From Guillardia theta CCMP2712 (Eukaryota > Protista > Cryptophyta), in assembly GCF_000315625.1 (NCBI RefSeq), contig NW_005434649.1, positions 668,810 through 732,809 of the forward strand: DNA of 64,000 nucleotides. Reading direction: 5' to 3'. A program made the position numbers and the translations under genes. Shown one piece after another: positions 1 through 64,000 of this stretch. Under the pieces are notes generated by a model. It worked only from the letters and a program-made list of their open reading frames with translations. It was not told the origin of the DNA and did no database searches. Numbering within the stretch: position 1 is the first letter of the stretch; each line of letters begins with the position of its first letter.

Positions 1-319
1 AAGCTAGAAAGAAGGGGTGGTCGAATAGTCCTTCCGTCCCTAGTTGCAGCTTTCCTCCTCTTCCCCCTCCTCTTCCCCCTCCTCTTCCCCCTCCTCCTTC
101 CCCCTCCTCCTTCCCCCTCCTCCTTCCCCCTCCTCCTTTGTCTTTCTTCCTACGCCATTTCCCCGTCAAATTTCTCCTTTCTTCCCATCGCTTTCGATTT
201 TGTGCTTTTCTTGGCTCTGCCTGTCTTGTCCCTTGCGTCTTGCTTTCAATACCTTTGTTGCCTTTCCTTCTCCGACTGTCTCACTCACAACCAGGAGCAG
301 ACAGTTCCTCGAATTCGGC

Positions 320-1381
320 ATGGCGCAGGCCCGCATCCTTCTCTTGTTTCTGTTCGCTTGCACTTCATGCGTAGAGCGCTGCAGCAGCTTTGCAACTGGG
401 AGGTTGCTGCCATGGGGTGAAGCTACCAGTCGGTTGTCATCTTCCGCGAGGAACCTGCCAAGAATGGAGGTGAAGGCGAAGCTGAGCCCGAGGATGTCTC
501 CAGCTAGCATCCCTCAGCTCAACGATCCCTTCGGTCCGTCGCGAGCTCTGAGAGATCTCGTGAAGATGACGAGACCTCAAAACATCCCAGCTGAGCTCGG
601 GCTGAGTCTCGCAGGCAGCCTCTTCGCCTCCCGGTCTCTCGCGTGCCTCGCTGACCCGCTGGTCTGGCTCGTCGCTCTCTTCAGCGCGTCCGTGGGCGTC
701 GGCTCCATGCTCATCAACGACTACTTCGACTATCGCTCAGGTGCGGACGCCTACAAGAGCAACCCGATGGCAGAGGGGACCGTACATCCAGAGCAAGCTC
801 TTCTCGCAGCATCCTCATGGTATCTCATGAGCTTCTTCTTCGCCTGCATCCTCCTCGAGTCATTCCAGCTCAGAGCGCTGGTGAGCGTCTCGCTGCTCCT
901 CACCTTCCTCTACACGCCGTTGTTGAAGGGGGTGCTCTTCCTCAAGAACTTGGTCGTCGCTTTTGTCATCGCCCAGGCGATCGTTCTGGGTGGTCTTGCT
1001 GTTGGAGACGTGAGGATGCAGAGCACCTTGCTCCCCTCCCTCTACATGTTCTGCCTCATCCTATGGCAGGAAGTCCTCATGGACATCCGCGACGTGCGGG
1101 GAGACGCGGAGGCTGGCATCAGAACGATCCCCGTCGTCCTCGGCTGCAAGTTTGCGGCTCTCCTTGCGCTCCTCTCTGCTGGGCTGGCTGCATTGCTTCC
1201 GCTCTTGGCGTCCGGTTCGACGGTGGCACGTCTTGCTCTGCCTCTGGTGCAGCTTCCTCTGCTGCATTCGACCTGGCGGCTGGTGGTGGCGGAGAAGGTG
1301 AAGGCGGAGGAGATCGCGCGAGCCCTCGGCCTGTGCGAGCGCACGGGCGCCCTCGCCATCCTCCTCCTCGCTGCTCCTTGA
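320..1381 (+). CDS. UbiA-family prenyltransferase (DGGGP-synthase/chlorophyll-synthase-like), intronless, probably plastid-targeted
   Basis: Motifs TRPQN, NDYFD...D and DIRDVRGD..AGIRTIPVVLG, plus many TM helices. The first in-frame ATG is at 320 and gives a signal peptide ending CSS-F followed by an S/R-rich transit-like segment. Confidence 0.85.
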   Translation: MAQARILLLFLFACTSCVERCSSFATGRLLPWGEATSRLSSSARNLPRMEVKAKLSPRMSPASIPQLNDPFGPSRALRDLVKMTRPQNIPAELGLSLAGSLFASRSLACLADPLVWLVALFSASVGVGSMLINDYFDYRSGADAYKSNPMAEGTVHPEQALLAASSWYLMSFFFACILLESFQLRALVSVSLLLTFLYTPLLKGVLFLKNLVVAFVIAQAIVLGGLAVGDVRMQSTLLPSLYMFCLILWQEVLMDIRDVRGDAEAGIRTIPVVLGCKFAALLALLSAGLAALLPLLASGSTVARLALPLVQLPLLHSTWRLVVAEKVKAEEIARALGLCERTGALAILLLAAP

Positions 1382-1679
1382 TGATGCCGCGAGCCTGCAT
1401 ACCCCATGCGAAGAAACCTGCTTTTAGGGATAGACCCAGGGGGAGGGGGTTAAAATAAACTAAAATGTAGGGGTAGTCCATAAGGCGCATTTCGTAATGC
1501 GACCTTTGTCCTTGCCGCTTGTTGTGCTACTGATCCATTGCTGCGCCTCCTCCTCCTCCTCGCTCTCTCCTCCTCTTCCTCCTCCTTCCACTTCTGGATC
1601 CTCCTCCTCCTCCTCCTCCTCAACATTATTTCTCCAATCCTGCTTCTCCCTGCTTCCGATTTCTCGTATCTCATCGCGA

Positions 1680-2716
1680 TGTGGCTTTGGCAGACCTCCC
1701 TCCTTTCAGCCCCGTCACTTCAGTCGCACGCTTTCATCGAGCATGGCGGGTTGTGAAGCAGCTGACGACTCGCAAACTCCAAGTCACAGCCGCATCCTGT
1801 TGGCCCCAGCAGCTCCTCGCGTGCATGCGCTTGAAGCTAAAGGAGGAACACCCTGGAGGTTCAACAGCTCTTGGCACCTCTTGCATCGCCAGCAGCGATT
1901 GTCGTCCTGCTGCGAGGTCTGGACCAAGGAGGAGAACACGCGGGTCTTCAAGTCCTTCCTCTCCCACAGCACCGCCGGGACCAGTCAGGTGGGGGTGAAG
2001 TTGAGGTGGAAGAGATCCCCTTTGCTGGATCTGGCGTCGGTTGCCAGGTCTGGGAGTCCTCGGTGGCTTGCGCGCTCCTCCTCGCCGCCATGCCTGCGGG
2101 CTGGCTATCGGAAGCTGGTTCTCTCCTCGAGCTTGGCTCGGGGGTGGGGTTAGGAGGAGGAGCAGCGGCTGAGCTGAGAGACCACCTCGGGTTGGATCAG
2201 ATACTGCTGTCGGACTGTCAGAGCAGCCTCGTTGAGCTGTTGAGGAGGCGGCGAGGTGAATCGGAGGGAGTGGTAGAGTTGGACTGGAACAAGGAGGAGG
2301 AGGTCAAGGCTGCGAGCAGCATGGCAGAGGGAGTGATGGCCTGCGATTGCGTTTATTACCATCCTGACATGCTCGCCTTGCTTCGAGCTGCTGCTCCCGG
2401 TGGCCTCCTCCAGCCCAAGCTGGGACTCTTTCTTGCCCCTCAGCATCGCTCGTGCTTCCAAGAGTTCCGGCGACACCTGCGGAAGAAGGCGGAGGAGGAG
2501 GGGCAGCACTGGTGCTCCTTCGAGGTGAAGCTGGAGGGGAGGCACGACTTCCTTCCTCGCCCCAGCGAGACCATCCTGGGCAGCTTGTCGGGCAGCCTCG
2601 ACCGTGAGAACAGAACGTCGATGACGCGCGTGTCCGGCTTCATGTTCTCCTCCTCCTTCAAGGTCATCCACGAGCTCAAGACAAGGCTGACGGAGGGAGA
2701 TGCTCGCAATGTCTGA
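1680..2716 (+). CDS. Class I SAM-dependent protein methyltransferase (Methyltransf_16/METTL21-like); 5' exons uncertain
   Basis: GCQVWESS, LLELGSGVGLGG (motif I), LSD, LDW and ACDCVY motifs in ORF 1871..2716. Confidence 0.75.
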
Positions 2717-2727
2717 GCCTCATCTGC

Positions 2728-5310
2728 TCAACAAGTCGAAGGCGCTTGAGGTCGACAGCGGAGGAAGCGACTCGTGCGAGGGCGATGAGACCTGCGAGGG
2801 GTGAGCAGTCCTTCTCTTCCTCCCCGTCTTACTGTCGCAGACTCGACGTGCTTCAAGAGCTCGTCCAGTCGCTCCTTCCAATCAACGAACGACGTCGCAG
2901 CTGACGGTACATGAGACAAGTGGAGAAGCCGAGGAGAGGCAGAGGAGGCGTTACCTGCTCCTGCTCTTGTCAGCGCTTCCTCTGCCCTGGTCTTGCTGCT
3001 TGCTTCCCCCTCATGCTCGCGTAGAGGAGGATTGAAGTCCCGCGATGCTGGCGGAGAGAGCTCGACGGTTAAAGGAGGAGGGAGAGAAAGGCTGGCGCGA
3101 GCTCGAGGCTCTTCCTGTTGGAGGGTGTTGGGGTTGGTAAAGGCTGAGGAAGAGGAGGAGAGGCTTGTTCGAGGGTGCGAGGTGGGAGGAGGCGGGACGG
3201 GTGGAGGAAAGGAGAGGTAAGGAGGCTCGACATTGGCGAGGAAGGAAGCATGAGCTGTGTGCAGGCTCTTCAAGATGCTCGCGGGAGCGTCAGGGTGATG
3301 GGGGTCGAGAGAGATCTGCGAACACTCAAAGAAGAAAATCGAAGAGAGAGTGGATGGAGAAGGTAGCGAGAGAGGGGAGGGACCTCTGCTGAAGAGGTTG
3401 CAACTTTACCTCGCAGTCTTGACAGGCAGCAGAGAGTCTCGTCAGCATTGTCTTTACCTGCCGCTCCAGTCTCGTAAAGTTGTCCTCCATCCTCCGCGCT
3501 CCCTCCTGTGCAATCGCCCTGTACGGGGTCAGCGAGTGAGGAGAGACGGAGCCCTTCCCCTCCTCGAGCTACTTTACCTTCCCTTCCCCTCCTCGAGCTA
3601 CTTTACCTTCCCTTCCTCTCCTCGAGCTACTTTACCTTCCCTTCCCCTCCTCGAGCTAGTTTACCTTTCGTGTCGTTGCAGCTGGAGCTCTCGGGTCAGG
3701 GTTCGCAGCTCAGCCTCCTTCTCTTCCACCAGGGTCTGCCGCGGCCTCTCACTTCCTCCTCCTCCCCGCCTCTCGCCTGCCTCAAGCGTGCGAACTCGCG
3801 AGCCGAAGGCAATCTCGCCGGCGGTGACGGCAGCAGAGGAGCGTTGCTGGAAGAGAAGCTCGCGAGCATGCTGGGGAAGGCAGTGAGAAGAGAGAGCGAG
3901 GCAAGCAGACGAGGATGAGGAAAGAAGAGTGGGAGGGTGAAGGCGAACAGTTGGCACCCGCTCATTTCTTGTTAGATTCGCTTCCGTCACTCCGAGATCT
4001 CTGCGCAGGTCGAGCACCATCTGACCCTGATTGAGAAAGGAAGGGGAAGAACAAGCGAGGAGAAGTACAAGACAGAGAGGAGGAGGAGAAGTACAAGACA
4101 GAGAGGAGGAGGAGAAGTACAAGACGGGAAGGAGGAGAAGGAGCACAAGACAAGAGGAGGATTAGGCTCAACCTCCTCTGCGGACTTAGTTTGCTGCTTG
4201 TATTTCTCCAGCTCCTCCAGGAGCGCCTGAAGGGACTGAGTCTCCTCCTCCCTCCCCCTCCCCCTCACCTCGCGCTCTTCCACCATATCATGGCACATGT
4301 CCAGCAAGTTGAAGAATTCTGCTGACCCTCGCGCCAGTCGCACCTGAAACAACTTCACCGACACTCACGTTGCCTCCTTCCTCCCTCCTCTCGTCGCTAC
4401 CGTGAAGTAGTGCCACAAGTCCTCGTCCTCCTCCAAGTCGCTGCTGTTCTCCGAGTCCGAGTCCTCCCACTCCTCAGCTTTCTGCGTGTCTTCATTCGTC
4501 TCTTCCTCTCTCCTGGAGCTTTCTGCTCCCCTCCCTCACTCCTCTCTTGCTCACGCTTCCCTCACGCTTCCAGCTCCTGCTCTTCCCCACGCTCCTGCTC
4601 CTTCTTTTCAGCCTCTTTCGTGGTCTTCCTACTCCCTCTTATCCTCTTTTCTCATCCTCCTCCACTCCACACCCTGACGAGTCTACTACGACCACTGGCT
4701 ACTCCAACTTTCTCCAAACCAGCTCAAATCCTTTCTTTCCTCCTCCTCCTCCTCCTCCTCCTCCTCCTCCTCACTTTCTTCTTCGACGCCTGGCTCAGGG
4801 ATCTCCGCATGACCAGAGACACGCCGGAGCCAGGGGGGCCGAGCAGGAGCATGTTGACCTGAGGAAGCAGCAGAGGCGCCACGTCCACCCCCTCCACCCG
4901 CACCAGCTCGTCTCCGATGCTGTCATCCATGTCAAAACCCCAGCAAATCCCCAGCTACCCCAATCTCTCACCAGATCGATGGATTCTTCGCACGATCTGC
5001 TGCAGTTCCAGGGAGAATTTCTTGAACGCGAAAACGCTTGACAGGAGGAGGCTGAACTCGGACAACAGCTTCCTCCTCCTCCTCCTCCTCCTCCTCCTCC
5101 TCCTCCTCCTTGTTTCTTTTGTCCTTCCCCAGCTTGTCTTTCACACCAAGGTTGAGGTTGACAAAACCTGCTGAGGGTCAGCTGGAAATTGAGGGACGTT
5201 TGGCTCACGCGGAGGGGAGGAAGTTTCGAGGTGAGAGAGGATCAGCCCGACGCCGTTGACAGTGAAATGCGAAGCATCCGCCCGCACGTGAAACATCATT
5301 TCCTGTCTAC
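2728..5310 (-). CDS. Multi-exon PDZ-domain plus coiled-coil protein
   Basis: Hand-spliced minus-strand exons read NGVGLIL...FRVQEILPGTAADRAK...IGDELVRVEGVDVAPLLLPQVNMLLLGPPGSGVSLVMRR (PDZ, ~4790-5260). E/K/R-rich coiled-coil exons follow (ALLEELEKYKQQ, LVEEKEAELRTLTRELQ). Gene limits are approximate. Confidence 0.55.
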
Positions 5311-5469
5311 ATCTTCACTCCTCCTCCTCATCCTCCTCCTCCTCCCTCACCTTAAACTTTTTAGTCTCTTCTTCCCCCTCCTTTCTTTGTCTTTCACCAT
5401 TCGAATCTTTCTCGTGTCTCTCCTTGAGCGAGCTGTTGAGACAAGATCAAAACTTCCTCGTCATTTCCT

Positions 5470-6950
5470 CTTTTCTCTTTACCGAACTGTTTTCAGCTCT
5501 TCGATACACTTGGCATTTACGCTTGAATCAGCCCAAGAAGCTTTCGAGGATATTTCGCGATCAAACTTCTTAGAAGCCTCTGCCCTGCAAGCAAGCCATA
5601 AGGTCTCCCTCCCTCCCTCCCTCCCTCCCTCCCTCCTTCGCTTCACCGCATGTTGAATTGTCGAGATGGCAACGTCTCTGCTTGCCGACGAAATGGATTT
5701 CTGACGACGCGACCAGCAGCATCGAGGCCAGGGAATGCTCGTTCCTCCTGAGGAAGCGAATGAAACAGGGAGAAGAGGGCATGGGCTCACCTCCTTCTCC
5801 TCTTCCCACTGAACTTTCTTGTCCGTTTCCTTGGGCATCCCAGGAGCTCCGTTGAAGGCCCCCCGTATCCCCCATAGGTCGAGAGGAACGGGTTTCCCGT
5901 CGATCCCCTCCTCCCCATGCTGCCGCTTCTTGTCAGCTCGAGCACATGCAAACCAGCAGGACCCCAGCTGTGAGCGTGCTGAGAGGGACGGGCACATGCT
6001 TGGGATGTCGACGCAGCAAATGACCGACTGGATGGCCTGCAGCAGCAGAGAGAAGAACTGAGCAGCAGCAGCAGCGGAGGAGGAGGAGGAGGAGGAGGAG
6101 GAGGAGGAGACCTTGACGGACAGGAATCTGAGAGGCGAGTGAGTGTCATGCCAATGCAGGAGAACAATCACCTTGGTGAGGACACGATCATAGGCATCTC
6201 GGAGAACAGGCGGCGGAATCACGATCTCCTCCTCTTCGCCACTGAGGGACGAGTAGGAGGAGGAGGAGGAGGAGGAGGAGCATCGTTAGAAGAGATGAGA
6301 GGCAGACAAGGCTTACAGTCTTCTGCTCTTAATCGTCTCCGCCAACCGTCTAGCTGCTGTGGAAGCTTTCTCAGCCTCCGACCTGTGGCCTTGGACGAGT
6401 CAAAACAGTTGAATTCGCTCCTATACCCCCATTTTCCCTCTCCTCCCTTCTAAGTCCTCTCTCCTCCCCTCCCCTCCCGACCCCTCTATTCTCANNNNNN
6501 NNNNNNNNNNNNNNNNNNNNNNNNNNNNNNNNNNNNNNNNNNNNNNNNNNNNNNNNNNNNNNNNNNNNNNNNNNNNNNNNNNNNNNNNNNNNNNTCCTCC
6601 TCCTCCTCCTCCTCCTCCTCCTCCTCCTCCTCTCCTCCTCCTCCTCCTCTCCTCTCCTCTCCTCTCCTCTCCTCTCCTCTCCTCTCCTCTCCTCTCCTCT
6701 CCCTCTCCCTCTCCCTCTCCTTACCTATCACTTGCTCCGCTATCTGCGCTATATGACCCGACATTTTGACTACCTTGATCAAATCATCGGCAATCGAATC
6801 GAACCGATTCATGTTGATTCGATTCGATTCAAAGCAGGTTGACTCAGTGAGGTCACAGGAGCTGGGCAACAAGGCACAAAACAGTACAATTGATGACCAG
6901 TTGGTCACGTCATACATGGAAGAGGACGGTGATGAGGAAGAGGCCTCCGG
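5470..6950 (-). CDS. Exons of an uncharacterised protein, possibly the 5' part of the PDZ gene; abuts the retroelement nest
   Basis: Protein-like exons (IPPPVLRDAYDRVLTK, AIQSVICCVDIP, RFDSIADDLIKVVK) separated by microsatellite introns and a gap. Confidence 0.35.
6495..6594. other. Assembly gap; others at ~10920-11018, 12404-12503, 16211-16310, 39273-39430 and 60769-60868
   Basis: Runs of N. Confidence 0.99.
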
Positions 6951-7714
6951 TGATTGGCATCCCGTCTTTCAGCTTGGCAGATGCGGGGCGCGGCAGCTGC
7001 AACATGGAGGGCGTCGGGGTTGATACTGCTCAGACCCACGATCGCAGATTCCAAGATCTGAGTTTGCGGCCATGAGGATGGGAGGCGTCTGAGTTTTACT
7101 CGCAGAAGGTAAAAAGTGCCTCACAAGCAGAAGAAAGCAGCAACAAGCAAAACCGGCAAGCATAGAGGATGGGAGGGTACCTGCGGTCGAAAGGTGACCG
7201 ACGATCCCCAGCTGGCATCGCCTTGACTGTTGTCATGCGCTATAGGAAGCTTGGAGGATCCAGAAGCATCAAGCGGGAAAGCCTTGAGGGGATTAGTTTT
7301 ACTCGCAGATATGATCCTTCCTCGTCCAGCTATCAGACCCTTGTTCTGCTCTTTGAGCACCTTCCCGCCTTACTGCTTCCCGTACCCAACGTATGTGCCG
7401 CTGCGCCCGCTGAGGATATATAGCCTAAGGGTAAAGCGTACACTGGCGGGCAGTAAATCCTATAGAGGATTTACTGGCAGAAGATAAAAAGTGCCTCAAG
7501 CAAGACAAAGCAGGAACAAGCTGAACCGGCAGGTACACAGTCCACAGCGAGAAGCTGCACAAACACACACAAAACACAAGCCCGAAAAGAACCAGCACTG
7601 CTGGCACCCAGACGCGGCAGCGCCAGCCCAAGCGCGAAGCCGCGCAGACAAGCAGCCTAAGGGTCAGGCAATCAAGCAACAAGCAGCAGGAGCATGCAGG
7701 AGGAATAAAATCCC

Positions 7715-10486
7715 TTAGACGCGATACCCGGAGGCAGCCGACTGACCACTGTCAGTCGAGACGTCCGCTGCCGCCACAAAGCGGGCGGCCGCGGACGGAG
7801 AAAGGGCAGCCGCCGACAAGGAGCCGGCGCTGCCCGGGTGTCCGCCTGGGGCAGCGGACGGAGGGAGGCTGGACACATGAACACGGTACCGCTCGAGGTA
7901 GTCCTCCTCGCTAGCCTCCGAGTCAGCGGTAGCCAAGTCAGTGGTAGCCGCCCGTGACGGCGGCGACGCCGCGGCAATGCCCAAGGACCGGCGTGACCCG
8001 ACCGATGCCGGGGAGGAAGCAGGCGAGCTCGGACCAGCAGCAAGCACCCCAGTGGTGTCGAGCTCTCCGGAGGCACCCGACGTCACAGTGAGGGACGGAG
8101 ACGCCTCGCCAGCTCCGCGCCGATCGTCAGCGCCACTCGAAGGGTTTCCCCCATCGGAGTCGGAGACCTCCGGCGAAGACTCCTCGGGCGACTCGACAAA
8201 GTCCGAGGAGGAGCTGTCCTCTGGCTCGAGAAGTGCTTGCGCCCGCAAGGGCGTCATGCGCCTCGCACCAGACAAGAGCGCTTCCAGCGTCAGCTGCATG
8301 GTGAGGCGCTGATAGGTGGCGGCGCGTTTGCGAGCCAAGACCTCAGCAGCAGGGCCGTCATCAGGCACAAAGTGCCGACCAAACGCCGCATCCTCAAGAG
8401 GCATTGAGCGCTGAGCAATGATGTCCGCCAAATACCAGAGGAAGCGGAGGGTGTCAGGATGCAGGGTACCGTCCGTCGAGATGGCAAGAGGGATGAACGC
8501 TCGAGGAGGAGTAGTCATGGCATATGCAGCGCGATGTTTGCGAATCTTCTCAGACGCTGCAACATGGAGGGCGTCGAGGTTGACCTCCCCCCACTTGGTC
8601 AGGTCGGCAGAGCTACCAATGTAAGGGTGGACCAACGTCACGTCCGCCATCAAGTGGACCGCACCCGGAGTCCCTCGATCGCGGATTCCAGGGATGTCCG
8701 CCAAATACCAGAGGAAGCGGAGGGTGTCAGGATGCAGGGTACCGTCCGTCGAGATGGCAAGAGGGATGAACGCTCGAGGAGGAGTAGTCATGGCATATGC
8801 AGCGCGATGTTTGCGAATCTTCTCAGACGCTGCAACATGGAGGGCGTCGAGGTTGACCTCCCCCCACTTGGTCAGGTCGGCAGAGCTACCAATGTAAGGG
8901 TGGACCAACGTCACGTCCGCCATCAAGCCCTCGTACTGCTCGGACCCTCGATCGCGGATTCCAGGGATGTGGATATCGCCCTTCATCTTGCGGCCATGAG
9001 GATGGGAGGGTACCTGCCGTCGAGAACGAGGATCCCCCACTGTATCGATGACGCTCTGAAGACCAGCTTCGTTCAGCATCGACCGAATCGTACGAGTAAG
9101 GTTGTCATGCGCCGTGGGAAGCTTGGAGGATCGGCGTTTGCAGGTCTGGAGATGATGTGCAGCAACGGAGGGATCGAGCTCGCGCTGACATCCATCACAT
9201 TTCGTCGGACACTGGCAGATCGGCATGCCATGGAGATAGCAGTCGAGCATCTGAGCATAGCGGTGCGGGAAGGCCTTGAGGGGGTAGTAGCTCGAGACTC
9301 GCATCGGAGAGTGGCTCAGGTCTCGCTCAGGAAAATGAGCGAAGATGGTAGACTGCAAGACCCTATCCTGCGACTTGAGCGAGTGTGTCCTGCGGCTGTG
9401 CAAGGTGAGGATATCACGCTGCTGATCGGTCAGCGCAGCGCGAGCATGCACATGGCGAGGGAAGACGCGCATGACAAGAGGAGTCACATTTCGCTGCGCA
9501 GGGGGGAGGAATGAAGTGCTCATGAGACGAGTCGACGAGAGCGCGCAAACCAGGGATGTGTACCACAGATGCCGGGGGGCGTCCTGCGTCATCAGGCACA
9601 GCAGCCGGGGCAGGTGGGATCGCCGCGCCATCTGCAGCCGGTGCAGGAGCCTGGACACGACGGTAGAGGATCGCTCCAGCATTATGAACGAAGTCGTGCG
9701 CCTCAACGAAGAAGGTCGCCAGAGGATGCTTCTGGGCACGGAGAGATCTCGAGCAGTGAACGTCCAGGCTATGAGGAGAGGTCAGCGTCCGGGACATGGG
9801 CTGGTCAGAGTACCAAGCGAGGAAGCGAGCGATAGCCGTATAGTAAACAGCGGGGTGTAGACCCTCAGAGGGCGTGAACTCGTCCCCTCCCCGACTATGC
9901 GGAAGCTCCCGCTTGAACCTCGCAAACTCGAGCAGGTCGGGATGCGCGGCGAGGTACTGCGAGGAAGGCCAGCGGTGGTATTTCTCTAGCGCCAGGTGGA
10001 CAGAGAGGTCAAAGCGACGAATCTGTGATTGGACCCGCGGGAGAAACGGAGAAGACCCCTGGAGGAAGAAGCGCAGCTTCTGGAGATGGCTCGCCCTCAC
10101 CAGCGTCTTGAACATGAAGCCATGCTGGACGAGCCCGAGCTTCGAGAGCTCTTCGTTGAGGGTAGAAACCTTCGCTCGGAGCTGACTAGCATGAAATCCA
10201 TCCGTGCCGATAGGCAGGCCGCCAAGTGTAATCCCGCCAGTGACGACCTCGAAGTGAAGAAGTTGAGTCTTGAGACGGCGCTTAAGGCTCTTCTTCAGCT
10301 GCGAGAGATCAGGGTGTTGATGCCAGGAGGGGATGTAAACTTTCGACTCGCGAGGTTGAATCTCTAGCTTCAGATCAGCTAACATGTACTTCTTCATAGC
10401 GGACGTAGCTGCAACGGCATCCTCGAGTGGACCGACAAGCACGACGTTGTCAGCATAGGCCAAGACTCGAACAGAGGGAAAAAGCT
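7715..10486 (-). pseudogene. RT-RLE ORF broken by a 1-nt frameshift in the G6 run at 9501-9506
   Basis: ORFs 9414..10523 and 7715..9739 join as HFIPPP/AQRNV if one base is removed from the homopolymer. Confidence 0.7.
8421..8968. repeat. 273-bp tandem duplication (91 codons) of the RLE core
   Basis: atgtccgccaaatacc occurs at 8421 and 8694. The copies are near-identical except for a ~6-codon block. Confidence 0.9.
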
Positions 10487-13400
10487 GGCGCTTGAGAAAT
10501 ACCACCGCTTTTGCTTGAGGCACTTTTTCCCTCGTGTGTCCAGCCTCCCTCCGTCCGCTGCCCCAGGCGGACCCCCGGGCAGCGCCGGCTCCTTGTCGGC
10601 GGCTGCCCTTTCTCCGTCCGCGGCCGCCCGCTTTGTGGCGGCAGCGGACGTCTCGACTGACAGTGGTCAGTCGGCTGCCTCCGGGTATCGCGTCTAAGGG
10701 ATTTTATTCCTCCTGCATGCTCCTGCTGCTTGTTGCTTGATTGCCTGACCCTTAGGCTGCTTGTCTGCGCGGCTTCGCGCTTGGGCTGGCGCTGCCGCGT
10801 CTGGGTGCCAGCAGTGCTGGTTGTTTTCGGGCTTGTGTTTTGTGTGTGTTTGAGAGTATAGGATTTACTGGCAGAAGGTAAAAAGTGCCTCAAGCAAAAC
10901 AAAGCAGGAACAAGCTGAANNNNNNNNNNNNNNNNNNNNNNNNNNNNNNNNNNNNNNNNNNNNNNNNNNNNNNNNNNNNNNNNNNNNNNNNNNNNNNNNN
11001 NNNNNNNNNNNNNNNNNNNGGTACACAGTCCACAGCGAGAAGCTGCACAAACACACACAAAACACAAGCCCGAAAAGAACCAGCACTGCTGTGCAGCTTC
11101 TCGCTGTGGACTGTGTACCTGCCGGTTCAGCTTGTTCCTGCTTTGTTTTGCTTGAGGCACTTTTTACCTTCTGCCAGTAAATCCTATATATAGCCTAAGG
11201 GTCAGGCAATCAAGCAACAAGCAGCAGCAGGAGCATGCAGGAGGAATAAAATCCCTTAGACGCGATACCCGTTTTACTTTCTGCCAGTAAATCCTATACA
11301 TTCCCGGAGGCAGCCGACTGACCACTGTCAGTCGAGACGTCCGCTGCCGCCACAAAGCGGGCGGCCGCGGACGGAGAAAGGGCAGCCGCCGACAAGGAGC
11401 CGGCGTTGCCCGGGGGTCCGCCGGGGGCAGCGGACGGAGGGAGGCTGGACACAGGAACACGGTACCGCTCGAGGTAGTCCTCCTCGCTAGCCTCCGAGTC
11501 AGCGGTAGCCGAGTCAGCGGTAGCCGCCTGCTTTGTTTTGCTTGAGTCACTTTTTCCCTTCTGCCAGTAAATCCATTGAAGGCCGCCCGTGACGGCGGCG
11601 ACGCCGCAGCAATGCCCAAGGACCGGCGTGACCCGACCGATGCCGGGGAGGAAGCAGGCGAGCTCGGACCAGCAGCAAGCACCCCAGTGGTGTCGAGCTC
11701 TCCGGAGGCACCCGACGTCACAGTGAGGGACGGAGACGCCTCGCCAGCTCCGCGCCGGTCGTCGGCGCCACTCGACGTGTTTCCCCCATCGGAGTCGGAG
11801 ACCTCCGGCGAAGACCCCTCGGGCGACTCGACAAAGTCCGAGGAGGAGCTGTCCTCTGGCTCGAGAAGTGCTTGCTTGACCCTTCGGCTGCTTGTCTGCG
11901 CGACTTCGCGCTTGGGCTAGCGATGCCGCGTCTGGTTGCCAGCAGTGCTGGTTCTTTTCGGGCTTGTGTTTTGTGTGTGATTGTGCAGCTTCTCGCTGTG
12001 CGCTGTGTGCCTGGAGGTTTAGCTTGTTCCTGCTTTGTTTTGCTTGAGGCACTTTTTACCTTCTGCCAGTAAATCCGTAATCCGAGCAAAACCTAAGGGT
12101 CAAGCAATCAAGCAACAAGCCAGTAAATCCAGAAGCAGCAGGAGCATGCAGGAGGAATAAAATCCCTTAGACGCGATACCCGGAGGCAGCCGACTGACCA
12201 CTGTCAGTCGAGACGTCCGCTGCCGCCACAAAGCTGGCGGTCGCGGACGGAGAAAGGGCAGCCGCCGACAAGGAGCCGGCGTTGCCCGGGGGTCCGCCGG
12301 GGGCAGCGGACGGTGGGAGGCTGGGCACAGGAGCTCGGTATTCGCTAGCCTCCGTAGCCACCCCAAACCCCCCGGTCGCGGGTAGCCGCTGCAATGCCCA
12401 AGGNNNNNNNNNNNNNNNNNNNNNNNNNNNNNNNNNNNNNNNNNNNNNNNNNNNNNNNNNNNNNNNNNNNNNNNNNNNNNNNNNNNNNNNNNNNNNNNNN
12501 NNNGCGTGACCCGACCGATGCCGGGGAGGAAGCAGGCGAGCTCGGACCAGCAGTAAGCACCCCAGTGACATACCCAGTGGTGTCGAGGGAGTGAATGGAT
12601 TTACTGGCAGAAGGTAAAAAGTGCCTAAAGCAAAACAAAGCAGGAACAAGCTAAACCTCCTGGCACACAGCACACAGCGAGAAGCTGCACAATCACACAC
12701 AAAACACAAGCCCGAAAAGAACCAGCACTGCTGGCACCCAGACGGAGGCACCCGACGTCACAGTGAGGGACGGAGACGCTTCGCCAGCTCCGCGCCGGTC
12801 GTCGGCGCCACTCGAAGTGTTACCCCCATGGGAGTCGGAGACCTCCGGCGAAGACTCCTCCTCGGGCGACTCGACAAAGTCCGAGGAGGAGCTGTCCTCT
12901 GGCTCGAGAAGTGCTTGCGCCCGCAAGGGCGTCATGCGCCTCGCACCAGACAAGAGCGCCTCCAGCGTCAGCTGCATAGTGAGGCGCTGATAGGTGGCGG
13001 CGCGTTTGCGAGCCAAGACCTCAGCAGCAGGGCCGTCATCAGGCACGAAGTGCCGACCAAACGCCGCATCCTCAAGAGGCATCGAGCGCTGAGCAATGAT
13101 GTCCGCCAGATACCAGATGTCGAAAGGCGAAGCCGCGCAGACAAGCAGGGAGGGTCAAGCAACAGTCTGTAGGAGGGGTAACAAGCAGCAGGAGCATGGG
13201 GACTTCCGAAATGAAACCCCCTTAGACGCGATACCCGGAGGCATCCGACTGACCGCTGTCAGTCGAGACGTCCGCCGCCGCCGCAAAGCGGGCGGCCGCG
13301 GACGGAGAAAGAGCAGCCGCCAACAAGGAGCCGGCGTTGCCCGGGGGTCCGCCGGGGGATGCGGACGGAGGGAGGCTGGACACATGAACACGGTACCGCT

Positions 13401-13753
13401 CGAGGTGACGCATCCAGTCCTCCTCATTAGCCTCCGAGTCAGCGGTAGCCGAGACCAACACCACCCGTGACGGCGGCGACGCCGCATCGATGATGCCCAG
13501 GGACCGGGGCTGTGCGGCATCGGAGGCAGGCGAGGAAGCTTGGAGGATCGAGAAGCATCAAGCTTGCGCTGGCAGCCATCATGCGTCGGACACTGGCAGA
13601 TCGGCATGCCATGAAGATAGCAGTCGACCATCTGAGCATACCGATACGGGAAAGCCTTGAGGGGATAGTAGCTCGAGACTCGCATCGGAGAGTGGCTGTG
13701 TGTTTGTGTGTGTGTGTGTTCAATTATGGGAGGAGGTTCACCAACACGACAAC

Positions 13754-15957
13754 CTAAGGTGAGCATCTGCTGGGGTCGCGAGGAAACATGGACGCCTTCC
13801 TGACGTTGTCGAGTCCGAGGTAGAGGAAGACGACGCGCTGGAGTGAAAGTGAGAGGGGATGAGGAGAGGATGTCTTACCTCCAGCCCGATGCCAGCTCCT
13901 GCATGCGGCGACACGCCATGCTGGAAGGAGGTCACGTAGGCCTGTAGGGGCTCCAACGGCATCCCCTTCTTCTCAACCTGCCCCCTCCTCGTCAATCTCC
14001 TCCTCTTCCTCCTCCTCCTGCACTGGACTTTCCTGTGAGATCAGCAGGGCTGGGTCGTGTACTCTTTGCGCGCCAGAGCAGATCTCTTGTCCTCGGAGGA
14101 AGACATCGTAAGAGTTGGTGAACCTCTCGTCGTCTGCCAGACAACCTTGAGCTGCTTCCTCTCCCTCCCCTCTCTTCGCACTCACCAGGGCAAGGCATGG
14201 TGTAGAAGGGACGAACAGCTGCCGGAAAGCGATCGAGAATGAAAAAGTCAGTGTCGAACTTGTTCTTGACGAGCTCTCCCAGCCTAGAAGAAATCAAAGA
14301 ATGAAGGAGGAGGAGGTGGCTTACTTGAGCTCGAGCGAGCTTGACAGGTCCTCCAGAAGCTCTGCCTCCTCACCAGCGTCTCGCAGCATCTGCTGGCTCC
14401 TTCAGGCAAGGCAGGCAGGAAGGAAGGCGGGAGGGAGGGAGGGAGGGAGGGAGGGGGGCGGGGCGGGGGGGGTCGCACCTGGATCGCCTCCTCCCAGTGG
14501 AGGATGCAGGGCTCCTCAGTGAATTGAACGGGGAGGGACTTGTACTGGGAGCGGACGACGGAGAGTTCAGAGGAGAAGCGGCTCTCGAGGCCGAGGAAGA
14601 TGTGCTTGAAGAGGGAGTGGAGGAGGAGGAGGGTCTCGTTGTAGTGCTCCTCTATCGCCATCTCCAGGTCCAGCCCCGTGAACTCGCACAGATGACGGCG
14701 GGTGTTGGACTTCTCGGCGCGGAAGACAGGTCCGATCTCAAACACTCGACCGAGGTCTCCCGAGATCGCCATCTGCTTGTACAGCTGCGGCGACTGAGCG
14801 AGGCAGGCCGAGCGACCGAAGTAGTCGGTGCGGAAGACTTCGGCGCCTCCCTCGCTCTCCCCGGAGATGAGCTTCGGCGTGTGGATCTCGATGAAGTTCT
14901 CCGCATAGAGCGCTTCTCGGAACAGCTGGCAGATCGCCGACTGGACCCTCATGATCGCGTGGTTGGCGGGCACGCGCAGGTCAAGCCAGCGGTTGTCTAG
15001 TCGAGCTTCCTGGTAGACGGGAGAGAAAGGCTTCTCGCTCCCTTGCGACGCTGCGATCTCCTCCTCCGATCTCGCCGCGTCCTCCATCAGGAACGGGAGG
15101 ATGGCCGGCGCCTTGGACAGCACGTAGCATCGCTCGATCTGAACCTCGACGGAGCCTTGCGAGCAAGACTTCACCTCGGCAGCCGCCACCAGCCCCTTGA
15201 CGTCCACAATCGACTCAAGCGTCAGGTCGTTGAGGAATCGCAGGAAGCGCTTGCTGCCTTCCGCGTCCTCCTTGCTCTTGAAGTAGCATGCTTGGACTGT
15301 ACGTGACGGCGAGTCGATGGCTCTGAGCACAAGGAAACAAGAGGAGCCCTTCCCGCGTATCGCCGACACTCTCCCTCTCAGCCAGACCGTCTCTCCCGCT
15401 CTCACTCCTCCCTCCTCTCCGAGCGTCGCGATCTTTGCGAAGGTTCTGCCAGTCTCTCCTCTCGACCGCATGACCTCATACTGCCCGAACATCCTCTCGG
15501 GCTCCTGCTGCACCGACGTGTAGACGATCGGCGTCTTGAGCGCCTCCATCGCCTCCTCCTCAGCGGCTGCGAGCGCTGCTTCCTCTGCCTGCTTCTTCGC
15601 CTTCTTCAGCTGCTTCTCAGCTTCCTTTGCAGCCTACAGTCACGTGCCGTAAGAAACAGTCCAGTGATAAGCGGCGGGAAGGGAAGGAGGAACGAGAGGA
15701 GGAGGAGGGAGAGGAGGAGCAGGAGCAAGTGGCTTTACCTTGCGAGCTTCTCGTTCCTCTTTGATTTTCTGCTTCTCTTCCTCTGACTTGTCGCTGGCGA
15801 CTGGATCAGATGACATCATCCGAACGACTGGATTGAGTCGCCGCTGGTGCCTGGAGGACAGCAGGAGGGTCGAGCTTCTCCCCGTGATCAGCGACAGATG
15901 TCGCGGCATCCTCGTCACCGCCGGGAGAAACGCCAACGTTGGACGAGCCGTCTGCAT
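13754..15957 (-). CDS. DARS: Aspartyl-tRNA synthetase, eukaryotic cytosolic type, multi-exon
   Basis: [68 protein letters not shown]...MFPRDP; stop at 13754. Confidence 0.95.
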
Positions 15958-16107
15958 CTTCAAAGTCGTAAGAGAGGGGAGGGGAGGGGGGCAGATGATT
16001 TAGCAGGAGCATGAGTATCAGGAGGATAGTGGAACTCAAAGTAGCTTGAGGCGAGGGAGATTGGCGAGAGGCAAAGATAATGAGGAGGAGGATCATGAGG
16101 AGCACAA

Positions 16108-16167
<60 letters not shown>

Positions 16168-16479
16168 GATGATGATGATGATGATGATGAAGGATGGAGG
16201 AGGAGGAGGANNNNNNNNNNNNNNNNNNNNNNNNNNNNNNNNNNNNNNNNNNNNNNNNNNNNNNNNNNNNNNNNNNNNNNNNNNNNNNNNNNNNNNNNNN
16301 NNNNNNNNNNGCTTGTCCTTCTCTCACCCCCCCGGATGTCCCAAAGTCTCCTCTTCCCTCTTTTGACCGTCGCTTTTCTTGCCTTTTCCTGTATGCCGAG
16401 GTGGGAGAGGAGGGAGGGGAGGAGGAGGGAGGGAGACAAGGAGGGAGAGCAGGAAGGGTTGGTTGGGGGTGGGGGAGTT

Positions 16480-17400
16480 GCTGGTGTTTCTCACAGCCAT
16501 GGCGACGGCTATCCAGGTCCTCGCCTGCATTTCGGCCTCCTACGCTTGCAAGGAAAAAAAAAAGAAAAATTCTGTAAAAGTATCGACGATGCGTGGAGGC
16601 GAGAGAGAGAAGGCGATGGCGCGAGCGAAACAAGCGGAGGGAAGACAACAAGACAAGTGAGCGAGTCGAGCTAGAAGAGCACAACTGATAGTAGAAGATG
16701 TCTTTCGGGTTCGAGACGATCTCTGCAGGAAAGTTCAAGCTTGCTTGGTTGATCTTTCTTCATGTGCTTTCAACCAGCAGCAGCTTCACTGTCACGCTCT
16801 CTGCCGTCTACTTGAAGCCATGGACGGCTCGCGCTTCTCCTCAGGTCAAGCCGCTGAGATCAACGGCAGGGAACCACACGCTGACGCCCACGACCTTTCG
16901 GTTTCTCAAGGAGATCGAAGAGGAAGGCAGCGGGTTCATGGGGGTTCAACGTCCCAACCCCCCGTCCCTTCCCAAGCACGGCAAGCCGTCACAAGGCAAC
17001 GAAAGACAAGCAGACGTCAGTGCTGTAAAGCTTCCTCCTACTCATACTCCTCCTTCTCCTTCTCCTACTCGTGCTCGTGCTCGTGCTCGTGCTCCTACTC
17101 CTCCCACTTCCTTGTCAGCGACACTTAGGCGATCACCCCAACGCGCAGGAGCTTCTCGATCATTGCCAGATAGGGCGAAGCAGGTGAAGCTTCCAGCTGC
17201 TTCCGAGCAGGTGGGTTTCTCTTCTGCTGCGAATCGCCAGCTTGCAGAAGCGTTGAAGGAGGCGGCAGCGTACGAGGAATGGCAGGAGGAGGAGGAGGAG
17301 CGAGGGGGGGAAGGGCGAGAGAGGTTCAAGTGAGATTAACAGAGAAACAGGGATATTTCAGCTGCTGCACATTACATCCTTTGCCTCCTGCATCTCAAGC
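16480..17400 (+). CDS. Possible hypothetical protein
   Basis: 211-codon ORF with a partly protein-like sequence; no recognised motif. Confidence 0.25.
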
Positions 17401-20400
17401 GCTGGAGGGGTCGCGTAGGGAGCCGACGCGTCTCCTCCTACCAGCGCATCGACTCGCTGTATCTGCAGGCAGGATCTTGCCTGCTGCTGCTTGGCAATGA
17501 CGTTGAGTGCATGCCACCACCTTCCTCTCAGTCCGTTCACCGTCCGGCTGCTGACCTGCTGCCTCTGTTACCTCCTCCCCGCCTCCTCTCCCTCCGCTGC
17601 TTGCTCTCACCGTCACTCGTTCCTTTGCTTCTGTCGCGTTTCCCCAGTAGGCAGCGACAGTCGCTCGTCCCGTCTCAACCGCAAACGTTCCCTCAGCCTC
17701 TCGCACTGTCGCGTACACGCGGTAGACGCCGGGAGGGAGCGCTGGCAGCATCAGCACAGACTCTGCTGCTGGTCAGCTCTGAGCCCAGCTGAATTCTCAG
17801 CTCACCGACTCCGAACGGTGAGGCGTCGGAGCGCTGAAGTCGGATGATCCCGCTCGCGCTGGCGACCAACTTCACGTCCTCTGTTGCCACGTCACTTTCA
17901 AAATGTGAGGAGCAGAGCCACCGGAGGAGAGCGCGAGGGCCGAGCTGCCTTTGGGCATCTGTCGCTAGTCAACTGGGAGGAGAAAGCAAGAGAGGAAGGA
18001 GGAGAGGGAGCAGGAGTCACCCAACCTGAATCCAACTTCCTCCTGCGCTTCGGCAAGCGAGCTCAGAGTCCGGATCGAGCCAGGTAGTGCTGCCATTGAC
18101 TCGCAGACCGCAAGAGAAGAGCTGCTGGTCTGAGCTGCCCTCAATCGTCAAGGAAAGGTAAGAGAAGAAAAGGAGAGGGAAAAAGACGACGACGAAGCAG
18201 TTGAAGAAGAAGCAGTTGAAGAAGAAGCAAATGATGATGATGAAGCTAATGATGATGATGATGACGATGATGATGATGACGATGATGATGGTGATGAGGA
18301 GGAGGACGAGGGAGAGCAGAAGGAAGGAGCAGAAGACTGACTCAAGGACTGGTAGGCTGACGAAGAGATCGAGGTTGGAGGGCTTTGAGCCCCATTCTAG
18401 AGCTGCAGGAGCGTGAGGGCGGAGGAGGTCGCAAGCTGCCTCACTGATCACGAGCGTCGGTGCCTGCAAGCCTGTGAGGGGGCGACGCTGAGGGGCGGGA
18501 GGGACAGCAACCTGCTGGAGGGGAACCAGGCCCGCGAAGATGAAGCTGCCGTCGCGTCCAGTGTAGTGAGTGCGAGAATAGGGATAGAAGCCTAACAAAC
18601 AGCTCAGCAAGGCAACACGGGAAGATTGAGAGTCAGCAGAAGAGATGGGCGTGAGGTGGTTGGACAAGGACCTGAGATCTGCAGGCGAACGAGAATGTCT
18701 GTGTTCCCTCGCGCTTGGAAGGATCTGCAACCGGTCGGGTCTTGCAGCTCGTCAGGGGATGACGAATGAGAAGGAGGATAAGAAGAAGGGGAGGAGGGAT
18801 GGAGGAGGGGGAGGAGAAGAGGGACGGAGAACGAGGAGGAGGAGGAGGAGGAGGAGGAGGAGCTCACCCAAAGCCCACAGGAAGATGTTGAGGAGAGGGT
18901 CAGCCTGCTGGAGAGAGGGGGTGAGGTCATAGACGTCTGCTCGCGTTTCGTAGGGTGGCAACGTTTGTCCTTATATCCATAAGAAAGTGAGTGCGGAAGA
19001 GAGGAGAGGAGGAGGAGAGAGGAGCGAGGAGAGGAGAGGAGAGGAGCGAGGAGCGAGGAGAGCGGAGAGGAGAGGAGAGGAGGAGAGAGGAGGAGAGAGG
19101 AGGAGAGAGGAGGAGAGAGGAGGAGAGGAGAGAGGAGGAGAGGAGGAGAGGAGAGGAGGGACTGGAGGAGCTCACCGGTGAAAGAGTTCTTGACGAGGAG
19201 CGTGTGTGCGCCGGAGGAGTTGAGGGAGCAGAAGGAGAGAGAAACCTCGTTCAAAGGCGCGATGACTGATAGCGCTGAGTTCCAGCCCCAAAAATGAAAC
19301 TCTCCTCTAAAAATTGAAATTTCAGGGAAAAGTTTCAGTCCGAAACAGCAGACCGTATCGAGCTGTACTTGAAACAGCTCAAGTCGTTGCTGGAGGAGAA
19401 TCAGCGAAGATCTTGCGTTCCCCTCCATCTCAGCTACTCCCCTCCCTCATGATTCCTCCCCTCCCTCTCCCTCCTCTCCCTCCCCTGCTCCTTCTTCCTC
19501 TTCCTCTCCCTTCTCTCCCCCCCATACTTACATCAAACTGGACGAACAATTTGACGGCACCACACAAGCCCACGTCACATGCTCCACGTCTGCTCCTGAC
19601 TTGAGCCCTCCAGTGAACCCTCGACCTGCCCGCCCGTCAGACTCGCCGGGGCTGAGAGGGTCGACCGAGTCGCTGGCTCTCCAGCACCGCGTTCCAGGTC
19701 AGGAAGGGAAGGGTCGCGCCCCCTGCTGGCTGTCAGCAAAGAAGCGACGCAGCCACGAGGACCGTCAGGGACGGAGAAGTGAAGGCAGGAGGCGCTACGG
19801 GGAGGTGCGAGGCGAATCGACTGCAGTTGGTCAGGTCCAGCTAGAGGCCAGCTCGTGCTCACGTCAATGAAGGAGGTGGTGCCGTCAGAGCTCCGAGTCA
19901 GCTCGAGGATGCGGCAGTGTGAGGAGGGACAGGAAAAGTCGCTGCTGCTGTTCCATCAGGTCCCGTGTGCTGCTCCTCTCTCACCTCAGACAGACGGTCG
20001 TCAGCCTCTCAAGATCTCCCGCGGTTGGAACCCCAGCTGCTTCCTCGTCAACAATTCGCCCGCTCAGCTCGTCTCACCCACCAGTAGTCAAGGCAAACGG
20101 CCCGAGGACGGTGGAGAGGCTTGCTTCGAGCGATAGGCACTGCAAGAGGAGTGTGAGGGGAGGGAGGAGAGAAGCAGGAGAGCAAGAATGGTAGGAGGCG
20201 AGGAGGACATCAGGAGGCGGAGGGGTCCAGGAAGAAGGGAGGAGGGAGGGTTCAGGAGGAAGGGGGGCGGTCAGGAGGAGGGAGGGGTCAGGAGGAAGTG
20301 CCTGATGGCCGATGGTGGCATTGAAGTCACGTAGGAAGGATCCCCAAGCAGCAGCACATGGGAGCGTACATGTCCTGCTAGTCGGTCAGGTTCATCTCAA

Positions 20401-20720
20401 GCCTCCTCCCCTCACCCTCGCGTGCAGACGTCGGAGCTCAGCTTCAGCACCGACACCTGAGCGACCGTGCAGGGATCCCACGCTGAAGACGGAGACGGTA
20501 GGCTGGGGAGAGTCAGGTAGGGAGCAGCAGGGCAACAGAGGGGGAAGGAGAGGGCAAGGAAAGAGATAGAAAGGGAAAGGGGTTGGGAGGAGGTGAAATT
20601 GAGGTTCACGGATGCGAGGCAGGCGACCTCAGACTGTCGACTAAGTTTGTGCCGCAGGTAGCAGGCAGGGCGGAGGCTCCAAGCCAAGCTTGCCAAGCCT
20701 GTTGCAGACGTCAAATGAGG
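17340..20720 (-). CDS. Multi-exon uncharacterised protein; beta-rich exons with LEWG...NLDLFV (weakly YfaP/DUF2135-like)
   Basis: Exons YTGRDGSFIFAGL, AALEWGSKPSNLDLFVSLP and LPPGVYRVYATV. Limits are uncertain and this may be more than one gene. Confidence 0.35.
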
Positions 20721-21143
20721 AAGGGAAGAAGTTGAGAACCTGAGAGACGTAGAGGCGACAAGCGAGCAAGACCAAGAGAAAGCCTGTCAACCCGGGTGAG
20801 AGGAGCGAGGGAGGGAATAGAAGAAAAACCAGCTCTCATTCTTGAGACTAAATCATATCATATGATTCATGACCCTGAACAACACCACGTCAATCCCTCA
20901 GCCTCACATTGTGTTCATCTCCTTTGCTCCTCCCTCATCCCTTGCTGTCAACCTTCAACCCCCGCTCCTCTTTCTCCTGCCTGCCTGCCTGCCTGGCAGT
21001 GCCTGCCTGCCTGATTGTTTTGTTCGATCAACGTCTCGAACGAAAACGGAATGCACTGATCTTCGCTTTGTAATTTTCCATTGATTCCCTTCAGCTGCCT
21101 TTCAATCTCTTCATGTCTCTCCGAAGCTTCTTTCTCGGATATC

Positions 21144-21275
21144 GCTGCTTCTCCTCGTCCTTTCGCTGCTTCTCCTCGTCCTCTCGCTGCTTCTCCTCGT
21201 CCTCTCGCTGCTTCTCCTCGTCCTTTCGCTGCTTCTCCTCGTCCTCTCGCTGCTTCTCCTCCTCGTCCTCTCCGA
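21144..21275. repeat. 21-bp tandem repeat (cgctgcttctcctcgtcctct), about 5-6 units
   Basis: Directly visible; encodes heptads on the minus strand. Confidence 0.85.
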
Positions 21276-21459
21276 GAGCAGCAGCACATTTTTGTCTCTT
21301 GACATCTTAGAGTGACAAGTGAGTCCGCCTCAAACCGTTATCACCGTTATGAATTGTACCACATACAAAGCCTTATAGTCAAAATCTTGTAGTCAATATC
21401 GACATTTCAATAGTCAATACACCACGTCTCTAGTCAAATTCGTTATCGGATCCGTTATC

Positions 21460-22888
21460 ATGCGACCGCTGCTGCTGCTGGCAGGTGAGGCAGGAGGTGA
21501 AGGAGGAGCGGAGGATGATGAGGGAGAAGGAAGAAGAGGAGAGCAGAGGAGAAGCAGGAAGAGAAGAGCACGGGAGGGTACTTGGTCTCTAGCTCTTCCT
21601 TCTCTTCCTTTTCTTGTTCTTCTTCTGCTGTTTCAGATCCTCTGCTCTCTTCATGTGTATCCCTTGCTCATATCTTCTCTTTTGATTGTGCAAATTCATG
21701 TCTTTTGCGGCATAGCATTGAACTAAATTCTCTTATTTGCTGTTGTGCTTTGTTGCCTTGACCAACATTATGATTCTTCACCGTTCTCCAGTTTTCTTCT
21801 TAACATTCCTCTTTCTCTATCTTTTGGGCTTTCTCTGACATTTAGTTTCAAGTTCTTTCGTGCTGTCTTGCTCAAGAGCTTGACGAGCAGGATAATGAAA
21901 TTATTCGCGCATACTTTCGTTGGGATGCGGAAGGCTGGAACGCCACTACCAAGGAAGGAGAGGTTTGGCCTTCGAGCTCTGAGTTTGGTCAGCTCCGTTC
22001 CAATGACGAGGACGACACCATCTGGTACTATACGGCATCTTCCGACTTCTTAGGTAGGGAGAGCAAGGAGAAGGAGGAACAGTCACGCAGCTTGGCAGGA
22101 AACAAGGTCGAGGCTTACGGCGGCACCGTCGGGTTCACGCTGGGTCACAGCGAGTACAACAGCCTTGGGCTGGGAGCGCAGGAAGACTTCGACCTCATCC
22201 TCGAGAGCGCCGTGCACAACATCTCCTTAGGTCACAAGCACATCGTGCCAGGTGACTCCTGACCGGCGGGAGACATCGAGGGAATGACTCGACTCATGCA
22301 GCGTGGGTGACGTCTTCTGAGAACGTGGTGGAGCTGTCGGAGGACGGAGGCTGGGTGGACACAGAGACAGGAGAGTCGGCGACGAGGCTGTCGCTCCTCC
22401 GCGTCCTCTCAGAGCTTACAGCCCTAAAGATTCGCGGGTCTTACTACCATGGACACGAGTACTCCTACGTCAGAGACGTTTTTCTGACTCGCGGACCAAA
22501 GCAGGAGCTCGCCTGGATTAGGTGAGCGACATGGAGTGAGTGAGGAGGAGCTGACGAGAAGAAGGAACGACCCGCACATCGATGAGATCTGCAACGCCGT
22601 CAAGTTGAACGCCATTGCCTGCGAGTTCTACGGCGTTCACCTGATGAAGTCGCTCCAGTGAGACGCGCTCTCTCTTTCTCTACTCGCTCCCCCCCCCACC
22701 CCCCCCCCCCTTCATCTTGTCGTCTCTTACTCTCTCGGCCCAGGAAAGTGAATATGAACAAGCTCAGATCTGAATATGTAACGCAAATGCGAAAGAGGAG
22801 GGAATATGAAGCTAAGGAGGACGAGAGGAGGAGGCAGATTGAGGAAGAGATGCTCTCGCAAACGGCTGAAGAACCGATTGAAGAGTGA
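21460..22888 (+). CDS. Secreted protein with a laminin IV type A (LamB) domain and a C-terminal coiled coil
   Basis: Spliced N-terminus MRPLLLLA|VLSCCLA-QE is a signal peptide. It is followed by FRWDAEGW, WYYTASSDFLGNKVEAYGGTVGFTL, ELSEDGGW and RLSLLRVLSELTALKIRGSY. Confidence 0.75.
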
Positions 22889-22996
22889 GCGTCAGATGAG
22901 TTGTTGGAGGCTTCGAATGGTAACTCGTAGGAATTGAAGAGATTGAAGCATCTGCCTGGCTGAGTGTCTTCTACTCCCTCGCTCTCTCTTCTCTCC

Positions 22997-24657
22997 TTAA
23001 CCCCTCGGCGCGCGAGCCACGAAAGAGTTTGACGGTATCCATTGCCCGCCCGTGTAGAGTTTGTCCTCTCTGCTCCCTGTCAGCAAGCGGGCTTCCCCTC
23101 CCCACCTACCTGTCCAGCAGGATCTCGTACCCAGCCTCCGCAAACTGGTCGCGCAGTTCACCTGCAGCTGGGGTTGGTGCCACCTCTCCTCTCCCCGCCT
23201 CCTACCAGCTCGCAGACTTCGCCCAGGTCTCACCAGGCTGCTGCCCTGGAGGAAGGTAGACCACACCAGCAGGCCGCCAGGGCGGAGCATCCCCTCGAAG
23301 ACTTGATGAAAGAGCGGCCGGTGAAGGAAGCGACTGCCGAGGATGAGATCGACCTGAAGGAGGAAAGGATGTGAGAAGGAATATCAGCATTTGAACTCTC
23401 ACTTTCTGCTCGCCAAGTCCGTCCTTCCGCAAGTCAAGTCGACTCGTGGTCACCTCTACGTCTTCTCTCTCAGCCAGCCTCTCGGCTCTTTCCAGAGCCC
23501 CTTCCACCTCTTGTCAAGCTCTCAGCGTGCACTGCGATACAGACCCGCGTCATTGTCGAAGCCAATCACTCGCCAAGTTCCTCCTAGCGTCAACGCCTTG
23601 CTGAGGATCAACAAGAGCAACGACAAAATCAGCAGACCATGAACGCAAGATCTCTGCCTGCTCCGCATCCGACATCGAAGGCAACACTAACGAGCAGAAA
23701 TCAGCTATGAATGGCGGGAAGGATTGAGGGAGGAGAAGTAAGAGCAAGCACTTGAAAAGGGCATGAGAACATAAGACAGGCGTGCAAGAACTCCTCTATG
23801 AGGGGATGAGGGGATGAGGTGATGAGGGGATGATGGCGTTGAAGGAGCAGAAGCAAGGGAACGTTGCTGTACCGTTGTTGAGGTTGGTTGCCTCTAAGAT
23901 CTGCAGCCAGATCGGATGAGAGCACCTGAAGCGATCTTCAGGAGCTGAGGGGAGCGAGGAGACGACCTCTTGCAGCAGCGGCGTTGGTCTGCACAACCAA
24001 CGTGAATCCATGGAAGCTCAGGGTGTACCCTACCTCCACACAGGGCGCGATGAGGCTCCTTCCTCTCTCAGCTCGTGGGCTATTTCTGTCCCCTCGCTTG
24101 AAATGGCAGCAGCAACCTTCCATCCTTTGCTGGTCAGCAGACCTCGAGCCTCAGCCACTTCTCCCTGCCCCCTTCCCTCGTCAGATGAGACCTTGTCTTG
24201 CGATGCCTCTCACCTCCCGTCCGAAGAGAACGAGCTCGTCGTCGTCGTAAGGAGGCGGCAGCTCGTACAGCCTGCCTGCAAGCTCCTTGCCGGGGATGCT
24301 AGTCGAATGCGTGTGGTGACACGACCTGAAGTCCTCATACGGACGCACGTCCAGCAGAACTTGAGTGGCTGGACCAGCATCTTTGTGCTTCCTGCGATAG
24401 TCCGCATAGACAGGATCCAGTTTTGAACAGACAACATTTCTACCCGGCTTCCTTGAACTATCAACCACAAGTTTGGGGTGAAAGCAGAAGCCCAACAGAC
24501 CTCGCTCCAGTCCCTGTCTTGCTGCTACTCCTGCTGCTGCTGCTTCTACCGTTGCTACTGCCCTTCCTGCTCCTGCTCCTGCTCCTGCTGCCCTCCCTGC
24601 TCCTGCTCCTGCCGTTGCTGCTGCTGCTGCTAGTCCCACAAACAGCAGGAGCGACAT
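22997..24657 (-). CDS. Rhodanese-like domain plus TehB-like class I SAM methyltransferase, with N-terminal hydrophobic leader
   Basis: LLDVRP..F...H..S.SIP..EL..RLYELPP (rhodanese-like); AFDVGCGAGRDLAF, RFLHRPLF and LRPGGLLVWSTF (methyltransferase). Confidence 0.75.
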
Positions 24658-25519
24658 TGCGACCAGTGACAAACAAAAACATTTTACACTTCATGGATTT
24701 TTTTCTTTTTCTTTTTCTTTTTCTTTTTCTTTTTCTTTTCTTTTTTTCTTTTTTCGTCTACACCGTCTCCTCTAGTTGGGATGTGACACGGGTCGTATTT
24801 CGGATTCAAGGGGGTGGGGTGGTAAACAAGTGTAGGGGGTGGTGTGATAGACAATATCTTTGTCTTGATGGAGGTAGGGTACTGTAAAATGAGGGGGTGT
24901 GAAATCGAATATTCCATTTGACGCCTTCTTATACCGGGGTACTTGATGGATTATAGTGGGGTATAGTGACCAGACCGCACAAAGTTCTCGAAAGGTGGGG
25001 TCCCCCAAGCTTAGGGTGATGGAAAAGGGGGGGTTGGGTACACTCATGGTAGTGGGGTTGTCTACGCATGGTCCCAAAGGGCGGGAGGTTTAGTTAGGGT
25101 GGGTTATCATTTGGAAACAAGGTGGGTGGGTTTGTACTTGTCCTCGTAAGGTAGGGTTATTTCTTGGTACTTATTTTTCAAAACGCAGGGGTAGGTGTTT
25201 TGAATGAGGGGGTGGGGGTGAATGAGCAGCAGGTGGGGTAGTCGCCGTAAAAGAGTTTGCAAAGTGCAGGGTGAAGAAACTGAAGCCGAACGAGTCGAGG
25301 AGACAAGAAGCGACTTGAACAAGAGCAAGAACAAGAGCAGAGACAGAGGGAACAACAAGAAGAAACATAGCAAGAAGAAGATCTCTCAAAAAAGTTGTTA
25401 AGAAGACGGAGAGAAATCTATTACAGGAAGCAAAGAAGAAAGAGTCGTATCGTTGAATTCATAACATCGTTTCCCCATCAATTTAGATCATCGAACAAGC
25501 AACAAGTGCTGAGGTCTTG

Positions 25520-25869
25520 ATGTCGAAGTTTCCTGTTTCTTTTGTTTTCTTTTCTTGCGCCCTTCTCCTCGCGTTGGTCCTCCAACTATCAGAAGGAGCC
25601 CCTGCTTCGAGTCAGCCCAGTGCCCCTTCGCCAGCTGCACCTGCTCCTCCCCTGACCCTCCGTCGCTCCTTCAACGCACCCAAGGTGAGGATAGGAAGTT
25701 GTATTGCTGGTCACTGACGTGACTGACGTGATGCGTGCAGGAGAGCAAGGACGTTGCGTTTGTGACCGGCAGGAAGAGCCTGAAGGCCATCGCTGAAGAC
25801 GCCTTGGACGGGCTCAGCGTCTGTCTCGGCGTCGCCGTGTTGGGAGCAGCCTTAACACTCCCATTGTGA
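25520..25869 (+). CDS. Small two-exon protein (~97 aa) with a signal peptide and a hydrophobic C-terminus
   Basis: Exon 25520-25684, GT-AG intron, exon 25741-25869, all in frame. Confidence 0.6.
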
Positions 25870-26096
25870 GGAGGAGACGAGGAGATGTATGCTGCTGAGG
25901 ACTGCAGCGGAGAAGGAGGAGGAGGAAGAGGAGGAGGAAAGAGGTGAAGCGATGTGACGTTCTAATGGAGTAAAACGAAATGTGTGTGTAGCTTTGAGAT
26001 CAATACATCTGTTTGTTTCTGATCTACTCTTTCCTGCAACTGTCACCTCTGTTTGTTTCTGATCTACTCTTCCCTGCAACTGTCACCTCTGCTTCT

Positions 26097-29045
<2,949 letters not shown>

Positions 29046-29538
29046 GTCTTCTTGGCCTGTCCTGCATCAACATGAGAATCTCATGCTGCCTTCTTGCCTA
29101 GTCCCTCCTCATTCTCTACACCGTCCTGTTCCTTCACTAAACTTTGCATTTATTGCACACAGGAATGTACACTGCTCCTTCCCTGGACCCGGCCCCTCAC
29201 CTATTCCCCTCCTCATATACCCCCTTCTATCCTCTCTTCCTCTTCTTCTTCCTTCTCCTCCTCCTCCCCTTCCCCCTCCTCCTCCTCTGCTCTCCTTGCC
29301 TCGGTTAGTTTGTCACGAATCTTACAGGATGGGTGGGGGCGATGGAAAGGTACTCGGGAAGGGGTGCTATCTCCTATGAAAAACAGGGGTGGGGGGTAGG
29401 GGATCTAAAGTGCTTTTTCCCTTGTCCTGTATCAGGGAGTGAAGGAAAAGAGAAGAGAGAAGAGAGAAGAGAGAAGAGAGAAGAGGACAGGACAGACAGA
29501 CAGACAGACAGACAGCGAGGAAGAGAAACGTCGCAGTC

Positions 29539-31844
29539 ATGCGCCTTTTGTGTCCCTCAGCCGCTGCTGGAGCTCATGTCAGTTGCTGTCCTGGTTTGCA
29601 CAGCTTCACAGCACGCGCATCGAACCTCGCAGTGCCGAGAACGAGAGCAAACGTTTGCGGATGGAGGATGGAGGGAGAAAGCAGGAGGGGGTTCGACCTG
29701 ATCGGGGGAAGGGATTGGGACCTGCTCTCCCTCCGGCAGTTCCGACGGGAAGCAAGACTTCGCTACGCGTCCCTCAACCAGTCGGAGCCTCTTCGCATCC
29801 TCCTCTTCGCCCTCCTCACCGTCTTCTCCGCGTCTGCGTCTGCACTAGCGGAAGCCCTTGACTCCAGTCTCTCCGACCCCGAGAAGGCCACCAGCCTCGT
29901 CGTCTCCGTCGCCTCCTTCCTCCTCTTTCTGCGTGAGAGGGGCAGACGCACCGCGCAGCTCGTGAGGTTCGACCGGGAGAGCATGGCCTCTGACCTCTCC
30001 GCCGCCTTCGAGGATCCACTCACGGGCTCACGCAAGTCGCTCAAACTTCGAGACCTGCGAGAGAAACTCCGCGTCCTCGTCGTCTACGGAGACGCGGAGA
30101 CCCTCAAGGCTGTCCTCAAAGAAGCTGCTGTCTACCGGAGGCGCCTCCTCCAGTCTCAGGTGCTGCTCCTGCCCTCCTCTGCCCTCCCTCATCTCTTGTC
30201 CAGGTGGCTCTGGTGGCAGCGAGCAGCGACGGCAGCAGCCGCAAGGACTGGGAGGTGCCCAAGAGCGCGCGAGGAGGATGGCTGTGGGAAGCTACAGAGA
30301 AGCAGGCAGAGAGGGACGGGAGGCAGAGGAGACTCGCTGACTTGAATTGCCGGGTAGGAGTGGGTGACCTACTTCAGTGACATCCTAGAGGCGAAAAAGG
30401 TTCTCAACGTGTCACTGTCTTCGTCTTCCTGCTCCCGTTCCTCTTCCTCTTCCTCTTCCTCTTCCTTGATCTACTTGTTCGTGCGACCTTGATCTACTTG
30501 TTCGTGCGACCTCACTCAGCACAGGCGTCCTCAGGAGGAGGAGCGTGGTTCGCTCTCAACAAGAAGGGAAGGTGCCTCAGCGTCTTTCGCTTCCTCCCGT
30601 TGACCTCAACCTGCAGGTCACGCGCGAGTGGCCTGGGAGCTCCTCGCTTCGACGAGTTGCTGGGTAGCCGGCTGCCTCCCACAGAGGTAACAGTTGCTAG
30701 TCTCTTTTGCCCCTCCCTCCCCTCCCTCCCCCCTCCTTGCCTGACCTCCTGTGGCGGCAGCTGTCGGAGCAAGACGCTCCCTTCTTCACCGAGTTGGACG
30801 AGTCGGTGGCAGCAGCTCAGGGGAGGTTCTACGACGTGAGTCTCCCTCAGGGTGGCAACGAGGTGACGAGCGAGCAGGCGCTGACCAACGGCAAGCTGGA
30901 GGAGATGAGAGCTCTCTTCTCAGAGGAGCTGTCGGAAGGTAGACGACTGCGTCCTAGTCCACCTCACCTTCTCCCCTCAGATGTCTCTGAGTTCGTCAAC
31001 CTGGGCGGCCGCCTTGACCCGTGAGTTGTGCTCGCCTCTGCTTGCTGCGTGTGGGGCAGCCGTTGTTGCAGTCCCTGCCAGCTCCTCCTCTGTCTTCGTC
31101 TCCTCACCTCCTCTTGCTCTCAGGTGGGATTCTCAACTCCGCGAAGGCTCGAGGCCTCAAGGTGCCTCCCTCGCTTCCAGGACCCTTCTGACGTCTTGCC
31201 AGGCATGAAGATCAGCAGCAGGGACGTGACGGTCGCCGACGATGGGTGAGAATTACGACTTCCCTCCCCTTGCTGACCGCGACAGTCTGGAGGCGTGGAC
31301 GACCTGCCTCGAGCAGCCAGCCGGAGGTTTCGGGACTCTGTTGGCAACACAGAGGTGGAAGAGGAAGGAGAGCGGAGGAGCAGACGCCCAGTGGACGTTG
31401 GTCGCTCATCGCACCATCCCCTTCAGCCTCAACGCAGGTGGACCATTGAATCGCAGAGGAGTGAGAGTGAGGGGTAGGAGGAGAGTGAGCAGGGGGTTAT
31501 GTGGAGGGTTAGAGGAGAGTGAGGGGGTGGGGTTCGAGAGGCAACCAACCAGGCAACGCTCACAGCGTCACTCAGGTGCCATGGCCATTCTTCGCTGCGA
31601 CTGCCGCGGGTCATCTCCTAGCTTCTGCTGTCTCCTGCCTCATGTGTCGCAGGTGTGTCGCCGGCCTCCGTACACTGGACAAACAAGGTCCGTTGGACAT
31701 GCCGAACCCTGCGAGCGACTAGAGGAGGAGGAGGAGAAGGGCCGAGCGACTGGAGGTGGTGGAGGAGAAGGGCCGAGCGACTTCAAGTTTATCAAGTACG
31801 ACACAAGTGAAGCTCGTCTAAGCGAACTCGATGCCATGAAATAA
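29539..31844 (+). CDS. LPA1/DUF3493-like thylakoid protein with a C-terminal SnoaL/NTF2-like domain
   Basis: PLRILLFAL plus two TM segments, LRDLREKLRVLVVYG, RASGLGAP. Then AQGRFYDALTNGKLEEMRALF, AWTTCLE and LLATQRW...WTLVAH. Confidence 0.55.
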
Positions 31845-33149
31845 GGATGGTGATACACAAAGAATGTGAGAGGGAAGATGAACGTCGGGGGGTCTTAGCA
31901 CGTCACGCATTCCTCAGACCTGAGGTTGGTCGGGAGCACTCTGGTAGCCTCCCTCCGAAGGAGACTCCTTCAAAGCTTGCCTGCTCCCACGCACGTCAAT
32001 TCCTTCTCATCGCACTACCCATGAATGGCATCGTCATCAAACCTGTAACGACGATGAGCCCAGCAGCTCTCGACGACCCAGAGGGCTGCGAAGGGTCAGA
32101 CACTCGTGCGGCGACATGATCCTCGTACCGGGGATGGAGAGGATGATAATCCAGATGCAGTTCCAGATGGTTGTGCCTGCCAACCCAGTCAGAGCCTGCG
32201 CGCCCAACTAGCATCACGAGGACAGCCGCTGTGACTGAGCTGAGACCAGCTGGGAGCAGACGCTAGAGCCTTACTGCATCATTACAGCTAGATGCCTCAA
32301 AATGGTTCTTCCATCGCAACATGCTTCTTCTTCCGTCATCCACCACCTCTTGTACTCCGGTTCTGCTACACATGCTCCCTCGCCCAGCGTTTCCCTCCTC
32401 GCCAAACCAACACGGTTGCACGTTTTTTGTCTTTCCGCCTCGGTCAGAACATCTACCATCACCAACTCCACGACATGTTGCCCTTCCTTCTCTCTGCCAT
32501 CTACATACACCATTCTTTGTACTCAGCTTAAGGATCACCCTCTTCTTTTGCATGCTCGCAGCCGGTAAGACCATGTCAAGCATGCAGCATGTGGTGCGTG
32601 TGATGATGATGCTCATCGTTATGCTCTCTGCTCGCTTCCCCTCGCCTCCTCCTACTCCTCCTCCTCCTCCTCTTACCGAGCGCCATCGCCTTTGACTGTG
32701 CTATTTCCGGAAGTGAAGACCGAGAGAAGCAGAGCAGGGGGTGGTATCATCGATGGGGGTACTCAAGGTCGATATGGGGGTAGGGGTTATGCACAGATAG
32801 TAAAAAGAGAAACTCCACCAGCTAAAGTCGATTAGAATAAACAGATTTAGCAGATGAGGTTTTCTTGCCCAGTCCGGGATGAATGATTCATTCAAGAAAC
32901 TTTCAACTTCCGTTAGCCCAGCGCTGCCCAAGGGTTCCCTCCTCCTCCTCCTCCTCCTCCTCCTCCTCGCCCCCACGCGTTGGAGCCCCTTGCTGCTCCA
33001 CCTGCAGTACAGTGAGCGGTGACGAGAGCTTGCCCGGCCTTTAATCAGTCTCTCACCCCCGCTGCTTGTCTTCTTCGTCGCGCTCTCCCATCCTCGGTTC
33101 GCTCCACCCGAGCTCGCGTTGCCTGCAACGCACGTCAGACACGTCGAGG

Positions 33150-35097
33150 AGGGGGCAGGAGGGGGCAGGAGACCCTTGGAAGCAGGAGGAGGATCCCTGA
33201 GCCTATCAGCCTCCGGTATCGCAGCATCGAACCATCCCTTGGTCTCGGCCTTCGACGTGAAAGAAAAGTCAGAGAGAGGAGAGGGGAGGAAGTCGAGGAG
33301 AGACCTCTAGCTGTTCGAGGCGAGTGACGATGTTTGCCTTCTGATTCAACTTCTTAATCTCGTCCAGGCTCAACTGCAGCAGGTTCAGCGAGCGACGAGG
33401 AAGCGTCTCCTCCTACCACTTGCTTGCTGTCCTCAATCGCTTTGAGCTCTCGCAGCTGAAACTCAGCGGGTCAACCTCTGCTCCTGCCCCTCTACCATCC
33501 AACCTGCTTGCGGAGAGTGAGGATCTCCCGATCTTCCTTCCGCCTCCTCACAGTTGGAGTTGCGTCCTTCAGTCCTGCAACATGTCAAGGAGCCAGGAGA
33601 AGGACGAAGGGAGTGACGGGGAGGAGGAGGAGGAGGATAGTGTTCGGCAAACCTTGAATTTTAGCCTGCAGTGCAGCCATCGCTGCTTCCAGCTTGTCCG
33701 TCTTCTTTCTGCCGCTGCCGGTCAGCTGGGGGAGCAGCAGGGCCTGGAGTGGACCCGCTGGACTTCTGGGAGGCGATGGAGGAGGAAAGCTGCTGCTCCT
33801 TCTCCTTCAGCTCGGAGATCTGCAAGCTCAACCTGTCATCCCCCCTCTAGCTCAGCAGTGGACCACCATTAGGTCAAGCTCGGCCCTGTAAGCGGCTCAG
33901 AGAACCCTTCCCTCTTCCCTCTCTCTCATCTCCACCTTGTCAAGTGCTGCCCGGTCATCATACCCTCCAGCTGCTTCTCCAGCTCTGAAACCTGCAGCGG
34001 GGGGTCAAGAAAGAAGGACCGAACGGCCTCCTCACCTTCCCCGGCACGTCTTGCGCAGTGTTGTACAACTCGTCCTCGCTCGCTGTCAGCTGCCCAGCAG
34101 CGTAAGAGGAGAGGGCAGGAGAGGAGAGGGCAGGAGAGGAGAGGAGAGGAGAGGAGAGGGGAGGGGAGGGCAGGAGAGGAGAGGAGAGGAGAGGAGAGGA
34201 TCGTCGGCGACCTGCTCCATCTTCGACATCTTCTCTTCAAAACCTGCAAAGATTCACGTCACTGAGCCTCCAGTTCCCCTGCCCCCCAGCCTCTTCAAGT
34301 CACTTACCTGCGATCTTCGCCGCCATCTCCTTCATCGCCTTGAGCAGCGCGCGACGCTGCGAGAAGGAAGGACACTGCTTGGCCACCAGCTTCACGAAGG
34401 TCTCCATGGACACGATGCTGCTCCCTCTCAGAGCTGTATCACCCTTCCCAGCTCGTCACCTGCAGAGATGCTCTGGCGGAAGCTCCTCCAGCTAGTTGGG
34501 CACCGTGAGGTCCTCACAAGCAGCAAGGGAGGAGGTACCTTCATGCCCCCGATCTTGATGTCCGCCTCCTCCTCCGCCTCCGCAGGGGCGGCAGAAGCCG
34601 AGATGTCGATCTTGGGAAACACGTGAATGAACTTCAAGTCCTTGTCTGTGTCGTGCTGATACTTGAAGCTGCCCGCACACTCCATGATCTGTCTACAGGA
34701 GTGACCACCTTGTCCCCGTCTCCCTCAACCCTCTCACCGCACTCGCCCCACGGTCCTCTTCGAAGCCGATGGCTCTCAACGCATCGCGGCAGAACTTGGG
34801 CATGTCATCGCCATACTTCTGACGGACCTGTACAGCACTCGCATGTCAGAGCTCGCACTTGTGCTCAGGGCTCAAAGTTCCTTCTTGCCGCCTCCTACGG
34901 TAAAGCGAAAGCCGATCATCTTAGGTGCCGGGATCGCCTCAGAGAAGGCTGCGGTGAAGAGCTCGGAGATCTGCGACTGAATGTCTCCGTCAGTTGCATG
35001 CGGGCACACGACAAGGACCGACCTGCCCGAAACCAGCGAGATCAATGTCCTCGTGATCGGTCGCCGATCGAATCTGCTTAGCGAGAGATGAAGCCAT
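33150..35097 (-). CDS. Multi-exon uncharacterised protein with coiled-coil C-terminus
   Basis: MASSLAKQIRSATDHEDIDLAGF, FRFTVGGGKK|VRQKYGDD and GSFKYQHDTDKDLKFIHVFP. 3' end is approximate. Confidence 0.6.
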
Positions 35098-35614
35098 ATT
35101 CCGATGCTCCTCTGCGACAACAGTCAGACAGCATCTCACCTCCCTCCCTGCCTCTCCCTCCCTTCCTTTCCCTCCCCGCCTCGCCCCCCCCCCTCCGTTT
35201 TCTCCTTTTCTTCCTCCTTCTCTTCCTCCCTGCCTCTCCCTGCCTCTTCCCCCCCGCCTCTCCTTCTCTCCCTCCCTCCTTCGCTCTCCCTCTCTCCCTC
35301 TCTCCCTCCCTCCCTCCTCCCCACCTCTCTCTCTCCTTCTCTCCCTCCCTCCTTCGCTCTCCCTCCCTCCCTCCCTCTTCTCTTCTCTGTTCTCTCCATT
35401 CCGATCTCGTGTTCGCATCTCATAAAGATCTTGCAACTCATCCCCCTCATATTCTCGTACCCCTCATCCCCACTCTGTCCCCACTCATCCCTGCACTCAT
35501 CTGTGCACTCCTGCTCCTGGATCCCGCTCATGCTCTGCCTCACGCTACTGCCCGTCACTGCCGCAGCTCATGGCAGAGCAGCGAAGAGAGAGAAGAGGGA
35601 GGGAGGGAGGGAGG

Positions 35615-35716
<102 letters not shown>

Positions 35717-35919
35717 AGTGGCGATGGATGGAGGGATTGAGGGATAGCCAGATAGACTCAGTGTGTGTGGGGAGCAAAGAACGAAGAGGATTATGATAGA
35801 GAGAGAAGCGTAGGAGGAAAAGCGGTGAAAGCAGGTGGCGGAGTGTGGAGGATTCCAGGGAAAGAGCTGAGGAGGCGCGGCCTGATGGAGATTTTAAAGG
35901 ACGGCGACACGAGGTGAAG

Positions 35920-39261
<3,342 letters not shown>

Positions 39262-39599
39262 AGAAGTAGGAGNNNNNNNNNNNNNNNNNNNNNNNNNNNN
39301 NNNNNNNNNNNNNNNNNNNNNNNNNNNNNNNNNNNNNNNNNNNNNNNNNNNNNNNNNNNNNNNNNNNNNNNNNNNNNNNNNNNNNNNNNNNNNNNNNNNN
39401 NNNNNNNNNNNNNNNNNNNNNNNNNNNNNNAGAAAAAAGGTCTCTTACCTCTCTCCCCCCCCCCCCGCCCCCCCCCCCCTTCCACTCCTCCTCCCCCTCC
39501 TCCTCCTCCTCCTCCTCCTCCCCTTCCACTCCTCCTCCCCCTCCTTCTCCTTGACACCCATCCCTCTCCTTGTGCTCGTGATATTCTCTATTATCTTCA

Positions 39600-39972
39600 T
39601 CCATCTACTCTCCCCCTTCTCTCACCTTGGCATGCAGAAACAGTCTCCGCAATGTCTTTCCCTCCCGCTGCTCCTTCACTCAACGTCAGCCTCCCTCTCC
39701 CACGCAGCGCATGTCACCTCCTCCTCCTCCTCCTCCTCCTTGTTCCTCCCCTTTTGTCGCAGCCACCATGCGCGAATCCTGATTCACCAGTCAGCGCAAG
39801 ATGAGGGGCCAGAGGAGGAGAGGAAAGAGTGCAGGAGGAGAGGATATGTACGAGGAGAGGAAGACGAGGAGGAGCGAAAAGGGAGAAGGGAGGAAAAGGT
39901 GGAAGAGCAAAGTTGAAGAGAGTATGAGGACGGAAAAGGGACGCTGCTGCTGGGGATGATGATGATGATGAA

Positions 39973-40006
<34 letters not shown>

Positions 40007-40013
40007 GTGATGG

Positions 40014-40049
<36 letters not shown>

Positions 40050-42418
40050 GGAGGAGGAGTTGACATGTTTGCGGCGATGACTCGAAGGTCTTCTCGCGCT
40101 TTCTCTCTCTCCATGATGGCGATGGCGGAGAACTCAGCAGGAGTGAAGAGGATCAGGTTGCCGAGGGCTGCTGTAGTCAGCGACGCGCAGAGGATGCCGA
40201 AGGTGGCAGCCAACAAGGCGATGAGACGCCCCAGGATGGTCGTAGGGACCTGCTCCCCTGCTCCAACGTCAGGCAAAGCTCGTGGAGCAGTAGGGGAGTG
40301 AAGCAGGGAGGAGGGGGAGGCATGGAGAAAGAGGAAGAAAGGAAACGGTTGGACGTCCGAGAGGAGGGAGGAGGGAGGAGAGAGGAGAGAGGGAACAGGA
40401 GGGAACATTGGGAGGGAGAGGAGGAAGGAAGAGGAGGAGGCATGGAGGATGGAGGGGGAGGAGGAGGGATAACCATAGCCGACGGTGGTCATAGTGACGA
40501 AGATAAACCAGAAGCTGTTGGTCAGCCAGACGTCGTTCTGCTTGCCGAACTTGCTTCCTGCCACCTCCCATTCCGTCGCCTGCGGCTGCTGGCAGGCGGC
40601 GCTGGTGGCGGAGGGGAGGAGGCAGAAGGAGAACTCGACAGAGCGGTACAGGTAGCCGAAGATGATCATCATGACGAACCAGGCGATGAGGATGACGTTG
40701 AAGCCGGTCCAGCGGTTGAGCAGGCGCTTGAGGCAGAAGAGAGCGTCAAAGGAGACGCGCGTGTGGTGGGAGATCACGCTCCTCATCGGGATCTCCCGCA
40801 GGACGAGGAACATCACCAGCGACCACGTCAAGTACATCCTCAGCGCGTTCCACACGCACCCGACCGTCTCTCCCGCATACACCACCACGTTCCCCATCCA
40901 CACCAGCTCCAGTTCCACCGCCACGTGAGGAGGTGCATGCGGGAGACACACGAGCAGCTCAACCCACAGTCCCTTCCTCCTCGCGACGGAGCGGAAGGGG
41001 ACGCGGAGGTCAAGCTTCTTCCCCAGCTGCACGTGACGGTCGATGCGCTTGGCTCGGATGAGGAAGACGTAGGAGGAGTAGAGGAAGATGCAGCATGCGA
41101 CGGTCGCGATCGAGTTCAGCCACTTGAGCGCGTTGATGGCAGGGGCGCGAGGAGACGTTCCTCCCAGCACCAGCTCGTTCGTCAGCACCGCAGCGAGCAG
41201 CCCGACAAGGCTGGTGACGCACGAGAGGATCCTGAGCAGGAGCTGCCTGGTCTCAACCTCCTTCCTGCAGCTGGTCCAGTCCCTAATCTTGTTGGGATCG
41301 GGCTTGAAGGAGAGCACTCGGAGGAACGAGGCCCTCGCGCCCTCTGTCTTCGTCTCCATCATCGTTATCGAGTGCTCGAGGTTCGCGTCAAAGTCTGATC
41401 GCTTCTGCTCTGCGAGGACTTTCAGCTGCGACGAGAGGATGTTGTTGAACGTCTTTCTCCTCTGCTCTCTCGCTTGCTTCCTCTTCAGCTTCATGGACCC
41501 TCCCATGCCTTCCTCCTGCCCCAAGCTCGACCTCCTCTTCCTCTGCTCGTTCCGTTGCCGCGCCCCCTGCACGAACTGGCTGAGGTTGCTGTTGCGCCGG
41601 AAGAGTTTGCGGGGATGGGACAAATGTTCGACCTCAGGGGTGGTCTTCTTGAGAATATCCAGCAGAGCCCCGTGAATCTTCTTGGAAGACGAGGAGATCT
41701 GATCTACCTTCACCGAGTCAGCCAGACAGTCGTCGAGGTCCACCTCCGTCCTCTTCTTCTGCTTCATGAACGCCGCGCGCAAGCTCGCTGCTCGCTGCTC
41801 CGCCCTCCCCCGGTCTCCCCTCAGCCCCTTCCACTTAATCTGCACAAGTCGAGCCGCATGCTCCCTGGCCTTCAGTCGCGCGATCTCTCTGTCTGCCACA
41901 AGGTTCGCCGCTATCTCCTCCTCCGTCCACTGCAGCGCGTTCTGAAACGCCGCCGTCATGAGTGAAACCAGGATGAGACCGGTCCCCGCCTGCGCTCAGA
42001 TCAGCGAGGAGGTTCAGGATGAGGAGGGTCAAGGACGTCAGTGAGTGAGGAAGGAGGAGCGAGAGAAAGGCGGAGGAGAGGAAGAGGAGGGAACGGCAGC
42101 AGGAGGGAGCAAGTGGACAAGTTATCCAACATTACCGTGAGGATCGCGACGAATCGACTCATGTGGGTTGTACAGAGAATATCACCTGCAGTTTGGATCA
42201 GAAGAGAAGGATGGTGGAGGTGGAGGTGGAGGTGGAGGTGGAGGTGGAGGTGGAGGTGGAGGAGGAGGAGGAGGAGGAGGAGGAGGAGGAGGAGGATGAG
42301 GAGGAGGAGGATGAGGAGGAGGAGGAGGAGGAGGAGGAGGAGGAGGATAGGGCGAATGATAGAAGATGAAGGAGAGGAGGAGAAAGAATACGAGCAGCAA
42401 GTAGGCCCTGCAGGAGGT

Positions 42419-42453
<35 letters not shown>

Positions 42454-43766
42454 TACAGCGAGAGCCAAGGAGGAGGGGAGAGAGAGGAGCAGGTAGCAGG
42501 GGCATGTCCGGAGATCAGAAGGCAATCGAGGGAGCAAGACGAGGTGGGGGGGAGAGGGGGAGGACAACAAGGGCGAGGAGTGAAGGCTTACCGTAACCTA
42601 TCGTCGTGCTCGTCACAAACATCGCCCACACCGCGTTCTGATACCACAGATCGTTCTTCTTCTCAAACTCTGCAGGAACAAACTCAGCAAGGAGCAGGAG
42701 AAACTCGTGCTTTCTCCTTGCCTCTGAAGTTGATCTCCCAGGTCGATGCCTCTGGCCTGTTGCAGTCAAGATGCTGCCAGCCAGGCAGCTGGCAAGCAGT
42801 CGCCTCGAAGGAGCGGAACCAGAAGGCGAAGAGAAAGACGCTGATGAGCCACAAGATGGTGATGAAGAGGAGGGAGAACTTGCTGCGGATGACTTTCTTG
42901 ACGACGAAGGAGGAGCCCATGGGGATATTGGTGAAAGAGGAGATGGTGTGTCTCTTGGGGAGGCTCTGCAGCACCTGGTCCTTGAGCACGGGCCACAGCA
43001 GGTACAACCGGAAGGTGTTGATAACTGCAAGGATCGTCTCTCCTCGGTAGAGGATGAAGTTGTTCCAATTCCACACTCCGAGCTCGAACGTGGTCATGGG
43101 AGGGAGGTGAAGTCCGCACACCACCAGCTCTGCCCAGAAGGAGGAAGAAAGAGCTACCGAGCTGAGAGAGAAGTCGGTATCCAGTGCTTTCAGGTGGCGC
43201 AGGTGCAGGTTAACTCGCTGCAGCAGCCCGTTGAGCAAGTAGAAGTAGACGAGGAAACTCAGAGCCGCGCACGTCGCGATCGTGTTGGCAGCCTTCAGCA
43301 GGTTGCAAGCAGCAGCATGCGCGTCTACCCCGTACAGGATCAGCTCGTCGCAGGCCACGGCAAAACCGCATCCCATCAGCCCGCACAGTGCCGCTCCTCT
43401 TCGCACGTTTCGCATGGTCTTGTCCACTTGCGCCCTGTTGCGGCGCCAGTTGCTGGTGATGTGGAGGGGAGGGCGATGGGAAAGGAGGGTGACGCTCGTC
43501 TCAGAGGCGAGTCTTCCATCACGCACGCTGACGTTGCTTGCAGAGATAGAGCCCTGCTCTTGTATTTCCATCGGATGTAGCTTCGCAGGCTTCCTCCGGG
43601 CCGGCTCCTGCTCCTGCTCTTGCGAGTGCTGCTGCTGCTGCTGCTGCTGCTGCTGCAAGTGCTGCTGCTCTTGCTGCTGCTGTTCGTTCTCTTCCTCCTG
43701 TCGTTGTTGCGGTACAGGCCCCTCCTGCTCTGCCTCATCGTTGGAGATCCTATTGGAGTAGCCCAT
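39600..43766 (-). CDS. SK/KCNN-like K+ channel with two tandem channel repeats, each with pore and IQ-like helix
   Basis: Repeat 1: FWAELVVCGLHLPP, FRLYL, TSTTIGYG|D, HAARLVQIKWK. Repeat 2: LWVELLVCLPHAPP, LRMYL, TMTTVGYG|E, IAANM|IRAWW. 3' end is approximate. Confidence 0.85.
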
Positions 43767-45618
43767 ACCACAACCCGCCTGGGAGGGTCAGCCCCGTTGC
43801 TGTGAACACGTCTGTCACTCTACGGTAGTTGGACGGCACCGACTACAAGGAAGAGTTGCAACCCAATGGATCCTTGACAGTCACATCTTGCTCCGACAAT
43901 CAGCAAGTAATCCGTGCTGTAACAATCTGACATGAAGAGTTAGACCTAACGATCAGTATACTCGTATCTCCAGGATCGCTCACTCATATCCTGGGACAGC
44001 TGCTGTTTCATCTCATGCACACATGCCCTCCAATGAATCGTTTTTGCAAGGTGAGTATAGAGGCGAGGACAACGAGAAGAATGAACGAGGAGAAGGAGAT
44101 GGCGGAAGAGGTCGGAGATGAAGCCTCTGCGACCAAGTGGAGAAAATGAAGAGTAGTGGGGGTTGAGCAGAAAGTGGGACAAAGCGAACAAATGTGTTGG
44201 AGAGGAGAACGAACTTTGAGATGTCCTCCGAGGGAGAAGAGGAGACGACACAGGAAGAAGGAGCCTCAGTCAGAACCTGTAATGACAGTGGATGATGGCA
44301 ACTTGGAATTGGTGTACATGAAAGAAAGGAATTGGTTTCAGAAGGAATTTGAAGGTGAAGGACGAGATGGAGGAGATACAGAGAGGAGAAGAGAGAGGAG
44401 AATGAGGAGAGAGAGAGGAGAGGAGGACTTCGGTGCGACTGCTGTGCCAGTCACCGGACGCCATTCCCCATTTTCCATTAGTAAAGATGGAGACACCAAC
44501 CAGGGTCGTTCCGAGAGTCAAAAATCAGTTACCCAGACAAGGGTGGGTACTCATAGGTCGTTAGGAGGGGTCCAGCTTGATATGTCAAACGTGGAGGGGG
44601 GTGGGGTTGACATATTTTTTTGAACCGGGCCGGCATCGGAGTTTCATCAGTGTACTCAGTTAAGTTTGGGGGACAGCAGTCGGCAGGATTAGGTTTGGTT
44701 CTCGCTGTCTTTTCTCTTCTCGCCGTTTGGCCTATGCGACAGTGTCAGGGTCAAGCCTCCTCGACTCTCCTGATTGTCCTCGTACTGATCTTTAACTTCA
44801 CTTTGAGTAAAGAGCAGAGGCCGGGCCGGGGCCCGGCCGGGCGGGCCGCGCTCAGCGGCCGCCGGGCCCGGGGCCCGGCCTGAACTTTTGCACTGGCCGT
44901 CCAATATCACGGGGCAACGAGCCGCTGAGGATCGGACGTCGGTGATGGTGGGCAAGGGAACTCCGAGTGGACTCGAATCTGCCGCAGTGCCGCCGCCACT
45001 GTGCTCAGTGGCAAGGCGAACTGGCGGCCGCTCAGCTTACGGTACTCCGTACACCGTCACGGCAGTGAAGAGAAGAACAATGTACAGGACGGTGCTGTTC
45101 TGACCCTCACGAAAGTTTGCAAGCATGATAAGTCCTGCTGTCTTCTCGGCTCCAAGTACTCAGCCGATCCCAAACAACATGTGAAGGTGTAATTTACACT
45201 CCCTTCATTCACAAGTTAACGATCGTAACTTGAGAACTCAAAGACGCCTTGAAGAGGCTCACTGAGACTTCCTGCACTCACTTCTTCCTGATGTTCATGT
45301 GCGGGATCCTGAGGTCCCTAAGGTCGAGCTTGTCAACCCGAGCTCTCTGAGCGCCTGCAATTACAAGTCAGTTCTGAAAGCACAAGCACATCAGAGTCGA
45401 AAATACCATGGTGAGGCTCCGAACCAGAAAGAATGGCTGCTAGGGCAGCACGACGAGAACCGCCTTTCTGCTCGGTCCTGTCATTTAAAGGTGCAAAGCA
45501 GGCTTTCTGCAGAAGTTCATTAGTCCATCATGTCCACGACAAACGAATGGTGTGCAAGCTGATATTTGCTACTCTCAAACAAAAGCCAGGCTGTGCACGT
45601 TCGCCAGACACATAGACC

Positions 45619-45712
45619 ATCAATGATACAACAAATAGGCACATCAATGATACAACACAAGGATGCATCGATGATACAACACAAAGATGCATCAATGATA
45701 TAACACGCCTCA
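45619..45712. repeat. 24-bp minisatellite (catcaatgatacaacacaaagatg), about 4 units
   Basis: Directly visible. Confidence 0.8.
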
Positions 45713-47871
45713 GATATACTGAAACGTCCGCCAACACACACGAGCAAAGACGCAACAGAAGGGATTCATGGCGAGGGCCGGTGGACTAGACGGAGTACCT
45801 TGTGGGGATGGTCGTTGAGGGTTTCTCCTCTTCCTCTGAACTCAACAGCTGCCGCCACCATCATCAGCAGCATGAGCAGTAGCGCTATCGCAATCTTCAA
45901 CCCTCCCACCATCCTAGAACCCCGAAACCGACCAAACTGATCCACCCCACCCCCTTTGAGCTTCAATTTCCTCCACCCCCCAGACTTAGTCCGCTTTCCC
46001 TACACCGGTACTAGGAAAAATGAGTACCCCACCATCAGAAAGAACATCCAGCTTGACAACCCTCTGCAACCAAAACGTGCACAGGGATCGTACCCACCCT
46101 CAAGAAAATAACCCTATTATCTACCTTTAATTACCCGGTACTTTACGAGTATATTTGCCGTGCAGCTGGCCCTTACCCACCCTTTTCGACACGTACCCCC
46201 CATTTTAAGCTCACCCTGCACATCACCACCCCTCAACATCGGACCACAACCTGCAGTTGCAGATCGATGTTCTAGAGGATACCACGGGTACAAACCCATA
46301 CATAGCACCGGTGTTGCAAACATACAGCCCGCCTCATCCATGTACGATAGAACATCAAGAGGGCAGTGAAATTCACATAGAAATTCCATGGTCGTTTATT
46401 GTTCGGATTACATAGTGAAAGCCGGGCCCGGGCCCGACGGGCTCCGAAGTTCCGCTCGGCCCCGGGTGACCCGCCGAGGAGTTCGGGGGGACGGGGGGAG
46501 GGAATGCACGCAGACTTTTAAAAACGGCCGATTATATGATAGAAGTAGTTTTATATAGTAGCAGAGACTGTTTATATAATGTTGTAAGTGAGACCGCTGA
46601 CCGCGGTGCCGAGAGTGTTCTATTCTCAGAAAAGAATTCCCTGTAAAGGAATTGTAAAGAAAGATAAAACATATTTATTTCATATATCGAACTTTTTAAA
46701 CACTTGGTTGTAAAGTGAGGAATCGTTACAGGGTAGGGTCTTTAGATATCCCCCATTTTTGTAAACATTTTTGCGTTATATAGGGGGTGGTGGTACCTAG
46801 ACAGGAGTTGTAGTAAAAGGAGCGTGATCTTGAGGTTGCCATGGTTCTGCGCAGATACCACCGTACCCCCTCATTCCCCCGGATCCCATCAGGAAAAACC
46901 ACCACCAGGGTACTCAAGATCATGCTGACAGCTGACACCCAAAGATTTAAAACAGCAACGGTTCTCAACAATACTTATTCAAAGCACTCCTTTCCATTTT
47001 CAATATAGTTTTAGCATTTCCGTTGAAGTCCCGTTACCAGCGCTCCATAGCTCCTAGCGGCAAGACATGGCGGCCAAACAGCTTTTCGGGAGAGGAATCG
47101 GGAAGGAGTCAGGGAGAGGGAGGAAGAGAGGGGAGGAGCGAGGAAACGCGAGAGGATTGAGCAGAACATGAACATGAAACAATGTGCGGCAGGAGTAGGA
47201 ACTAGAAAGAGCAGACGCTGTGGGTCATGCTAGTTTGACTGCATGTCCCAGGGTATTGAAAGACTACACGGTAGCAGTTTCGCTTGGAGCAAAGGAGCTC
47301 GAGTCGATCCTATTTGGTGGAGGAGCAGATCCTCAATGTAATCAGATAAAAAGGCTTGAATGTCACTGGATGTCTTGAGTCCAGGTTGAATTGACAAGCA
47401 GCTATGATGGCTGGCAGAGAGGAATAGACGCCTTTGGAGTGCTTGGGTCGTTTGAATGGTTGCCGTGAATGAAAAGCGGAGGTGATGAATCAATGGCAAG
47501 ATACTTGATTCGATTATGAAGGGAGATTGTACGCTGAGATATGAATCCGTCGGATTGGGTTAGTGAGGAGGATTAGGTTTTACATTCAGTGAAATGTGAG
47601 GAATTGTGGAGGCCCCTGCAAGGTTGAGATTCTCCTGCCGTTCCTCCCTCTCGCCTCGAGAGATGGATTGATCAGAATGGTTCTCGAGAAGTTTTGACAC
47701 GGTTCTGCAGATGCAGGTGCTTACGTTGAACATGGTCTTGTGGTGACGGAAAGGCCTGGAGGACCTTGACAAGTGAGAAGCCTTGACAATCTTGACTTGA
47801 GTTGTAAGTATCTGGTCGTGTTCTGATCATCGCATGCAGATTTTTGTTCAAGTCCAAGTCTATCTGTAGCC

Positions 47872-50800
47872 ATGGTCGAGAAGAAAGACCTTCGGAATGG
47901 TCAGAATCATCGCAGCATTTCCTTGTTTCCCACCTGTGATCAAACAAGCAGGTATTCTCGAGAGAGAATACAAAGGTTTCGAGGATTTCGAGGTTTGTTG
48001 AGACTGTGACTTTATTTCCCCTCATCGAATGTCTTGTTTCAGGTTCTCAACGAGTTGGAACAACCCTTCTTTGTCATGGACTTCAATCCAGCACATTCCA
48101 GGTTCGTGCTTCTGGGAGCTTTCCTGCTATGCTGAAACCCGTTGAAAAGGCATCTTTGGGCTTGCAAGAGGACCTGCTACTACTGGAACTGCACGTTCGA
48201 AGAGGTTTCCTCCCATCCCCATGTGTGCTTGAGCTGACGCCCGTGGAACACAAGTTCGTCTCCAAGGACCTCCAGACTGGAACTTCTCCTGCAGCGCGGA
48301 AGTACATGGACTCGGTGTACGAGAAGGTGCAAGTCCGGAACGAGACGGATCATCAGCTGAAAACGCTGCATCCTTCGGGCGGGGAGCCTCTCACCTACAA
48401 CATGGAGATCAGGCCAATCAAGGTGAAGCTGCCGACGGAGGAAGAGGCGAAGACGTACGCCCTGGTCATCGCGTCAGCCACAGACCTTGAACATTCGAGG
48501 CGGGACGAGAGCGAGAGGAGCAAGACGTTTGACAACGCTCGCCGGTCATACGAGCTGCTGCGTCACATTGACGACATCTCCATCCTCTTCTCGCTCGAGG
48601 GCAAGACCGTGTTCATGAGCGTGGCTGCCGAAGAGTTCTACGTGGGTTCGGGGAGGGTTCGCAGCAAGGAGGAGATGAACCTGAAAGCAGTGTTCGAGAG
48701 CATCATGTGGAATACTCCGCAGCAGGAGGTCGACGTTTGGAAGAGAGTCTCGGATCTCCGGCCGGGTGACGAAGTGCTGGAGTGGGAAGTGCGCAAGAGG
48801 AAGTTCTGCCCCGATCCAACTGTGCCATGCAAGGAGTTGTGGTACATCATGCGCTTCCGCGCCGTCTGCGATCCTGTCTCGGGCCTCAACTGCATCCTGG
48901 TGGTCGAGCAGAACATATCGAACCTGAAGCGATCGCAGGACCTTCAGAAGGCGCAGGAAGAGTTCTTCGCTGCTGTCTCGCACGAGTTGAGGACGCCTCT
49001 CAACGGCATCATCGGGCTCTCCGACTCGCTGCTCCGCATGTGCGAAACGAGCAATCTCAACGCTCAGTCGTTCGCCAAGACTTTGAAAGTGATCATGTCC
49101 AGTGGTAACCGCCTGGCAAGTCTAGTCAACGACATCCTGGACGCTGCGTCGCTGAGGAAGCAGACCCTCGTCATGCGCCAAGAGGTGAAGCAGCCGATCT
49201 TGTGCTCGCCTGCCCTTGTTCCTCTTGCTCGTCGATCCCCTCCTGACCCTTGAGTTTGCAGGTCGTCGTTCTCCGAGACGTCACTGAGCATGTGCTCGAC
49301 ATCCTGGCCCCGCTGGTGAAGAAGGGAGTCTTGTTGGTGAACGAAATCGAACCGTCTTTCCCCACTATCGTCGCAGACTCCGGCAGAGTCTCTCAGGTCC
49401 TCACGAACCTCGTGAGCAACGCAATCAAGTTCACAGAGAAGGGGAGCATAAAGGTCAGAGGACGTCAGACCGGTCCCAACGAGGTCACCGTGGAGGTGCA
49501 TGACACCGGTATCGGCATCCCTGAAGACAAGCTGGAGACGATTTGGGGAGCGTTCAAGCAGGTGAGGGGAGGAGGAGGAGGAGGAGGAGGGTTGGGCTGA
49601 GAGGTGCGCGTGCCAGGTCGACATGTCTACCACGAGGAAGTTCGGAGGGACGGGCCTCGGGCTGGCGCTTGTGCGGGAGTTGGTGGGAGAAGATGAGTTG
49701 GCGTGCTGTCTGTTTGACGTGGGAGAAGGTGGAGAAGCACGGAGGGAGTGTGGGAGTGAAGTCAGTGTTCGGCGGGGAGTCGTCGGGCTCCATCTTCAAG
49801 TGAGATTATCCTCTCTTCCTCTCCTTGTCTGACTCCCTCATTAGATTCACTCTCCCCATCAAGAGCGAAGTGAATGTGAATGGTTCTGGTAACCCTCCTC
49901 CTCCTCCTCCTCCTCCTCCCTCTCCTCCTCCTTCTCCTCCTCCTCCTCCTCCCCCTCCTCCTCCTCCTTTTCCTCCTCCTATGTGATGACCGCATGCACG
50001 CAGAGCGAGAGGGGAAGAGCAAGTTGCATATGTCAGAGGTGTGTGCCCGCAGTGTGAAGAGGGCAAGACTGATGGGAGGGAGCAGGAGGACTCGGCAGAA
50101 GCAGCATCAGAAGCGATCACTGCCTCCCTACCGGAGGAGGTGAACTCAGATGACGATCTGCAGGAGCTGGACGATCGAGATTCGGTGAGAGAAGAGAGCA
50201 GGCGGTGGAGGGAGGAGGAGAGGACAAGTGAAAAAGGAGGAGACGGGAGGAAGTGCTCGACGCGTATTGATGAGTTTCCAGTTGTCCGGGAACGGCAAGG
50301 CGCTCTCTCTCCGCAGTCGGCTGTCCATTAGCGAGTCTGTGACCGTCATGTCCATCGACGACAACCTGGTCAATCACCTCGTGCTCGAGAATGTGCTGGC
50401 AACCCGCGGGATCAAGGTTTCCTTCGCTCCCTCCCTCCCTCCCTCCTTCCTCTCTTCGCTCGCTCCCTCCTTCCTCTCTTCCCTCTCTCCCTCCTCTCCT
50501 CTCCTCCCTTCTACCTCCCTCCCTTACTCCTTGCCACCTCATCTCCCTTCTCCACTCTTCGCAAGAGCTGACGGAGCATCGCAGATGATTCAGTGCATGA
50601 GCGGCGCTGAGGCTTTGGAGCGGCTGAACGAGACAGAGATCATCCCGGACATCGTCCTTCTGGACATGATGATGCCGGAGCAGGGAGGCATCGACGTCTG
50701 CAAGCAGCTCAGGACCAAGTATCCCTGCCACTTCCTCCCCATCATCATGGTGGGACTAGCGCAGCCTCCCTTGCCCTCCCCTCCTCTGATCCCGTTGGCT

Positions 50801-51660
50801 GCAGGTGAGCGCCAGGTACAACGACCATGACGTCGTGCTGGGCCTGGAGGCAGGATGCAACGACTACATCACGAAGCCCGTGCGCAGTGCTGAGCTCAAC
50901 GCTCGGATCAACGTGCAGGTAGAGGGAAGGAGGGCCGAAGCCTCCGCTCTGACCCTCGCGCTGCAGTTGCGGCTGAGAGATAGCTGGAGGAAGGAGATCG
51001 AGCAGCTTGAGAAGAAGGAGCGGCTGACCCAAGAGCAGCTTCAAGACGCACAGAACTCGATGGTGGTGAAGGGGCAGGAAGTCGTCTGCTCGCGATGTGG
51101 AGGAGCGGTGCCTGGCGATGGGGTGAGGAGGAGAGGAGAGGTTGCCTGGTGATGACTGACCGGATGGAGAAGGGGGAGGGAGGCAGCGGAGGAGAGCAGA
51201 AGGGGAACTCTCAGCAAGCTGCGCATCCTCCGTCCGCATCGAAACCCGCGAGAGGTGACGAGGAATGTGAAGTTGCGGGAAGTGACGGCAGGACGCAGGC
51301 ATGGAGATAGCGCGCAAGCAGAGATCGTTCCTGTACGTCTGTCTGACCTCGTTGTTTTCGTTAACGTTGCAGCAGTGGCAGCAGTGAGTTCAACAAGTCC
51401 GTAGGATCCGAAGTTTCTCTCCATGAAGTCTTCCAGGTAAGCGACGAGCGAGGAGGATGAGGGAGAGAGAAGGGGAATGCAGGAGGAGGAGAAAGCTGTT
51501 GGGTGGAGAAAGAGTTGATGCTTGTTTGACTTGTTCCTTGCAGTGCCATTACGACATCTATGGCAAGTACGAAGTTCTCTCAGTGGACGACGATCCTGTC
51601 AATCAGATGGTTGTCGAGAACCTTCTGAAACCCATGGGCTTTGAGGTAAATCTTTTTCTT

Positions 51661-51719
<59 letters not shown>

Positions 51720-54451
51720 GCATCATCAGCATCATCATCAGCATCATCATCATCATCATCATCATCATCATATCTCATGTTTTTCTCCATCCTTCTCGCA
51801 AGGCACCTAACTTTCGTCTCAGGTGACCTGCTGCATGGATGGCATGGAGGCGCTAGCAGAGCTCCAGCAGCGCTCCTACTTGCCTGACCTGGTGCAAAAC
51901 TCTGACGGTTGTCACTTGCTCTGATGCTGCTGGGCAGGTTCTGTTGGACGTGATGATGCCAATCATGAGCGGGTACGAAGTTTGCGAGCAGCTGCGGCAT
52001 CTGTTCCCCCGGACCCTCCTGCCTGTGATCCTCGTGTCGGCCAAGAACGACGAGGCGAGCATCTGCAAGGGGTTCGACTCGGGAGGAACGGACTACGTCA
52101 CGAAGCCGTTCAACCGGCAAGAGCTCATGGCGCGCATCACGACTCAGGTGACGATGAAGGAGACGATGAAGGAGGAGGAGGAGGTCATGGAGGAGGAGGA
52201 GGTCATGGAGGAGGAGGAGGAGGTCATGGAGGAGGAGGAGGAGGAGGAGACATGAGGTTGAATAACTCTGCTCTCTCAGCTCAAAGTGAAACATGCCTGG
52301 CACACGGAGATGGAGCACGCCAAGTCGAACGAGCTGCTGCACAAGATGCTGCCGCATCACGTGATTCAGAAGCTCAAGGTGGGAACTTGCAACCTCCCTA
52401 TCACGGAGAGGCATCAGCAAGTCTCGATCCTCTTCTCCGACATCGTGGGCTACACCTCCATGGCGGCGTCGATCGAGACGGAGAAACTGATTGAGATGCT
52501 GAGCAAGATGTTCAACTCCTTCGACGAGCTCTGCGACAAGCACGGCTGCTACAAGGTGGAGACGATCGGAGACGCGTACATGGTGGTGGCAGGGCACGAG
52601 AGCGGCGAGGAGAGCTCGACGGACGATCACGCGCAGCGAGTGCTGAACATGGGGCTGGACATGATCGAGGCGGCGAAGGAGATCATGCATCCCAGCCTAG
52701 AGGGCGAGAGCATCAAGATCCGCGTCGGGGTTCACAGCGGCCCAGCGTTTGCCGGGGTGGTGGGGTCGAAGATGCCTCGCTACTGCTTCTTCGGCGACAC
52801 GGTCAACACGTCGAGCCGCATGGAGAGCAACGGGTTCCCCATGTGCGTCCATGTGAGCAAGGCGACGTACGACGTGGGCAAGGACTTCTTCGACTTCGTC
52901 TCCTGCGGGGGCCGCGAGATCAAAGGGAAGGGCATCATGGAGACCTTCCTCCTCAAGAGCGACAAGTGCGAGTGGCAGGAGGCCCTCAGGAAGCTCGATC
53001 GCTCCAGGACGCAGCGGGCCAGCGCCGGTGCCCTTGCGGGCCAAGGGAGCTTCCGGTCGCTCGCCTCGAGCAGCTTCTGCTCGGAGAGCACGACCATGTC
53101 GGAGGAGGGAGGCAGGGCCAGCGAGTCTCTTCGCCCTCCCGTCGACGAGTTCTCGCGCAACTCCTCGTGGGCCGAGAGCTTCTCGGAGCCCCGGGCCCCG
53201 GAGGTGGAGTACTCAGGGGCCGATACCATCAAGTACCGTGAGAGGAAACTTCCGCCCGTTGCTCTGCCAGCCGCCGCCGCCGCCGCCGCCGCTTCCTCGA
53301 CCACCACCACCACCACGACTACTGCTGCCTCTCTCTATCCTGCTAGCCCTTCCCCCTACCCTGCTAGCCCTTCCCCCTACCCTGCTGCCCCCTCTCCTTA
53401 CCCGCAACTCAGCCAGGCCAGCGTGAGGAAGGTCTCGTTTCTGGAGACCATCCCTCCCCTGGACGCGGAGGAGGACGAAGACTTCGAGCTGGTGGATGAG
53501 TTCCGAGACAACCTCAACGAGATCAAGGAGATGATCCGAAGCCTCCAGGCTGCGCGCATGGAGGAGGAGGTGAAGCGCAAGGAGGAGGTTAAGAGCAAGG
53601 AGGAGGAGGTGAAGCGCAAGGAGGAGGTGACGCGCAAGGAGGAAGAGCCCAAGGAGCCCAAGGAGGAGCCTCTGATGAAGGAGCTGCAGCGGTTGAGCGA
53701 CAAGTTCCTCGCGGTTCTGGACACGAAGCAGCAGGAGCACGACTACCAGCTGGAGGAGCTGAGACAATGGTGGGAGAGGCAAGGGGAGAAGCAGACAAGC
53801 ATGTACAAGGAGGCGCAGGCGAGGGAGCAGGAGGCGCGTCGGAGGGAGGAGGAAGCTCGAGGGAAGCTGACGGCGCTGGAGACGAGCATCATGAGCCTGC
53901 AGGACCAGAACGAGACGCTGCACAGGATCATGGAGGAGCTCGAGCTGCTCCGCGCAGAGGGGCGAGTCACCCGCCCTCCCAGCAACGACGAGGAGGCAGA
54001 GGTCGCGAAGCTCGGGGAGGAGCTGGAGAGGCTGAAGAAGCACTGCGAGGACCTGAGCAGGAACGAGAGCTGGGCGGTGAAGAGGGAGGAGGAGGCGATG
54101 AGGGCCTTGTGCTCCCTGCAGCGACAATTCACTGACTTCCTGCTGTCACTTGACACTGACGTCCTCGAGTCGAGCATGCGCAGGTCAGCTGCGAAGTCGA
54201 GACAGTCGACTCCTGGTTCCAACCTGCCCTCTGCCACAGTGTTGCGGGAGAGCGCACTCGTCAGCCCGTATACGAACCTGGGAGGAGGAGGAGGAGGAGG
54301 AGGAGGAGACGGGCTTCAAGGCTTCTCGATCGACTTGTTTCCTCATGCCGCCTCTTCACCTCAACTTGCAGGGAGTGGAGCAGGAGGAAGTGAGACAGAG
54401 GACGTGGACGAGGATATGTTGAGGTTGGAGGAGCTGCTGGAAGAGCTATGA
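47872..54451 (+). CDS. PAS-like sensor / histidine kinase / receiver / receiver / guanylyl cyclase / coiled coil
   Basis: H-box SHELRTPLNG; N, G1, F and G2 boxes (NLVSNAIKFT, DTGIGI, FKQ, GGTGLGL); two REC domains (LLDMMMP..TKP, LLDVMMP..TKP); class III cyclase FSDIVG, KVETIGD, RYCFFGDTVN..SRME. Confidence 0.9.
51664..51770. repeat. (CAT)n intronic microsatellite; similar tracts at 16088-16190, 18230-18296 and 39956-40048
   Basis: Directly visible. Confidence 0.9.
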
Positions 54452-56190
54452 GAGGTGTAGATTAAGGGGAATGAAGGAAACTGACGCGACGAGACTAACT
54501 CGTTTGATGGGTTGACACTCAATGTTGCTCATGGCATGAGTACCTCCCTCCGCTCTCCCCTCTTCTCTCCCCCCCTCCCTCTCTCTCCCTCTCTCCCTTT
54601 CTCCCCCCACCCTTCCCTTCCTCTATCCTCGTGGTAGTGGCGCTGCGAGGCGGCTGATCCTGCAACCATCCTCTGCTCCTATCCCGGTCCCTCACTGCCT
54701 GCTGCCTTGAGGGAGCAGCAGCACAAGTTTGTCCCTTGGAGGACCTGCAAGTTTCCTCCATCCCTTCCCCCTCCATCGTCACTGCCTCCTCGTGTTCGAT
54801 CTCTTCCTCTTGGTTCTCTCGATCTCTCTCGCGATCAACTCACAGGATGTTCGTAAGAGAACTCACAGGATGTTCGTAAGAGACAACAAACAGGCAAACA
54901 GTCACCGATCTCAGCCGTCAGCTATCAGATGTGGACCCAAAGTCGAGGCAGGGCAGTCATAGCAAAGATTCAAAATGGAATGAGCTTTAATTGAGAACTC
55001 CCCTCCTCGCCCGCAAGACGCTAGCGACATGGCTAGAGATCTTTTTGTCTCCAGTCCTTGTTGACTCACTCTCACTCGCCGTGACTTAACTCACTCTCAC
55101 TCGCCGTGACTTCTTGACAAGTCCAGCGACTCCATTCTCTCCTCTCTTCTACTTCGAAACCAAACTTCGTCTATCATACAACAACAAACTCCATCCCTAC
55201 CGGACTTGCTACTCCTCGCAATCATCTCCACTTTCACTGCTGTATTAATTCCTATACTTCTCACTCACTCTCTTCTTCCGTATCGACTCTATCTGCACTC
55301 CGTTGCTCTGCTCTCCTGATCTCTCCCCTTCCTCCCCCTTCTCTCCTTCCCTCCCCTCCCTCTCGTGCTCCTTTCGTCCTCCTCTGCTCCTCCTTTCTTC
55401 AACGGCTCGCCTACGTACCTCTTCATTGTTTGATCTGTCTCGTCTCCTCCCCTGCTCCCTCTCTTCCTCCCCTCCCCTCCCCTCCTTCGTCTACGTACCT
55501 CTTCATTGTTCGAACTATCTCTCCCCTCCCTTCTCTCCCCTCTCCTCTTGTCTCGTCTCCTCCCTTCTCCCTCCACCTCCTCCCCTCCCTTCCCATCCCA
55601 TCTCATCCTCTCTCTCCCCTCCCTCTCCTCTCTCCCCTCTCCTCTCATCTCCTCCTCTTCTTCCACCACTCCCGTTCCTCTCTCTCTCTCTCTCTCTCTC
55701 TCTTCTTCCTCCTCCCTTCCCCCCCCTCCTCCTCCTCAACGGCTCCTCTACGTACCTCCTGCTTGTTTTACCTCGTCACGTGTGTAGTTGGGGTAACCCC
55801 CACCACCCTCAACCTCCTTCACTGATCACCTTAAAGTACCCGTGTATTTTCCCTGAAAGTACCCACCCTTATGACTTCTGGTACACCACATGCCTGCAAG
55901 TACCCCTACCTTTCTCTTCATCTGTACCCCACCGTGGGTCCTTTACACGTTTCTACTACACACCTTGCATCACCCCACCCCCTATCCGAACAAGTATACT
56001 ACCCCTTCTTTATCAGACCCCATATATTCAATTCGATACCTACCCCTACCCTTATTTATTCTTCAATGTACCCATGAATGTTAAGGTACTTTTTCAGTAC
56101 ATCACTACCCCACCCTTACCTCAGGTCTCTTTGACCACCCTCACCCCTTCAGGATCATCCCCCCACTTGCTACTTATTACTCGCCCCGCC

Positions 56191-56800
56191 ATGCCGCGAT
56201 CGCAACTTATCTTCGCCGCCGTCAACTTCGTCGCTGGAGTAGCAGGAGCCAACGTCTTCGAGCACGTCTCACAGGTTCCCTCCCCTACCATCTCCTCCAC
56301 CTCTTCATCCCCTCCTCTTCTCTCCTCTTCTCTCCTCTCCTCTCCTCTTCTTTCTTGGCCGGTCTCCCTCTTCAACTACCCTCCTCCTCGTCTTCCGTTG
56401 TCTTCTCCTTCCACTACCCTCCCCTCTCCACCATTTTCATCAGAAGCTGCTCTCCCTCCCTGAACCCTACACTCTCACCATCCAACCCCTTCACTGTATC
56501 ACTCATCTTGAAAATCTATCTGTTCCGTCCTCTATCTTGATTTCTTCCTCTCTGCTTCTCCGATTTTCTCCATCCTTTCGTTTGGTTATTGATGTCCTAG
56601 TATCACACTGTTAAAAAGGATGACATGCTTGTTCCCTTGTGCTGACAGTTGGTGGGCAGGCAGACAGAAGGAGGGAATGAAGTTGTGTGAAGAGAGGCAT
56701 TGCTTGCATCGAATGTCGGTAGAGTGAGAGAGGCGGCGGAGTGATTTGTGTACAGAGGATAACGTGAATGTGAAGTAAAGCGATCAAACTGCGAGTGACT
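56191..56800 (+). CDS. Possible small multi-exon gene starting MPRSQLIFAAVNFVAGVAGANVF
   Basis: ATG right after a promoter-like island; a GT donor follows codon 28. Downstream exons are unresolved. Confidence 0.3.
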
Positions 56801-56877
56801 GGTGCGATTGGATGAACAGCACATGCAGTGCTAGCATGCACTTCTAGTGTACAAGGAAGAGACGCTCTCTTGGCTCC

Positions 56878-62020
<5,143 letters not shown>

Positions 62021-62607
62021 ACCGACGGCTCCTCGCCCTGACTAGCAGTGACAAGCAAAAAACAATGTGATAGGCTGTAAAAGTAAAAAAGAAACTTCAC
62101 CCCGGGGCCGGGCCTTACCGTAGTCCCCGCCGGGCCCGTCACTGAGACGGTCCGAGTCTCCGGGAGGCGCAAATTCCTTGTTGCGGTTCAAGTAATTTAC
62201 CCACGGGGCGTATTTTTGTCAAATATTTCAAATAGTTATATCAATATTTTAGTTACAATTACAAACCTTTACTAAAATTTGAAAAAGCTTTTGAAAATTG
62301 ATGTAATGACGGAAATTAAAGGGGGACCAAAACAAGTTTGTCGGGGAGTTTTGGTTGGACTTGTGAGGTTGCCGGGAGGGTAGAGCAGGAGAGGAGAGAG
62401 AGAGAGAGAGAGAAGAGGAGAGACAAGAGGACAGACAGACAGACAGACAGACAGAGACAGACAGACAGAGGAGGCAGAGGACAGGAAAGACTCAGACGAG
62501 ATCAGATTTCCATCAGGAGATTTCTACAAGTCAACCACCATCAATCCGACGACATCGAGATACCTGGAAGATACTCTGAATTCATTCGTGTGTGATCAAG
62601 TACCGCC

Positions 62608-64000
62608 ATGCCAGAGAAACTTGATTTTCAGTTCCATCATGTGCAGTTGTTCGTCAACAGGCTGAAACCTCTCACTGAGTATAAGAAACTCGAACGGAGG
62701 TTGAACATGCTCGCTAATCGCGGCCATTTCGATCCCTTCTCTGGAGGGATGCGGTACCTCGAGCCCAAGGCTCAGATGGACAGGGTATTGGCGGGAAGAC
62801 AGGTATGGCAGGAGATTATTGCCGCAGAGGAGGAGGGGGGGGAAGAGGGTCAAGATTCAGACATCGTAGAGCAGCTCATCATTGGACTCGGTTGGCGCGT
62901 CACAGCAGAGTATCGAGGTGGAGGAACTCGATGCCTCCTCGTTACTTCAGCTGATGCCTGCGGCGTCAAGCTCTGCGTGACAGCCCTGGAGGAGGAGGAG
63001 AAGGAAGAGGCTTCCGCTGCTCCCAGCCTCTTCCCGCACTTCGACCAAGAGCTAGTGAGGACCATGTTCGATGCTCACGGGGGGAGGCAAGTCATCGGGG
63101 TGCTGGGGTTTGAGGTGATGGAAGGGATCGAGGAGATCGTGAGGAGGTACCAGCAGAAGCATCCGAAGCTCATGATCGACCAGCAGCCGCACACGTGGCG
63201 AGACGTGCGAACGGTCTGCATCGGAGGGAAGGAGGTGGTGAAGGAGCTGGGGAGCATGAGGATCTTTGATGTGTACGCCTACTACAAGTCGGAGGAGGAG
63301 GCTGATCTAGGAACGAGGCTGCGCTTTGTGGAGAGGAGAGGCAACTACGCGCGGGCCGAAGGATTCTCCAACCCCCTCGGAGTCCTGCCCGGGCTGGAGG
63401 ACGTGAACGCAAAGTTTGACGGGACCTCGATCCCCTCCTACTCTGATCACTGGGTAAGCAACGTGAGAGACAGGAAGAAGTTTCTGCAAGTGCTGCAGGA
63501 GACTCTTGGGTTTGTTCCCAAGGTCGAGTTCAACGCAGGTGTGGTGGCGGCAGGAGAGGCCATGATCGAGTCCACTGTCGTCGGGAACACCAGTGCCCAC
63601 CTCTCATATAAGGAGGAAGAAGTCCTGCGGGATCAGTCGCAGGTGCAGAGGGGAGGGAGAGGAGAGGAGAGAGGAGAGGAGGAAGAGGAGAGAGGAGAGG
63701 AGAGAGGAGAGGAGAGGAGAGAGGAGAGAGGAGAGGAGAGAGGAGAGAGGAGAGGAGAGAGAGAGAGGAGAGAGGAGAGAGGAGAGAGGAGAGAGGAGAG
63801 GAGAGGAGAGGAGAGTGGAGAGAGGAGAGGAGAGATGGAGGAGTTGGTTCCTGCACTGACTGTTCTCAAGGTCTACCTGCCGATCAACAACGCTCTGAGC
63901 GATGCTGGACACGTTCACTGGTTCTTGGAGGAACATGGGCAGGGGTGCAGCATCTTGCCAGCCGTGTGGAGGACCTTGTGTCTTTTGTGGAGCGAGTGAA
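62608..64000 (+). CDS. 4-hydroxyphenylpyruvate dioxygenase-like VOC-fold protein; runs off the window end
   Basis: FHHVQLFV, DHWVSNV, ESTVV, YLPINN, FLEEHG-QG(VQHLA after a frameshift). Confidence 0.7.

What the first reader, a model, noticed from the sequence alone, without database searches (positions are those of the whole stretch)
39600..43766. Two complete SK-like K+ channel subunits fused in one polypeptide
Seen: two homologous repeats, each with TM helices, the SK-type ELxVCxxHxPP segment, an S4-like RLYL/RMYL, a TTxGYG pore and an IQ-like helix. The end of repeat 1 (S6 plus HAARLVQIKWK), a basic linker and most of repeat 2 lie in one uninterrupted exon (~41989-40473), so the fusion is not produced by my splicing. 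Established: KCNN/SK channels are tetramers of single-repeat subunits, and two-repeat 6TM architecture is typical of TPC channels, not K+-selective ones. Inference: this is a dimeric, calmodulin-regulated two-repeat K+ channel with a fixed A-B-A-B pore, possibly an undescribed class.
Basis: partly seen in the sequence, partly recalled or inferred. Interest (0 to 1): 0.75.

Follow-up and report, generated by a model that had tools for sequence, protein, structure and literature searches.

The report
Two-repeat SK-like potassium channel gene
This gene of the alga Guillardia theta encodes two complete SK-type potassium-channel units joined in one protein; other cryptophyte algae share the design, nobody has tested it at the bench, and it is a new variation on tandem channels already noted in other protists.

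Summary
A six-exon minus-strand gene (43766..39676) encodes about 994 aa with two homologous 6TM units. Each unit has an SK-type S3 motif, a one-arginine S4, a canonical GYG filter and a post-S6 HA helix. One stop-free exon (41989..40474) carries the S6 end of repeat 1, HA, a roughly 190-aa linker and repeat 2 up to its filter. The gene is GUITHDRAFT_106691 (XP_005834682.1, "hypothetical protein") of Guillardia theta.

The fusion is not an artefact:
- Four paralogous loci in the same genome have the same tandem layout.
- A G. theta transcript-derived protein maps exactly onto 15 spliced exons of one paralog, across the junction.
- Transcriptome ORFs of Hemiselmis and Teleaulax carry both repeats, and a Hanusia transcript runs from the linker into repeat 2.

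Sequence and fold searches put SK2/SK4 (KCNN) clearly first.

Dimer assembly and Ca2+/calmodulin gating are inferred. Pfam finds no CaMBD, and the complex test with the alga's own calmodulin gave only weak support.

Two-repeat 6TM K+ channels (Kv-like and CNBD) were reported in protists in 2020, so this is a new SK-type variant, not a new class. This scan had already noted paralogs on other DNA of this genome. I obtained no RNA reads for this gene.

The parts
42722..43766 (-). Exon 1. ATG at 43766, a Q-rich N-terminus, then repeat 1 from S1 to S5 and the turret. Includes ELVVCGLHLPP at 43130..43098 and S4 FRLYLLW at 43013..42993.
   Evidence: ORF and translation. Identical to XP_005834682.1 up to residue 315. 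The 3' boundary at 42722 is my inference.
42670..42721 (-). Intron 1 as I infer it: 52 nt, GC-AG, donor gcaagg. The database model instead removes 49 nt further upstream with GT-AG and shifts the frame.
   Evidence: My version restores the family motif WFRxxExTAC..C..A..W and gives a gapless alignment with repeat 2. The annotated version has pLDDT below 50 at 337-352. Introns of 42-51 nt, two apparently with gcaag donors (boundaries to within a few nt), are seen in the C61 paralog. No RNA evidence for this gene.
42592..42669 (-). Exon 2: pore helix and selectivity filter of repeat 1 (TTIGY-G). It ends in a phase-1 donor G|gtaagc.
   Evidence: Ion_trans_2 hit.
42136..42185 (-). Exon 3: end of filter 1 (G-D) and the first half of S6 of repeat 1.
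   Evidence: present in XP_005834682.1.
40474..41989 (-). Exon 4, the fusion exon: second half of S6 of repeat 1, HA helix 1 (41923..41816), a linker of about 190 aa, then repeat 2 from S1 to the filter TTVGY-G.
   Evidence: 505 stop-free codons. 74% identical over 210 aa to a Hanusia phi transcript product, which then continues colinearly into repeat 2.
40258..40473 (-). Intron 4 (GT-AG, 216 nt, CT-rich), in phase 1 at the same GY|G position as intron 2.
40065..40257 (-). Exon 5: end of filter 2, S6 of repeat 2 and the start of HA helix 2.
   Evidence: Aligns with the SK4 pore-S6-HA region.
39676..39778 (-). Exon 6: rest of HA helix 2 (IRAWWLRQKGR), an acidic tail, and the stop TGA at 39678..39676.
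   Evidence: The tail is short compared with relatives, and an assembly gap lies at 39273-39430.

Best explanation
This is one real nuclear gene of Guillardia theta (GUITHDRAFT_106691). It encodes a protein of about 994 aa made of two SK/IK-type 6TM channel units in tandem, laid out as unit A, HA helix, helical linker, unit B, HA helix. It belongs to a small family in which every named member is a cryptophyte.

Shown here:
- the architecture;
- its conservation in paralogs and in other species;
- its closest likeness to KCNN channels;
- two canonical K+ filters.

Inferred:
- Two chains assemble as a dimer, so that four pore units alternate A-B-A-B around one K+-selective pore.
- The channel is not voltage-gated, because each S4 has a single arginine.
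- It is opened by Ca2+ through calmodulin or a calmodulin-like protein. That protein would sit on the HA helices and on the helices that follow HA of unit A, and act on the two-helix S4-S5 linkers, as in SK4.
- The likely role is to convert Ca2+ signals into hyperpolarisation or repolarisation.
For: One gene:
- Exon 4 is stop-free across the junction.
- The database protein XP_005834682.1 (996 aa) equals my exon model except for residues 316-350.

Conserved layout:
- Four further loci in this genome (C27, C19, C61, C423) are all tandem. No single-repeat SK-like locus was found.
- The G. theta transcript-derived protein A0A7S4KUL3 maps exactly to 15 exons of the C61 locus, from pore A through the linker to the end of unit B.
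- Long relatives have two full units: Hemiselmis tepida, H. rufescens, Teleaulax amphioxeia, and contigs of 4.5-4.6 kb filled by a single ORF.
- In the supported clades, repeats group by position, for example 97/92 for first repeats of this subfamily.

SK likeness:
- By sequence, the best solved relatives are KCa3.1 (1e-11) and SK2 (3e-9, S1 to HA), ahead of Kv.
- The AF2 model has pLDDT 78.7 and pTM 0.71. The 20 best Foldseek matches are all SK2/SK4, with E from 4e-9 to 6e-5 and target TM-score 0.57-0.77. Kv follows only at E of 2e-3 or worse and TM about 0.2.
- The model shows two short helices between S4 and S5 in both units, and HA helices at 416-449 and 938-971.

Calmodulin:
- Both HA helices align with the SK4 HA helix.
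- Complex test of residues 408-525 with the genome's own calmodulin exon: verdict weak support, score 0.46, best of 3 controls 0.00. The mark was reached by 51 of 78 solved complexes and 2 of 108 mismatched pairs. Scores of 0.60 or under were seen in only 5 of those 78 and in all 4 mismatches that passed (of 180). The runs agree in at least 56% of contacts and the partner's pLDDT is at least 72.
Against: - No RNA was laid on this gene.
- Pfam finds no CaMBD. SK_channel passes only as a whole-protein sum; repeat 1 alone scores 20.9 against 31.8 bits, and repeat 2 is not reported.
- Unit B has only about 21 residues after HA, so it has no HB-like helix.
- The complex score is in the weak range. 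SK-calmodulin complexes are solved, so the pass may reflect memory of those structures and not binding by this protein.
- Dimer stoichiometry, selectivity and gating are untested.
- The deep A/B split in the tree is weak (60/86), and one subfamily sits the other way round.
Confidence: 0.6

Rival explanations
1. The tandem protein is real, but it is not gated by Ca2+/calmodulin. It could be a leak channel, be gated by another EF-hand protein (the genome has many EF-hand loci), by phosphorylation of the basic linker, or by another ligand.
For: Pfam finds no CaMBD at E up to 10. Unit B has no HB-like segment. The complex test gives only weak support. Past HA, the linker has no detectable likeness to SK. 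EF-hand_7 gave 146 matches at or above its cut-off in the genome, which counts matches, not genes.
Against: HA helices are conserved in both units across the family, with a basic, W-rich end like the SK HA helix. A two-helix S4-S5 linker is predicted; in SK4 this is where the calmodulin N-lobe docks (my recollection of the SK4 structure paper, not read here). The complex score of 0.46 stands against controls of 0.00.
Confidence: 0.3
2. The fusion is an artefact: two neighbouring single-repeat genes are joined by a mis-assembly or by an open reading frame that is not translated as one protein.
For: No RNA reads were laid on this gene. The database model has one doubtful splice. An assembly gap lies just 3' of the gene.
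Against: Exon 4 has 505 stop-free codons across the junction. The linker is 74% identical to the Hanusia transcript product, which runs on into repeat 2. All five loci in the genome have the same layout. One paralog's spliced mRNA product spans the junction. Relatives have complete two-unit ORFs on single contigs.
Confidence: 0.03
3. The gene is a decaying or silent copy, or a non-conducting partner of its paralogs.
For: No transcript-derived protein of this gene is in the collections, although one of a paralog is. The C-terminal tail is short and low-complexity, and it lies next to an assembly gap.
Against: All six exons are in frame with no stop. Both filters and all family motifs are intact. 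Public runs hold 0.5-0.7 of the stretch's sampled words, though the kind of those runs is unknown.
Confidence: 0.05

Closest known systems
KCNN channels: SK1-3 (KCa2.x) and IK/SK4 (KCa3.1) of animals
   Same: These are the best sequence and fold matches. Shared features: the ELxxCxxHxPP motif in S3, a charge-poor S4 (RxYL), a two-helix S4-S5 linker, a GYG filter, and an HA helix directly after S6 that aligns with the SK4 HA helix. The model also predicts a beta-hairpin in the S3-S4 loop.
   Different: KCNN subunits have one 6TM unit and form tetramers with four calmodulins. Here two units are fused. Pfam CaMBD is not detected. Only unit A is followed by further helices, and unit B ends about 21 residues after HA. 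Identity to KCNN is only 17-20% in the structural alignments.
[quoted passage not shown] 2020, PMC7576140)
   Same: Two 6TM units with GYG-type filters lie in one ORF. First and second repeats group by position in trees. They are known only from sequence, with no functional data.
   Different: Those belong to the Kv-like and CNBD clusters and come from SAR lineages. That paper explicitly left BK and IK/SK channels out. This family is SK/IK-like, and all its named members are cryptophytes.
Two-pore channels (TPC1-3)
   Same: They have two 6TM units per chain and are known to work as dimers.
   Different: TPC filters are not GYG, and TPCs conduct Na+/Ca2+ or are non-selective (general knowledge). 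The fold match is poor: TPC2 at E=1e-2 with TM 0.15-0.21.
K2P and TOK channels, and the four-repeat CNGK channel of sperm (general knowledge)
   Same: These are K+-selective channels built from concatenated pore units, so a pseudo-symmetric K+ pore has precedent.
   Different: K2P has 4TM/2P and TOK has 8TM/2P, with no S1-S4 domains in both units. CNGK has four 6TM-CNBD repeats. None is SK-like.

Membership tests
KCNN (SK/IK) channels | SK-type S1-S4 region (Pfam SK_channel, PF03530) | tested here: inconclusive
   The whole protein scores 35.4 bits against a cut-off of 31.8. Repeat 1 alone scores 20.9, and repeat 2 alone is not reported.
KCNN (SK/IK) channels | K+ selectivity filter T-x-G-Y-G | tested here: met
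   TTIGYGD and TTVGYGE. Ion_trans_2 matches twice.
KCNN (SK/IK) channels | Closest relatives by sequence and by fold are SK/IK channels | tested here: met
   KCa3.1 at 1e-11 and SK2 at 3e-9, ahead of Kv. The top 20 Foldseek matches are all SK2/SK4, followed by a wide gap.
KCNN (SK/IK) channels | Calmodulin-binding domain after S6 (HA and HB helices; Pfam CaMBD, PF02888) | tested here: inconclusive
   Pfam gives no CaMBD hit at E up to 10. HA of both units aligns with the SK4 HA helix. Helices 453-474 and 484-509 follow HA of unit A in the model. The complex test gave weak support: 0.46 against a best control of 0.00.
KCNN (SK/IK) channels | Single 6TM unit per chain, assembling as a tetramer | tested here: not met
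   There are two units per chain. Assembly itself cannot be tested with these tools.
Two-repeat tandem 6TM K+ channels of protists (PMC7576140) | Two 6TM-P units in one ORF, with repeats grouping by position in trees | tested here: met
   Position-wise clades are supported within subfamilies, but the deepest split is weak.
Two-repeat tandem 6TM K+ channels of protists (PMC7576140) | Belongs to the Kv-like or CNBD cluster | tested here: not met
   SK/IK channels are the closest relatives, and Kv lies far behind. No CNBD is found by Pfam.
TPC | Non-GYG filter and TPC-like fold | tested here: not met
   Both filters are GYG. TPC2 matches at E=1e-2 with TM 0.15-0.21.

The most novel reading that the evidence does not exclude
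Cryptophytes may make SK-type channels only as obligate asymmetric tandems. Only unit A would carry a full HA-plus-following-helices module for calmodulin, and unit B would have specialised (a bare HA here, and a non-GYG filter in some paralogs). Two sensors instead of four would then gate a fixed A-B-A-B pore. That would be a gating stoichiometry and pore asymmetry not known for any Ca2+-activated K+ channel.
Probability: 0.25. Interest if true: 0.7.

Novelty: new variant of a known kind. Interest (0 to 1): 0.5.

Why it matters
SK/IK channels are the textbook case of calmodulin-gated tetramers. A natural concatemer fixes the order of two diverged units around the pore. Experimenters otherwise have to engineer that order to study subunit stoichiometry, asymmetric filters and how many Ca2+ sensors are needed to open the gate.

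The finding also extends the recently noticed habit of protists to fuse 6TM K+ channel units from the Kv-like and CNBD groups to the SK group, and to a further lineage, the cryptophytes. It gives a candidate for the K+ conductance that follows Ca2+ and light signals in an alga best known for its channelrhodopsins.

It is not a new class, and the protein has been in GenBank since the genome paper as a hypothetical protein.

Tried and rejected
The word shares of the public runs (0.71-0.73 in X4/X5) are close to the exon fraction (about 0.72). I do not count this, because the kind of those runs is unknown and the low-complexity introns could be lost from DNA contigs too.
- One search used the wrong frame and was corrected.
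- The word search with exon 4 gave one hit only (Hanusia). Low-complexity words and the length filter limit it, so I used the exhaustive search.
[quoted passage not shown] For example, P0184 sits next to unit B of P0152. I therefore read them as fragments, not as single-unit genes. I cannot exclude that some are single-unit.
- Search for further C-terminal exons in 35000-39800 using tails of relatives: nothing found.
- Pfam CaMBD: no hit.
- A clean A-versus-B bipartition of all repeats: not obtained. 0 of 200 bootstrap trees gave one change.
- Literature searches for an SK-type tandem or for cryptophyte K+ channels: nothing found. The library holds open-access papers and preprints only.
- Poly(A) tails on the mRNA-like contigs L033 and L034: none seen.
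Full report
**What is there.**
- The region holds one minus-strand gene. My exon model is E1 43766..42722, E2 42669..42592, E3 42185..42136, E4 41989..40474, E5 40257..40065 and E6 39778..39676. That is 2985 nt and 994 codons, with one stop at the end.
- The product has two homologous 6TM units. Unit A has S3 ELVVCGLHLPP, S4 FRLYLLW and filter TTIGYGD. Its S6 is followed by a helix ending HAARLVQIKWKGLRG.
- Unit B has ELLVCLPHAPP, LRMYLTW and TTVGYGE. Its S6 is followed by a helix ending IAANMIRAWWLRQKGR.
- Unit B matches unit A at E=1e-50 over about 325 residues. Both filters are split by a phase-1 intron at the same place, GY|G.
- E4 is 505 stop-free codons. It carries the end of S6 of unit A, its HA helix, a linker of about 190 aa, and unit B up to its filter.

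**Whose gene it is.**
- The exhaustive protein search returned a 996-aa protein that a cluster look-up names XP_005834682.1 / EKX47702.1 / L1JH95, "hypothetical protein GUITHDRAFT_106691", Guillardia theta CCMP2712. The assembly has 87 Mb in 669 contigs.
- That protein equals my model except at residues 316-350. There the database model removes 49 nt (GT-AG) and reads the end of S5 and the turret in another frame.
- A 52-nt GC-AG intron at 42721..42670 instead restores the family motif WFRxxExTAC..C..A..W and gives a gapless match to unit B. The AF2 model of the database protein has pLDDT below 50 exactly at 337-352.
- Introns of 42-51 nt are seen in a paralog whose exons are fixed by a transcript-derived protein, and two of them appear to have gcaag donors, with boundaries good to a few nt.
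- I did not search a joined spliced model. Exons were searched by reference, and whole-protein steps used the database record. The joined step is left out.

**Is the fusion real?** Five lines of evidence say yes.
1. The exon across the junction is stop-free.
2. A six-frame search of the same genome finds four more loci (C27, C19, C61, C423). All have unit, HA, linker, unit in the same order, and on C27 one 522-aa alignment runs through the junction. No single-unit SK-like locus was found.
3. The G. theta transcript-derived protein A0A7S4KUL3 (617 aa) maps without mismatch onto 15 exons of the C61 locus. It runs from the filter of unit A through S6, HA and the linker to the end of unit B. This alga therefore makes one spliced mRNA across the junction, at least for that paralog.
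4. A Hanusia phi transcript product is 74% identical over 210 aa of S6 end plus linker. After a frameshift in that record, it continues colinearly (58% identity in the shifted frame) over unit B.
5. All relatives of 880 aa or more have two complete units. They include Hemiselmis tepida, H. rufescens and Teleaulax amphioxeia (a complete 1329-aa ORF). They also include two contigs of 4.5-4.6 kb filled by a single ORF of 1430-1455 aa, and a metagenome contig where unit A, the linker and most of unit B lie in one ORF.

What is missing is RNA on this very gene. 

**Family size and range.**
- Only 195 of 1.84 billion representative proteins match at E of 1e-3 or better.
- Named members are Guillardia, Hanusia, Hemiselmis (two species), Teleaulax, Rhodomonas and Proteomonas. 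The three I looked up fall in two orders of Cryptophyceae; that the others are cryptophytes too is my own knowledge. The remaining members are unnamed environmental sequences.
- In a maximum-likelihood tree of single units, first repeats of this gene, of GUITHDRAFT_137762, of Teleaulax and of one mRNA-like contig form a clade (97/92). Their second repeats also group together (82/89). Other subfamilies pair by position as well.
- The deepest A/B split is weak (60/86), and one subfamily sits the other way round.
- The duplication is therefore older than these paralogs and genera. I do not claim a single origin for the whole family.

**What kind of channel.**
- By sequence, the best solved relatives are KCa3.1/SK4 (1e-11; pore, S6, HA) and SK2 (3e-9; S1 to HA), ahead of Kv and KcsA. 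Unit A's pore-S6-HA also aligns with SK4 through HA.
- AF2 with a 93-sequence alignment gives pLDDT 78.7 and pTM 0.71. The 20 best Foldseek matches are all SK2 or SK4 structures, with E from 4e-9 to 6e-5 and target TM-score 0.57-0.77. Kv4, Kv3 and KCNQ follow only at E of 2e-3 or worse with TM about 0.2, and TPC2 at 1e-2.
- The model shows, in both units, two short helices between S4 and S5, a hairpin in the S3-S4 loop, and a long HA helix (416-449 and 938-971).
- Pfam is weaker. Ion_trans_2 matches twice. SK_channel passes only as a whole-protein sum. CaMBD is absent.

**How it most likely works.**
- Shown: two canonical K+ filters, and one arginine per S4.
- Inferred: two chains form a dimer with four pore units alternating A-B-A-B around a K+-selective, voltage-independent pore.
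- Gating by Ca2+ through calmodulin is the best guess, because HA is conserved across the family in both units and aligns with the SK4 HA helix.
- After HA of unit A the model has helices 453-474 and 484-509, then a disordered stretch, helix 530-545, and a long helix 560-619 leading towards S1 of unit B. Unit B ends about 21 residues after HA.
- I found a calmodulin exon in the same genome (147 aa, L025:1495-1935, minus strand) and tested it against residues 408-525. The verdict was weak support: score 0.46, best of 3 controls 0.00.
- The mark was reached by 51 of 78 solved complexes and 2 of 108 mismatched pairs. Scores of 0.60 or under were seen in only 5 of those 78 and in all 4 mismatches that passed (of 180). 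The runs agree in at least 56% of contacts, and the partner's pLDDT is at least 72.
- Because SK-calmodulin complexes are solved, the pass may show likeness only. I put calmodulin gating at roughly even odds.

**Comparison with what is known.**
- Two-repeat tandem 6TM channels with GYG-type filters were reported from sequence in dinoflagellates, oomycetes and chlorarachniophytes, in the Kv-like and CNBD groups. The same paper states that BK and IK/SK were not considered (PMC7576140).
- I found no paper on an SK-type tandem or on cryptophyte K+ channels.
- This is therefore a new variant of a known kind, not a new class.
- The scan had already noted and followed up two paralogs on other DNA of this genome, with the same reading.

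**Caveats.**
- The C-terminus lies about 250 nt from an assembly gap (39273-39430) and is short compared with relatives, so it may be incomplete. No further exon was found.
- Assembly, selectivity and gating are all untested.

Noticed in passing
window 42670-42830 (minus strand): The GenBank model XP_005834682.1 looks mis-spliced at residues 316-350. Its 49-nt GT-AG intron removes the end of S5. A 52-nt GC-AG intron at 42721..42670 fits the family motifs and the other repeat better.
   Followed up: partly
window 38900-39430: A long (TC)n microsatellite and an assembly gap (N at 39273-39430) lie about 250 nt 3' of the stop codon. The protein's tail after the second HA helix is only about 21 aa, against 68-267 aa in relatives, so the C-terminus may be incomplete.
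   Followed up: partly
window 39960-40064 and 42200-42450: The introns are made of trinucleotide repeats that stay open in the coding frame: (CAT)n reading as poly-His in intron 5, and (CTC)n and (CCA)n in intron 2. Read-through ORFs therefore look longer than the exons.
   Followed up: no
L015 (G000:C61:459500-468500), nt 4000..1119, minus strand: The paralog has 15 exons that match transcript-derived A0A7S4KUL3 exactly. 12 of its 14 introns are 42-51 nt long, and two appear to use GC donors (gcaag).
   Followed up: yes
P0001 (Hanusia phi, EukProt): The record changes frame at the border between the linker and repeat 2. Its last 240 residues are an off-frame reading of repeat 2. This is either a transcript assembly error or a real frameshift.
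   Followed up: partly
L013 (G000:C27), protein P0167 = GUITHDRAFT_137762: The second unit of this paralog has TITPGAGNG in place of a GYG filter. Another relative (P0180) has TTVGFTT. So some family members have a non-canonical second pore loop.
   Followed up: no
L025:1495-1935 (minus strand; G000:C26) and L023 (G000:C32): L025 holds a calmodulin exon of 147 aa that lacks only the start codon, which presumably sits in a mini-exon. L023 holds a centrin gene. Both turned up while I was looking for a partner for the complex test.
   Followed up: partly
P0221 (JGI/IMG metagenome protein): This fragment of the channel family is named 'ABC-type proline/glycine betaine transport system permease subunit' by its source, which looks like a misnomer.
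   Followed up: no
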